Source of the DNA: Nitrospinales bacterium
Lineage (GTDB): Bacteria; Nitrospinota; Nitrospinia; Nitrospinales; JAJDAT01
NCBI GenBank assembly: GCA_046757665.1
Contig: JBHHYO010000026.1
Span: 1 to 31,933 of the forward strand
Direction: 5' to 3'
Length of the DNA: 31,933 nucleotides
Under the pieces are notes generated by a model. It had not been told where the DNA came from. It saw only the letters and a list, made by a program, of their open reading frames with translations, and searched no databases. Position numbers and translations under genes: made by a program. Positions 1 to 31,933 of this stretch are shown piece after piece. Positions within the stretch are counted from its first letter, which is position 1. Each line of letters begins with the position of its first letter.

Positions 1-53
1 TCCGACTGCGCTGTCTGGAGCTTGATCTCAGTCGAAAGTTTAGCCCTCTTCCC

Positions 54-82
54 GCGGGCGTTTGCCCGCCTCCATTTTTTTA
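54..82 (+). terminator. possible intrinsic terminator of a gene upstream of the window
   Basis: GCGGGC-GTTT-GCCCGC hairpin followed after a few nt by a T7 run. Confidence 0.35.
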
Positions 83-160
83 TCCCTTACATATAGCGCA
101 AAATGCAGGTATGCGTCGGCGCAGGCCCTGTTGGTTCGCCGGGTTGCAAGGTTACGGGGG

Positions 161-193
161 GTAGGGTCGGCGGTCATCCACCCACGCCGACTC
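161..193. repeat. GTAG-type REP-like hairpin
   Basis: GTAGG followed by stem GTCGGCG (166-172) / CGCCGAC (185-191). Confidence 0.45.
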
Positions 194-243
194 GCAGTCA
201 AGTGAAGGGCCTGTTGCCCAAACCGGTTTAGGAAGCACGTCTC

Positions 244-430
244 CTCGTTCCTACACTCCGCATTCCAGTGCTAGTTCCCACGCTCTGCCTCCTTGCTGGT
301 TCCCCCACGCTCCTGCGTGGGAACCCCCTTCTTGAGGACGCTCCCGCGTCCACAATGATTGCCGCGGAGCGGCAAGGCGATCCATTCCCACGCGGAGCGT
401 GGGAACGAGAGATGGAGGACGCGGAGCGTC
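244..430. repeat. cluster of REP/REPIN-like palindromes (GTTCCCACGCTCxGCGTGGGAAC family)
   Basis: Degenerate units at 244, 271, 296; inverted unit CATTCCCACGCGGAGCGTGGGAACGAG at 383-409; GACGC...GCGTC short palindromes at 336-351 and 417-430; spurious translations LVPTLRVGM / SRSHAPRGN typical of this repeat. Confidence 0.8.
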
Positions 431-505
431 GGTGCCAAGGAAAAACCGGCATTCAATTTCATGATCCTTGACACCCGGCGTTAATCGGACTAATTTCCCG
501 GTGAG

Positions 506-642
506 CGTCATTGCGAGGCGGTAGCCGAAGCAATCCAGAAAGGACCCATTCCCACCGGGCGTGACCGGGCTGGATCGCCACGCCGCCGGTGGCGGCTCGC
601 GATGACACCGGGGCGGCGAATCTCGACTTATGCAAAGGTCTC
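506..642 (+). mobile_element. MITE/REP-like element, copy 1 (GTCATTGCG...GAAGCAATC...CTCGCGATGAC hairpin ending in IS5-like end CTTATGCAAAGGTCTC)
   Basis: Near-identical to 23824-23942; 507-517 pairs with 596-606; right end 627-642; no left inverted repeat found. Confidence 0.7.
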
Positions 643-662
643 ATTTTTAACAAGGTGTTTTC

Positions 663-2030
663 ATGCTGGAAAAAAACGACTGGAGTGACCAGGAAAAATT
701 TGTCTGGAAAAAACTCGTGGCGGGAGAAAAGGCCGACTTTAACACAGAGCCTGGCTACGGCGGCCCGCTCGACCCGAAAACCCCGGGCGACTGGGCGGGG
801 AAAGAAAACCGCGTACTGCGGCCACGGTTTCTCAAAACCATTCTCCTGGACGAAGGCCACCGCAAGACCCTGGCCCATAAAAAAGTTGCCATTTCGGGTG
901 CATGGTTCACCGAAGAACTCGACCTGTCCGATGCAACTCTGGCAAATTTTCTGGCATTGGACTTTTGCCGGTTTGAAAAAGACGTCGATTTTTTCCACCT
1001 GCAAACTCCGAACCTGATCTCCCTGAACAAATCCACATTCTCCGGCGAACTGATTATGGACAGCCTACGGGTGGAAGACAGTCTCCTTATGAGAGATGGC
1101 GCCCAGTTCAACGAGGTGATCCTTCGTGGCGCAAAGATAGGCCGCCAATTGAATATGGGCAACTCCACATTCTCCGGCGAACTGAATATGGAGAAACTCC
1201 AAGTGGGTGACGATCTTTTCATGCACCACGTTGAATCTGAGTTCCTGGAAACCGTGAACCTTGTCATGGCCAAAATCGGCGGCAGTCTAGTTCTTGCGGG
1301 AAGCCAAAATCTCCCTTCCTTCAATTTGACGGGAGCCAGGATTGACGGGGAATTCAGGCTGGCGCAAGGGGCTAAACATGCGACGTGGCAGGATGATGCC
1401 AAACTGACGTTGCGTAATGCCAGGGTTCGCGCCATTCAGGACCATCCCGATGCCTGGCCGAATCACTTGGTGAGAGAAGGGTTCACATACGACTGGCTGG
1501 GCGGGTTCAGCGCGGACGGTGAAAACGATATGGCTGACCGGAACGTTGATTGGTACTTGGAGTGGCTGGGGGATAAACAGAAGAGCCATTCCCCACAACC
1601 TTACGAACAGTTGGCGAACGTTCTGGAAAAACACGGGCGCAAGGATACGGCGGATGACATTCGTTATGAAAAAAAAGAGCAAGAGCGGCTCAATACGAAT
1701 CGTCGGACTTTGCGCTATTTTTGGCTACTTTTACAAAAAACATTCATCGGTTACGGATACCGTTATGAACATACCCTTCTTTGGGTTTTAGGTTTAATCA
1801 CCGTAGGTGTGATATTGCTTTATGTTCCTCACTGCGCTCCACCGGGATTCTACGAAAAACTAATTTTCTGTTTGGATAAATTTTTACCGTTGGTCAAGTT
1901 TCGCACGGCAAGCAATCCATCGATTAACCTAACAGGTTGGGTGCAGATTTATTTCGATTTTCTGCAAGTCATGGGTTACGTTCTGGTGTCCTACCTCATC
2001 GCCGGCTTGTCGGGGTTGACGAAAAAATGA
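663..2030 (+). CDS. hypothetical membrane protein: pentapeptide-like beta-solenoid repeats plus C-terminal transmembrane domain
   Basis: 455 aa; repeats such as LDLSDATL, STFSGELxM (x2), LRGAKIG, LTGARIDG; PQPYEQLA motif; C-terminal hydrophobic segments (LLWVLGLITVGVILLY, FLQVMGYVLVSYLIAGLSG); AT-richer 3' half. Confidence 0.8.
   Translation: MLEKNDWSDQEKFVWKKLVAGEKADFNTEPGYGGPLDPKTPGDWAGKENRVLRPRFLKTILLDEGHRKTLAHKKVAISGAWFTEELDLSDATLANFLALDFCRFEKDVDFFHLQTPNLISLNKSTFSGELIMDSLRVEDSLLMRDGAQFNEVILRGAKIGRQLNMGNSTFSGELNMEKLQVGDDLFMHHVESEFLETVNLVMAKIGGSLVLAGSQNLPSFNLTGARIDGEFRLAQGAKHATWQDDAKLTLRNARVRAIQDHPDAWPNHLVREGFTYDWLGGFSADGENDMADRNVDWYLEWLGDKQKSHSPQPYEQLANVLEKHGRKDTADDIRYEKKEQERLNTNRRTLRYFWLLLQKTFIGYGYRYEHTLLWVLGLITVGVILLYVPHCAPPGFYEKLIFCLDKFLPLVKFRTASNPSINLTGWVQIYFDFLQVMGYVLVSYLIAGLSGLTKK
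1032..1185 (+). repeat. intragenic direct repeat, 22 bp, 132 bp apart
   Basis: TCCACATTCTCCGGCGAACTGA at 1032-1053 and 1164-1185, matching a 44-aa solenoid unit. Confidence 0.85.
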
Positions 2031-2160
2031 GAACTGCGGAGTGCATCGTTTGCGCAACATTACATTGTCCGGCGGCGGGCGAAATATGGTATCTTGGTAA
2101 ATCCCCCGAATGTTTCGATTGCTTTCGCAAATCGAGGGATTTTTGCAAATGGTTACCGAT

Positions 2161-2664
2161 ATGAAACGTCAATATATCCCGATCCTGCTCTCCGCAATGC
2201 TGGCCGCTACGGTGGCGGCGGCGGGGACGGGTTTTGCCCTGGAATCGGCGCGCCATGATTTCGAGCGCATCGACACCCTCTCGGACATTCCCCGGGAACC
2301 CGGATGGGGGCATCCTTCCTACCGCGGCTGGGAGGTGATGAGTATCCCGGGGCTGATCTCGACTTACTACGACCTCGACTCCAACGGCGAGCTGGACTAT
2401 ATGGTGATCCGCAAAGTGTTGCGAAAAGTCGACGCGGAAAAAACCACGGTGGACGAGGCCATTGAAACCGCCAAAAGGGACCATGTCAGCGTCTATTTTT
2501 CTAACCCGGTAATTTATTTTACGGAACGGTATCCCCTGTTTTACTGTCTGGGCGTCGATTACCGCCGCAATTGCAGGAAAATCTGGGTGGACATCTCCGA
2601 GGATGGCTTGAACGGCAATGAATCGTTGTATACCCTGTCAGCGCCCAGTCCGCATGTGCGTTAA
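2161..2664 (+). CDS. exported hypothetical protein with DxDxDG-like Ca-binding motif
   Basis: ATG 2161 gives signal peptide MKRQYIPILLSAMLAATVAAAG; DLDSNGELD motif; Cys pair; overlaps next gene by 11 nt. Confidence 0.75.
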   Translation: MKRQYIPILLSAMLAATVAAAGTGFALESARHDFERIDTLSDIPREPGWGHPSYRGWEVMSIPGLISTYYDLDSNGELDYMVIRKVLRKVDAEKTTVDEAIETAKRDHVSVYFSNPVIYFTERYPLFYCLGVDYRRNCRKIWVDISEDGLNGNESLYTLSAPSPHVR

Positions 2665-4186
2665 GAAGTACGTTTTTCTTCTGGCCGTCTTTTGCTTGTT
2701 TCTCCGGGGAGTCGGCGGGGAGCCGGCATGGGGGCACGAGGGCGATGTCCCGCCTCCGTCTTCCGGCAAGAGTTCGCTGGTCGTGGGGGAGACCATTTAC
2801 AAGCACATGTGCTCGTTTTGCCACGGGTTGGACGGCAATGGCGGCGGCAAGGCCATGGCTTATCTGTACCCGTGGGCCCGGGACTTCCGCAAAGGGATTT
2901 TTAAATACCGCTCCACTCCCGCCGGCTCGCTCCCCCGGGACGCCGACATTTTCCGCACCATCACGCGGGGCATTCCGGGGACCGCCATGCCGGCCTGGGG
3001 CGCATCGCTCACCGAGGAGGAAACCCGGGCGGTGGTCGCATACATCAAGACCTTCTCCAAACGCTTCGAGCAGGAAAAACCCAAACCTCCCATCGCCGTG
3101 GGAACGCCGCCCGCCGACACCCCGGAGGCGCTGGCCCGTGGAAAACAGATTTTCACCGAGATGCGTTGCAGTCGGTGCCATGGTAGCGACTTGAAAGGCG
3201 ACGGCCCCCTCGCCGACAACCTGTTCGACATCTGGGACCATCGGGCGTTCGTGTACGACCTCACCGACCCCAACGCCTACAAGTGGGGGTTTGAAAAAAA
3301 GGACATCTACCTGACCCTGACCGCCGGAATCGACGGCACGCCGATGAACTCTTACAGCCATCTGACGGACCCGGAGCGCTGGGACCTGGCCGCCTTCGTG
3401 CGGTCGAAAATCGACATCGGGAATTATAAGGAAGCCCTCTACGAAAGCGATCTACATGCGCAAAAAGTCGAAGGCGACATTGCCGTAGAGCCCGACGACC
3501 CCGCCTGGCTGGAGGCCCCCGCAAGGGAAGTGCACTTGATTCCCCTCAGCGCGCGCCGGGCTCCCGTCAACGGCATCAAGGTTCAGGCGTTGGTCAACGA
3601 CGAGGCAATCGCGTTCCGGCTGGAGTGGGAGGACAAAACGCCCAACCGCTCCTCCAGCCGCCACCAGGATTTCAAGGACGCCGTCGCCATGGAGTTTGCG
3701 CTGGGCGACGTGGTGCTTCATGCCCACGGTCACAACGAACCGTTCTTCGGCATGGGCAACCGGGGCAAGGTGGTGAATATCTGGCAATGGCGCGCCGACT
3801 GGCAACAAGACATTGAAACCAAAAAAAAATTGGAATATGCTACCAAGGGGATGGACCTCGACACCATGATCTTTGGCGGCGAAGTGAATCCCGTGGAATC
3901 GCTGAATCCGTTCCGAACCGTTCCCGTCGAGGAGCTGAACGCCGAGGGCTTCGGCACCTTGACGCCGCAACCGCGGACCCGGCAGAACATCAAGGGAAAG
4001 GGCGTTTGGAAGGAAGGAAAATGGAAGGTTGTGTTTTACCGCACCCTGGACTCCTTGAACAAATGGGACGTCAAGTTCGACACTAACGCGCCGATACTGG
4101 TCTCTTTCGCGGTTTGGGACGGTTCCCACAAGGATAGAAACGGGCGCAAGGTGATTGCCATGTGGCAACGCCTGCATCTGCCCTGA
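2654..4186 (+). CDS. diheme cytochrome c fused to ethylbenzene-dehydrogenase gamma (EbdC/DOMON) heme-b domain; NxrC-like candidate
   Basis: Signal peptide; CSFCH and CSRCH, each followed by a distal Met (GTAMP, GTPMN); C-terminal RLEWED, DAVAMEF, PFFGMG, NIWQWRA, FAVWDG...RNGRK motifs. Confidence 0.88.
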   Translation: MCVKKYVFLLAVFCLFLRGVGGEPAWGHEGDVPPPSSGKSSLVVGETIYKHMCSFCHGLDGNGGGKAMAYLYPWARDFRKGIFKYRSTPAGSLPRDADIFRTITRGIPGTAMPAWGASLTEEETRAVVAYIKTFSKRFEQEKPKPPIAVGTPPADTPEALARGKQIFTEMRCSRCHGSDLKGDGPLADNLFDIWDHRAFVYDLTDPNAYKWGFEKKDIYLTLTAGIDGTPMNSYSHLTDPERWDLAAFVRSKIDIGNYKEALYESDLHAQKVEGDIAVEPDDPAWLEAPAREVHLIPLSARRAPVNGIKVQALVNDEAIAFRLEWEDKTPNRSSSRHQDFKDAVAMEFALGDVVLHAHGHNEPFFGMGNRGKVVNIWQWRADWQQDIETKKKLEYATKGMDLDTMIFGGEVNPVESLNPFRTVPVEELNAEGFGTLTPQPRTRQNIKGKGVWKEGKWKVVFYRTLDSLNKWDVKFDTNAPILVSFAVWDGSHKDRNGRKVIAMWQRLHLP

Positions 4187-4221
4187 ATTAATAACGCCGG
4201 TTTTACTGAAAGGTTGCTTGA

Positions 4222-5760
4222 ATGGCTGGTGACGAGAAGCTGGACCCGGATGAAAAAAATGAGCAGGACCTCCCCATCGACGAATCGACCGACCTCGCGC
4301 AAACGCGGGGAGACGAAGTCGATTTGGGCGACGAGGATGAAGTTAACCTGGAAAGCGCGGAAGGGCGGGAATCCGAAAAGGGCGCCGTCCTGATCCTCGG
4401 ACAGGGAGACCCCACCATGTGCGAGGCCAACCGGGGGGCGGACGACCCCGGCGACAACACGCTGAGCGAGCCTCAATACGTCTGCAAGTACGGGGAAATG
4501 CTTTTTGTTTCCGACCGCGGCAATCATCGCGTACTGGTCTGGGACCAGATTCCCCAGGAAAACGGCGAGCCCGCCGGGGTTGTGCTGGGCCAGGAAGATT
4601 TCGCCGACTGCCTGGAAAACCGCGGCATGACCACCACGCTGGATGAAATGACCTCCGGCGTCGGCGACGAAGACCTGGACGGATTCACCGTTACCAAATC
4701 GGGCGAGGACAGTCTATCGCAACCGGCGGGCGTGGCGGTGATCGACGGCAAACTCTACGTGGTGGACAGCGGCAATCATCGTGTTGTCCGGTGGGAGACA
4801 CTGCCCTCGGAGGATGGCGAGGCGCCCGGACTGGTGCTCGGACAGGACAATCTCGAGGATGGCGAGTGCAACCGCCGCGGCAATGTCGGCTCGGGCTCCC
4901 TCTTTTTCCCCATGGGCATCTGTTCCGGCGACGACCAGCACGTCTTTGTGGTCGACAAGGACAATCACCGGGTGCTGTTCTGGAAGAAAATTCCCTTCAG
5001 CAACGGTTGGAACGCGGACATCGCCCTGGGACAGGCCAGCATGGACGAACGGGAACCCAACCGCGGCGATTTCGACAATACCCGGGCGGATACCCTGAGT
5101 TTTCCCACCGGCGTTTGTTATGACGCCGAGAACGACCGGCTGTTCGTGGTCGATCAGGGAAACAACCGGGTTTTGATCTGGAACAAGCTCCCCAACAGCG
5201 TGGGACAGCCCGCCGACGTGGTGATCGGACAAAAAGATTTTCACGGCCGAACGCCCAACGCCGGTCAGGGAACCGCCAATGTGTCGGCGGAGGGTTTGTA
5301 TTTCCCCACCGATGTTACGTACGGCAGGAAAGGTTTGTTTGTTTCCGATACGTCCAACAACCGGGTTTTGGTCTGGAAAGAAGTACCGACGGAAAACGGC
5401 CGGCCGGCGGACCTGGTGATCGGACAGAAGACCTTTACCGACAACAAGGTCAACCGGGGAGGTGAGGCCTCCGCTTGCACCTTGAACGATCCGTGCGGGT
5501 TGTTCCTGGATGAAGACCCGGAAGATGAAGAGGATATCGGCCGCCTTTATATCGCCGACCGCGGCAACTCCCGCGTTGTCGTGTGGGAAGAACTTCCCGA
5601 GCCGCCTCAAGAGGAAAAACCCGATGACGAGGAGGACGATCAAGTCGTTTATGAACAGGAAGAGCTCATGGGAGATGACGACGAATTTCTGGAAGATTAC
5701 GGCGATGAGTACGAAGACGACAACGGCGGCGACCCGTCCAAGAAATTCCCCGTAACCTGA
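4222..5760 (+). CDS. NHL-repeat beta-propeller protein with acidic termini
   Basis: Six repeats of LxVxDxGNxRVLxW...(VLGQxDF); very D/E-rich N- and C-termini; no signal peptide. Confidence 0.88.
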   Translation: MAGDEKLDPDEKNEQDLPIDESTDLAQTRGDEVDLGDEDEVNLESAEGRESEKGAVLILGQGDPTMCEANRGADDPGDNTLSEPQYVCKYGEMLFVSDRGNHRVLVWDQIPQENGEPAGVVLGQEDFADCLENRGMTTTLDEMTSGVGDEDLDGFTVTKSGEDSLSQPAGVAVIDGKLYVVDSGNHRVVRWETLPSEDGEAPGLVLGQDNLEDGECNRRGNVGSGSLFFPMGICSGDDQHVFVVDKDNHRVLFWKKIPFSNGWNADIALGQASMDEREPNRGDFDNTRADTLSFPTGVCYDAENDRLFVVDQGNNRVLIWNKLPNSVGQPADVVIGQKDFHGRTPNAGQGTANVSAEGLYFPTDVTYGRKGLFVSDTSNNRVLVWKEVPTENGRPADLVIGQKTFTDNKVNRGGEASACTLNDPCGLFLDEDPEDEEDIGRLYIADRGNSRVVVWEELPEPPQEEKPDDEEDDQVVYEQEELMGDDDEFLEDYGDEYEDDNGGDPSKKFPVT

Positions 5761-5786
5761 GACCGCGCCCCGTGAGGCCGGTAATT

Positions 5787-5921
5787 AACGCGGCGCTGAA
5801 AAAGTCCCGCGAAGGGCATAAGGTTGTCACCCTGCGCCTGTCGAAGGGTGACGCCATGCTTCGACGGGCTCAGCATGACGTTAAAGAAAACCGCCTCAAT
5901 CCGACTTTTTCAGCACCTGTT
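5787..5921. mobile_element. MITE-like element: IS-like inverted repeats enclosing an inverted REP doublet
   Basis: GCTGAAAAAGTC (5795-5806) / GACTTTTTCAGC (5903-5914) perfect 12-bp core; inside, GTCACCCTGCGCCTGTCGAAG and its inverted copy CTTCGACGGGCTCAGCATGAC; lies between convergent genes. Confidence 0.7.
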
Positions 5922-5935
5922 TGTCAAACGCGGCC

Positions 5936-7492
5936 TTAACGGGTTCCGGGAGACAAGGTTTTCAGAAAGGTCAACTCTTCGTTTTTCATGAGGCGGGACA
6001 GCGCCCCGAAGCTGGACATCCCGATGGCAATGCCGCCGGTCAGCACGAGCAACTTGTGCCCCAGGGAAGCTTGCGGGTCGAAGAAAAACAGGCTGAAATA
6101 ATACACCAGTACTCCCATAACGCAAGAAGCCAGCGAGAGCCTGGCAACCGAAGCCAGGATTTTGCGCCCTCCGAGCAGGCCCAGCCGCTTTCTCAAAAAG
6201 TGAATCAGCAGTACGCTGTTGAACAGCGCCGACAGCGAAGTGGCGAGCGCCAGGCCCCCATGTTGCAAGGGGCCCATGAGAATCAAGTTGAGAAAAACAT
6301 TCAGGAGCATCGCATACGCGCCTATTTTCGCCGGAGTTTTTGTGTCCTGCAAAGAGTAAAAAGCCGCCACCAGAACTTTTGTTCCGGCAAAGGCGCAGAG
6401 CCCGACGGAGTAATACAAAAGTGCCGTGGCGGTGCCTTCCGTCGTCGTGCGCGTAAACTCTCCCCGCTCCCACAGCGTGTTGATGATGGGGAACCGCAAC
6501 AGGATCAATCCCACGGTCGCGGGTATGGTGATAAACAGGATCAGCCGGATGCCGAACGACAGGGTGTGTCTTAATTCCGCGAACTCCTTGCGCGCCGCCT
6601 GCCCGGACAGCATGGGAAGAAGGGCGACCCCCAGGGCCACGCCGAATATTCCCAGGGGAAGCTGTACCAGCCGGTTGCCGTAATAAAGGTAGGAGATGGA
6701 CCCTCCGGGAAGCAGGGAAGCCAGAATCGTGTCCACCATGATGTTGATCTCATAAACGGCCATTCCCAGAATGGCCGGGCCCATCAACTTGCCGATTTTG
6801 ATGATTCCCGCGTGCTTCCAGTTGATGGAAAAGGTAAATTTCAATCCCTTGCGCATCGCGGCGGGCAGTTGAATGGCCAGTTGCAGAACCCCGCCGGCGA
6901 GAACCCCCATGGCCAGGCCGTAGATGGGGTGTTCCAGGCGCGGCGAGACCAGAAGCGCCGCGGCGATCATGCAGACATTCAACAGAATGGGCGCCGCGGC
7001 GGGCAGGGCGAACACCTTGCACGTATTCAAAATCGCCATACACAGGGCCGCCAGGCCGATGCAGACCAGAAACGGCGCCATCCACCGGGTCAGGGAAACC
7101 GTTAAGTCAAACTTGCCCGGCTCCTCAAGAAAACCGGGGGCCAGCAAAGTGATCACATAGGGGGCGAACAACAGGATCAACAACGTGATCGCCATGAGAA
7201 TGAGGAACAGGAGCGAAAACAAGTTGGACGTTAAATCCCACGCCTCCTCCTTGTTTTTGGTGTTCAGGTATTCGGAGAATACGGGCACGAACGCCGCCGT
7301 CATCGCGCCCTCGCCGAGGACCCTGCGTTGCATGTTGGGAATGCGGAACGCGACGAAAAAAGCGTCCGCCGCCGCCGACGATCCGAACATCATGGCGATG
7401 GCCATATCGCGCAGGAAACCGAAAACCCTCGATATGAGGGTCATGGCGCCCACGGTTCCGGCCGCGCGGCTCACTGTTTTTTGGTTTTCCAT
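5936..7492 (-). CDS. murJ: lipid II flippase MurJ (MviN)
   Basis: SRVFGFLRD, ADAFFVAFRIPN, GEGAMTAAFVP, RLVQLPLG, DTKTP motifs; multi-TM, 518 aa. Confidence 0.97.
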   Translation of the reverse strand: MENQKTVSRAAGTVGAMTLISRVFGFLRDMAIAMMFGSSAAADAFFVAFRIPNMQRRVLGEGAMTAAFVPVFSEYLNTKNKEEAWDLTSNLFSLLFLILMAITLLILLFAPYVITLLAPGFLEEPGKFDLTVSLTRWMAPFLVCIGLAALCMAILNTCKVFALPAAAPILLNVCMIAAALLVSPRLEHPIYGLAMGVLAGGVLQLAIQLPAAMRKGLKFTFSINWKHAGIIKIGKLMGPAILGMAVYEINIMVDTILASLLPGGSISYLYYGNRLVQLPLGIFGVALGVALLPMLSGQAARKEFAELRHTLSFGIRLILFITIPATVGLILLRFPIINTLWERGEFTRTTTEGTATALLYYSVGLCAFAGTKVLVAAFYSLQDTKTPAKIGAYAMLLNVFLNLILMGPLQHGGLALATSLSALFNSVLLIHFLRKRLGLLGGRKILASVARLSLASCVMGVLVYYFSLFFFDPQASLGHKLLVLTGGIAIGMSSFGALSRLMKNEELTFLKTLSPGTR

Positions 7493-7593
7493 GACTCTTC
7501 GGCGGGGCTGGTTGAGGCAAGCCGGTCAGGGGTTGTTGTCGGGAATCGCCTGGGACAGCGTTGCGGGTCTGGCGGAGCATTTTCCCGTCCCGG

Positions 7594-7602
7594 AGTATAA
7601 CA
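7594..7602 (-). promoter_or_regulatory. candidate extended -10 promoter for murJ
   Basis: TG-T-TATACT on the minus strand in an AT-rich patch ~100 nt upstream of murJ. Confidence 0.4.
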
Positions 7603-7673
7603 AATAAAAACAGAGGTGAAAAAAATATCTCGGTCCGCGGTCCGTTGGGATGACTGCGCGGCGCAGGCGGGGC

Positions 7674-8744
7674 CTATTCGATCCAGCCGCCGCCGACAAT
7701 GCAATCGTTGCGATAGAACACCGCCGCCTGGCCCGGCGCGATGGCCAACTGCGGTTCATCGAAGGCCACCCGGACGCGCCCGTCCGCAAGCCGCGTCAAA
7801 TCGGCCGCGGCGGCCCGGTGGCGCGAACGAATCTGCACCGCCGCCCGGAACGCCGTGTCCGGCTCCAGGCACCAGTTCACCCGGTCCACGAAAAATTCCT
7901 TGCGGAAAGTTTCCCGCTTGGGCCCCACGGTAACCTCGTTGCGTTTTGCGTCGATGCCGGTGACAAAATAAGGTTCGCTCAAGCCGCCCAGGTTCAAGCC
8001 TTTTCTTTGCCCGACGGTGTAGGCGGCAAAACCCTTATGGGTCCCCAAAACCGTGCCGGACGAATCGACCACCGGCCCGTCCCTGAAAATTTTTCCGTCC
8101 GATTGCCTGGCCAGAAATTTGGAATAATCATTGTCCGGGATGAAACAAATCTCCTGCGACTCGGATTTCTCCGCCACCGGCAAGGCCAGGGAGCGCGCCA
8201 GGTCCCGCACCTCATGTTTTTTCATGCCGCCCAGGGGAAACATCAGCCGGCGGATTTGATCCTGTGACAGGTTAAACAGGAAATAGCTTTGGTCCTTGCT
8301 CGGGTCCCGGCCCCGGCGAATGGTCAGCCTTCCCGACTCGTCCCGCGCCACCGAGGCGTAGTGCCCCGTGGCCAGAAAATCGCACCCCAGAATTTCGGCG
8401 CGTTTCATGAGTTGGTCGAATTTGACTTTCTGGTTGCACAGCGTACAGGGAATCGGCGTCCTGGCCTGCTGATATTCGGAGACGAAGTAATCGACCACCT
8501 CCTCCTTGAACGCCTTTTCCATGTTCAGGATGTAAAACGGAATTTCCAGTTTGTCGGCGACGCGGCGGGCATCGGCCAGGTCGTCAAGCGAACAGCAGGT
8601 GCCGAACCGGTCGTCGGTGTCGGAACCGTAATCCCAGAGTTGCAGGGAAATGCCGATCACATCATGGCCCTGCTGTTTTAACAGCGCCGCGGCGACGGAG
8701 CTGTCAACACCGCCGCTCATTGCCACTACGATTTTTCTTTTCAT
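7674..8744 (-). CDS. mnmA: tRNA 2-thiouridine(34) synthase MnmA
   Basis: AMSGGVDSS, PCTLCN, ATGHYA, KDQSYFL, SQEICF, TVGQRKGL, PGQAAVFY. Confidence 0.97.
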   Translation of the reverse strand: MKRKIVVAMSGGVDSSVAAALLKQQGHDVIGISLQLWDYGSDTDDRFGTCCSLDDLADARRVADKLEIPFYILNMEKAFKEEVVDYFVSEYQQARTPIPCTLCNQKVKFDQLMKRAEILGCDFLATGHYASVARDESGRLTIRRGRDPSKDQSYFLFNLSQDQIRRLMFPLGGMKKHEVRDLARSLALPVAEKSESQEICFIPDNDYSKFLARQSDGKIFRDGPVVDSSGTVLGTHKGFAAYTVGQRKGLNLGGLSEPYFVTGIDAKRNEVTVGPKRETFRKEFFVDRVNWCLEPDTAFRAAVQIRSRHRAAAADLTRLADGRVRVAFDEPQLAIAPGQAAVFYRNDCIVGGGWIE

Positions 8745-8761
8745 GAAGCCGGTTGCCTGAG

Positions 8762-9331
8762 TCAGGAACTGTTTAAGCCATACAGGGAGAGGCAGGAATC
8801 GCCGAGCCGCCGCCTGCGTTTGAGATTTATTTTATCATAGTTTTCCCGCGGGGCGTCCTTGTGGAAATGCTCGACCACCACCAGAGACGACTCGCGCAAG
8901 AGTGTGGAATGAGCCAGCTTCAGCAGGCAGGCGTCATAAACCTTCTGCTCGAAGGGCGGGTCCACGTAAACCAGGTCGAAAGAATCTCCCCGCTCGCCAA
9001 GAACCTCGATGGCCCGCAAGGCGTCGGATTTCATGACGCGCCAACCGTCGGGACGTTCATTGAGGAAGCGGCAAATCTCCAGGTTTTTATAAATCAGGTC
9101 CTGCGCCTTGCGGTCGTTTTCGACAAACACCACTTGCGCCGCGCCGCGGCTCAAAGCCTCGATGCCGATGCTTCCCGTTCCGGCGAACAAGTCCAGGAAC
9201 CGCGCCCCCTCGATGATCGGGCTCACCTGATTAAAAAACGATTCCTTGACCCGGTCCAGGGTGGGGCGGATGGCGCTACCCTTGAAACTCGACAACTTGA
9301 CGCCCCTGCATGTTCCCGCGATAACGCGCAT
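8762..9331 (-). CDS. rsmD: 16S rRNA (guanine(966)-N2)-methyltransferase RsmD
   Basis: MRVIAG start at ATG 9331, RPTLDRVKES, LDLFAGTGSIGIEALSRGA, DPPF. Confidence 0.95.
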   Translation of the reverse strand: MRVIAGTCRGVKLSSFKGSAIRPTLDRVKESFFNQVSPIIEGARFLDLFAGTGSIGIEALSRGAAQVVFVENDRKAQDLIYKNLEICRFLNERPDGWRVMKSDALRAIEVLGERGDSFDLVYVDPPFEQKVYDACLLKLAHSTLLRESSLVVVEHFHKDAPRENYDKINLKRRRRLGDSCLSLYGLNSS

Positions 9332-9407
9332 GGTGTTCTGGCAACTGGCCAAAAGGCCGGGTTGCTCTATGTACTTTATTTATAATAAGTTGAAAAATCA
9401 ATTTATC

Positions 9408-9436
9408 TTGACAGGTCCGAAAGATCAAACTAATAT
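9408..9436 (+). promoter_or_regulatory. sigma70-type promoter for tRNA-Gln
   Basis: TTGACA (9408-9413), 17-nt spacer, TAATAT (9431-9436); AT-rich upstream region. Confidence 0.7.
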
Positions 9437-9457
9437 TTTAAAATAAGAAAACCATAC

Positions 9458-9531
9458 TCGGGTATCGTCTAACGGTAGGACGTCTGACTCTGGATCAGAA
9501 AGTTGGGGTTCGAATCCCTGTACCCGAGCCA
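9458..9531 (+). tRNA. tRNA-Gln (anticodon CTG)
   Basis: Acceptor TCGGGTA/TACCCGA, anticodon arm TCTGA-CTCTGGA-TCAGA, TTCGAAT T-loop, discriminator G and encoded CCA. Confidence 0.96.
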
Positions 9532-9560
9532 GTTTCCCGATCGGCAACCGGTTTGACACC

Positions 9561-10028
9561 ATGAAAAACATACGCAATCCTTTTCTTGTGGCGCTCGCTT
9601 CGCCCGTTTACATGTTGGCGGCCACCGTGGCCGTCACCAACGACTTTCTTATGGGCGTCATGTTTATTTTGTTTAATCTGGCCCTGCTGGGCGCCTATGT
9701 GTCCGACTTTCATGTGATTCACGATCTGTACTGGAACGAAGTGGCGCATAAGGTCGCCCTTTCTTCTTTCGCCGGCGTTTTCATAGGAATGCTGTTGTTT
9801 TTGTTCATGGCGCCGACGGGGAATACCTCGGCGCCCAGCGCAATTTCGCCGGGTGGCCGGTTTCTGGTGCCGTGGGCGACCATGTCCGTTCCCTCGTATC
9901 TGCTGACGCTTTTCCTGGTCTTTCGCCTGAACAAGCGCGACCTGGAAGCCGAGGAAGCCGTCCGCCTGGAGAAAAAAAAGAACCGAAAATCGAGCGGTCC
10001 GCCCTTGATGGACAAGGACGGATTGTGA
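9561..10028 (+). CDS. hypothetical membrane protein (~4 TM)
   Basis: 155 aa, four hydrophobic segments, charged C-terminal tail; fills the gap between two tRNAs. Confidence 0.8.
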   Translation: MKNIRNPFLVALASPVYMLAATVAVTNDFLMGVMFILFNLALLGAYVSDFHVIHDLYWNEVAHKVALSSFAGVFIGMLLFLFMAPTGNTSAPSAISPGGRFLVPWATMSVPSYLLTLFLVFRLNKRDLEAEEAVRLEKKKNRKSSGPPLMDKDGL

Positions 10029-10059
10029 TACATCAGAATGATCTAAAGAAATAAAACGT

Positions 10060-10131
10060 GGCCCTATCGTCTAGGGGTTAGGACGCCGGCCTCTCACGCC
10101 GGAAACAGGGGTTCAATTCCCCTTGGGGCTA
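10060..10131 (+). tRNA. tRNA-Glu (anticodon CTC), CCA not encoded
   Basis: Acceptor GGCCCTA/TGGGGCT, anticodon arm CCGGC-CTCTCAC-GCCGG, T arm AGGGG-TTCAATT-CCCCT, discriminator A followed by CTT. Confidence 0.94.
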
Positions 10132-10200
10132 CTTAATAAATGCGTTACTTCATCCATTATACACAGTAGTCCTCCGCCATCTTCAATTTAGGAGACCAAT

Positions 10201-10410
10201 ATGGTTAAAATCTCCATGGAAGAGGAAGAAATCAAGAAAATTTTCAAGCAGGCATTGCTTGAAGTTCTTCAAGAGCGAAAAGACATTTTCTATGATGTGC
10301 TCTCTGAGGTAATGGAAGACCTTGCCCTTGCAAAAGCCATAAAAGAAGGCGGAACCACGGAGTCCGTGTCCAAAGAGGAAATTTTTCAGACACTCGAAGG
10401 TCCCGCTTGA
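10201..10410 (+). CDS. putative antitoxin (acidic, partner of RelE-like toxin)
   Basis: 69 aa, EDLALAKAIKEG...VSKEEIF motif, AGGAG RBS, 4-nt overlap with downstream relE-like gene, low GC. Confidence 0.75.
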   Translation: MVKISMEEEEIKKIFKQALLEVLQERKDIFYDVLSEVMEDLALAKAIKEGGTTESVSKEEIFQTLEGPA

Positions 10411-10637
10411 AAGTTGATTTCAAAAGAAGTTTTAACAGGGATTTGAAACGAGTTAAAAGTATCTCCATCAAGAACCAGATAAAGAAAACAATAGAAAGCG
10501 TTGAGAAGGCCCAACATCTTCAAGAAATAAAGCACATCAAAAAACTCGGAGGCGGTGATCGCTATTATCGTATTAGAGTACGTTTGACCTTTGTGAGGTT
10601 TCTTCACCGTAAGGAACTTTACGGGCGCTTTCCTTAA
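10407..10637 (+). CDS. RelE/StbE-family toxin, apparently with an internal in-frame deletion (possible pseudogene)
   Basis: TTG start; FKRSFNRDLK, IKKLGG...YYRIRV, FVRFLHRKELYGRFP; the usual GDYRIG-plus-strand segment is absent; 76 aa. Confidence 0.75.
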   Translation: MKVDFKRSFNRDLKRVKSISIKNQIKKTIESVEKAQHLQEIKHIKKLGGGDRYYRIRVRLTFVRFLHRKELYGRFP

Positions 10638-10640
10638 AGC

Positions 10641-10694
10641 GGCATCATCCGATGCCAAATCCATTTCTGGTTTCTATTCTAAAACCACTTTTTT
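10641..10694 (+). terminator. hairpins/possible terminator between convergent relE and comM
   Basis: GGCATC-ATCC-GATGCC and TGGTTT...AAACCA followed by CTTTTTT. Confidence 0.35.
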
Positions 10695-10713
10695 CAGCGA
10701 TAAGTTACTGTTA

Positions 10714-12246
10714 CTAAATCCAGCTGTTGCGGTCGAGGGTGCGGTACTGGATGGCCTCGGCGACGTGCTCGGACTGGATATCGGCCTCGCCGGCGAGGTC
10801 GGCGATGGTGCGGGCGACTTTCAGGATGCGGTCGTGGGCGCGGGCGCTCAGCCCCAGCTTGTCCATGGCCATCGCCATGATGTTTTTCGACGCCTCGTCC
10901 AGCGGGCAATGGGCCTTGATTTGCCGCGTGTTCATCTGTGAATTGGAATAATTGCGGGCATCCCGGAACCGTTGCAACTGCACCTTGCGCGAGCGTTCGA
11001 CGGATTCGCGGATGGCGGCGGAGGATGCGCCGACGTTTTCCGAGGACAGCTCCTGGTACTCCAGCGCCGGGACTTCGATATGAATGTCGATGCGGTCCAG
11101 CAGGGGGCCGGAGATGCGGGAAAGGTATTTTTTGATCTGCAAGGGCGTGCAGTGGCATTCGCGCTTGGGGTCGGACTGGTAGCCGCAGGGGCAGGGGTTC
11201 ATCGCCGCCACCAGCATGAAGTTGGCGGGATAGGTCAGCGACCCGGCGGCACGGGCGATGGACACCGTTCCCTCCTCCAGCGGCTGGCGCATGACTTCCA
11301 GCACGTTGCGCTTGAATTCCGGCAGTTCGTCGAGGAACAAAACGCCGTTATGGGCGAGAGAAACCTCGCCGGGCGTGGGGAACCGCCCGCCGCCGATCAA
11401 ACCGGCGTCGGAAATCGTGTGGTGCGGTGCGCGGAACGGCCGCCGAACCACCAGGCCGGGACCGTTTTTGAGCAGGCCCATGATGCTGTGGATTTTCGTC
11501 GTTTCGATAGCTTCGTCGAGGGTCAGCGAGGGCAGGGTGGTGGGCACCCGCTTGGCCAGCATGGATTTGCCGCTACCCGGCGGGCCGATCAGCAAAATGT
11601 TGTGGCCGCCGGACGCGGCGATTTCCAATGCCCGCTTGACATGTTGCTGACCCTTGACGTCGGTGAAATCGACGTCATACCCCGGGCATTGGAAAACGTC
11701 TTCGTCCGCGGCGAAAGTTTGCGGCGCCACGTCCAGGGCGCCGCCGAGAAATTCCAGGGCGGCGGGCAGGCTGTCCATCGGATAAACCTTCAATCCCTTG
11801 ACCACCGCCGCCTCACCGGCGTTTGCCGGCGGCAGGATGATGCTGTCGATGCCTTGCCTTGCGGCCATCGTCGCGATGGACAACGCGCCGCGCACCGGCT
11901 TGATGCGCCCGTCCAGCGACAGCTCGCCGAGAATCACGCTACGCGAAAGAGACTCCTTGTCGATGAGGCCGTTGGCCGCGAGGATGCCCAGGGCAATGGG
12001 CAGGTCGAAAGCGGAGCCTTCTTTCTTGATGTCGGCGGGGGCGAGGTTGACGGTGATCCGGCGCAACGGCAATTCCAGCCGGGTGTTCTTGATGGCGGCG
12101 GTCACCCGGTCGCCGCTCTCCTTGACCGCCGTATCGGGCAGGCCGACGATCGACATGCCCGGCACGCCGACCGCGAGGTTCACCTCCACCTCCACCAGAT
12201 AGCCCTCGATGCCCAGCACCGCGCCGCTTTGCACTCGCACCATCAT
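10714..12246 (-). CDS. comM: YifB/ComM family Mg-chelatase-like AAA+ ATPase
   Basis: [65 protein letters not shown]. Confidence 0.95.
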
Positions 12247-12494
12247 ACGAATCACCTCGCCGAAATTCCCGAAGCTTGCCAGACGGAAAAACTACGGATA
12301 ACGGTACACCAGCGGGACTTCGCGGTCAAGCCGACGCTTTTTACACGGAAACCTTAAATAATTTCACCGAATCGAGTAATATAGAATGGTTGTCGATAGG
12401 GCGGAACCGCATCGGTCGACTTAAAGAATTTTGAGTCGCGGGCCGATATGGCTTATGACGCGGGTTTTGCGTGAAACTTTTCGATGGTGCTTGT

Positions 12495-14753
12495 ATGGCG
12501 GTGAAACGGCCGAAACATTTGCTCATCATCGGTGGCGGAGTGTTCCAGGTGCCGCTCATCAAGGCGGCCAGGGAAATGGGCCTGAAGGTGGTGGTGACCG
12601 ATTACAACGCCGACGCGCCGGGAATGTTGCCGGCCGATTTTCCGCTCGTGGTCAGTACGCGCAACATCAACCTGACGGTGAATGCCGCCAGGGAGTTCCA
12701 CCGGGAATGCCCGCTGGACGGAGTGATGACCGTGGGGACGGATGCCTCGCAGACCGTCGCCGCCGTGGCCAATGCCCTGAGCCTGCCCGGCATCCCTTTT
12801 GAAGTCGCGGAACGGGCCACCGATAAAATCAAGATGCGCCGCTGTTTGAGGGAAAACGGCGTGGCGGTGCCCGATTTCCGCCCGGTTTGGACTTTTGAGG
12901 AGGCCCATCAAGCGGTGCGGGAAATGGCGCTTCCGCTGGTGATCAAGCCCTGCGACAACATGGGCGCCCGCGGCGTCAAGAAAATTCAGCAGGCGGAGGA
13001 CCTGACCGCCGCTTTTTACGAGGCCAAGGAGCAGTCGGTCAGCGGCAACCTGATCGTTGAGGAATTCATGGACGGGCCGGAGTTGAGCCTCGACGCCCTG
13101 GTGTTTGACAATCACATCGAGATCACCGGCATCGCCGACCGGATCATTGAGCGCTCGCCCTATTTTGTGGAAGTGGGGCATACCATGCCCTCGGACCTGC
13201 CGCGCGCCCGGCAGGAGGAGGCGGCGCAACTGTTCCAGGCCGGCATCCGGGCTTTGGGGATTGATATCGGCGCCGCCAAGGGCGACCTCAAGATCACGCC
13301 GTCCGGACCCAAAATTGTCGAAATCGCCGCCCGCCTGAGCGGCGGCTGGATGTCCGCCTACACCTATCCCCTGTCCACGGGCATCAACCTGTTTAAAGCC
13401 GCGATTGAAATTGCCCTGGGAGGCAGGCCGACGGATTTGCGGCCCCGCAAATCCTGGGTCGCCGCCGAACGCGCCCTGACGCCCGCGCCGGGGAAAATCC
13501 TCTCCATCCGCGGCGTGGACGAGGCGCGGAAAATCAAGGGAATCGCCGAAGTCATCCTCATGAAGGAAGCAGGCGATATCGTCACCGAACTCAAAAGCAA
13601 CCTGGGCAAAACCGGGTACGTGATCTCCGTCGGCAAGACGCGCCGCGAAGCAATCCAACGCAACAACCTGGCCCGCGGAACCATCAAGATCGAAACCGGG
13701 CGGACGGATGCGCTGACCTGGGATATTATCCGCAACAATGCCCGCAAAAAATTTTATACCGCCTGCAAGGCCTGCCCGGTCTGCGACGGCGTGGAATGCG
13801 CCGGCAGGGTTCCCGGCATCGGCGGCATCGGCGTCGGCAATTCGTTCACGGAAAACCTGGCGGCGCTGGCGCGGTACAAAATCAATCTGCGTACCCTGCA
13901 CAACGTCAAAACCCCGGACCTTTCCGTGGAGCTTTTCGGGCGCAAACTGGATATTCCGGTCCTGGCCGCTCCGATTACCGGCATGGAAACCAACCTGGGC
14001 GGGGGAATGAGCGAAAAGGAATACGCCGAGGCGGTGCTGGACGGCTGTATTAATTGTGGCACGCTGGGAATGGTCGGCGACGGCGCCAGCCCGGACAAGT
14101 ACCGGATCGGTCTCGAGGTCATCCAGAAGATGGGCGGTCTTGGCGTGCCGATTTTCAAGCCCCGGGAATCCAATTGGCAGATCATCAAGCGGTTCCAGGC
14201 GGCGCAGGAGGCCGGGGCTATTGCCGTCGGCATCGACATCGACGCCGCTTCCTTTAAAACCATGTTGATGAAGGGCCAGCGCGTTGCGCCGAAAACCATC
14301 GACGAATTGCGCGAGTTGCGAAAGCATCTGTCCGTGCCGTTCATCCTCAAGGGAATCATGAACGCCGAGTCTGCCCTGGCGGCGGTCGAGGCGGGAGCCG
14401 ACGCCATCGTGGTCTCCAACCACGGCGGGCGGGTCATGGACTACATGCCCGGAACCGCCGATGTCCTGCCGGAAATCGCCTCCGCGGTTGCCGGCAGGGT
14501 CAAGGTGCTGGTTGACGGCGGCATCCGCGAGGGTATCGATATTCTCAAAATGCTCGCGCTGGGCGCCGACGCGGTCATGATCGGCAGACCCGTCTGCATC
14601 GCCGCCTTTGGCGCGGGCCGGGAAGGCGTCGAATTCTTCCTCCAGGAAAAAACCCGGGAACTGCGGCAGGCGATGATCCTCACCGGTTGCCCCGCCGTGA
14701 ACAGCATCGACCCCGCCGTGATTGTCCGGGACTCCAAGGGCAGACACCGATGA
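12495..14753 (+). CDS. fusion: ATP-grasp ligase plus FMN-dependent alpha-hydroxy acid oxidase/dehydrogenase with Cys4 motif
   Basis: N-half: DKIKMR, PLVIKP, GARGV, VEEFMDGPE, EIAARLSG; C-half: CKACPVCDGVEC, APITG, ILKGI, VSNHGGR, DGGIR, IGRP; one uninterrupted ORF (alternative GTG start 12471). Confidence 0.9.
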   Translation: MAVKRPKHLLIIGGGVFQVPLIKAAREMGLKVVVTDYNADAPGMLPADFPLVVSTRNINLTVNAAREFHRECPLDGVMTVGTDASQTVAAVANALSLPGIPFEVAERATDKIKMRRCLRENGVAVPDFRPVWTFEEAHQAVREMALPLVIKPCDNMGARGVKKIQQAEDLTAAFYEAKEQSVSGNLIVEEFMDGPELSLDALVFDNHIEITGIADRIIERSPYFVEVGHTMPSDLPRARQEEAAQLFQAGIRALGIDIGAAKGDLKITPSGPKIVEIAARLSGGWMSAYTYPLSTGINLFKAAIEIALGGRPTDLRPRKSWVAAERALTPAPGKILSIRGVDEARKIKGIAEVILMKEAGDIVTELKSNLGKTGYVISVGKTRREAIQRNNLARGTIKIETGRTDALTWDIIRNNARKKFYTACKACPVCDGVECAGRVPGIGGIGVGNSFTENLAALARYKINLRTLHNVKTPDLSVELFGRKLDIPVLAAPITGMETNLGGGMSEKEYAEAVLDGCINCGTLGMVGDGASPDKYRIGLEVIQKMGGLGVPIFKPRESNWQIIKRFQAAQEAGAIAVGIDIDAASFKTMLMKGQRVAPKTIDELRELRKHLSVPFILKGIMNAESALAAVEAGADAIVVSNHGGRVMDYMPGTADVLPEIASAVAGRVKVLVDGGIREGIDILKMLALGADAVMIGRPVCIAAFGAGREGVEFFLQEKTRELRQAMILTGCPAVNSIDPAVIVRDSKGRHR

Positions 14754-15547
14754 AATCGAAACGGTTCAAAGTGCTGAAGCGCCCGGACGCCCGGACGCAA
14801 TGGCTGGAAGCCTTGCGCCGCCTGAAAACCCGGTTCGGGGCTTGCGGCCTGAAACTGTCCACCGAGGACGCGGCGATGAGCCTGGAGCAGATCGACTACT
14901 GGAGCCGGTTATGTTCGGGCATCGTGCCGGTCGTCGTCAAAATCGGCGGCCCCAACGCCCGCGGCGACATCAAGCGCCTGCTGACCATGAAAATCGACGC
15001 TCTCGTCGCGCCGATGGTGGAATCGCCGTACGGCCTGGAGAACTATATCGACGCGGTGCGCGACTTCACCACGCCCATTCGGTTTGCGGCGCTCGGTAAG
15101 CGCATCAATATCGAAACCCGCACCGCCGTGGAGCAACTGGACGCCATTCTGGCCTCGCCGCCGGCGGCGCACCTGGATGAAGTCACCATCGGCTGTACGG
15201 ATTTATGCAAATCCATGCAATGCTCTCTTCGGGACCCCGCTCTTCTGGCTTGCGTCAAGGATTGCGTGGCGAAAATACAGTCGAAGGGTCTCAAGGTATC
15301 CGTGGGCGGCGGCGTGTCCCCCAATGACATCGACGCCCGGTTGCGCGATATGTTGCCGGACAAATTCAATACCCGCCTGGTGACGTTTGACGTGCGCCCC
15401 GGCCACAGTTATCGCGATGCCGTCGGCGAGGCCCTGGAACTGGAAATGTCGATGCTGGCCATCGACCGGGAAAAGGGGTTTATTTCCGGGGAAGAAGAAA
15501 AGTTCCGCGTTCGGGAACTCGAAAAACGGTTGCCTCCCGGAGAGTGA
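14750..15547 (+). CDS. HpcH/HpaI aldolase / citrate-lyase-beta (CitE) superfamily protein
   Basis: ATGA overlap with upstream stop; VKIGG, APMVES, INIET (Glu) and IGCTDL (Asp) metal-ligand positions, VGGGV. Confidence 0.8.
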   Translation: MKSKRFKVLKRPDARTQWLEALRRLKTRFGACGLKLSTEDAAMSLEQIDYWSRLCSGIVPVVVKIGGPNARGDIKRLLTMKIDALVAPMVESPYGLENYIDAVRDFTTPIRFAALGKRINIETRTAVEQLDAILASPPAAHLDEVTIGCTDLCKSMQCSLRDPALLACVKDCVAKIQSKGLKVSVGGGVSPNDIDARLRDMLPDKFNTRLVTFDVRPGHSYRDAVGEALELEMSMLAIDREKGFISGEEEKFRVRELEKRLPPGE

Positions 15548-15616
15548 AATTCGGGTTTCCATTGCCGCCGCGAGCCGGCATTTCCCCGCTTTTTTGATGC
15601 GTGCCGGCGAAATCTA

Positions 15617-15651
15617 TAAAAATTTGACAAAATTTTTAATTGGTTTAAACT
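15617..15651 (+). promoter_or_regulatory. candidate aclBA promoter with palindrome over -35
   Basis: TTGACA 15624-15629, 16-nt spacer, TAAACT 15646-15651; TAAAAATTT-GACA-AAATTTTTA inverted repeat 15617-15638. Confidence 0.45.
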
Positions 15652-15797
15652 GCTTATTTGACAATCCAACTCAATGGGTTCATGGGGCAGGGCAAAATGC
15701 CTTTCCCCAAAAAATTTTGCCTAAATAGGCTCTTTTTGCTCATAATCATCCCCGTTGCGGATGTCGTGAGCCGAATATTTTCAAGCGGGAGAGACCG

Positions 15798-17066
15798 ATG
15801 CAACTGACCGGTATGCTCTGGGGACGCAAGTTATTGGACCTGGTCGAATTCCCTCACTCCGAGGTTCGGGGGCCGGAGGCCAGCGTGGACGATATCAAGG
15901 CGTTGATCGAGAAGCATGGGGAAATTTTTATCAAACCGGTGTTCAAGGGAGGCGTGGGGAAAAAAGGCAAATCGGGGTTGATCGGCCGGGTCAACAACAT
16001 CGCCGATGCCTTGAAGGAAAAAGAGCGTCTTTACTTTGCCACCCATCAGGTGGAGCACCACAAGGTCAAGGCGGACGGGGTGACGTTCGAGGGCGCGGTG
16101 CCGGCCAAGCATGAAGTTTATTTCTCCCTCAGCGACAGCACGGTTTACCGCGCTCCCACCATGACCATCACGCACCACGGCGGCGTGGACATCGAGGAAC
16201 TGCCGGCGGATAAAATCGCCCAGGTGCCGTTCGATGCGTTGACCGGGCTGAAAGCGTTTCACGTCTCCAACGCCTTGACGGGGTTGGGAGCGCCGCCGGA
16301 GATCATCAGCCCCCTGGTGCAGAATCTGCCCAAACTCTGGGACCTGTACAACAACTACGGCATGATCCTGCTGGAACTCAACCCCATCCGCATGATGAAC
16401 CGCAAGGGGCGGCTGTTGCCGGTTGCCTGCGATTTCAAGGCCGCGTTCGACATCGACGACCCGTCGTGGAAGCGTTTGCGCCTGCCTTCCCACCTGTTCG
16501 CCTCCGATTATTCCGAGTTCGAGCAGGAGATCAACCAGCTCCGGACGTACCAGGGGCAGAGCGACGTCTTCGTCATCAACGACCAGGGCACCATCACGGC
16601 GCCCACTTTCGGCGGCGGCGCCAATGCCATGGTGACCGAACTGCTGGGCGAGGCGGCCACCATTTCCTCCGACTTCGGCGGCAACCCCCCGTATGCCAAG
16701 ATGAACGAAATCGCCAAAATCACCTTCAAGTACTGGTTGCCGCGGTCGAACGTTTTGTTCATCATCGGCGGCAAGGCCAACAACACCGACATCTATGAAA
16801 CCTTCCGCGCCATGGCGGATGGCCTGAAAGAGTTTTTTCAAACCCACGGCCCCATTCCCCTGTTTGTCGTGGTCGGCCGGGGCGGTCCGAACTTGATCCG
16901 CGGCATGTCCTATCTGCGCGACACCCTGGAGGCTCTCGGACTGCCGTACCGTTTTTTCGGGCACGACAGCGCCATGTCCGAGGTCATCAATTACGCGATG
17001 GCAGTGAACCAGTGGATGGCGAACGGGGGCAAGGAAGCAATTAAAACTAAAATGCAAATCAAATAA
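15798..17066 (+). CDS. aclB: ATP citrate lyase beta subunit
   Basis: SucC-like ATP-grasp (IKPVFKGGVGKKGKSG, HHGGVDIE, LELNP), GGGAN, DFGGNP, IGGKANNTDI, GRGGPN; GGGAG RBS. Confidence 0.92.
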   Translation: MQLTGMLWGRKLLDLVEFPHSEVRGPEASVDDIKALIEKHGEIFIKPVFKGGVGKKGKSGLIGRVNNIADALKEKERLYFATHQVEHHKVKADGVTFEGAVPAKHEVYFSLSDSTVYRAPTMTITHHGGVDIEELPADKIAQVPFDALTGLKAFHVSNALTGLGAPPEIISPLVQNLPKLWDLYNNYGMILLELNPIRMMNRKGRLLPVACDFKAAFDIDDPSWKRLRLPSHLFASDYSEFEQEINQLRTYQGQSDVFVINDQGTITAPTFGGGANAMVTELLGEAATISSDFGGNPPYAKMNEIAKITFKYWLPRSNVLFIIGGKANNTDIYETFRAMADGLKEFFQTHGPIPLFVVVGRGGPNLIRGMSYLRDTLEALGLPYRFFGHDSAMSEVINYAMAVNQWMANGGKEAIKTKMQIK

Positions 17067-17085
17067 GCCGTTGGAGGTTTGTGCA

Positions 17086-19797
17086 ATGCACCAAAAGGGA
17101 GTGGAAGCGTTTCCTTATTATGTAGGGATCAATTCGCTGGCCGAATTGGCGACCCCGCAGGATAAGGTTGTGGTTTTGAACATCCTGGGAAAGGAAAGCT
17201 CCGGGGTAACGCCCATCAGCCATGAATATTCCGGAGGCAATATCGTTTTCGGAACCGGGCCGGGGAAATCGGGCAAGTTTCTGGAGACCCGGCTGGGAAA
17301 AATCCCGGTTTACAACTCCATCAAGGAAGGCCGCGCCGCCGGGCACCGGTTCAATACGGTGGTGGTTTACCTGCCGCCCTCCGGGGTGAAGGATGGCGTC
17401 GCGGAAGCGGTGCGCCAAAACCCCGAATTGAAAAAAGTCGTTGTCCTCACCGAAAAAATTTCGGTCAAGGATGCGCGCATCATGCGGGCCATCTGCCAGA
17501 CCAACGGCGTGGACTTGTTCGGCGGTAACTGTTTGGGCCTGGCGGACTCATGGAACCACGTCCGCATCGGCGGCGCCCTGGGCGGCAGTCACCCGGAGGA
17601 GTCGTTGATCAAGGGCAGTGTCGCCATCTTCTCCAATTCCGGCAACTTCACCACCACCATCGCCGTGTACCTGGCTACTGCCGGCTGGGGAACCACCACT
17701 TCCGTGTCCAGCGGCAAGGACGTTTATATCCAGTACGGACCCAAGGAGTTCCTTTATGCCTTGGACCATGACGACCGCTCCAAGGCCGCCGTTTTGTACT
17801 GCGAGCCGGGAGGCTATTACGAGCGCGGGATCGAAAGTGAAAAACCCCTGGTCGCCTGCGTCGTTGGGCGTTGGAAAGCCAAGCTGACCAAGTCCTGCGG
17901 CCATGCGGGGTCGCTTGCGGGGTCCGGCGACGACGCGCTCGCCAAGGAAAGATGGTTTATGGAGTATTTCGGGGTTGACGGTATTTACACGCCGAGCAAA
18001 CCGGTGTTTTCCAAAAAGGGCGCTCTGGTCACCAATATCGCGCATATTCCCGAGGCGCTCACCCGCGTCATGGAAGCCAACAAGGTGAAACCCGATTTTG
18101 CGCCCCGGGGCAATCTTTCGCTGAAATGCTGGTTCGGCAACAATGGCGGACTGCCGTTGCCGAAGGAACTGGATGTGCCGGTGGTGCGGGCTCTGTCGCC
18201 TTATGACCAGCAAATCGCGCTGTTGGAAAAACAGGTGGGCGCTCTTTTCCGACGGGAAACCCTGAAAGATGCCAGCGGCGCTTCCATGATGGACCCGAAA
18301 ACCCAGGTCTCCAAAATCCACAATGTTTCCATCCTCGACGCCTCGCGCAAGTCTTTCGAGTCCAATCTGGTGTTTGCCCTGGTCAAACAATATCCCTGCG
18401 AGGCGGGCGAGGCGCTGGCCAATGTGGCGTTGAACGGTTTTGTCAACCTGCGCGGCCATGCGGCGCTCACCGCGGCGGAAGCGGCCCGGCAGAACGGCAA
18501 CTCGCCCAATACGGTGCTTGCCGCCGTTGCCGCCATCATGGGGAAAAAAACCGCCCGGGCCGCCATGGACGCCGCCGCGGCGCTTCTGGAACTCTTCCAG
18601 TTTTCCGAGATGCGCGACGCCATGGAGGATTTCGATTACGCGGACATTTTGAAAAACGCGGCAAAGCACAAGGAGGCGTTGCTTCCCCAATCCGGCGATG
18701 GCCGTGGCGAACTTATGGCCCGGGCGGCGGGCGCGGGCAACTCGGTTTTCATGAAGTTCTGCCTGGACTTCGCCAGGGAAAACAAGGTTGCCTTGTCCCA
18801 GGACACCGTGCTGGCGGCGATTTGGATGACGCTGGGATGGAACAGTTTAAAAACGAAACGCATTTCGAAGGAAACCCTGATCGCACTGCCCTGGTACTCC
18901 AAACTGTTCAGCGCCCTGGTCGGAGCTACGGCGCCTGCCGGCAAGCATGATGAAAACGCTTTTTGCGGCATGTCCATGGATGACCTCATCGGCAAATGCA
19001 GTTTCACGCGAACGGCATTCATGGCCCTGCTGGGGCGGGAGCCCAAGCAGGAGGAACTGTTCGAGTTCCAGGTTCTTCTCGGCTTGATCATCACCAACGG
19101 GCCGGGCACCATCTCGGCGCAGGGAGCCAAGGGCGCCGTCAGCGCCGACGGTCCCGAACAACCGGACCGCGTGCAGATCAACAAGGCATTTGTCGGGTTT
19201 CTGACCCACACGGGCTTTGCCCACGGCGGCAACGGCTACGAGGCCGCGGCGTTTCTGATCGAACAGTTTAAAAACACCTCCTTGAAAAGTCCCGCCGACG
19301 CCAACCACGGCATCGACCTGGACAAACTGGCCATGGATTACGCGCAATCCTACGCGGCTTACAAGAAAGAACAAAAGGGACTCGGCAATCTCAACTACGC
19401 CAAAATCCCGTGCGTCAACCATCCCGTGTTCAAGGGCAAACCGGTCAACGTGGACCCGCGCGAGGAGTTTGTCGGCAACCTGTTCAAGGAAAAAGGGTTG
19501 CACAATGTTTTCCTCGATTTTTATCACAGCCTCGTTCAGGCTCTTTTCAAGGCGGAAGTCAGCAGTAACGTTTATTGCGTGAATGTCGATGCCGTCATTG
19601 CCGTGATCATGCTGAAAGTGGTCTGGGAGGATTACAAAGCCGGCCGGTTGGCGGAAAACGACATCGAAACCGCCAGCTTTGCCACGTTCCTGTTTGGCCG
19701 CATGATCGGCTGTGCCGCGGAAATCGACGATCATCTGAATCGCGGACGCAACATGGATACGCGGACGCCCGCGAGCCGATGCACCTTTGTGGGCTGA
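17086..19797 (+). CDS. aclA: ATP citrate lyase alpha subunit, long (~900 aa) form
   Basis: CoA-binding/SucD-like N-terminus (GGNCLG, SNSGN), phospho-His GHAGS, C-terminal citryl-CoA lyase region (GFAHGG, VNHPVF, NVDAVI); GGAGG RBS before ATG 17086. Confidence 0.92.
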   Translation: MHQKGVEAFPYYVGINSLAELATPQDKVVVLNILGKESSGVTPISHEYSGGNIVFGTGPGKSGKFLETRLGKIPVYNSIKEGRAAGHRFNTVVVYLPPSGVKDGVAEAVRQNPELKKVVVLTEKISVKDARIMRAICQTNGVDLFGGNCLGLADSWNHVRIGGALGGSHPEESLIKGSVAIFSNSGNFTTTIAVYLATAGWGTTTSVSSGKDVYIQYGPKEFLYALDHDDRSKAAVLYCEPGGYYERGIESEKPLVACVVGRWKAKLTKSCGHAGSLAGSGDDALAKERWFMEYFGVDGIYTPSKPVFSKKGALVTNIAHIPEALTRVMEANKVKPDFAPRGNLSLKCWFGNNGGLPLPKELDVPVVRALSPYDQQIALLEKQVGALFRRETLKDASGASMMDPKTQVSKIHNVSILDASRKSFESNLVFALVKQYPCEAGEALANVALNGFVNLRGHAALTAAEAARQNGNSPNTVLAAVAAIMGKKTARAAMDAAAALLELFQFSEMRDAMEDFDYADILKNAAKHKEALLPQSGDGRGELMARAAGAGNSVFMKFCLDFARENKVALSQDTVLAAIWMTLGWNSLKTKRISKETLIALPWYSKLFSALVGATAPAGKHDENAFCGMSMDDLIGKCSFTRTAFMALLGREPKQEELFEFQVLLGLIITNGPGTISAQGAKGAVSADGPEQPDRVQINKAFVGFLTHTGFAHGGNGYEAAAFLIEQFKNTSLKSPADANHGIDLDKLAMDYAQSYAAYKKEQKGLGNLNYAKIPCVNHPVFKGKPVNVDPREEFVGNLFKEKGLHNVFLDFYHSLVQALFKAEVSSNVYCVNVDAVIAVIMLKVVWEDYKAGRLAENDIETASFATFLFGRMIGCAAEIDDHLNRGRNMDTRTPASRCTFVG

Positions 19798-19828
19798 TGG
19801 GAAGCGGCGGGAGCCGGGTTTGAGACAA

Positions 19829-20341
19829 TCAGTGAAACCGCTCGACCCGGAACCGGAACAACTCGACGGGATCGTTTTTCCGCAGGCCCGCCTTTTTCCG
19901 GCAAATGGTCATCTGCTCCTCCACGGTATCGATCCCCTCCAGATTGGGCAACAACACCGCTTGTTTGGTCTCACCTTTTAAAATGATTCCGTATTTTCCG
20001 GCATCCAGGTCGGAAACATCGTCAACTTTCTCCGGCGGGGTCAACACATCGACGGAAAACGTCAAGTCGGCCAGTTCCTTCCGGGAAACGGGCGGGAACC
20101 GCGGGTCCCGGGTGGCGGCGCTCACGGCGTTGCGGATGATCTCTCGGGCCAGGTCGGGTTCCGACGGCGTGATGGTGCCGATACAGCCGCGAAGCACCCC
20201 GTTCTTTTTGATGGAAACAAACGTCCCGCTTTTGCGTTTCATCGCTTCCGGCAGGTTTTTCGGACAGGGAAGCGGCTCTCCGTTTTCGAGATAGTATTTT
20301 ACCGCATCGATTGCCAGAGCCACATGGGGGTGAGGGGGCAT
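19829..20341 (-). CDS. AMMECR1-domain protein (AmmeMemoRadiSam protein A-like)
   Basis: GTFVS, LRGCIGT, AATRDPRF, SVDVLT, LLP, ICRKKAGL; GAGG RBS before ATG 20341. Confidence 0.92.
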   Translation of the reverse strand: MPPHPHVALAIDAVKYYLENGEPLPCPKNLPEAMKRKSGTFVSIKKNGVLRGCIGTITPSEPDLAREIIRNAVSAATRDPRFPPVSRKELADLTFSVDVLTPPEKVDDVSDLDAGKYGIILKGETKQAVLLPNLEGIDTVEEQMTICRKKAGLRKNDPVELFRFRVERFH

Positions 20342-20443
20342 CGCCGGAACCTCTTTTGGATTGCCATTCAACCTCAACTCATGATAGGCCGCAAATCGTA
20401 TTTCCGCAAGGCCGCGGCGCAATCGGCGTTGAAGGAGGGGATG

Positions 20444-20464
20444 AAAAAACCGGCGCGAGGCCGG
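20444..20464 (-). terminator. intrinsic terminator downstream of polyprenyl synthase
   Basis: Minus strand CCGGC-CTCGC-GCCGG followed by T6. Confidence 0.6.
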
Positions 20465-20499
20465 GCGGATCGCCGGGGGGGCCTGGCGAAGAAAAGGGC

Positions 20500-21531
20500 T
20501 TATGCCTGGTAAAGAGCGGGTTTCCCCGTAACATGCCGGTCGATAATGTAATCCGCCACCGCCAGCAACTCTTCAATGTGTTCCGGCGATTTGAAGGCCT
20601 TGCGGCAGATATCGGCCTTGGCGGTTTCGATGTAATCCCGGGCTTTGCCCAGGGTGTAGTCGAACGCCTTGGCGTCGCGCATCCGGTCAAGGATGTAGTC
20701 GAATTCGCCCTGGGAGATGTGCTCGTTTTTAACGAAACTTTCGATTTCCTTTTGCAGTCCCGCGTCCGCCTGGTTGTACAGGTAAAGAAGCGGCAGAGTG
20801 ACGTGGCCTTCACGGAAATCGGTGCCCACGGGTTTCCCCAGCAGTTCCTCGGTGCCGTCATAATCCATGACGTCGTCCACCAACTGGAAAGCGATCCCCA
20901 GGTTATTGCCGAAGGCGATCAGCCGTTCCTCTTCCGCCGCGTCGGCCTCGGCGAGAATGGCGCCGATCCGGCAACTGACCGAAATGATTGAAGCGGTTTT
21001 ACGGTAGATGATATCCAGGCAATGTTCTTCGGAAATGTTGAGCCGCCGCGCCTTGGACAGTTCCAGGATGCCGCCTTCAACCAGTATTTTCGCGGCCTCG
21101 GCGATGGCCTGGATGGTTCGGGGATTGGAGTCGTAAGCGATTAAGATCAGGGACTGGGAAAGCAGGAAATCCCCCACCAGGATGCTGGCGTCGCTACCCC
21201 ATTTTGAATTGACGGTTTCGTTGCCACGGCGGATGGTGGTTTCGTCGACTACGTCGTCATGGAGCAGGGTGGCGGCATGGATATACTCGATGGCGCAACC
21301 GTGCCTGGCGGCTCGCAGTCCGGCCGCCCCGCCGCAGAGATTCGCGCTGAGCAAAACGAGCAACGGACGCAGACGCTTGCCGCCGCCATTCATCAAATAA
21401 CCGCTGATTTCCGGAATCAGCGGAATGTTGGATGCGTAATTTTCCCTGATCTCCTCTTCAACCTTCAAAAGATCATCTTTGTAGAGAGAAATAACCTCGC
21501 TGAATTCCATAAATGGCCCAGAGTTTTGCAT
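20500..21531 (-). CDS. ispB: long-chain polyprenyl diphosphate synthase (IspB/HepT-like)
   Basis: GGKRLRP, LLHDDVVD...RRG, KTA, AFQLVDDVMD, GKPVGTD; alternative start 21510. Confidence 0.9.
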   Translation of the reverse strand: MQNSGPFMEFSEVISLYKDDLLKVEEEIRENYASNIPLIPEISGYLMNGGGKRLRPLLVLLSANLCGGAAGLRAARHGCAIEYIHAATLLHDDVVDETTIRRGNETVNSKWGSDASILVGDFLLSQSLILIAYDSNPRTIQAIAEAAKILVEGGILELSKARRLNISEEHCLDIIYRKTASIISVSCRIGAILAEADAAEEERLIAFGNNLGIAFQLVDDVMDYDGTEELLGKPVGTDFREGHVTLPLLYLYNQADAGLQKEIESFVKNEHISQGEFDYILDRMRDAKAFDYTLGKARDYIETAKADICRKAFKSPEHIEELLAVADYIIDRHVTGKPALYQA

Positions 21532-21621
21532 TCTCGGTTTTGGTCAAGGAGGTGCGGGGGATACGACAAAACGACTGTCGGAGAAGATTGTTTTTTTATG
21601 AATTTTCAGTGCGAAACCATT

Positions 21622-21650
21622 ACTATTATTAAAAACGGGGATTTTGTCAA
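21622..21650 (-). promoter_or_regulatory. candidate sigma70 promoter for polyprenyl synthase
   Basis: Minus strand TTGACA (21650-21645), 17 nt, AATAGT (21627-21622). Confidence 0.4.
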
Positions 21651-21667
21651 GCTTTTTAATTCCTTTG

Positions 21668-21739
21668 CCGACAGGTTGCGGAAAAAGTCTCGAACTCAGC
21701 CGCATGACAAGTCAATTGACTTTTTCCGCAACCCGTCGG
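21668..21739. mobile_element. 72-bp inverted-repeat element related to the 5787-5921 MITE
   Basis: CCGACAGGTTGCGGAAAAAGTC / GACTTTTTCCGCAACCCGTCGG (21 of 22 complementary), 28-nt spacer with CTCAGCCGCATGAC. Confidence 0.65.
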
Positions 21740-21756
21740 TTTGGAATACGCCGCCC

Positions 21757-22191
21757 TCAGCGCAATCGCGGGTTGGAAAAAAATGAGACGACGTCCTTGA
21801 CCGATAATATCCCGACGATCTTGTCATCGTCCGTGATGGCAAGGTGTCGAACTTTATTGCTGGCCATGACCGAATTGGCTTTTGTGACGGGTTCATGGCA
21901 ATCCATGGAGCAAATGGGTTGGGTCATGACCGAGGAAACTTTTGTATTGTGAGGATCCAATCCTTTGGCTACCGCCCTGCGTGTTAAATCCGATTCCGTA
22001 ATAATTCCCTCATAGTTCTCGTTTACCTTGACTAACAGGGATCCGATTTTCTTTTCATCCATTAACTGGGCCGCCTCGCTGATGGTCGCTTGTGAATCGA
22101 CACTCCATATCGTAGCATTCATATAATCGGCAATCTCTTGCTGGTTGGTATTGTGTTCTTTTGCATATCGGTGTGGGGTGTATTTGTCCAT
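21757..22191 (-). CDS. CBS-domain (tandem CBS pair) protein
   Basis: IADYM, ATISEAAQLM, GSLLV, GIITESD, VSSVM, VRHLAI, GILSVKD; GGAGGGAGG RBS before ATG 22191. Confidence 0.92.
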   Translation of the reverse strand: MDKYTPHRYAKEHNTNQQEIADYMNATIWSVDSQATISEAAQLMDEKKIGSLLVKVNENYEGIITESDLTRRAVAKGLDPHNTKVSSVMTQPICSMDCHEPVTKANSVMASNKVRHLAITDDDKIVGILSVKDVVSFFSNPRLR

Positions 22192-22360
22192 TGTAATACC
22201 TCCCTCCATAAATGTGGGGATGTGTGTGGTGTGCCATGAATGGTTTGAACATAAAATATAGATGGATCACCGGCGGGCCGGGATTTATTTTTTTAAGCCG
22301 ACAGCCGGAGAGATAAGTCCGGAAATCAAGCGGGAGGCGCGTTGACGCGAATCGGTTTCC

Positions 22361-23044
22361 ATGAAAATCAAACCTCTCCACTCCTGGGAGGTTTCGCCCC
22401 GGGACGCGGTGCAACTGCAAAAACGGCTCGCCGGAAAAGTTAAAACCGCGGCGCGGCGCAAGCTTCCGAAAATCGTTGCGGGCGCCGATATCGGGTTCGC
22501 CAGGGACTCCTCCGCGGCGTTTGCCGGAGTGGTTCTGCTTGCCTTTCCTTCACTGCGGGTTGTCGGCAAATTCATCCATGTGGGCGAAATCAAATTTCCT
22601 TACGTTCCCGGCTTGCTTTCGTTTCGCGAGGCGCCGATTCTTTTGGAGTTGTTCGGGAAGATTGATCCGGCCCCCGATCTTATATTTTTCGACGGCCACG
22701 GCCTGGCTCATCCGAGAAGACTTGGCTTGGCCTCCCACCTGGGGCTGTTTTTGAATCGGCCCACCATCGGTTGCGCCAAAAGCAAATTGATCGGCGTTTA
22801 TGACGAACCGGAAGGCGCAAAGGGTTCCTTTACTCATCTGCTGGACGAGCAAAACCGGGTTCTGGGCGCGGCCGTGCGCTCGCGCCGGGGATGCAAACCG
22901 ATTTTCGTTTCCGTCGGACACAAGATCGGCCTGTCCCAGGCTATCGAGTGGACCCTGCAATGCACCACCCGATACCGCATTCCGGAGCCTACCCGGCTGG
23001 CGCACAACCTCGTTACGGAATACAGGAAAAGCCGCTCAAGCTGA
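22361..23044 (+). CDS. nfi: endonuclease V (deoxyinosine 3' endonuclease)
   Basis: AGAD, FPYVPGLLSFRE, DGHGLAHPRRLGLASHLG, GCAKS, VSVGH, RIPEPTRLAH. Confidence 0.96.
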   Translation: MKIKPLHSWEVSPRDAVQLQKRLAGKVKTAARRKLPKIVAGADIGFARDSSAAFAGVVLLAFPSLRVVGKFIHVGEIKFPYVPGLLSFREAPILLELFGKIDPAPDLIFFDGHGLAHPRRLGLASHLGLFLNRPTIGCAKSKLIGVYDEPEGAKGSFTHLLDEQNRVLGAAVRSRRGCKPIFVSVGHKIGLSQAIEWTLQCTTRYRIPEPTRLAHNLVTEYRKSRSS

Positions 23045-23773
23045 TTTTTCGCCAACAACCAGGTAGCCGGAACCGGCATAAACCGTTTCGACTCGTTGCA
23101 CCACAAACCCGGCGCGGCGCACCTCGTCGCACAACTCGTCGCGGGTATATGCTTTCCAGACTCCGGTTTTGAGTTGGCGTTCGATAAACCGCAGTCCAAG
23201 CCAGAATGCCGGCGGATACAGCGCCCACTTGCTTGCCAGAAAAGCCCACGTTCCGTTTGCTTTTCTGACCTGCTCGAGGCTCTCGCGGATAATGCGCCTC
23301 GCATCATAATTCTTGGAAGGATTGGCCAGCGCCAGCGTTCCCGCGGGTTTGAGCGCCTTGCGGAAATTTTTCAGCGCCAGGAGGCGCGCCGCATCGTCGG
23401 CAACCGTATAAGTGGAAAAATGGGCGAGGATGACATCGACGGAGTTTTCCCGCAACGGCATGGCCTGCGTGAAATCGGCGCGAACGCAGTGGCCTTTTAC
23501 GTTCAGGGTCTTTATTCGAGCCAGTGTTCTTTCGACGCCGGAAGCTGTGACGTCCGTACCCAGATAACACTCGCCGTTTCTGAGCCGGTCCCTTAAAAAA
23601 ATCAGGGCCAGGCCAGAGCCGCATCCCGCGTCCAGCCAAAGCCGGTTCGGAGCCGCCCCGGCGCTTTCAATCGACCGGGCGATAGAGTGCAAGTAGGCCC
23701 GCGGGGCGAGAAGGTCGTACAACCGGGACCGAAACCCGACGGCCCAATATTTTTTGTATAATGATCGGATCAT
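23036..23773 (-). CDS. class I SAM-dependent methyltransferase
   Basis: WLDAGCGSG motif I, GTDVT, ADF, LKPAG post-II region. Confidence 0.85.
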   Translation of the reverse strand: MIRSLYKKYWAVGFRSRLYDLLAPRAYLHSIARSIESAGAAPNRLWLDAGCGSGLALIFLRDRLRNGECYLGTDVTASGVERTLARIKTLNVKGHCVRADFTQAMPLRENSVDVILAHFSTYTVADDAARLLALKNFRKALKPAGTLALANPSKNYDARRIIRESLEQVRKANGTWAFLASKWALYPPAFWLGLRFIERQLKTGVWKAYTRDELCDEVRRAGFVVQRVETVYAGSGYLVVGEKSA

Positions 23774-23791
23774 CTTGTATGATTAATTAAA

Positions 23792-23942
23792 GGGAACCTT
23801 TTGCATAAGCATCCTTGTTTGATCGTCATTGCGCGGCGGCTCAGCCGACGAAGCAATCCAAGCTTTCTGGATCGCCACGCCGCCGTAGCGGCTCGCGATG
23901 ACACCGGAGGCGGCGAAGAATCTCGACTTATGCAAAGGTCTC
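23792..23942 (+). mobile_element. MITE/REP-like element, copy 2, with both IS5-like ends
   Basis: Left GGGAACCTTTTGCATAAG (23792-23809), right CTTATGCAAAGGTCTC (23927-23942); internal GTCATTGCG...CGCGATGAC hairpin; matches 506-642; TAA-rich flanks. Confidence 0.75.
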
Positions 23943-23988
23943 TAACTCAAGCAGGCAAAAACGATGTTTCGCGCAAGGATGTGTCATT

Positions 23989-24423
23989 ATGGCCAAGAAA
24001 CCTTTTATCAACAAGTACGGTTTTGTCGAATACCCTTTCCTGCACGATCAGCGCAAGGCCGGCAACTGGTGGTTCTGGAATTTGCTGGAGGATTTTCTGA
24101 AACGCCGTGCCCGCCAGCGCAAGGGCCATGACTACACACGGGATGACATGGAAGAGGATTTTCGGGCCACTCTGCCGGAAACGACCTTGAAGTTTTACGC
24201 CATCGTTCCCTCCGGCATGGGAATGGAGTTCAAGCTGGTAGGCAAGTATGAAACGCAGGAACTGGTGGATATCGAGGACCCCGTGCCCTGGATCGCGGAA
24301 AAGTACGGCGGCGGTAAATTCAAGGTGAACATTTACCACCAGGGGACTTTCGCCGGAACCGAGAATTACAAGACCAAGGGCGATCCCAAATGGGTGGAAA
24401 TTCCCGACGAGTCTTTAACCTGA
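23989..24423 (+). CDS. hypothetical protein
   Basis: 144 aa, AAGGA RBS, GC3-biased codons like neighbours; no family recognised. Confidence 0.75.
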   Translation: MAKKPFINKYGFVEYPFLHDQRKAGNWWFWNLLEDFLKRRARQRKGHDYTRDDMEEDFRATLPETTLKFYAIVPSGMGMEFKLVGKYETQELVDIEDPVPWIAEKYGGGKFKVNIYHQGTFAGTENYKTKGDPKWVEIPDESLT

Positions 24424-24438
24424 CGGCAAACCCGACGG

Positions 24439-24873
24439 CTACAGTTCTTCGTCGGGGTTTTTGGGTTTCTGGATGGTGGGAATTTTGAACGCCAGGGAAT
24501 CCGGCGGCGCCGTCGCTCCCTTCCCCGCAAGGGCTTTTTTACCTCCCCGGATTTCCAGGCCGATCTTGATGACATCGCCGACCAGTTTGACGGGATAAAT
24601 CTTCGTTTTCATATAAGGGTTTTGCGGACACTCGCCGGTGAGCAGGTCATAGCGCCATTCGTGATTGGGACAGATAACCACGCCTTCCTCGATCCTTCCC
24701 TCACCCAGAGACGATCCCCGGTGCAGGCACTTGTTGGCCACCGCGAAATATTTTCCCTTGTAATTGAACAAGGCGATTTCTTCCTCCCCGGCGGTGACGA
24801 TCGCCGATTTGCCGACGGGCAAATCCTCTTCCTTCATGACGGTTACAAATTTGATCATTGGTTTTTCATCCAT
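24439..24873 (-). CDS. Rieske [2Fe-2S] ferredoxin (NirD-like) with C-terminal extension
   Basis: CLHRG and CPNHEW Rieske motifs; start 24873 overlaps tig end (alternative ATG 24858). Confidence 0.88.
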   Translation of the reverse strand: MDEKPMIKFVTVMKEEDLPVGKSAIVTAGEEEIALFNYKGKYFAVANKCLHRGSSLGEGRIEEGVVICPNHEWRYDLLTGECPQNPYMKTKIYPVKLVGDVIKIGLEIRGGKKALAGKGATAPPDSLAFKIPTIQKPKNPDEEL

Positions 24874-26239
24874 CCTCGCCAAGCGTTTTGACGGACTTTT
24901 CCTCCGGCTTGACGTACTCGAACTCGCAATGGGAATAGACAAAGCTCAGGGCTTTTTGGCCCCGCAGTTTTGACCGGGTCTGGTTGAGGGAGTCGGGATT
25001 CGCCAGCAGACGCTTTTTGATCTCTTCCGGTTTTTGCCGGGTTTGCCGGGCCAGCAGAGCGTATTCCTGTTCCATGTCCGACTCGGAAACATGAATGTTT
25101 TCCTGGTCTGCTATGGCATCGAGGATCAGGTATCCCTTGACGTTTTTCTCCGCCCGGGCACGCAGTTCTTTTTTCGCGCGTTCCTCGTCAAACCCGGAAT
25201 CTTCCAGCTTCATACCGGACTGCTCGATTTGAAATTTCATGCCGTCGATCAAAAAATTGATCTCCCGCGTAACCAGGGATTCGGGTGGAGCGCCGCCGCC
25301 GGTCTCGACCAACTGGTTGAAGAGTTCCTCTTTCAGAGCCATCTCGTGTTGTTGTTCCTTGTAAGCCTGCAAATCGGTTTTGATCTTTCGGCGCAAGTCC
25401 TCGACGGAATCCGCCCCGGCGCTTTCGGCGAACTCATCGGTCAACTCGGCGGGCACCGGTTTTTTAATTTCATGGATTTTCACCTTGAAAGAGGCGATGT
25501 CTTGCTCGTCATCGGATTTCGCGCCCGGAATGGGCAAGCTGACGCGCCGCAGTTTTTTGTTCCAGTCCGCGGGCAAGGCCACCTGAATCTCAAATTCCTC
25601 CCCCGCTTTGTGCTGGACCAATTGATCCTCAAACCCGGGGATCATTTTTTTGTCGCCGATGCGGACGGGAAAATTTTTTGCGCTTCCATTTTCCAGGGGC
25701 TGGCCGTGCAACATGCCCTCAAAATCCATCAGCACGTGATCGCCTTGCCGGGCGGCATGGTCCGCGTCATACGCCTCGAAATGCCCATGTTCCTCCAGCA
25801 TTTTTTTGATTGTTGCGTGTACTTCATCATTGCTGACGGCGGCTTCCTTTTTCTTGAGCTTCAAGCCCTTGTAAACCGGCAGTGTGATGTTGGGCTTGAT
25901 GTCCAGAATAACGGAAAAATCCAGCGGCGCGTCTTTTTTGACATCTTTCAACGCTTCGTGGTCGAGTTCCGGCGCTCCGGCAGGTACGATCCCGGTTTTC
26001 TCCAGGGCCTTTTCATAATAGTCCTGCATGAGGTTTTGAAATACTTCGCCCAGCGATTGAACCGGAACCTGCTTTTCGAGAATCTTCAGAGGGATTTTCC
26101 CCGGGCGGAAGCCGGGCATACGGAGCCGTTGATTCAGTTCCCGGTAGGCGGCATTGATTTTTCTGGACACAACCTCCTTGGGGACGGTGATCTTCAGTTT
26201 CCGTTTCAGCGCGTCCAGCTCTTCCACAACCAGTTGCAT
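24866..26239 (-). CDS. tig: trigger factor
   Basis: PGFRPGKIP ribosome-binding signature, FKBP domain (GDHVLMDFEG, MIPGFEDQL), ELTDEFA, SurA-like C-domain. Confidence 0.92.
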   Translation of the reverse strand: MQLVVEELDALKRKLKITVPKEVVSRKINAAYRELNQRLRMPGFRPGKIPLKILEKQVPVQSLGEVFQNLMQDYYEKALEKTGIVPAGAPELDHEALKDVKKDAPLDFSVILDIKPNITLPVYKGLKLKKKEAAVSNDEVHATIKKMLEEHGHFEAYDADHAARQGDHVLMDFEGMLHGQPLENGSAKNFPVRIGDKKMIPGFEDQLVQHKAGEEFEIQVALPADWNKKLRRVSLPIPGAKSDDEQDIASFKVKIHEIKKPVPAELTDEFAESAGADSVEDLRRKIKTDLQAYKEQQHEMALKEELFNQLVETGGGAPPESLVTREINFLIDGMKFQIEQSGMKLEDSGFDEERAKKELRARAEKNVKGYLILDAIADQENIHVSESDMEQEYALLARQTRQKPEEIKKRLLANPDSLNQTRSKLRGQKALSFVYSHCEFEYVKPEEKSVKTLGEDG

Positions 26240-26262
26240 AAATCCCCTCTCTTGTCGCGCAG

Positions 26263-27411
26263 TTAAGAAGTTTCCGCCGTTTCAAACCGTTCGGCAATGA
26301 TCCGGTCCAACTCTTCCCTCAATTTGCCGATGATTTCATCGTAGGAGAACGCGCCGACGGTTTGCTCTCCTTTTTTGAGGTTGACGTGCAACGGCCCGCA
26401 CCACAGTCCCAAGTCGGCGTCGTCGGTTTCGCCGGGGCCGTTGACCCGGCACCCCATAACGGCGATGGTGAGTTTGTATTTTTCCGCGTACCGGGTCATT
26501 TCCCGGACTTCCTGCGCCAGTTCGACGAAGCGTCCGTTCTCCACCCGTGAGCAACTGGGACAGGCGATGATGTTGATTCCCTCGAGGAAGTTTTTCGGTA
26601 CGGAGCGGAACCGTCCCTGGCGGATATCCTCGAGGATTTCCCGCCCGACGGCGATTTCCTGCCCTTTTTCCTCGTCCGGCAGGGTCAGCGAAACGCGAAT
26701 GGTGTCGCCCGTGCCGACAGCCACCAGTTGCTCGAAGGCGATGCGGGTTTTAATGATGCCCTCCGGCGGCAGGCCCGCCTCGGTTACTCCCAGATGCAGG
26801 GGAACGTCGGGCCGTTCCTCTGCGAACCGGCGGTTGGCGTCGATCACCTTTTGGGCGTCGGAATCTTTCAGCGAAACGCAATAATTCTCGAATTCCATCT
26901 CGTCGATCATGCGGCAATGGTCCACGGCGCATCGCACCATGCCCTCGATTTCGTCGTCCTTGTACCGCTCCTTGTAATCGGGGTCCACGGAGCCGCAGTT
27001 GACGCCGATGCGGATGGCGCAGTGGTTTTGCCGGGCGGCATCGACGATGAACGCGACCTTCTCGCGGATGGTCTTGGACTTTTCCAGGTGAAACAGGTGG
27101 CCGGGGTTGTAGCGGATTTTATCGACCAGTGGCGCCACCAGCGGCGCCAGCTTGTAATTTTCCTGAAGATCGACGGACAGTACCGCCCGGGTTTGCTGGC
27201 GCAATTTTTTGAGCGCCTCGACGTCCGGCTCGCTGTCCACGGCGATGCGGATGACGTCCGCCCCCGCGTTTTCCAGGATGCGGATTTGCTCCGCCGTCGC
27301 TTGCAGGTCGCGGGTGCGGGTCGCCGCCATGCTCTGCACGGCAATGGGCGAGTCGCCGCCGATGGTCAGGCGGCCGATATGAATTTTTCGCGTCTTTCGA
27401 GGTGGTATCAT
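26263..27411 (-). CDS. ispG: (E)-4-hydroxy-3-methylbut-2-enyl-diphosphate synthase IspG (GcpE)
   Basis: [55 protein letters not shown]. Confidence 0.96.
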
Positions 27412-27494
27412 CTAAAAAAGATTATCAGAAACGCCGCGGGTTAACAAATGAATGTGAAATCGCAATAGAAAACTATTTGCAATTGCACCGTGCC

Positions 27495-28493
27495 TTAAAC
27501 TTTCATGCCTGAAAAATTGTGGGCTTTTCTCATGGGAAACGGGTCGGCGGCGGATCGGAAGTCCGGCAGGTTATGCAAATCGTTCCGCAAATCCTGGATG
27601 AAAATCGTTTCAAACCCCAGGCCTTGCGCCATCTCGACAGCTTCCTCATACTCATGCAAAGTGATGGCGCGGGAGAGCAGGGGATTGACGGACGCTCTAT
27701 GGACGGGTTGGTACTGGCCCATCAAGCTTAATGGGATTTTCGGCGACAGTTCCAGGGCGAGAAAACACAGCGTTTCCCAGGTCCCCGCGAGCTTGTTGGG
27801 AAGCACGAGGTGGCGGACGATAAGGCCGCGGCGCGCCAGCCCGGTTGCGTCGCGGGTGAGCGGCCCCACCTGCCGGAACATTTCCAGCGCCGCCTCGCGG
27901 GATCGCTCTACATAATTTTTGACATGAGAAAACTGCCGTGCGGCGGCATCGTCGGCGTATTTCAAGTCCGGCAGATAAATGTCCACCACGCCCTCCAGAA
28001 GCTTCAGGGAGGACAACGAGTCGAAAGCGCTGGTATTGTAAATGATCGGCAGGCGCAGGCCCTTGCGGCGCGCCCGGGCCAGGCTTTTCAGAAGACCGGG
28101 AACCACGTGGGAAGGGGACACCCAACCGATGAAATGCACACCCAAACCCTGCAAACGCAACATTTCCCCGGCCACCGCCGCGTAGCTTTGTTCCTGGCCC
28201 AGCCGCTCCTGGGAGATCAGATGGTTTTGGCAGTAATCGCACCGCATATTGCAGGAAGCGACAAAAATATTGCCGACGCCGCATGTTCCGGTCAGGGGAA
28301 TTTCCTCGCCGAAATGCTGGACGCAAGAAGAGATGAGTAACCGGTCGCCCTGTCCGCAAAACCCGGTCTCGCCCCGTGTGCGGTCCACGCCGCATGTGTG
28401 CGGGCAAACCCCGCATTCACCGTACATCGCGTAAGCGGCATCCGCTCTGGCATCCAGTTCCCCTGGGCTTAATTGAAGATAACCGGCCGGCAT
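27495..28493 (-). CDS. radical SAM protein, PflX-like (uncharacterised Fe-S protein)
   Basis: N-terminal CGVCPHTCGVDR...GFC, HFGEE, CNMRCDYCQN, DIYLPDLKY, VRHLVLP, MGQYQP. Confidence 0.9.
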   Translation of the reverse strand: MPAGYLQLSPGELDARADAAYAMYGECGVCPHTCGVDRTRGETGFCGQGDRLLISSCVQHFGEEIPLTGTCGVGNIFVASCNMRCDYCQNHLISQERLGQEQSYAAVAGEMLRLQGLGVHFIGWVSPSHVVPGLLKSLARARRKGLRLPIIYNTSAFDSLSSLKLLEGVVDIYLPDLKYADDAAARQFSHVKNYVERSREAALEMFRQVGPLTRDATGLARRGLIVRHLVLPNKLAGTWETLCFLALELSPKIPLSLMGQYQPVHRASVNPLLSRAITLHEYEEAVEMAQGLGFETIFIQDLRNDLHNLPDFRSAADPFPMRKAHNFSGMKV

Positions 28494-28515
28494 GGTTCCT
28501 TTACCTGTTTAAAGT

Positions 28516-29058
28516 TTAATCCACCAGGGCATGTCCGATGAGCAGACCAACGAGCATGATAACGGAAAAGGCATGTTGGGTGTGAATCAACCGGTTGGCC
28601 TTGGCGCCGGGCGCGTCGGCTTTTTGCAATTTCATGATCAAACCGGTCAAGCATAAAACCACCAGGATTCCCCAGCCCGCCCACAAAAGCAGGTTGTTTT
28701 CCTCTGCCCAGATTCCATGCAGAAAAGCGATTGCCACCACGATGGGATTCCCGCGGTAATGATAATTGCGGAATCGGGATTTCCATTTGATGGGCAATTT
28801 GAGATATTGCGGAGCCGAGGTTTTAACCTGCCTGGGTATGCGTTTATAACCCATGCTGTAATAATAAAGGCTGTTTAAAATGATCAACCCCCACAAACTG
28901 ACCACGCCCAAACCGTGGCTGACTTCCTCCTGCAACTTGTTTTCACCGGCGCCGTGGTTGGCGTCGTCACCGTGGGCGATGGCGATGGAGACTGACGCCA
29001 GCAGGTAAAAGACAATAACCAACAACTGAATGCGCGGTTTGAGCGCTTTCGATTTCAT
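28516..29058 (-). CDS. hypothetical membrane protein, His-bearing TM helices (cytochrome b-like)
   Basis: Signal-like N-terminus ending AIA-HGDD, ~4 further TM segments with His at RNYH, AFLH, LIHTQH, IGH; start uncertain (ORF opens 29079). Confidence 0.7.
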   Translation of the reverse strand: MKSKALKPRIQLLVIVFYLLASVSIAIAHGDDANHGAGENKLQEEVSHGLGVVSLWGLIILNSLYYYSMGYKRIPRQVKTSAPQYLKLPIKWKSRFRNYHYRGNPIVVAIAFLHGIWAEENNLLLWAGWGILVVLCLTGLIMKLQKADAPGAKANRLIHTQHAFSVIMLVGLLIGHALVD

Positions 29059-29158
29059 TCGTTCCAATGCGAAATTCAAAAAATAAACAGCGCAATTTTA
29101 AGGCATTTGAGACGGAAATCTGCAAAAATAAAAAACGCAAAACAGGGAGGGGTGCTCC

Positions 29159-30064
29159 ATGTCCGGTTTGGCAAAAAGCATTTTGGATGCAATCGGCGAC
29201 ACGCCATTGTTGCGGCTTGAGGACATTTTCGTCAAGTGCGAATATTTGAATCCATCGGGCTCCATCAAGGCGCGCCTGGCCAAATACGTGGTGGAGCGCG
29301 CCGAGAAAGAAGGCGCGCTGAAAAAGGGCATGACCATCGTCGAGGCTTCCAGCGGCAATACCGGCAACGCGCTTTCCCTGGTGGCGGCGGCAAAGGGTTA
29401 TAACATGCTGGTGGTCATGCCGGAGGGATACACCGACGAACGGGCGGCCATTTCCCGGGCTTTTGGCGCGGAAGTAAAATTGATGGGGCATTTCCAGGTC
29501 GATGAGGCCTTGCAATACGCCAGAGAACTCGGCAGGAAAAAAGAGTTTTGGTGTCCCCGGCAATTTGACAGTGAATGGAACGTCGAGGAAAACGCCAAAT
29601 GGCTTGGGCAAGAGATCATCGGACAGCTTCCGCCGACGGTAACGATTGATGCTATCGTCCAGGGGGTCGGCACCGGCGGCACCCTGATTGGCGTTGGGCG
29701 GGCGTTGCGGAAACATCACAACCCGGATTTAAAAGTCTTCGCCATGGAGCCTTCCGAGTCGGCAATCATCTCATGCCACGAGGTGAGCGAGCATCTCATC
29801 GAGGGAATTTCGGATGGTTTCGTGCCGGAAATTTACAAGCGTCACCAAAACGAGGTGGACGGAGTAATCCAGATTGATGGCGCGGCCGCCGTCGCCGCCA
29901 TGAAACGGCTCGCCAAAACCCACGGTACTTTCGTCGGCCCAAGCTCCGGAGGCAATTTCCTCGCCGCACGGCAACTGCGGAGCCAGGGGATAGCGAATGT
30001 CCTCACCTTTTTCTGCGATGAAGGGGAAAAGTATATCGCCCAGCATTTTGCCGCCGACGGCTGA
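29159..30064 (+). CDS. PLP-dependent cysteine synthase family protein
   Basis: IGDTPL, KCEYLNPSGSIK, EASSGNTG, GVGTGGT, VGPSSG, DEGEKY; GGGAGG RBS. Confidence 0.9.
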   Translation: MSGLAKSILDAIGDTPLLRLEDIFVKCEYLNPSGSIKARLAKYVVERAEKEGALKKGMTIVEASSGNTGNALSLVAAAKGYNMLVVMPEGYTDERAAISRAFGAEVKLMGHFQVDEALQYARELGRKKEFWCPRQFDSEWNVEENAKWLGQEIIGQLPPTVTIDAIVQGVGTGGTLIGVGRALRKHHNPDLKVFAMEPSESAIISCHEVSEHLIEGISDGFVPEIYKRHQNEVDGVIQIDGAAAVAAMKRLAKTHGTFVGPSSGGNFLAARQLRSQGIANVLTFFCDEGEKYIAQHFAADG

Positions 30065-30088
30065 GATGCGGCGCCAGACGGGTCTTCG

Positions 30089-31864
30089 TCAGGACTGCAC
30101 CCGGTTTGCCAGTTCGAGGTTCCGCAAGGCGGGTTTAAATTTCGGATCGATCTCCAGAGCCTTGCGCAAGTGAATGATGGCTTCTTTCTTTTTGCCGAGT
30201 TCCAATAACAACGCGCCGATGTTGGTATGGGTTTCGCGCCGGGTTCGCGGGTTGGCCAACGCTTTATAAAAATGGCCGAGGGCTTCCATCGTCCGCCCCT
30301 GCCGGTCCAGGATCAATCCCAGGTTGTTGTGTGCCTTTGAACTTGCCGGGTTGTATCGCAACGCGGTTTCAAAGTGCCGGGCGGCTTCCTGAGTCCTGCC
30401 TTCTTTTGCCAAAACGGTTCCCAGGTTGTTGTGCGCCTGCCAAAGCTTCGGTTCCAGGCGAATGGCATTTTGAAAATGAACCTTGCTTTCCTCCGGTCGT
30501 CCCTGCTTCAACAGGACCAGCCCGAGATTGTCTTCCGCTTTTGCGTAGTCGGGTTTGATCGCCAGCGTTTGGCGGTAATGTTCCTCTGCCTGTTTGAGGT
30601 TGTTGCGTAGCTCCAGTTCGTTGCCCAGGTTGTTGTGGGCGATCCAGGCGCGCGGATTTTTTTTCAAGGTGTCCTGCCACAGCAGGACGTTGTTTTGATA
30701 AACCGCCTGCCGGTTCCATGTCAGCAGGGCCGCCGAAGCAGTCAGCAAAACCATTGCGGCGCAGACCAGGGGCTTGGCGATTGCCGCCCTCGACGATTTT
30801 TCGCTTCCGGCAAACAGTCCGCCCACGCTCAGGGCGACAATCCCTTGTCCGGCGATATATTGCCAATGATCCGCCACAAAGGAGTAGCGCATGAAGTAAA
30901 TATTGAAAAATCCCATGACCGGGAAGAGGAAGATCACAAAATAACCCAGTCCGAAAATCGCCGAACGGCCCCATGAGCGACGCTTTTTGAACAGCAGGAA
31001 AGCCAGCAGTGCCGCACCGGCATGGGGAAGATACGAAACCCAATCGCCGGCGTCCGGGGACCAGCGGGGATAAACGAATGTCAGGTTGACGGGAAACAAT
31101 AATTTGAAGAGATAGAACCATACGGCATGTCCGGCATTGACGAGCCGCTCGGCAAAGCTCAAGGACCAGTCGGCTCCCCTTGCTCCGGCGCTTTGGTACT
31201 GAAACCAGACCGTCACCGCCGCCAGCGCGGCCGAAAGAAAAAAGAAAGGTATGGTCTGCGGTACAGCGGTTCTTAACGGACGGTCATTCTTCCACCAATG
31301 ATAAAGAAGCAGGACGACGGGAAGCATGACCACGGAGGTTTTGCTCAGCAGGGCCAGGAGAAACAGGAACAGGGAGAGAAAATAATTTACGGGATGCAGT
31401 CGGGAATCCCAGCGCAGGTAAAAGAGAACCGCCAGCAGATAGAAAAAAACGGATTGAACATTTTTGATTTGCGTCACCCACGCCGCCGATTCCACCTGGA
31501 GCGGATGCACGGCAAACAGCAGGGCCGCTGTCCAGGCGCCCGGTACGGCAAGGCGGACGAGCGCCCTCCAGAACAGAACCCCGTTCAGCGCATGAAAACC
31601 GATGTTGACGAGATGGTATCCGAGAGGGTTCAGTCCCCACAATTTTCGCTGTGCCCAAAGCGTTGTTGAAACGAGGGGAAAATAATCCGGCGCGTCGGTG
31701 GACAGCCAAAATTTTTTCAAGGCGTCGGGGCCGGCCATCAGCGGGTTGCGGGTGAAAAAAACGTCGTCGTCCCAGATAAAATCCGCATGGAAGCTGGGGT
31801 AATAGACGCCCACGACAATCACTGCGAGGATGATCGCTTTTACCGCCGCCGAGTTGCGAATCAT
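30089..31864 (-). CDS. TMTC-like membrane glycosyltransferase (GT-C fold) with C-terminal TPR repeats
   Basis: FIWDD, YHLVN, LFAVHPLQVESAAWV, ALLSKT, VADHWQY; TPRs with repeated AHNNLG at 34-aa spacing. Confidence 0.88.
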   Translation of the reverse strand: MIRNSAAVKAIILAVIVVGVYYPSFHADFIWDDDVFFTRNPLMAGPDALKKFWLSTDAPDYFPLVSTTLWAQRKLWGLNPLGYHLVNIGFHALNGVLFWRALVRLAVPGAWTAALLFAVHPLQVESAAWVTQIKNVQSVFFYLLAVLFYLRWDSRLHPVNYFLSLFLFLLALLSKTSVVMLPVVLLLYHWWKNDRPLRTAVPQTIPFFFLSAALAAVTVWFQYQSAGARGADWSLSFAERLVNAGHAVWFYLFKLLFPVNLTFVYPRWSPDAGDWVSYLPHAGAALLAFLLFKKRRSWGRSAIFGLGYFVIFLFPVMGFFNIYFMRYSFVADHWQYIAGQGIVALSVGGLFAGSEKSSRAAIAKPLVCAAMVLLTASAALLTWNRQAVYQNNVLLWQDTLKKNPRAWIAHNNLGNELELRNNLKQAEEHYRQTLAIKPDYAKAEDNLGLVLLKQGRPEESKVHFQNAIRLEPKLWQAHNNLGTVLAKEGRTQEAARHFETALRYNPASSKAHNNLGLILDRQGRTMEALGHFYKALANPRTRRETHTNIGALLLELGKKKEAIIHLRKALEIDPKFKPALRNLELANRVQS

Positions 31865-31933
31865 GAGGTGCCGCTCACCTAGGAATTACCATCGGCCTTT
31901 ATTGAAAGCCGATGAGGGGCCAGTAGACAAATT

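Follow-up and report, generated by a model that had tools for sequence, protein, structure and literature searches.

Enzymes that act on 2-oxo and 2-hydroxy acids, and ligases that join acids to amines, are well described in bacteria. Class II pyruvate aldolases such as HpaI (4b5s), YfaU (2vws), GarL (1dxe) and SwHKA (6r62) are TIM barrels with Glu and Asp metal ligands, and rely on a catalytic arginine, which we take to be R70 in HpaI, that polarises the pyruvate carbonyl. L-amino-acid ligases, exemplified by BL00235 (3vot), RizA (4wd3) and BacD (3vmm), combine ATPgrasp_N, ATP-grasp_3/4 and LAL_C2 regions. Hydroxy-acid oxidases and dehydrogenases of the FMN_dh family (glycolate oxidase, L-lactate oxidase, LldD, mandelate dehydrogenase, MftD) share the His and Arg of a SNHGGR motif and a lysine at flavin N1; in glycolate oxidase, two tyrosines and one arginine of the N-terminal half clamp the carboxylate.

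The window, meaning the whole stretch of 31,933 nucleotides that was analysed, holds two adjacent genes that bring relatives of all three enzyme types together (Table 1). The sequence-only reading had proposed an ATP-grasp ligase and an FMN dehydrogenase-like domain in one fusion gene, coupled through an ATGA overlap to an HpcH/CitE-superfamily gene with intact Glu/Asp ligands, both co-directional and ending 250 bp before aclB. Its coordinates and gene order are correct, all three catalytic modules are present, and the ligands are intact. The ATP-grasp/Cys4/FMN_dh architecture and the HpcH-like subfamily are both without a characterised member, and the three catalytic parts all come from well-known superfamilies. 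Literature searches turned up no account of either the fusion or the pair; a table from a 2010 Leptospira microarray study gives LA2659, a protein answering to this description, as hypothetical. The reading preferred here, with a probability of roughly 45%, is by analogy: the pair would be a housekeeping module, independent of ATP-citrate lyase, that forms or acts on a small acid-amine conjugate by pantothenate-type chemistry.

Table 1. Features in and around the two-gene module, in window coordinates
Feature	Position	Strand	Remarks
ComM/Mg-chelatase-like AAA+ gene	10714..12255	-	Pfam Mg_chelatase + ChlI; conserved upstream boundary, outside module
Fusion gene	12495..14753	+	ATG 12495 to TGA 14753, 752 aa; ATP-grasp ligase + Cys4 motif + FMN_dh-like domain
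ATP-grasp part of fusion	12495..13706	+	Residues 1 to ~404; L-amino-acid-ligase type: ATPgrasp_N, ATP-grasp_3/4, LAL_C2
FMN_dh-like TIM-barrel domain of fusion	13707..14750	+	Residues ~405-752; K619, SNHGGR (H643, R646)
CxxCxxCx4C motif of fusion	13764..13799	+	C424, C427, C430, C435; start of flavin domain
HpcH-superfamily TIM-barrel gene	14750..15547	+	265 aa; start ATG 14750 overlaps fusion stop (ATGA 14750-14753)
Weak terminator-like hairpin	15536..15555	+	Spans stop codon of HpcH-like gene; pattern scan only
Sigma-70-type promoter for aclBA	15624..15651	+	TTGACA, 16 nt, TAAACT; 10/12 consensus matches
aclB (ATP-citrate lyase beta-type subunit)	15798..17066	+	Pfam Citrate_bind + ATP-grasp_2; neighbour, outside module
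aclA	17071..19797	+	908 aa as listed; downstream of aclB, outside module

Domain composition of the two proteins

The domains of the fusion all score above their Pfam cut-offs (FMN_dh 228, LAL_C2 63.6, ATP-grasp_4 60.4, ATP-grasp_3 49.9 and ATPgrasp_N 35.7 bits). The best solved relative of the ATP-grasp part is the ligase BL00235 (E 8.2e-36 over residues 4-358), and the AF2 model has a pLDDT mostly above 90 in this part. By its core, its LAL C-terminal domain and its similarity to solved ligases, the N-terminal 400 residues belong with the ATP-grasp L-amino-acid ligases, below every NCBIfam equivalog cut-off. The fusion differs from the described members in carrying the Cys4 motif and the FMN domain, and in being a core housekeeping gene outside any antibiotic cluster.

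The four cysteines are kept in 26/26 fusions and in all 15 rows of an alignment with stand-alone relatives of the flavin domain, and presumably form a metal or iron-sulfur site. Residues 422-446 are the sole long stretch of the AF2 model with a pLDDT below 50. K619, H643 and R646 are invariant in the same 26 and 15 sequences and, together with the profile match (PF01070), place the flavin domain in the FMN_dh family. Only its C-terminal half (594-744), however, can be aligned with solved hydroxy-acid oxidases; except for a 33-residue patch, residues 405-594 align to no solved FMN_dh member and consist instead of the cysteine motif and divergent strands. In this half, the invariant K555-P556-R557 and D581/D583 may stand in for the carboxylate clamp. 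The domain reaches none of the NCBIfam cut-offs compared (LldD 138.1 vs 550, L-lactate oxidase 110.1 vs 645.5, MftD 119.3 vs 470.85, IDI-2 59 vs 281.3 bits). Its closest relatives, 52-58% identical, are stand-alone proteins of ~338 aa from strict anaerobes, which makes O2 an unlikely acceptor. Among 70 such relatives, no ATP-grasp and no HpcH-like gene occurs within 6 kb, and their neighbourhoods contain no consistent partner.

Fusion identity amounts to 72-84% across Nitrospinota, comparable to that of aclB in the same loci (79-84%), and to 44-48% between Nitrospinota and Leptospirales; this conservation points to strong purifying selection on the fusion.

The HpcH-like protein scores 33 bits with Pfam HpcH_HpaI (PF03328; cut-off 25), and its AF2 model (pLDDT 96.5) is a TIM barrel, so that profile and fold agree on the superfamily. 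HpaI, YfaU, HpcH and SwHKA are the top Foldseek matches (probability 1.0, TM 0.55-0.61), and citryl-CoA lyase, malyl-CoA lyase and the citrate synthase SbnG are also among the fold matches. E122 (in NIET) and D151 (in GxxDL) are invariant in 40/40 family members, and in profile alignments their segment corresponds to residues 138-207 of HpaI and 142-212 of YfaU; in YfaU they fall on the segments with that aldolase's Glu/Asp ligands. The likeness to class II pyruvate aldolases thus extends to the barrel and its ligands, whereas TM-scores stay at the values given, identity is 16-18% and sequence similarity is limited to ~70 residues; the family also has signature motifs of its own (LKxGTExE, VKIGGPEARND, APMIES, NIET, GRxDLSxS). 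Lys64 (in VKIGG), invariant in the family, lies approximately where the aldolases have their catalytic arginine, an equivalence that is tentative because the alignment to solved aldolases is non-significant at this point. R149, near-invariant in the family, is a cysteine in the Nitrospinota clade. With a lysine apparently at the arginine position and R149 replaced in Nitrospinota, classical pyruvate-aldolase chemistry is not assured. The protein falls far below the NCBIfam equivalog cut-offs (21.8 vs 368.8 bits for HpaI, 15.4 vs 393 for the GarL-type PRK10558), and citE is matched by a single one of 40 family members (E 6e-4). As judged from profiles, it is a divergent member of the HpcH superfamily that falls in no characterised subfamily (HpaI, GarL, RhmA, CitE, malyl-CoA lyase) at equivalog cut-off.

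A self-contained module with separable parts

The sequence-only reading would have fallen if the two genes did not co-occur in other genomes, and they do: in a set of 120 Nitrospinota genomes, both genes occur in 54 and neither in 56; nine carry the fusion only and one hpcH only. Fusion and hpcH are adjacent wherever both could be mapped. In 18/20 Nitrospinota loci, the pair is syntenic and co-directional; in the other two, the fusion is followed directly by aclB. With hundreds of relatives for each protein and this degree of synteny, a chance pair of open reading frames can be set aside. The ComM/Mg-chelatase-like gene precedes the fusion in 10/20 related loci, and losses of the pair are scattered over families f2-f5. 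Deletions have left an hpcH remnant in one genome (G073) and a fusion remnant in another (G079), and are clean in two more (G072, G074); aclBA is retained, and where the pair is deleted the ComM-like gene lies ~700 bp from aclB. The loci contain no conserved extra pathway genes beside the pair, the variable flanks encoding pentapeptide-repeat proteins, an aldo-keto reductase, histidine kinases, a giant repeat protein and radical SAM proteins. The pair is a self-contained, vertically inherited and dispensable module, and its position reflects the ancestral Nitrospinota gene order comM / fusion-hpcH / aclBA. In the window, an mnmA gene lies 3.7 kb upstream of the fusion.

Among 151 Leptospirales genomes, the fusion (44-100% identity) is found in 149 and the HpcH-like gene in 145, both single-copy, near-universal and unlinked, with adjacency in 0/80 HpcH-like loci. 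When distant paralogues are counted, an HpcH-like family member accompanies the fusion in 144 of the 149 fusion-bearing Leptospirales genomes and in 59 of the 63 fusion-bearing Nitrospinota genomes.

These observations bear on a reading that treats fusion and hpcH as neighbours without a functional connection: the HpcH-like protein would be a stand-alone central-carbon aldolase or decarboxylase for pyruvate- or oxaloacetate-type 2-oxo acids, the fusion a separate enzyme and the adjacency historical. The unlinked genes of Leptospirales speak for it, as do the seven genomes of one Nitrospinota genus (g20) that keep the fusion and have lost the linked HpcH-like gene, and three genomes with HpcH-like paralogues and no fusion (G010, G011, G100). 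In three Bathyarchaeia loci, moreover, the HpcH-like gene is flanked by genes for malic enzyme and an ADP-dependent sugar kinase, and a PEP synthase gene is close by; a search of one Bathyarchaeia genome found no fusion. Historical adjacency nevertheless accounts poorly for the start/stop overlap in the window and the short gaps (6-66 bp) in several other loci, for the joint loss of the two genes (54 both against 56 neither), and for a pair that moves as one and is unbroken in the five loci in which it does not adjoin acl. This reading is, on balance, somewhat unlikely.

Under a broader proposal, the fusion, alone or together with the HpcH-like protein, would make a new housekeeping molecule common to Leptospirales and many Nitrospinota, either an amino-acid-bearing modification of tRNA uridine-34/thiouridine or a vitamin-like acid-amine cofactor assembled by chemistry of the pantothenate type; it seems improbable in this general form. 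The more specific reading, in which the fusion modifies tRNA uridine-34/thiouridine, its flavin domain oxidising a side-chain C-N or C-O bond like MftD and MnmC-type oxidases and its ATP-grasp part adding an amino acid, has a slimmer chance still. It draws on gene neighbourhoods: a tight co-directional cluster of mnmA, fusion, PilZ-like and pseudouridine synthase genes in 6/6 loci of the genus Leptospira and in one metagenome locus (L200), a divergent mnmG next to the fusion in 4/6 other Leptospirales loci fetched, and the mnmA of the window itself. Stand-alone flavin-domain relatives follow a 2-thiouracil desulfurase gene in three loci, and lie beside RNase HII in five (among them L163, L165, L166 and L177) and beside a pseudouridine synthase in one. 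Beyond these cases, however, their neighbourhoods vary (transporters, regulators, radical SAM enzymes, ACT/DUF711), and in the 20 other Nitrospinota loci no mnmA lies close to the fusion. The fusion has no RNA-binding domain, its distribution is not complementary to that of MnmC (methyltransferase matches, PF05430, being only marginal in the phylum and hence uninformative), and the HpcH-like partner would be left without a role. The link to tRNA uridine modification is a weak lead.

Whatever its product, the fusion matters beyond this locus, since Leptospirales include the agents of leptospirosis. Conserved to a degree comparable to ATP-citrate lyase, near-universal in Leptospirales and uncharacterised, it represents a core enzyme without known function in a medically relevant group and in the main marine nitrite oxidisers.

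Relation to ATP-citrate lyase

The window and 11/20 related loci have the pair directly upstream of aclBA and in the same direction. This arrangement, and a superfamily that includes citryl-CoA lyase, malyl-CoA lyase and SbnG, all recovered as fold matches, would suit a pair accessory to ATP-citrate lyase and the rTCA cycle, acting in glyoxylate/glycolate salvage or on oxaloacetate- or citrate-derived intermediates. The sequence-only reading had offered such a tie, with the caveat that the adjacency might be incidental since the AT-rich spacer has promoter-like signals; the caveat has been borne out and the tie has not. The signals are real: a TTGACAA-N17-TAnAAT element, with boxes invariant or nearly so, recurs in 11/11 aligned hpcH-aclB spacers, two of them from loci without the HpcH-like gene. 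As read from this alignment, transcription of aclBA starts from a conserved promoter of its own.

Gene content points the same way. aclB is found in 100/120 Nitrospinota genomes and the pair in only 50 of those 100; eight near-complete assemblies of at most eight contigs (G022-G025, G036, G071, G072, G074) are among those without it. The pair consequently does not co-occur with aclBA as a member of an ATP-citrate lyase/rTCA gene set would. Conversely, it stays together when apart from acl, with 2-7 kb inserted before aclB in four loci and on another contig in one genome (G075), and in-place deletions spare aclBA. Both genes are core in Leptospirales; five genomes of this order were checked for AclA and lack it, the only match being succinyl-CoA-ligase-alpha-like. 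Pyruvate carboxylase subunit B occurs in 108/120 Nitrospinota genomes, with or without the pair. The pair is mechanistically unconnected to ATP-citrate lyase; the accessory reading, already largely refuted, is very improbable, and annotators should be cautious not to read the pair as part of an rTCA operon.

Some details of the region complete this picture. aclA probably starts at ATG 17086, and its relatives in related loci align from residue 6 on; in profile searches, its N-terminus is succinyl-CoA-ligase-alpha-like and its C-terminus weakly citryl-CoA-lyase-like. The region has five terminator-like hairpins against a mean of 4.9 in shuffled sequences; such sites being no commoner than in shuffles, the hairpin over the hpcH stop codon is no evidence of termination. 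An Rfam search of positions 12000-16000 with E-values up to 0.1 gave no match. Among public sequencing runs, four DNA runs contain the stretch or part of it, two of them perhaps from the source sample, and no RNA run was listed.

The gene-neighbourhood check also lends no support to the polysaccharide linkage suggested in the sequence-only reading, no polysaccharide or natural-product context being conserved. A dipeptide-antibiotic or natural-product cassette built around the ligase can hardly be credited, despite the LAL_C2 domain and an ATP-grasp part closest to BL00235, RizA and BacD, given a gene that is single-copy, near-universal and 44-100% identical in Leptospirales, highly conserved across the Nitrospinota that bear it, and accompanied by no conserved exporter, resistance or tailoring genes.

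Proposed chemistry and comparison with pantothenate synthesis

In the preferred reading of an independent acid-amine module, three steps are envisaged. The HpcH-like barrel, loaded with Mg2+ or Mn2+, would make or cleave a carbon-carbon bond beside a 2-oxo-acid group, by way of an enolate that the metal stabilises. The FMN domain would interconvert the 2-hydroxy and 2-oxo forms, or oxidise a C-N bond at that carbon; its electrons would probably leave by a metal or iron-sulfur centre at the four cysteines instead of going to O2. The fused ATP-grasp part would activate a carboxylate as acyl phosphate and couple it with an amine, for which an amino acid is the likeliest candidate, and the fusion would allow the product of one active site to be passed to the other.

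Some observations weigh against this scheme. FMN_dh enzymes normally run oxidatively. Each protein also appears able to work alone, as indicated by the unlinked genes of Leptospirales, the loss in genus g20, the Bathyarchaeia loci and the 70 stand-alone flavin relatives, so the three-step scheme may be wrong.

Two replacements of known enzymes were considered and rejected. PanC is found in 113/120 Nitrospinota genomes whether or not the pair is present, and the pyruvate carboxylase distribution given above (PYC_OADA) is likewise without complementarity, which speaks against a biotin-free pyruvate carboxylase. The pair therefore replaces neither enzyme, and pantothenate synthesis is kept as an analogy only.

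As an analogy, the PanB-PanE-PanC route is a close parallel in kind: it uses the same three types of step as those proposed for the module, namely a metal-dependent enzyme acting on a carbon-carbon bond of a 2-oxo acid, a redox step between 2-oxo and 2-hydroxy forms, and an ATP-dependent ligation of acid and amine. PanB shares its TIM-barrel clan with the HpcH-like protein, whereas neither PanE nor PanC is related in sequence to the proteins of the module; the likeness is one of chemistry and not of family membership.

Architecture of the gene pair and its surroundings

The sequence-only reading had described a ligase-oxidase fusion gene overlapping an HpcH-superfamily gene just upstream of aclB, and this observation is right in all particulars (ORF coordinates, ATGA overlap and Pfam domains).

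Features of the window discussed in the text
Feature	Position	Strand	Remarks
Cytochrome c/EB_dh gene	2618-4186	+	522 aa
NHL-repeat gene	4222-5760		acidic tail
mnmA	7674-8744	-	tRNA 2-thiouridylase
Fusion ORF	ATG 12495 to TGA 14753	+	752 residues
hpcH ORF	14750-15547	+	265 residues; start overlaps fusion stop as ATGA
hpcH-aclB spacer			250 bp, AT-rich
Candidate aclBA promoter	15624-15651		10/12 consensus matches
aclB	15798-17066	+
aclA	17071-19797	+	908 aa as listed, from TTG 17071

Pfam places an ATP-grasp ligase in residues 1 to ~400 of the fusion (ATPgrasp_N, ATP-grasp_3/4, LAL_C2) and FMN_dh in residues ~440-745 (228 bits), with the motif C424-x2-C427-x2-C430-x4-C435 between them. The nearest solved relative of the ATP-grasp part is the L-amino-acid ligase BL00235 (3vot; E 8.2e-36 over residues 4-358), and two other L-amino-acid ligases also match it, RizA (4wd3; E 8.7e-13) and BacD (E ~1e-9). 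In the flavin part, K619 and the SNHGGR motif (H643, R646) are invariant in 26/26 fusions and in all 15 rows of an alignment that includes stand-alone relatives; alignment to solved hydroxy-acid oxidases covers only its C-terminal half. The nearest flavin-part relatives are stand-alone proteins of ~338 aa that start at the four-cysteine motif (52-58% identity), and since they come from obligate anaerobes (among them Carboxydothermus, Ammonifex, Thermodesulfovibrio, Desulforudis and Clostridium), O2 is unlikely as the physiological electron acceptor. The AF2 model of the fusion has a mean pLDDT of 85.6, and its sole long low-confidence segment is the cysteine stretch 422-446, which fits a putative loop folding around a metal, which may be iron-sulfur or zinc.

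The HpcH-like protein (P0002) matches HpcH_HpaI weakly (33 bits, Pfam cut-off 25) and is confidently predicted as a TIM barrel (pLDDT 96.5), with HpaI, YfaU, HpcH and SwHKA as the nearest solved folds (TM 0.55-0.61, identity 16-18%). Invariant positions in a 40-sequence alignment are K35, E39, K64, G66, G67, A70, D73, P88, E91, E122, D151, S155 and E232. In a profile alignment, E122 and D151 lie in the stretch matched to those segments of YfaU and HpaI that hold their metal ligands, and K64 presumably lies at about the catalytic arginine of these aldolases, where the alignment is not significant. R149, near-invariant in the family, is cysteine in the Nitrospinota clade; this cysteine adjoins the metal-binding aspartate, and residues 148-155 (window 15191-15214) read GCTDLCKS in the clade versus a near-invariant GRxDLSxS in the wider family. 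Its relatives comprise 632 cluster representatives with E <=1e-3, of which 331 reach E <=1e-10. The protein constitutes a separate, uncharacterised branch of the HpcH superfamily, and neither it nor the fusion approaches any NCBIfam equivalog cut-off. Some ESM Atlas look-alike clusters of P0002 have few taxon-labelled members, all of them viruses (Nucleocytoviricota, Uroviricota). All three catalytic modules of the pair are intact.

Downstream, the actual start of aclA is probably ATG 17086, because all AclA relatives align with the window protein from residue 6 onward only. About 300 AclA residues (roughly 310-620), flanked by a succinyl-CoA-ligase-alpha-like part and a weak citryl-CoA-lyase-like C-terminus, have no Pfam or NCBIfam assignment. 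This agrees with the passages found of the N. gracilis genome paper, which present its ATP-citrate lyase (ACL) as divergent, with "very low similarity to known ACLs" (PMC3578206), and which do not mention the acl-neighbouring pair. Upstream, mnmA lies 3.7 kb before the fusion, a proximity not found in 20 other Nitrospinota loci. Farther out lies a gene whose product joins two cytochrome c domains to an ethylbenzene-dehydrogenase-type domain, and a gene for an NHL-repeat protein follows it.

Linkage, joint loss and independence from ATP-citrate lyase

By source name, the close relatives of the pair belong to Nitrospinota (Nitrospina, Nitronauta, Nitrohelix). The sequence-only reading had joined the two genes in one pathway, and they do co-occur elsewhere: among 120 Nitrospinota genomes, 55 carry an HpcH-like orthologue (E <1e-50) and 63 the fusion (E <1e-100), with both in 54 and neither in 56. 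The nine fusion-only genomes comprise seven of the genus g20 and two contig-edge fragments (G094, G104), and the gene of the single HpcH-like-only genome (G038) lies at a contig start. Genomes with neither gene include eight near-complete assemblies of <=8 contigs (G022-G025, G036, G071, G072, G074). In Nitrospinota, fusion and hpcH are thus tightly linked and jointly lost, and the module is real. The main rival reading, in which the two are functionally unrelated neighbours, is rather unlikely. In the g20 genomes (G078, G081-G084, G087, G088) the linked HpcH-like gene is gone and the fusion adjoins the aclBA promoter spacer; HpcH-like paralogues of 30-37% identity occur elsewhere in five of these seven.

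The order fusion-hpcH-aclB-aclA is contiguous in 11 of 20 related Nitrospinota loci mapped by tblastn, with an hpcH-aclB spacer of ~200-350 bp. In four loci hpcH is separated from aclB by an insert of 2-7 kb, which encodes a radical SAM protein, a repeat protein of 1878 aa, or a histidine kinase together with a helicase, in one (G075) pair and acl lie on different contigs, in the two g20 loci (L042, L043) aclB follows the fusion directly, and two contigs are too short to judge order. The ancestral order is comM / fusion-hpcH / aclBA, from which the pair alone has been deleted repeatedly, because comM and aclB lie ~700 bp apart where the pair is missing (G072, G074) and remnants persist in two other genomes. 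In G073 a C-terminal-half remnant of hpcH directly precedes intact aclB, with no fusion (L231, G073:C1, 8629-9043), and in G079 only fusion residues 75-162 remain, directly upstream of intact aclB (L235, G079:C60, 4328-4591). The pair is dispensable, and it is under strong purifying selection.

Eleven spacers upstream of aclB were aligned, including those of two loci that lack hpcH. TTGACAA is invariant, with a TAnAAT box ~17 nt downstream and a conserved GGAG ahead of the aclB ATG, and the two boxes point to a separate, conserved promoter predicted to drive aclBA. In a pattern scan, a hairpin resembling a terminator at 15536-15555 does not exceed chance expectation, and read-through from the pair into aclBA may occur. 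Since aclB is present in 100 of the 120 genomes and the pair in only 50 of those, and aclBA appears to have its own promoter, the proposed tie to the rTCA cycle is not supported while the module stands, and the sequence-only interpretation thus holds in part; the pair is independent of ACL.

Relatives beyond Nitrospinota and gene context

An alignment of remote HpcH-like homologues, used as a search pattern, yielded 273 relatives, of which the best 80 are nearly all from Leptospirales or other Spirochaetota, plus three from Bathyarchaeia. Within 6 kb, relatives of the ATP-grasp, FMN or acl proteins are absent from all 80 loci. A full-length fusion (45-49% identity) lies elsewhere in 4/4 Leptospirales genomes tested, and a sample of 151 Leptospirales genomes contains the fusion in 149 and the HpcH-like protein in 145, nearly always single-copy. 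Both are core genes of Leptospirales, which is neutral on whether the two proteins cooperate. A search for AclA in five of these genomes gave only a succinyl-CoA-ligase-alpha-like match (30-31% identity, residues ~20-309), so the function is separate from the rTCA cycle. LA2659, a hypothetical protein in a 2010 Leptospira microarray table, is probably the fusion orthologue, matched by description; the literature searched yielded no functional description of fusion or pair. In the Bathyarchaeia loci (L107, L110, L128), the HpcH-like gene (38-40% identity) is flanked on one side by a divergently transcribed malic enzyme gene and on the other by one for an ADP-dependent sugar kinase (phosphofructokinase/glucokinase), neighbours checked by Pfam in L107 and L128 and assigned in L110 by a like ORF pattern. 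PEP synthase lies two genes farther along in L107, and the fusion is absent from the one Bathyarchaeia genome searched.

In the genus Leptospira, 6/6 loci show a tight co-directional array of mnmA, fusion, PilZ-like and RluD-like pseudouridine synthase genes, and mnmG is the divergent neighbour of the fusion in four of six other Leptospirales loci fetched. Among 80 metagenome loci found with a flavin-domain alignment, ten are fusions, three of the Nitrospinota type, accompanied by hpcH and aclBA, and seven without hpcH in the flank, one of these with mnmA upstream. The other 70 are stand-alone genes with heterogeneous neighbours. A 2-thiouracil desulfurase (PF04463) lies directly upstream in L158, L160 and L161 (Pfam-checked in L158, assigned by clustering in the others), preceded by MutS2 in L158 and L160; RNase HII is a neighbour in five loci, MutS2, UvrC, HolA, LepA, ArgRS, IleRS and pseudouridine synthase occur once or a few times each, and transporters, regulators, radical SAM proteins and ACT/DUF711 pairs are also found. 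Together with the Leptospira context, these mixed housekeeping neighbours point to a housekeeping rather than a catabolic role. Uridine/thiouridine RNA chemistry is a weak lead, too weak as the main reading. Complementarity with MnmC was looked at through PF05430, which has only marginal matches across Nitrospinota and bears on the lead neither way.

Proposed chemistry and comparison with pantothenate synthesis

In the proposed scheme the HpcH-like barrel would act on a 2-oxo acid by enolate chemistry. The flavin domain would convert the 2-hydroxy (or 2-amino) form to the 2-oxo form and back, passing electrons out via the putative cysteine-bound metal, and the ATP-grasp part would join a carboxylate to an amine via an acyl phosphate. 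The whole reading, a module with pantothenate-like chemistry, is given a probability of roughly 45%; its structural and evolutionary part is very probable, and the three-step chemistry is rather doubtful.

A biotin-free pyruvate carboxylase and an alternative pantothenate synthetase were considered and rejected: PYC_OADA is present in 108/120 genomes and PanC in 113/120, with or without the pair, which displaces no known function. The pair is an uncharacterised variant assembled from known enzyme kinds. It is unrelated to pantothenate synthesis itself, and it would "work like" pantothenate synthesis in that PanB, PanE and PanC carry out chemistries in a like sequence to the steps proposed here.

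Follow-up and report, generated by a model that had tools for sequence, protein, structure and literature searches.

A fused gene and its Nitrospinota neighbourhood

The window, a 31,933-nt stretch of Nitrospinales DNA, carries a gene (P0001) whose product joins an ATP-grasp ligase module to an FMN-type (beta/alpha)8 barrel. The features on which our analysis draws are as follows.

12495..14753, + strand: fused gene P0001, 752 aa, with an alternative GTG start at 12471
12495..13709, + strand: L-amino-acid-ligase-type ATP-grasp module, residues 1-405 (Pfam, 3vot match, Foldseek)
13722..14729, + strand: FMN_dh (beta/alpha)8 barrel, residues ~410-745 (Pfam, matches to solved oxidases, Foldseek)
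13764..13799, + strand: C424-x2-C427-x2-C430-x4-C435 at the N-terminal edge of the barrel, followed by P440-G-x-G-G (alignments)
14415..14432, + strand: SNHGGR, S641-N-H643-G-G-R646, the catalytic His/Arg motif (motif reading, alignments)
14750..15547, + strand: divergent HpcH/HpaI-like gene P0271, 265 aa (Pfam)
15536..15555, + strand: terminator-like hairpin where the HpcH-like gene ends (consensus scan)
15798..19797, + strand: two divergent ATP-citrate-lyase (ACL)-like genes, 15798-17066 and 17071-19797 (profile matches)

The open reading frame of P0001 spans 12471 (GTG) or 12495 (ATG) to 14753, and the starts of aligned homologues agree with the ATG. The 764-aa antisense frame opposite (12453-14747, - strand) is a shadow of this G+C-rich gene, as all family and homologue matches lie on the + strand. 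Among the matches listed, the best 120 protein clusters are 707-763 aa long and 72-100% identical to the fused protein, and 18 of 150 representatives listed at the 50%-identity level align without interruption from residue 10 or earlier to residue 717 or later. No stop codon was found within the fusion matches in Nitrospinota genomes. Contigs of two runs that are possibly the source samples (X1 and X2) read through the domain junction near 13700, covering 12400-14440 with zero differences. A contig from a separate study (run X3) covers 12788-14900 and also bridges the junction, with 175 substitutions and a compensating 1-nt deletion and insertion at 12986 and 12993. Two separate genes, a missed stop or an assembly error are ruled out, since hundreds of genomes carry the fusion unbroken and the X3 contig spans its junction. 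The single 752-codon frame proposed in the first-pass annotation is thus confirmed as one genuine gene.

The ATG of P0271 overlaps the fusion's TGA as ATGA (14750-14753), and the two genes are predicted to be translationally coupled in Nitrospinota. P0271 matches Pfam HpcH_HpaI with 33 bits against a cut-off of 25; its R71, E91 and D151, which we take to be the Arg and acidic metal ligands, are invariant across 20 sequences, and a sequence search returned no solved relative. In 38 of 45 Nitrospinota-type loci the gene immediately follows the fusion; it lies directly upstream in L045 and is missing beside the fusion in genus g20. Among Spirochaetota it occurs in 95 of 301 genomes; at none of six loci examined there was it linked to the fusion, and no conserved neighbours were found around those six. 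A complex prediction for the HpcH-like and fused proteins scored 0.00, which gives no verdict and counts neither way. We also considered an alternative pantothenate pathway, with the HpcH-like protein as PanB analogue, the barrel as ketopantoate reductase and the ligase as PanC analogue. This was rejected because the window's genome holds canonical PanC and PanB genes side by side (contig C10).

Beyond the hairpin, consensus scans place promoter-like sites at 15624-15651 and 15717-15746; this weakly suggests a two-gene unit of P0001 and P0271, apart from the ACL-like genes. Such low-similarity ACL genes are among those described for Nitrospina gracilis (PMC3578206). They follow the fusion/HpcH-like pair in most Nitrospinota loci, an arrangement that would suit a fused enzyme belonging to reductive TCA/ATP-citrate-lyase machinery. 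We consider that role exceedingly unlikely: in addition to the intervening terminator- and promoter-like sites, the synteny is interrupted at three loci (L016, L018 and L019) and missing from two others (L034 and L036), four near-complete g8 and 11 g10 Nitrospinota genomes lack the fusion, and tblastn found an ACL-like gene at none of 35 more distant loci (L046-L080, mostly Spirochaetota).

Ligase module, flavin barrel and cysteine motif

The N-terminal half carries three Pfam domains above their cut-offs, namely ATPgrasp_N (residues 23-99, 35.7 bits against 27), ATP-grasp_4 (residues 145-287, 60.4 against 27) and LAL_C2 (residues 327-401, 63.6 against 29.4), which bears out the complete L-amino-acid-ligase-type module first read from the sequence. 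It matches PDB 3vot (BL00235) at 2.8e-36, and in a Foldseek comparison of an AlphaFold2 model of the fused protein (mean pLDDT 89.1) chain 3vot_B was recovered with an E-value of 6.8e-34 and a TM-score of 0.89 normalised to the target. E276-I-A-A-R280 aligns with EVGAR of 3vot and EIAMR of 4wd3, and K151, E189, E196, E276 and R280 are invariant across 19 aligned fused sequences. The central-domain Lys and the Glu and Arg of E-x-x-x-R are presumably the nucleotide/Mg-binding and catalytic residues of ATP-grasp enzymes. BL00235, RizA (4wd3) and BacD/YwfE (3vmm) share this three-domain order, fold and E-x-x-x-R motif with the ligase half, but at only 17-25% identity; each works alone, in a dipeptide-antibiotic or unknown pathway, and none has a flavin barrel.

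The C-terminal half matches Pfam FMN_dh at 1.6e-67 (228.4 bits, cut-off 24.9). Solved lactate, glycolate and mandelate oxidases match at 1e-51 to 1e-20, mostly over residues 594-747, and Foldseek TM-scores of the barrel model against chains of HAO1, mandelate oxidase and GOX are 0.75-0.82, normalised to those chains. The SNHGGR motif with its His is present at residues 641-646, as first noted, and K619 (nt 14349-14351) and D583 show little or no variation among aligned members. We take H643, R646, K619 and D583 to be equivalent to His254, Arg257, Lys230 and Asp157 of spinach glycolate oxidase, and assign their catalytic roles on that basis. The fold and this His/Arg, Lys and Asp set are shared with glycolate oxidase/HAO1, L-lactate oxidase, mandelate oxidase, LldD and flavocytochrome b2. 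The second half of the barrel is ~40-50% similar to these enzymes, whereas the first half is strongly diverged and has the Cys4 segment in place of the classical lid. In a profile alignment to solved oxidases, which is weak in this first half, the Tyr24 position falls on the Met/Ile of PG(M/I)GG, Tyr129 on an F-K-P-(R/W) stretch and Arg164 on DIDAxx, with no Arg. These three residues, presumably the binders of the substrate carboxylate in glycolate-oxidase numbering, thus appear to be replaced, and the substrate may not be a simple 2-hydroxy acid. All NCBIfam equivalogs score far below their cut-offs (LldD, 138.1 against 550 bits; L-lactate oxidase, 110.1 against 645.5; MftD, 119.3 against 470.85), and by these scores the protein should not be filed under any of the three names. 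The barrel is a distinct FMN_dh subfamily: its first assignment to the lactate/glycolate oxidase family holds for the superfamily and the His-Arg motif and fails for an ordinary oxidase.

The apparent loss of the three substrate-binding residues, the divergence of the first barrel half and the presence of MftD and IDI-2 models among the sub-threshold NCBIfam matches would also suit a different chemistry. The barrel might, like MftD, oxidise an alpha-amino amide, or use reduced FMN for a reduction or isomerisation resembling that of type 2 IPP isomerase, with the metal site tuning or recharging the flavin and the ligase making the amide substrate. We judge this unlikely, as the His-Arg-Lys-Asp set matches the hydroxy-acid enzymes and not IDI-2, stand-alone barrels exist without a neighbouring ligase, and the aminotransferase, LUD and HAD neighbours described below suit free small acids.

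The barrel opens, as first described, with four cysteines in a 12-residue stretch (C424 K A C427 P V C430 D G V E C435). Alignment A1 shows the motif in 18 of its 19 fused sequences, and all 13 full-length stand-alone barrels have it. P0130, the one fused representative that lacks it, lacks the His, Arg and DGG motif as well, and so does a related copy in genome G260; this joint loss associates the Cys4 motif with catalysis. Model confidence is low here (block means of 74, 57 and 61 over residues 421-450, and below 50 at 437-441), which is to be expected when a site is modelled in the absence of its cofactor. A metal or Fe-S site is probable from the conservation of the motif, and the spacing could accommodate a structural Zn or a [2Fe-2S] cluster. 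An Fe-S cluster allowing O2-independent reoxidation, as first suggested, is plausible given this conservation, the abundance of barrel-family members in gut and sediment anaerobe-derived samples, and a barrel variant with an N-terminal Rieske domain (L134).

Trimethylamine dehydrogenase and the 2,4-dienoyl-CoA reductase FadH likewise combine an FMN TIM barrel with a closely spaced Cys cluster motif that gives electrons a one-electron exit from the flavin. They belong to another, old-yellow-enzyme-type barrel family, and their Cys motif follows the barrel whereas that of the fused protein precedes it; no sequence relation to the fused protein was detected. Flavocytochrome b2 offers a second parallel to the Cys4 segment, as its electron-transfer (haem) module lies N-terminal to the barrel. 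Zinc sites, too, can have four cysteines within 12 residues, and Nitrospinota and Leptospira are aerobes, both of which are in keeping with a structural Zn site in an ordinary O2-using oxidase. We regard such an enzyme as improbable in view of the anaerobe-derived samples, the Rieske-fused variant, and the finding that the Cys4 segment takes the place of the active-site lid and disappears along with catalytic residues.

Distribution, split forms and gene context

The fusion family is present in 65 of 120 Nitrospinota genomes; of 301 Spirochaetota genomes sampled, 287 gave a match and at least 148 carry the fused form. Across the two phyla the fusion is kept at 45-54% identity (~53% for Leptospirales) with catalytic motifs intact in both halves. 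In a published table, LA2659 of Leptospira interrogans appears as "hypothetical" with both domains of the fusion, a likeness to the window's protein at the level of listed domains. No characterisation of this architecture was found in the literature, in line with the statement in the first-pass annotation that no such enzyme was known. The architecture search thus revealed a widespread, uncharacterised fusion, and any notion of rarity falls away with its occurrence in hundreds of genomes.

Separate genes for ligase and barrel are both retained in a 1.1-Mb spirochaete genome. This retention, combined with the persistence of the fused form in both phyla (at least 148 of the 301 Spirochaetota genomes), points to a functional link between the halves. 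Other observations would fit halves that act independently, fused for co-expression or assembly only, with the barrel serving for example as an oligomerisation scaffold for the ligase. In spirochaete genomes with the split protein the two genes are unlinked, an ATP-grasp gene adjoins the stand-alone barrel at 0 of 80 loci, and one lineage (41% identity overall) carries a well-conserved ligase on a dead barrel that has lost Cys4, His and Arg. The stand-alone 597-aa ligase of genome G225 has a C-terminal extension in which no barrel remnant was recognisable (hhalign probability 0.4). Functional independence nonetheless seems quite unlikely to us, given the conservation of the fusion in both phyla with both motif sets intact and the fact that the genome with the dead-barrel fusion also encodes an intact stand-alone barrel.

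Names attached to the stand-alone barrels point to Bacillota and Thermodesulfobacteriota; together with the Rieske domain of L134, they hint at the redox partner. No conserved neighbour emerged over 18 more distant fusion loci (mostly Spirochaetota) or over the 80 stand-alone barrel loci. At four fusion loci (L049, L053, L054 and L058) the gene immediately before the fusion encodes a DapL-like class I/II aminotransferase, and such a gene also precedes the stand-alone barrel in L114 and L139. In L116 a gene with a LUD domain is found upstream, and a HAD phosphatase is encoded directly upstream in L088 and L169 and fused in P0200. These neighbours and the HpcH-like partner are hints of 2-oxo-acid chemistry.

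An MBL-fold gene adjoins the fusion in L065 and L073 and lies near the HpcH-like gene in L171 and L175. Its orthologue also occurs in fusion-less Nitrospinota genera (four of four g8 and nine of 11 g10 genomes), and the MBL-fold protein was set aside as a fourth pathway member, being a weak lead at most.

A proposed role for the ligase-barrel pair

Our preferred reading, held tentatively and at slightly less than even confidence, is that the fused protein is a bifunctional enzyme of one pathway and a member of a large family, combining an O2-independent flavin/metal-cluster dehydrogenase for 2-hydroxy or related acids with a carboxylate-amine ligase. The C-terminal barrel would bind FMN and, through His643, Arg646, Lys619 and Asp583, dehydrogenate a small carboxylate at C2, most likely catalysing the oxidation of a 2-hydroxy acid to a 2-oxo acid or the reverse reaction. 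The Cys4 segment, standing in for the N-terminal lid that bears the substrate tyrosine, would most likely hold an Fe-S cluster that passes single electrons between the flavin and a partner of the ferredoxin or flavodoxin type rather than to O2, much as the N-terminal haem domain serves in flavocytochrome b2. The ligase half would activate a carboxylate as its acyl phosphate and join it to an amine. The resulting pathway might run from hydroxy acid to oxo acid, by a separate transaminase to an amino acid, and on to an amide or dipeptide; in Nitrospinota, the co-translated HpcH/HpaI-like protein would supply a third step as an Mg-dependent 2-oxo-acid lyase. Gene order, distribution, domain identities and motif conservation are observed; cofactors, substrate, pathway and reaction direction are deduced.

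The two activities probably share one short pathway without obligatory channelling. The channelling of barrel product into the ligase that was first envisaged is not supported by gene context, given the absence of ligase neighbours at 80 loci, the unlinked split genes and the dead barrel on a conserved ligase. These same points, along with the lack of a conserved neighbour at distant loci, count against our main reading, as do the missing HpcH-like gene in g20 and its unlinked occurrence in only 95 of 301 Spirochaetota genomes. Pyruvate carboxylase also places an ATP-grasp module before a TIM barrel that handles a 2-oxo acid, and Foldseek aligns both halves. The rmsd, however, is ~20 Å, the domain arrangement differs, and pyruvate carboxylase pairs a biotin carboxylase-type grasp with a metal-dependent carboxyltransferase barrel that has no flavin; the resemblance is an analogy only.

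A bolder extension, somewhat unlikely in our estimation, is that the ligase-barrel pair constitutes an unrecognised core metabolic step, in which an O2-independent Fe-S flavoenzyme, transamination and amide or dipeptide ligation act in sequence on a hydroxy acid that is released by a HAD phosphatase in some lineages. If so, it would be a route of housekeeping or metabolite salvage that even a spirochaete with a 1.1-Mb genome has kept, and it would establish a new class of alpha-hydroxy-acid dehydrogenases containing Fe-S clusters.

Both halves come from well-known superfamilies; what is uncharacterised is the barrel subfamily with the Cys4 motif, the joining of this barrel to an amino-acid-ligase-type module, and the three-gene arrangement seen in Nitrospinota. 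Annotations such as "glycolate oxidase", "L-lactate dehydrogenase" and "alpha-hydroxy-acid oxidizing protein" are probably misleading for these genes. The phyla concerned include the leptospires among Spirochaetota and, in Nitrospinota, major marine nitrite oxidisers. Identification of the substrate would give a function to thousands of genes and might expose an oxygen-independent branch of the alpha-hydroxy-acid oxidase family.

One gene for ligase and barrel

The joining of an L-amino-acid-ligase-type ATP-grasp module to an FMN-dependent barrel within one gene is real. Pfam and direct reading of the sequence agree with the domain assignment of the first-pass annotation, an ATP-grasp unit followed by FMN_dh, with a C-x2-C-x2-C-x4-C motif (Cys4) opening the barrel and an SNHGGR motif supplying its His and Arg.

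Features of the fusion gene and its product
12495-14753, +, fusion gene, a single open frame of 752 codons
residues 23-99, +, ATPgrasp_N (Pfam)
residues 145-287, +, ATP-grasp_4 (Pfam)
residues 327-401, +, LAL_C2 (Pfam); all three ligase domains lie within the first 405 residues
remainder after residue 405, +, FMN_dh (Pfam, 1.6e-67, 228 bits against a cut-off of 24.9)
nt 13764-13799, +, Cys4, C424-KA-C427-PV-C430-DGVE-C435 (sequence reading)
residues 641-646, nt 14415-14432, +, SNHGGR (sequence reading)

An in-frame GTG at 12471 lies upstream of the ATG, but, counted from that ATG, homologues start near residue 5. Lengths among the 120 best protein clusters listed range over 707-763 aa, with 72-100% identity and 94-100% query coverage. 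Of the 150 representatives listed at the 50%-identity level, 18 match in one stretch from residue 10 or earlier to at least residue 717. Matching frames in whole-genome searches of Nitrospinota and Spirochaetota are open, without interruption. The proposal of a single-gene fusion is upheld by these uninterrupted homologues in many genomes and by the full-length clusters. Contigs from two runs, possibly the source samples, show zero differences over 12400-14440 and 14411-14900. A single contig from a run belonging to a different study spans 12788-14900; it carries 175 substitutions and, at 12986/12993, a compensating 1-nt deletion/insertion. The junction, placed near 13700, is therefore independently bridged.

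Logan contigs in all four runs break or branch at 14400-14600, where short foreign-organism pieces also land; this is a graph effect of the conserved SNHGGR-DGG motif and not a gene feature. An antisense ORF of 764 aa (12453-14747, -) spans the whole fusion gene, whose GC is 0.60-0.63. It found no support in any family or homologue search, all matches being on the + strand, and is a shadow of the G+C-rich gene.

Distribution and separability of the halves

Named homologues (Nitrospinae, Nitrospinaceae, Ca. Nitrohelix, Ca. Nitronauta) belong to the Nitrospinota, so the window's source genome is assigned to that phylum. A match is present in 65/120 Nitrospinota genomes (32 of the 57 of high quality; 17/30 genera), one of which, G006, has the ligase half only, at 30% identity. 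No fusion was found in genus g8 (four genomes, 96-99% complete) or g10 (0/11) and, given this and the overall count, the fusion is not a phylum-wide core gene. A one-genome-per-species scan returned 367 relatives, the best outside Nitrospinota being Spirochaetota (many Leptospirales) and Coatesbacteria at 50-55% identity. An even sample of Spirochaetota matched in 287 of 301 genomes at E <= 1e-30. The listing gives 150 of these places, each in a different genome, and 148 cover residue 10 or earlier to at least residue 733. The architecture is widespread and present in databases under generic or misleading names.

The barrel also occurs alone, as a subfamily of about 340 aa with 41-52% identity. 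ATP-grasp matches were absent within 6 kb of the stand-alone barrel at all 80 metagenomic loci, and no conserved neighbour was found. In the 1.1-Mb spirochaete G225, a 597-aa ligase coexists with an unlinked barrel of 293 aa in which both Cys4 and SNHGGR are kept. At its C terminus this ligase is extended by about 190 aa in which no family was detected, and it is preceded by a small ORF with what we take, from sequence, to be a 5-formyltetrahydrofolate cyclo-ligase-like motif (ORF and ligase at L165:742-1419 and 1507-3300). G135 likewise holds ligase and barrel unlinked; G126, with the fusion as query, showed the ligase only. Unlinked split genes, together with the dead barrel described below, argue against obligatory channelling. 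Retention of the fusion in two phyla, and of both genes in a very small genome, argues for a shared function. That the halves are functionally independent is unlikely.

Chemistry of the two halves

The mechanism we infer, quite possible as a whole if slightly short of probable, combines C2 redox at the FMN barrel, a Cys4 cluster, ATP-grasp ligation and, in Nitrospinota, a 2-oxo-acid lyase. The ATP-grasp half would make an acyl phosphate and then an amide bond on a related metabolite. Among solved structures, its best sequence matches are to BL00235, an L-amino acid ligase (3vot, 2.8e-36), and to 4dim, RizA and BacD. An AlphaFold2 model of the fusion (mean pLDDT 89.1, pTM 0.66) superposes on 3vot_B with a TM of 0.89, normalised to the target. 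K151, E189, E196, E276 and R280 are invariant across 19 diverse fused sequences, and E276-I-A-A-R280 lines up with EVGAR and EIAMR in solved ligases. The ligase half looks catalytically competent.

The barrel would dehydrogenate or, in reverse, reduce C2 of a small carboxylate through a His/Arg/Lys/Asp set. Strong similarity to lactate, glycolate and mandelate oxidases and flavocytochrome b2 is limited to residues ~594-747; the fold match spans the entire barrel, with TM values of 0.75-0.82 when normalised to HAO1, GOX and mandelate oxidase. In glycolate-oxidase numbering (Lys230, His254, Arg257, Asp157, Tyr24, Tyr129, Arg164), the barrel keeps K619 (Lys230), H643 (His254), R646 (Arg257) and D583 (Asp157). 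In a profile of stand-alone relatives against solved oxidases, and in weakly aligned stretches, the Tyr24 position falls on Met/Ile of PG(M/I)GG, Gln-Leu-Tyr129 on F-K-P-(R/W), and the Arg164 position after Asp157 on DIDAxx, with no Arg, so that all three residues appear to be replaced. Since it scores far under the LldD, L-lactate oxidase and MftD equivalog cut-offs, the barrel belongs to the superfamily but lies outside every characterised family. Different chemistry in the barrel is rather unlikely.

Cys4 is present in 18/19 fused representatives and in 13/13 stand-alone relatives with an N terminus. It lies upstream of where alignments to solved oxidases start, and AlphaFold2 confidence there is low. 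P0130, the sole fused representative without Cys4, lacks the catalytic His as well. In the low-GC spirochaete G260, a related fused copy without Cys4 (L161:1498-3669; 41% identity overall, ligase half well conserved) has SNNNKY in place of SNHGGR and lacks DGGIR and GRP. Cys4 therefore goes with catalysis. G260 also holds a separate intact Cys4 barrel (L167:1480-2493), with which its dead-barrel fusion may pair as a pseudo-enzyme scaffold.

Cys4 may bind [4Fe-4S], [2Fe-2S] or Zn. A 451-aa metagenomic barrel (L134:1488-2843) bears a Rieske [2Fe-2S] domain at its N terminus, and stand-alone barrel clusters carry the names Bacillota and Thermodesulfobacteriota; both hint at a redox role. A structural Zn site on a barrel with ordinary oxidase activity is quite improbable. 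In the redox reading, the cluster would connect the flavin to a one-electron partner and not to O2. An N-terminal haem domain fills a comparable electron-transfer role in flavocytochrome b2, to which we liken the Cys4 site.

Neighbouring genes

The third step in Nitrospinota would fall to a 2-oxo-acid lyase. There, an HpcH/HpaI-like gene (265 aa) starts at 14750, its ATG overlapping the fusion TGA. It adjoins the fusion in 39 of the 45 Nitrospinota-type loci L001-L045 (directly downstream in 38, directly upstream in L045); of the other six, four end inside the fusion and two (L033, L035) go directly into an ACL-like gene. A strong match (E < 1e-50, as read) occurs in 55 Nitrospinota genomes, 54 of which also have the fusion; genus g20 has the fusion and lacks the HpcH-like gene. 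Every named hit among 180 near-length homologues is from Nitrospinota. The invariant R71, E91 (APMVES) and D151 (GCSDLS) resemble the Arg and metal ligands of the HpcH/HpaI lyase superfamily. In Spirochaetota, 95/301 genomes hold relatives with 27-38% identity, and all six loci examined show them unlinked.

DapL-like class I/II aminotransferases, scoring slightly below equivalog cut-offs, lie directly upstream of the fusion (L049, L053, L054, L058) and of stand-alone barrels (L114, L139), an immediate upstream placement in two distant lineages. Cof-type HAD phosphatases directly precede stand-alone barrels in L088 and L169, P0200 (557 aa) fuses an N-terminal HAD_2 phosphatase domain to a Cys4 barrel, and a LUD-domain gene is upstream in L116. 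Together, the HpcH-like, aminotransferase, HAD and LUD genes hint at a chemistry of small hydroxy, oxo and amino acids. An uncharacterised MBL-fold protein (Lactamase_B_2, about 320 aa) lies beside the fusion (L065:10387-11346, L073:8124-8327) or near the HpcH-like gene (L175:239-1186, L171:3285-3650), with an orthologue elsewhere in the window's own genome (contig C16:19032-20003); it is a weak lead because it also occurs in Nitrospinota genera that lack the fusion. Canonical PanB and PanC in the window's genome led to the rejection of another reading, an alternative pantothenate pathway.

Two ACL-like genes follow the fusion and its HpcH-like partner.

ACL-like genes
15798-17066, +, ACL-like gene, weak family match (Citrate_bind 8.4e-17)
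17071-19797, +, ACL-like gene, 908 aa, weak match: succinyl-CoA-ligase alpha-like N terminus, citryl-CoA-lyase-like C terminus

They fit the ACL of "very low similarity" described for Nitrospina gracilis (PMC3578206). A terminator-like hairpin (15536-15555) and promoter-like sites (15624-15651, 15717-15746) intervene and synteny is broken in several loci, so the ACL-like genes are probably a separate unit. A role of the fusion in citrate cleavage is very improbable indeed.

Elsewhere in the window, 2618-4186 (+) encodes a protein of 522 aa in which two cytochrome c domains are fused to an EB_dh (ethylbenzene-dehydrogenase gamma-like haem-b) domain; it may have a connection with electron transfer in enzymes of the nitrite oxidoreductase type. 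At 10201-10637 (+), in a patch of low GC (0.478 for 10001-11000), an ORF of 76 aa without a family match is overlapped by a RelB-like antitoxin of 69 aa; the pair resembles a small toxin-antitoxin insertion flanked by housekeeping genes.

Full-text literature searches found no biochemical study of the architecture; in that literature the fusion is uncharacterised, and it is built from known kinds. Its interest rests on its phylogenetic reach and on what is probably an Fe-S branch within the alpha-hydroxy-acid oxidase superfamily.
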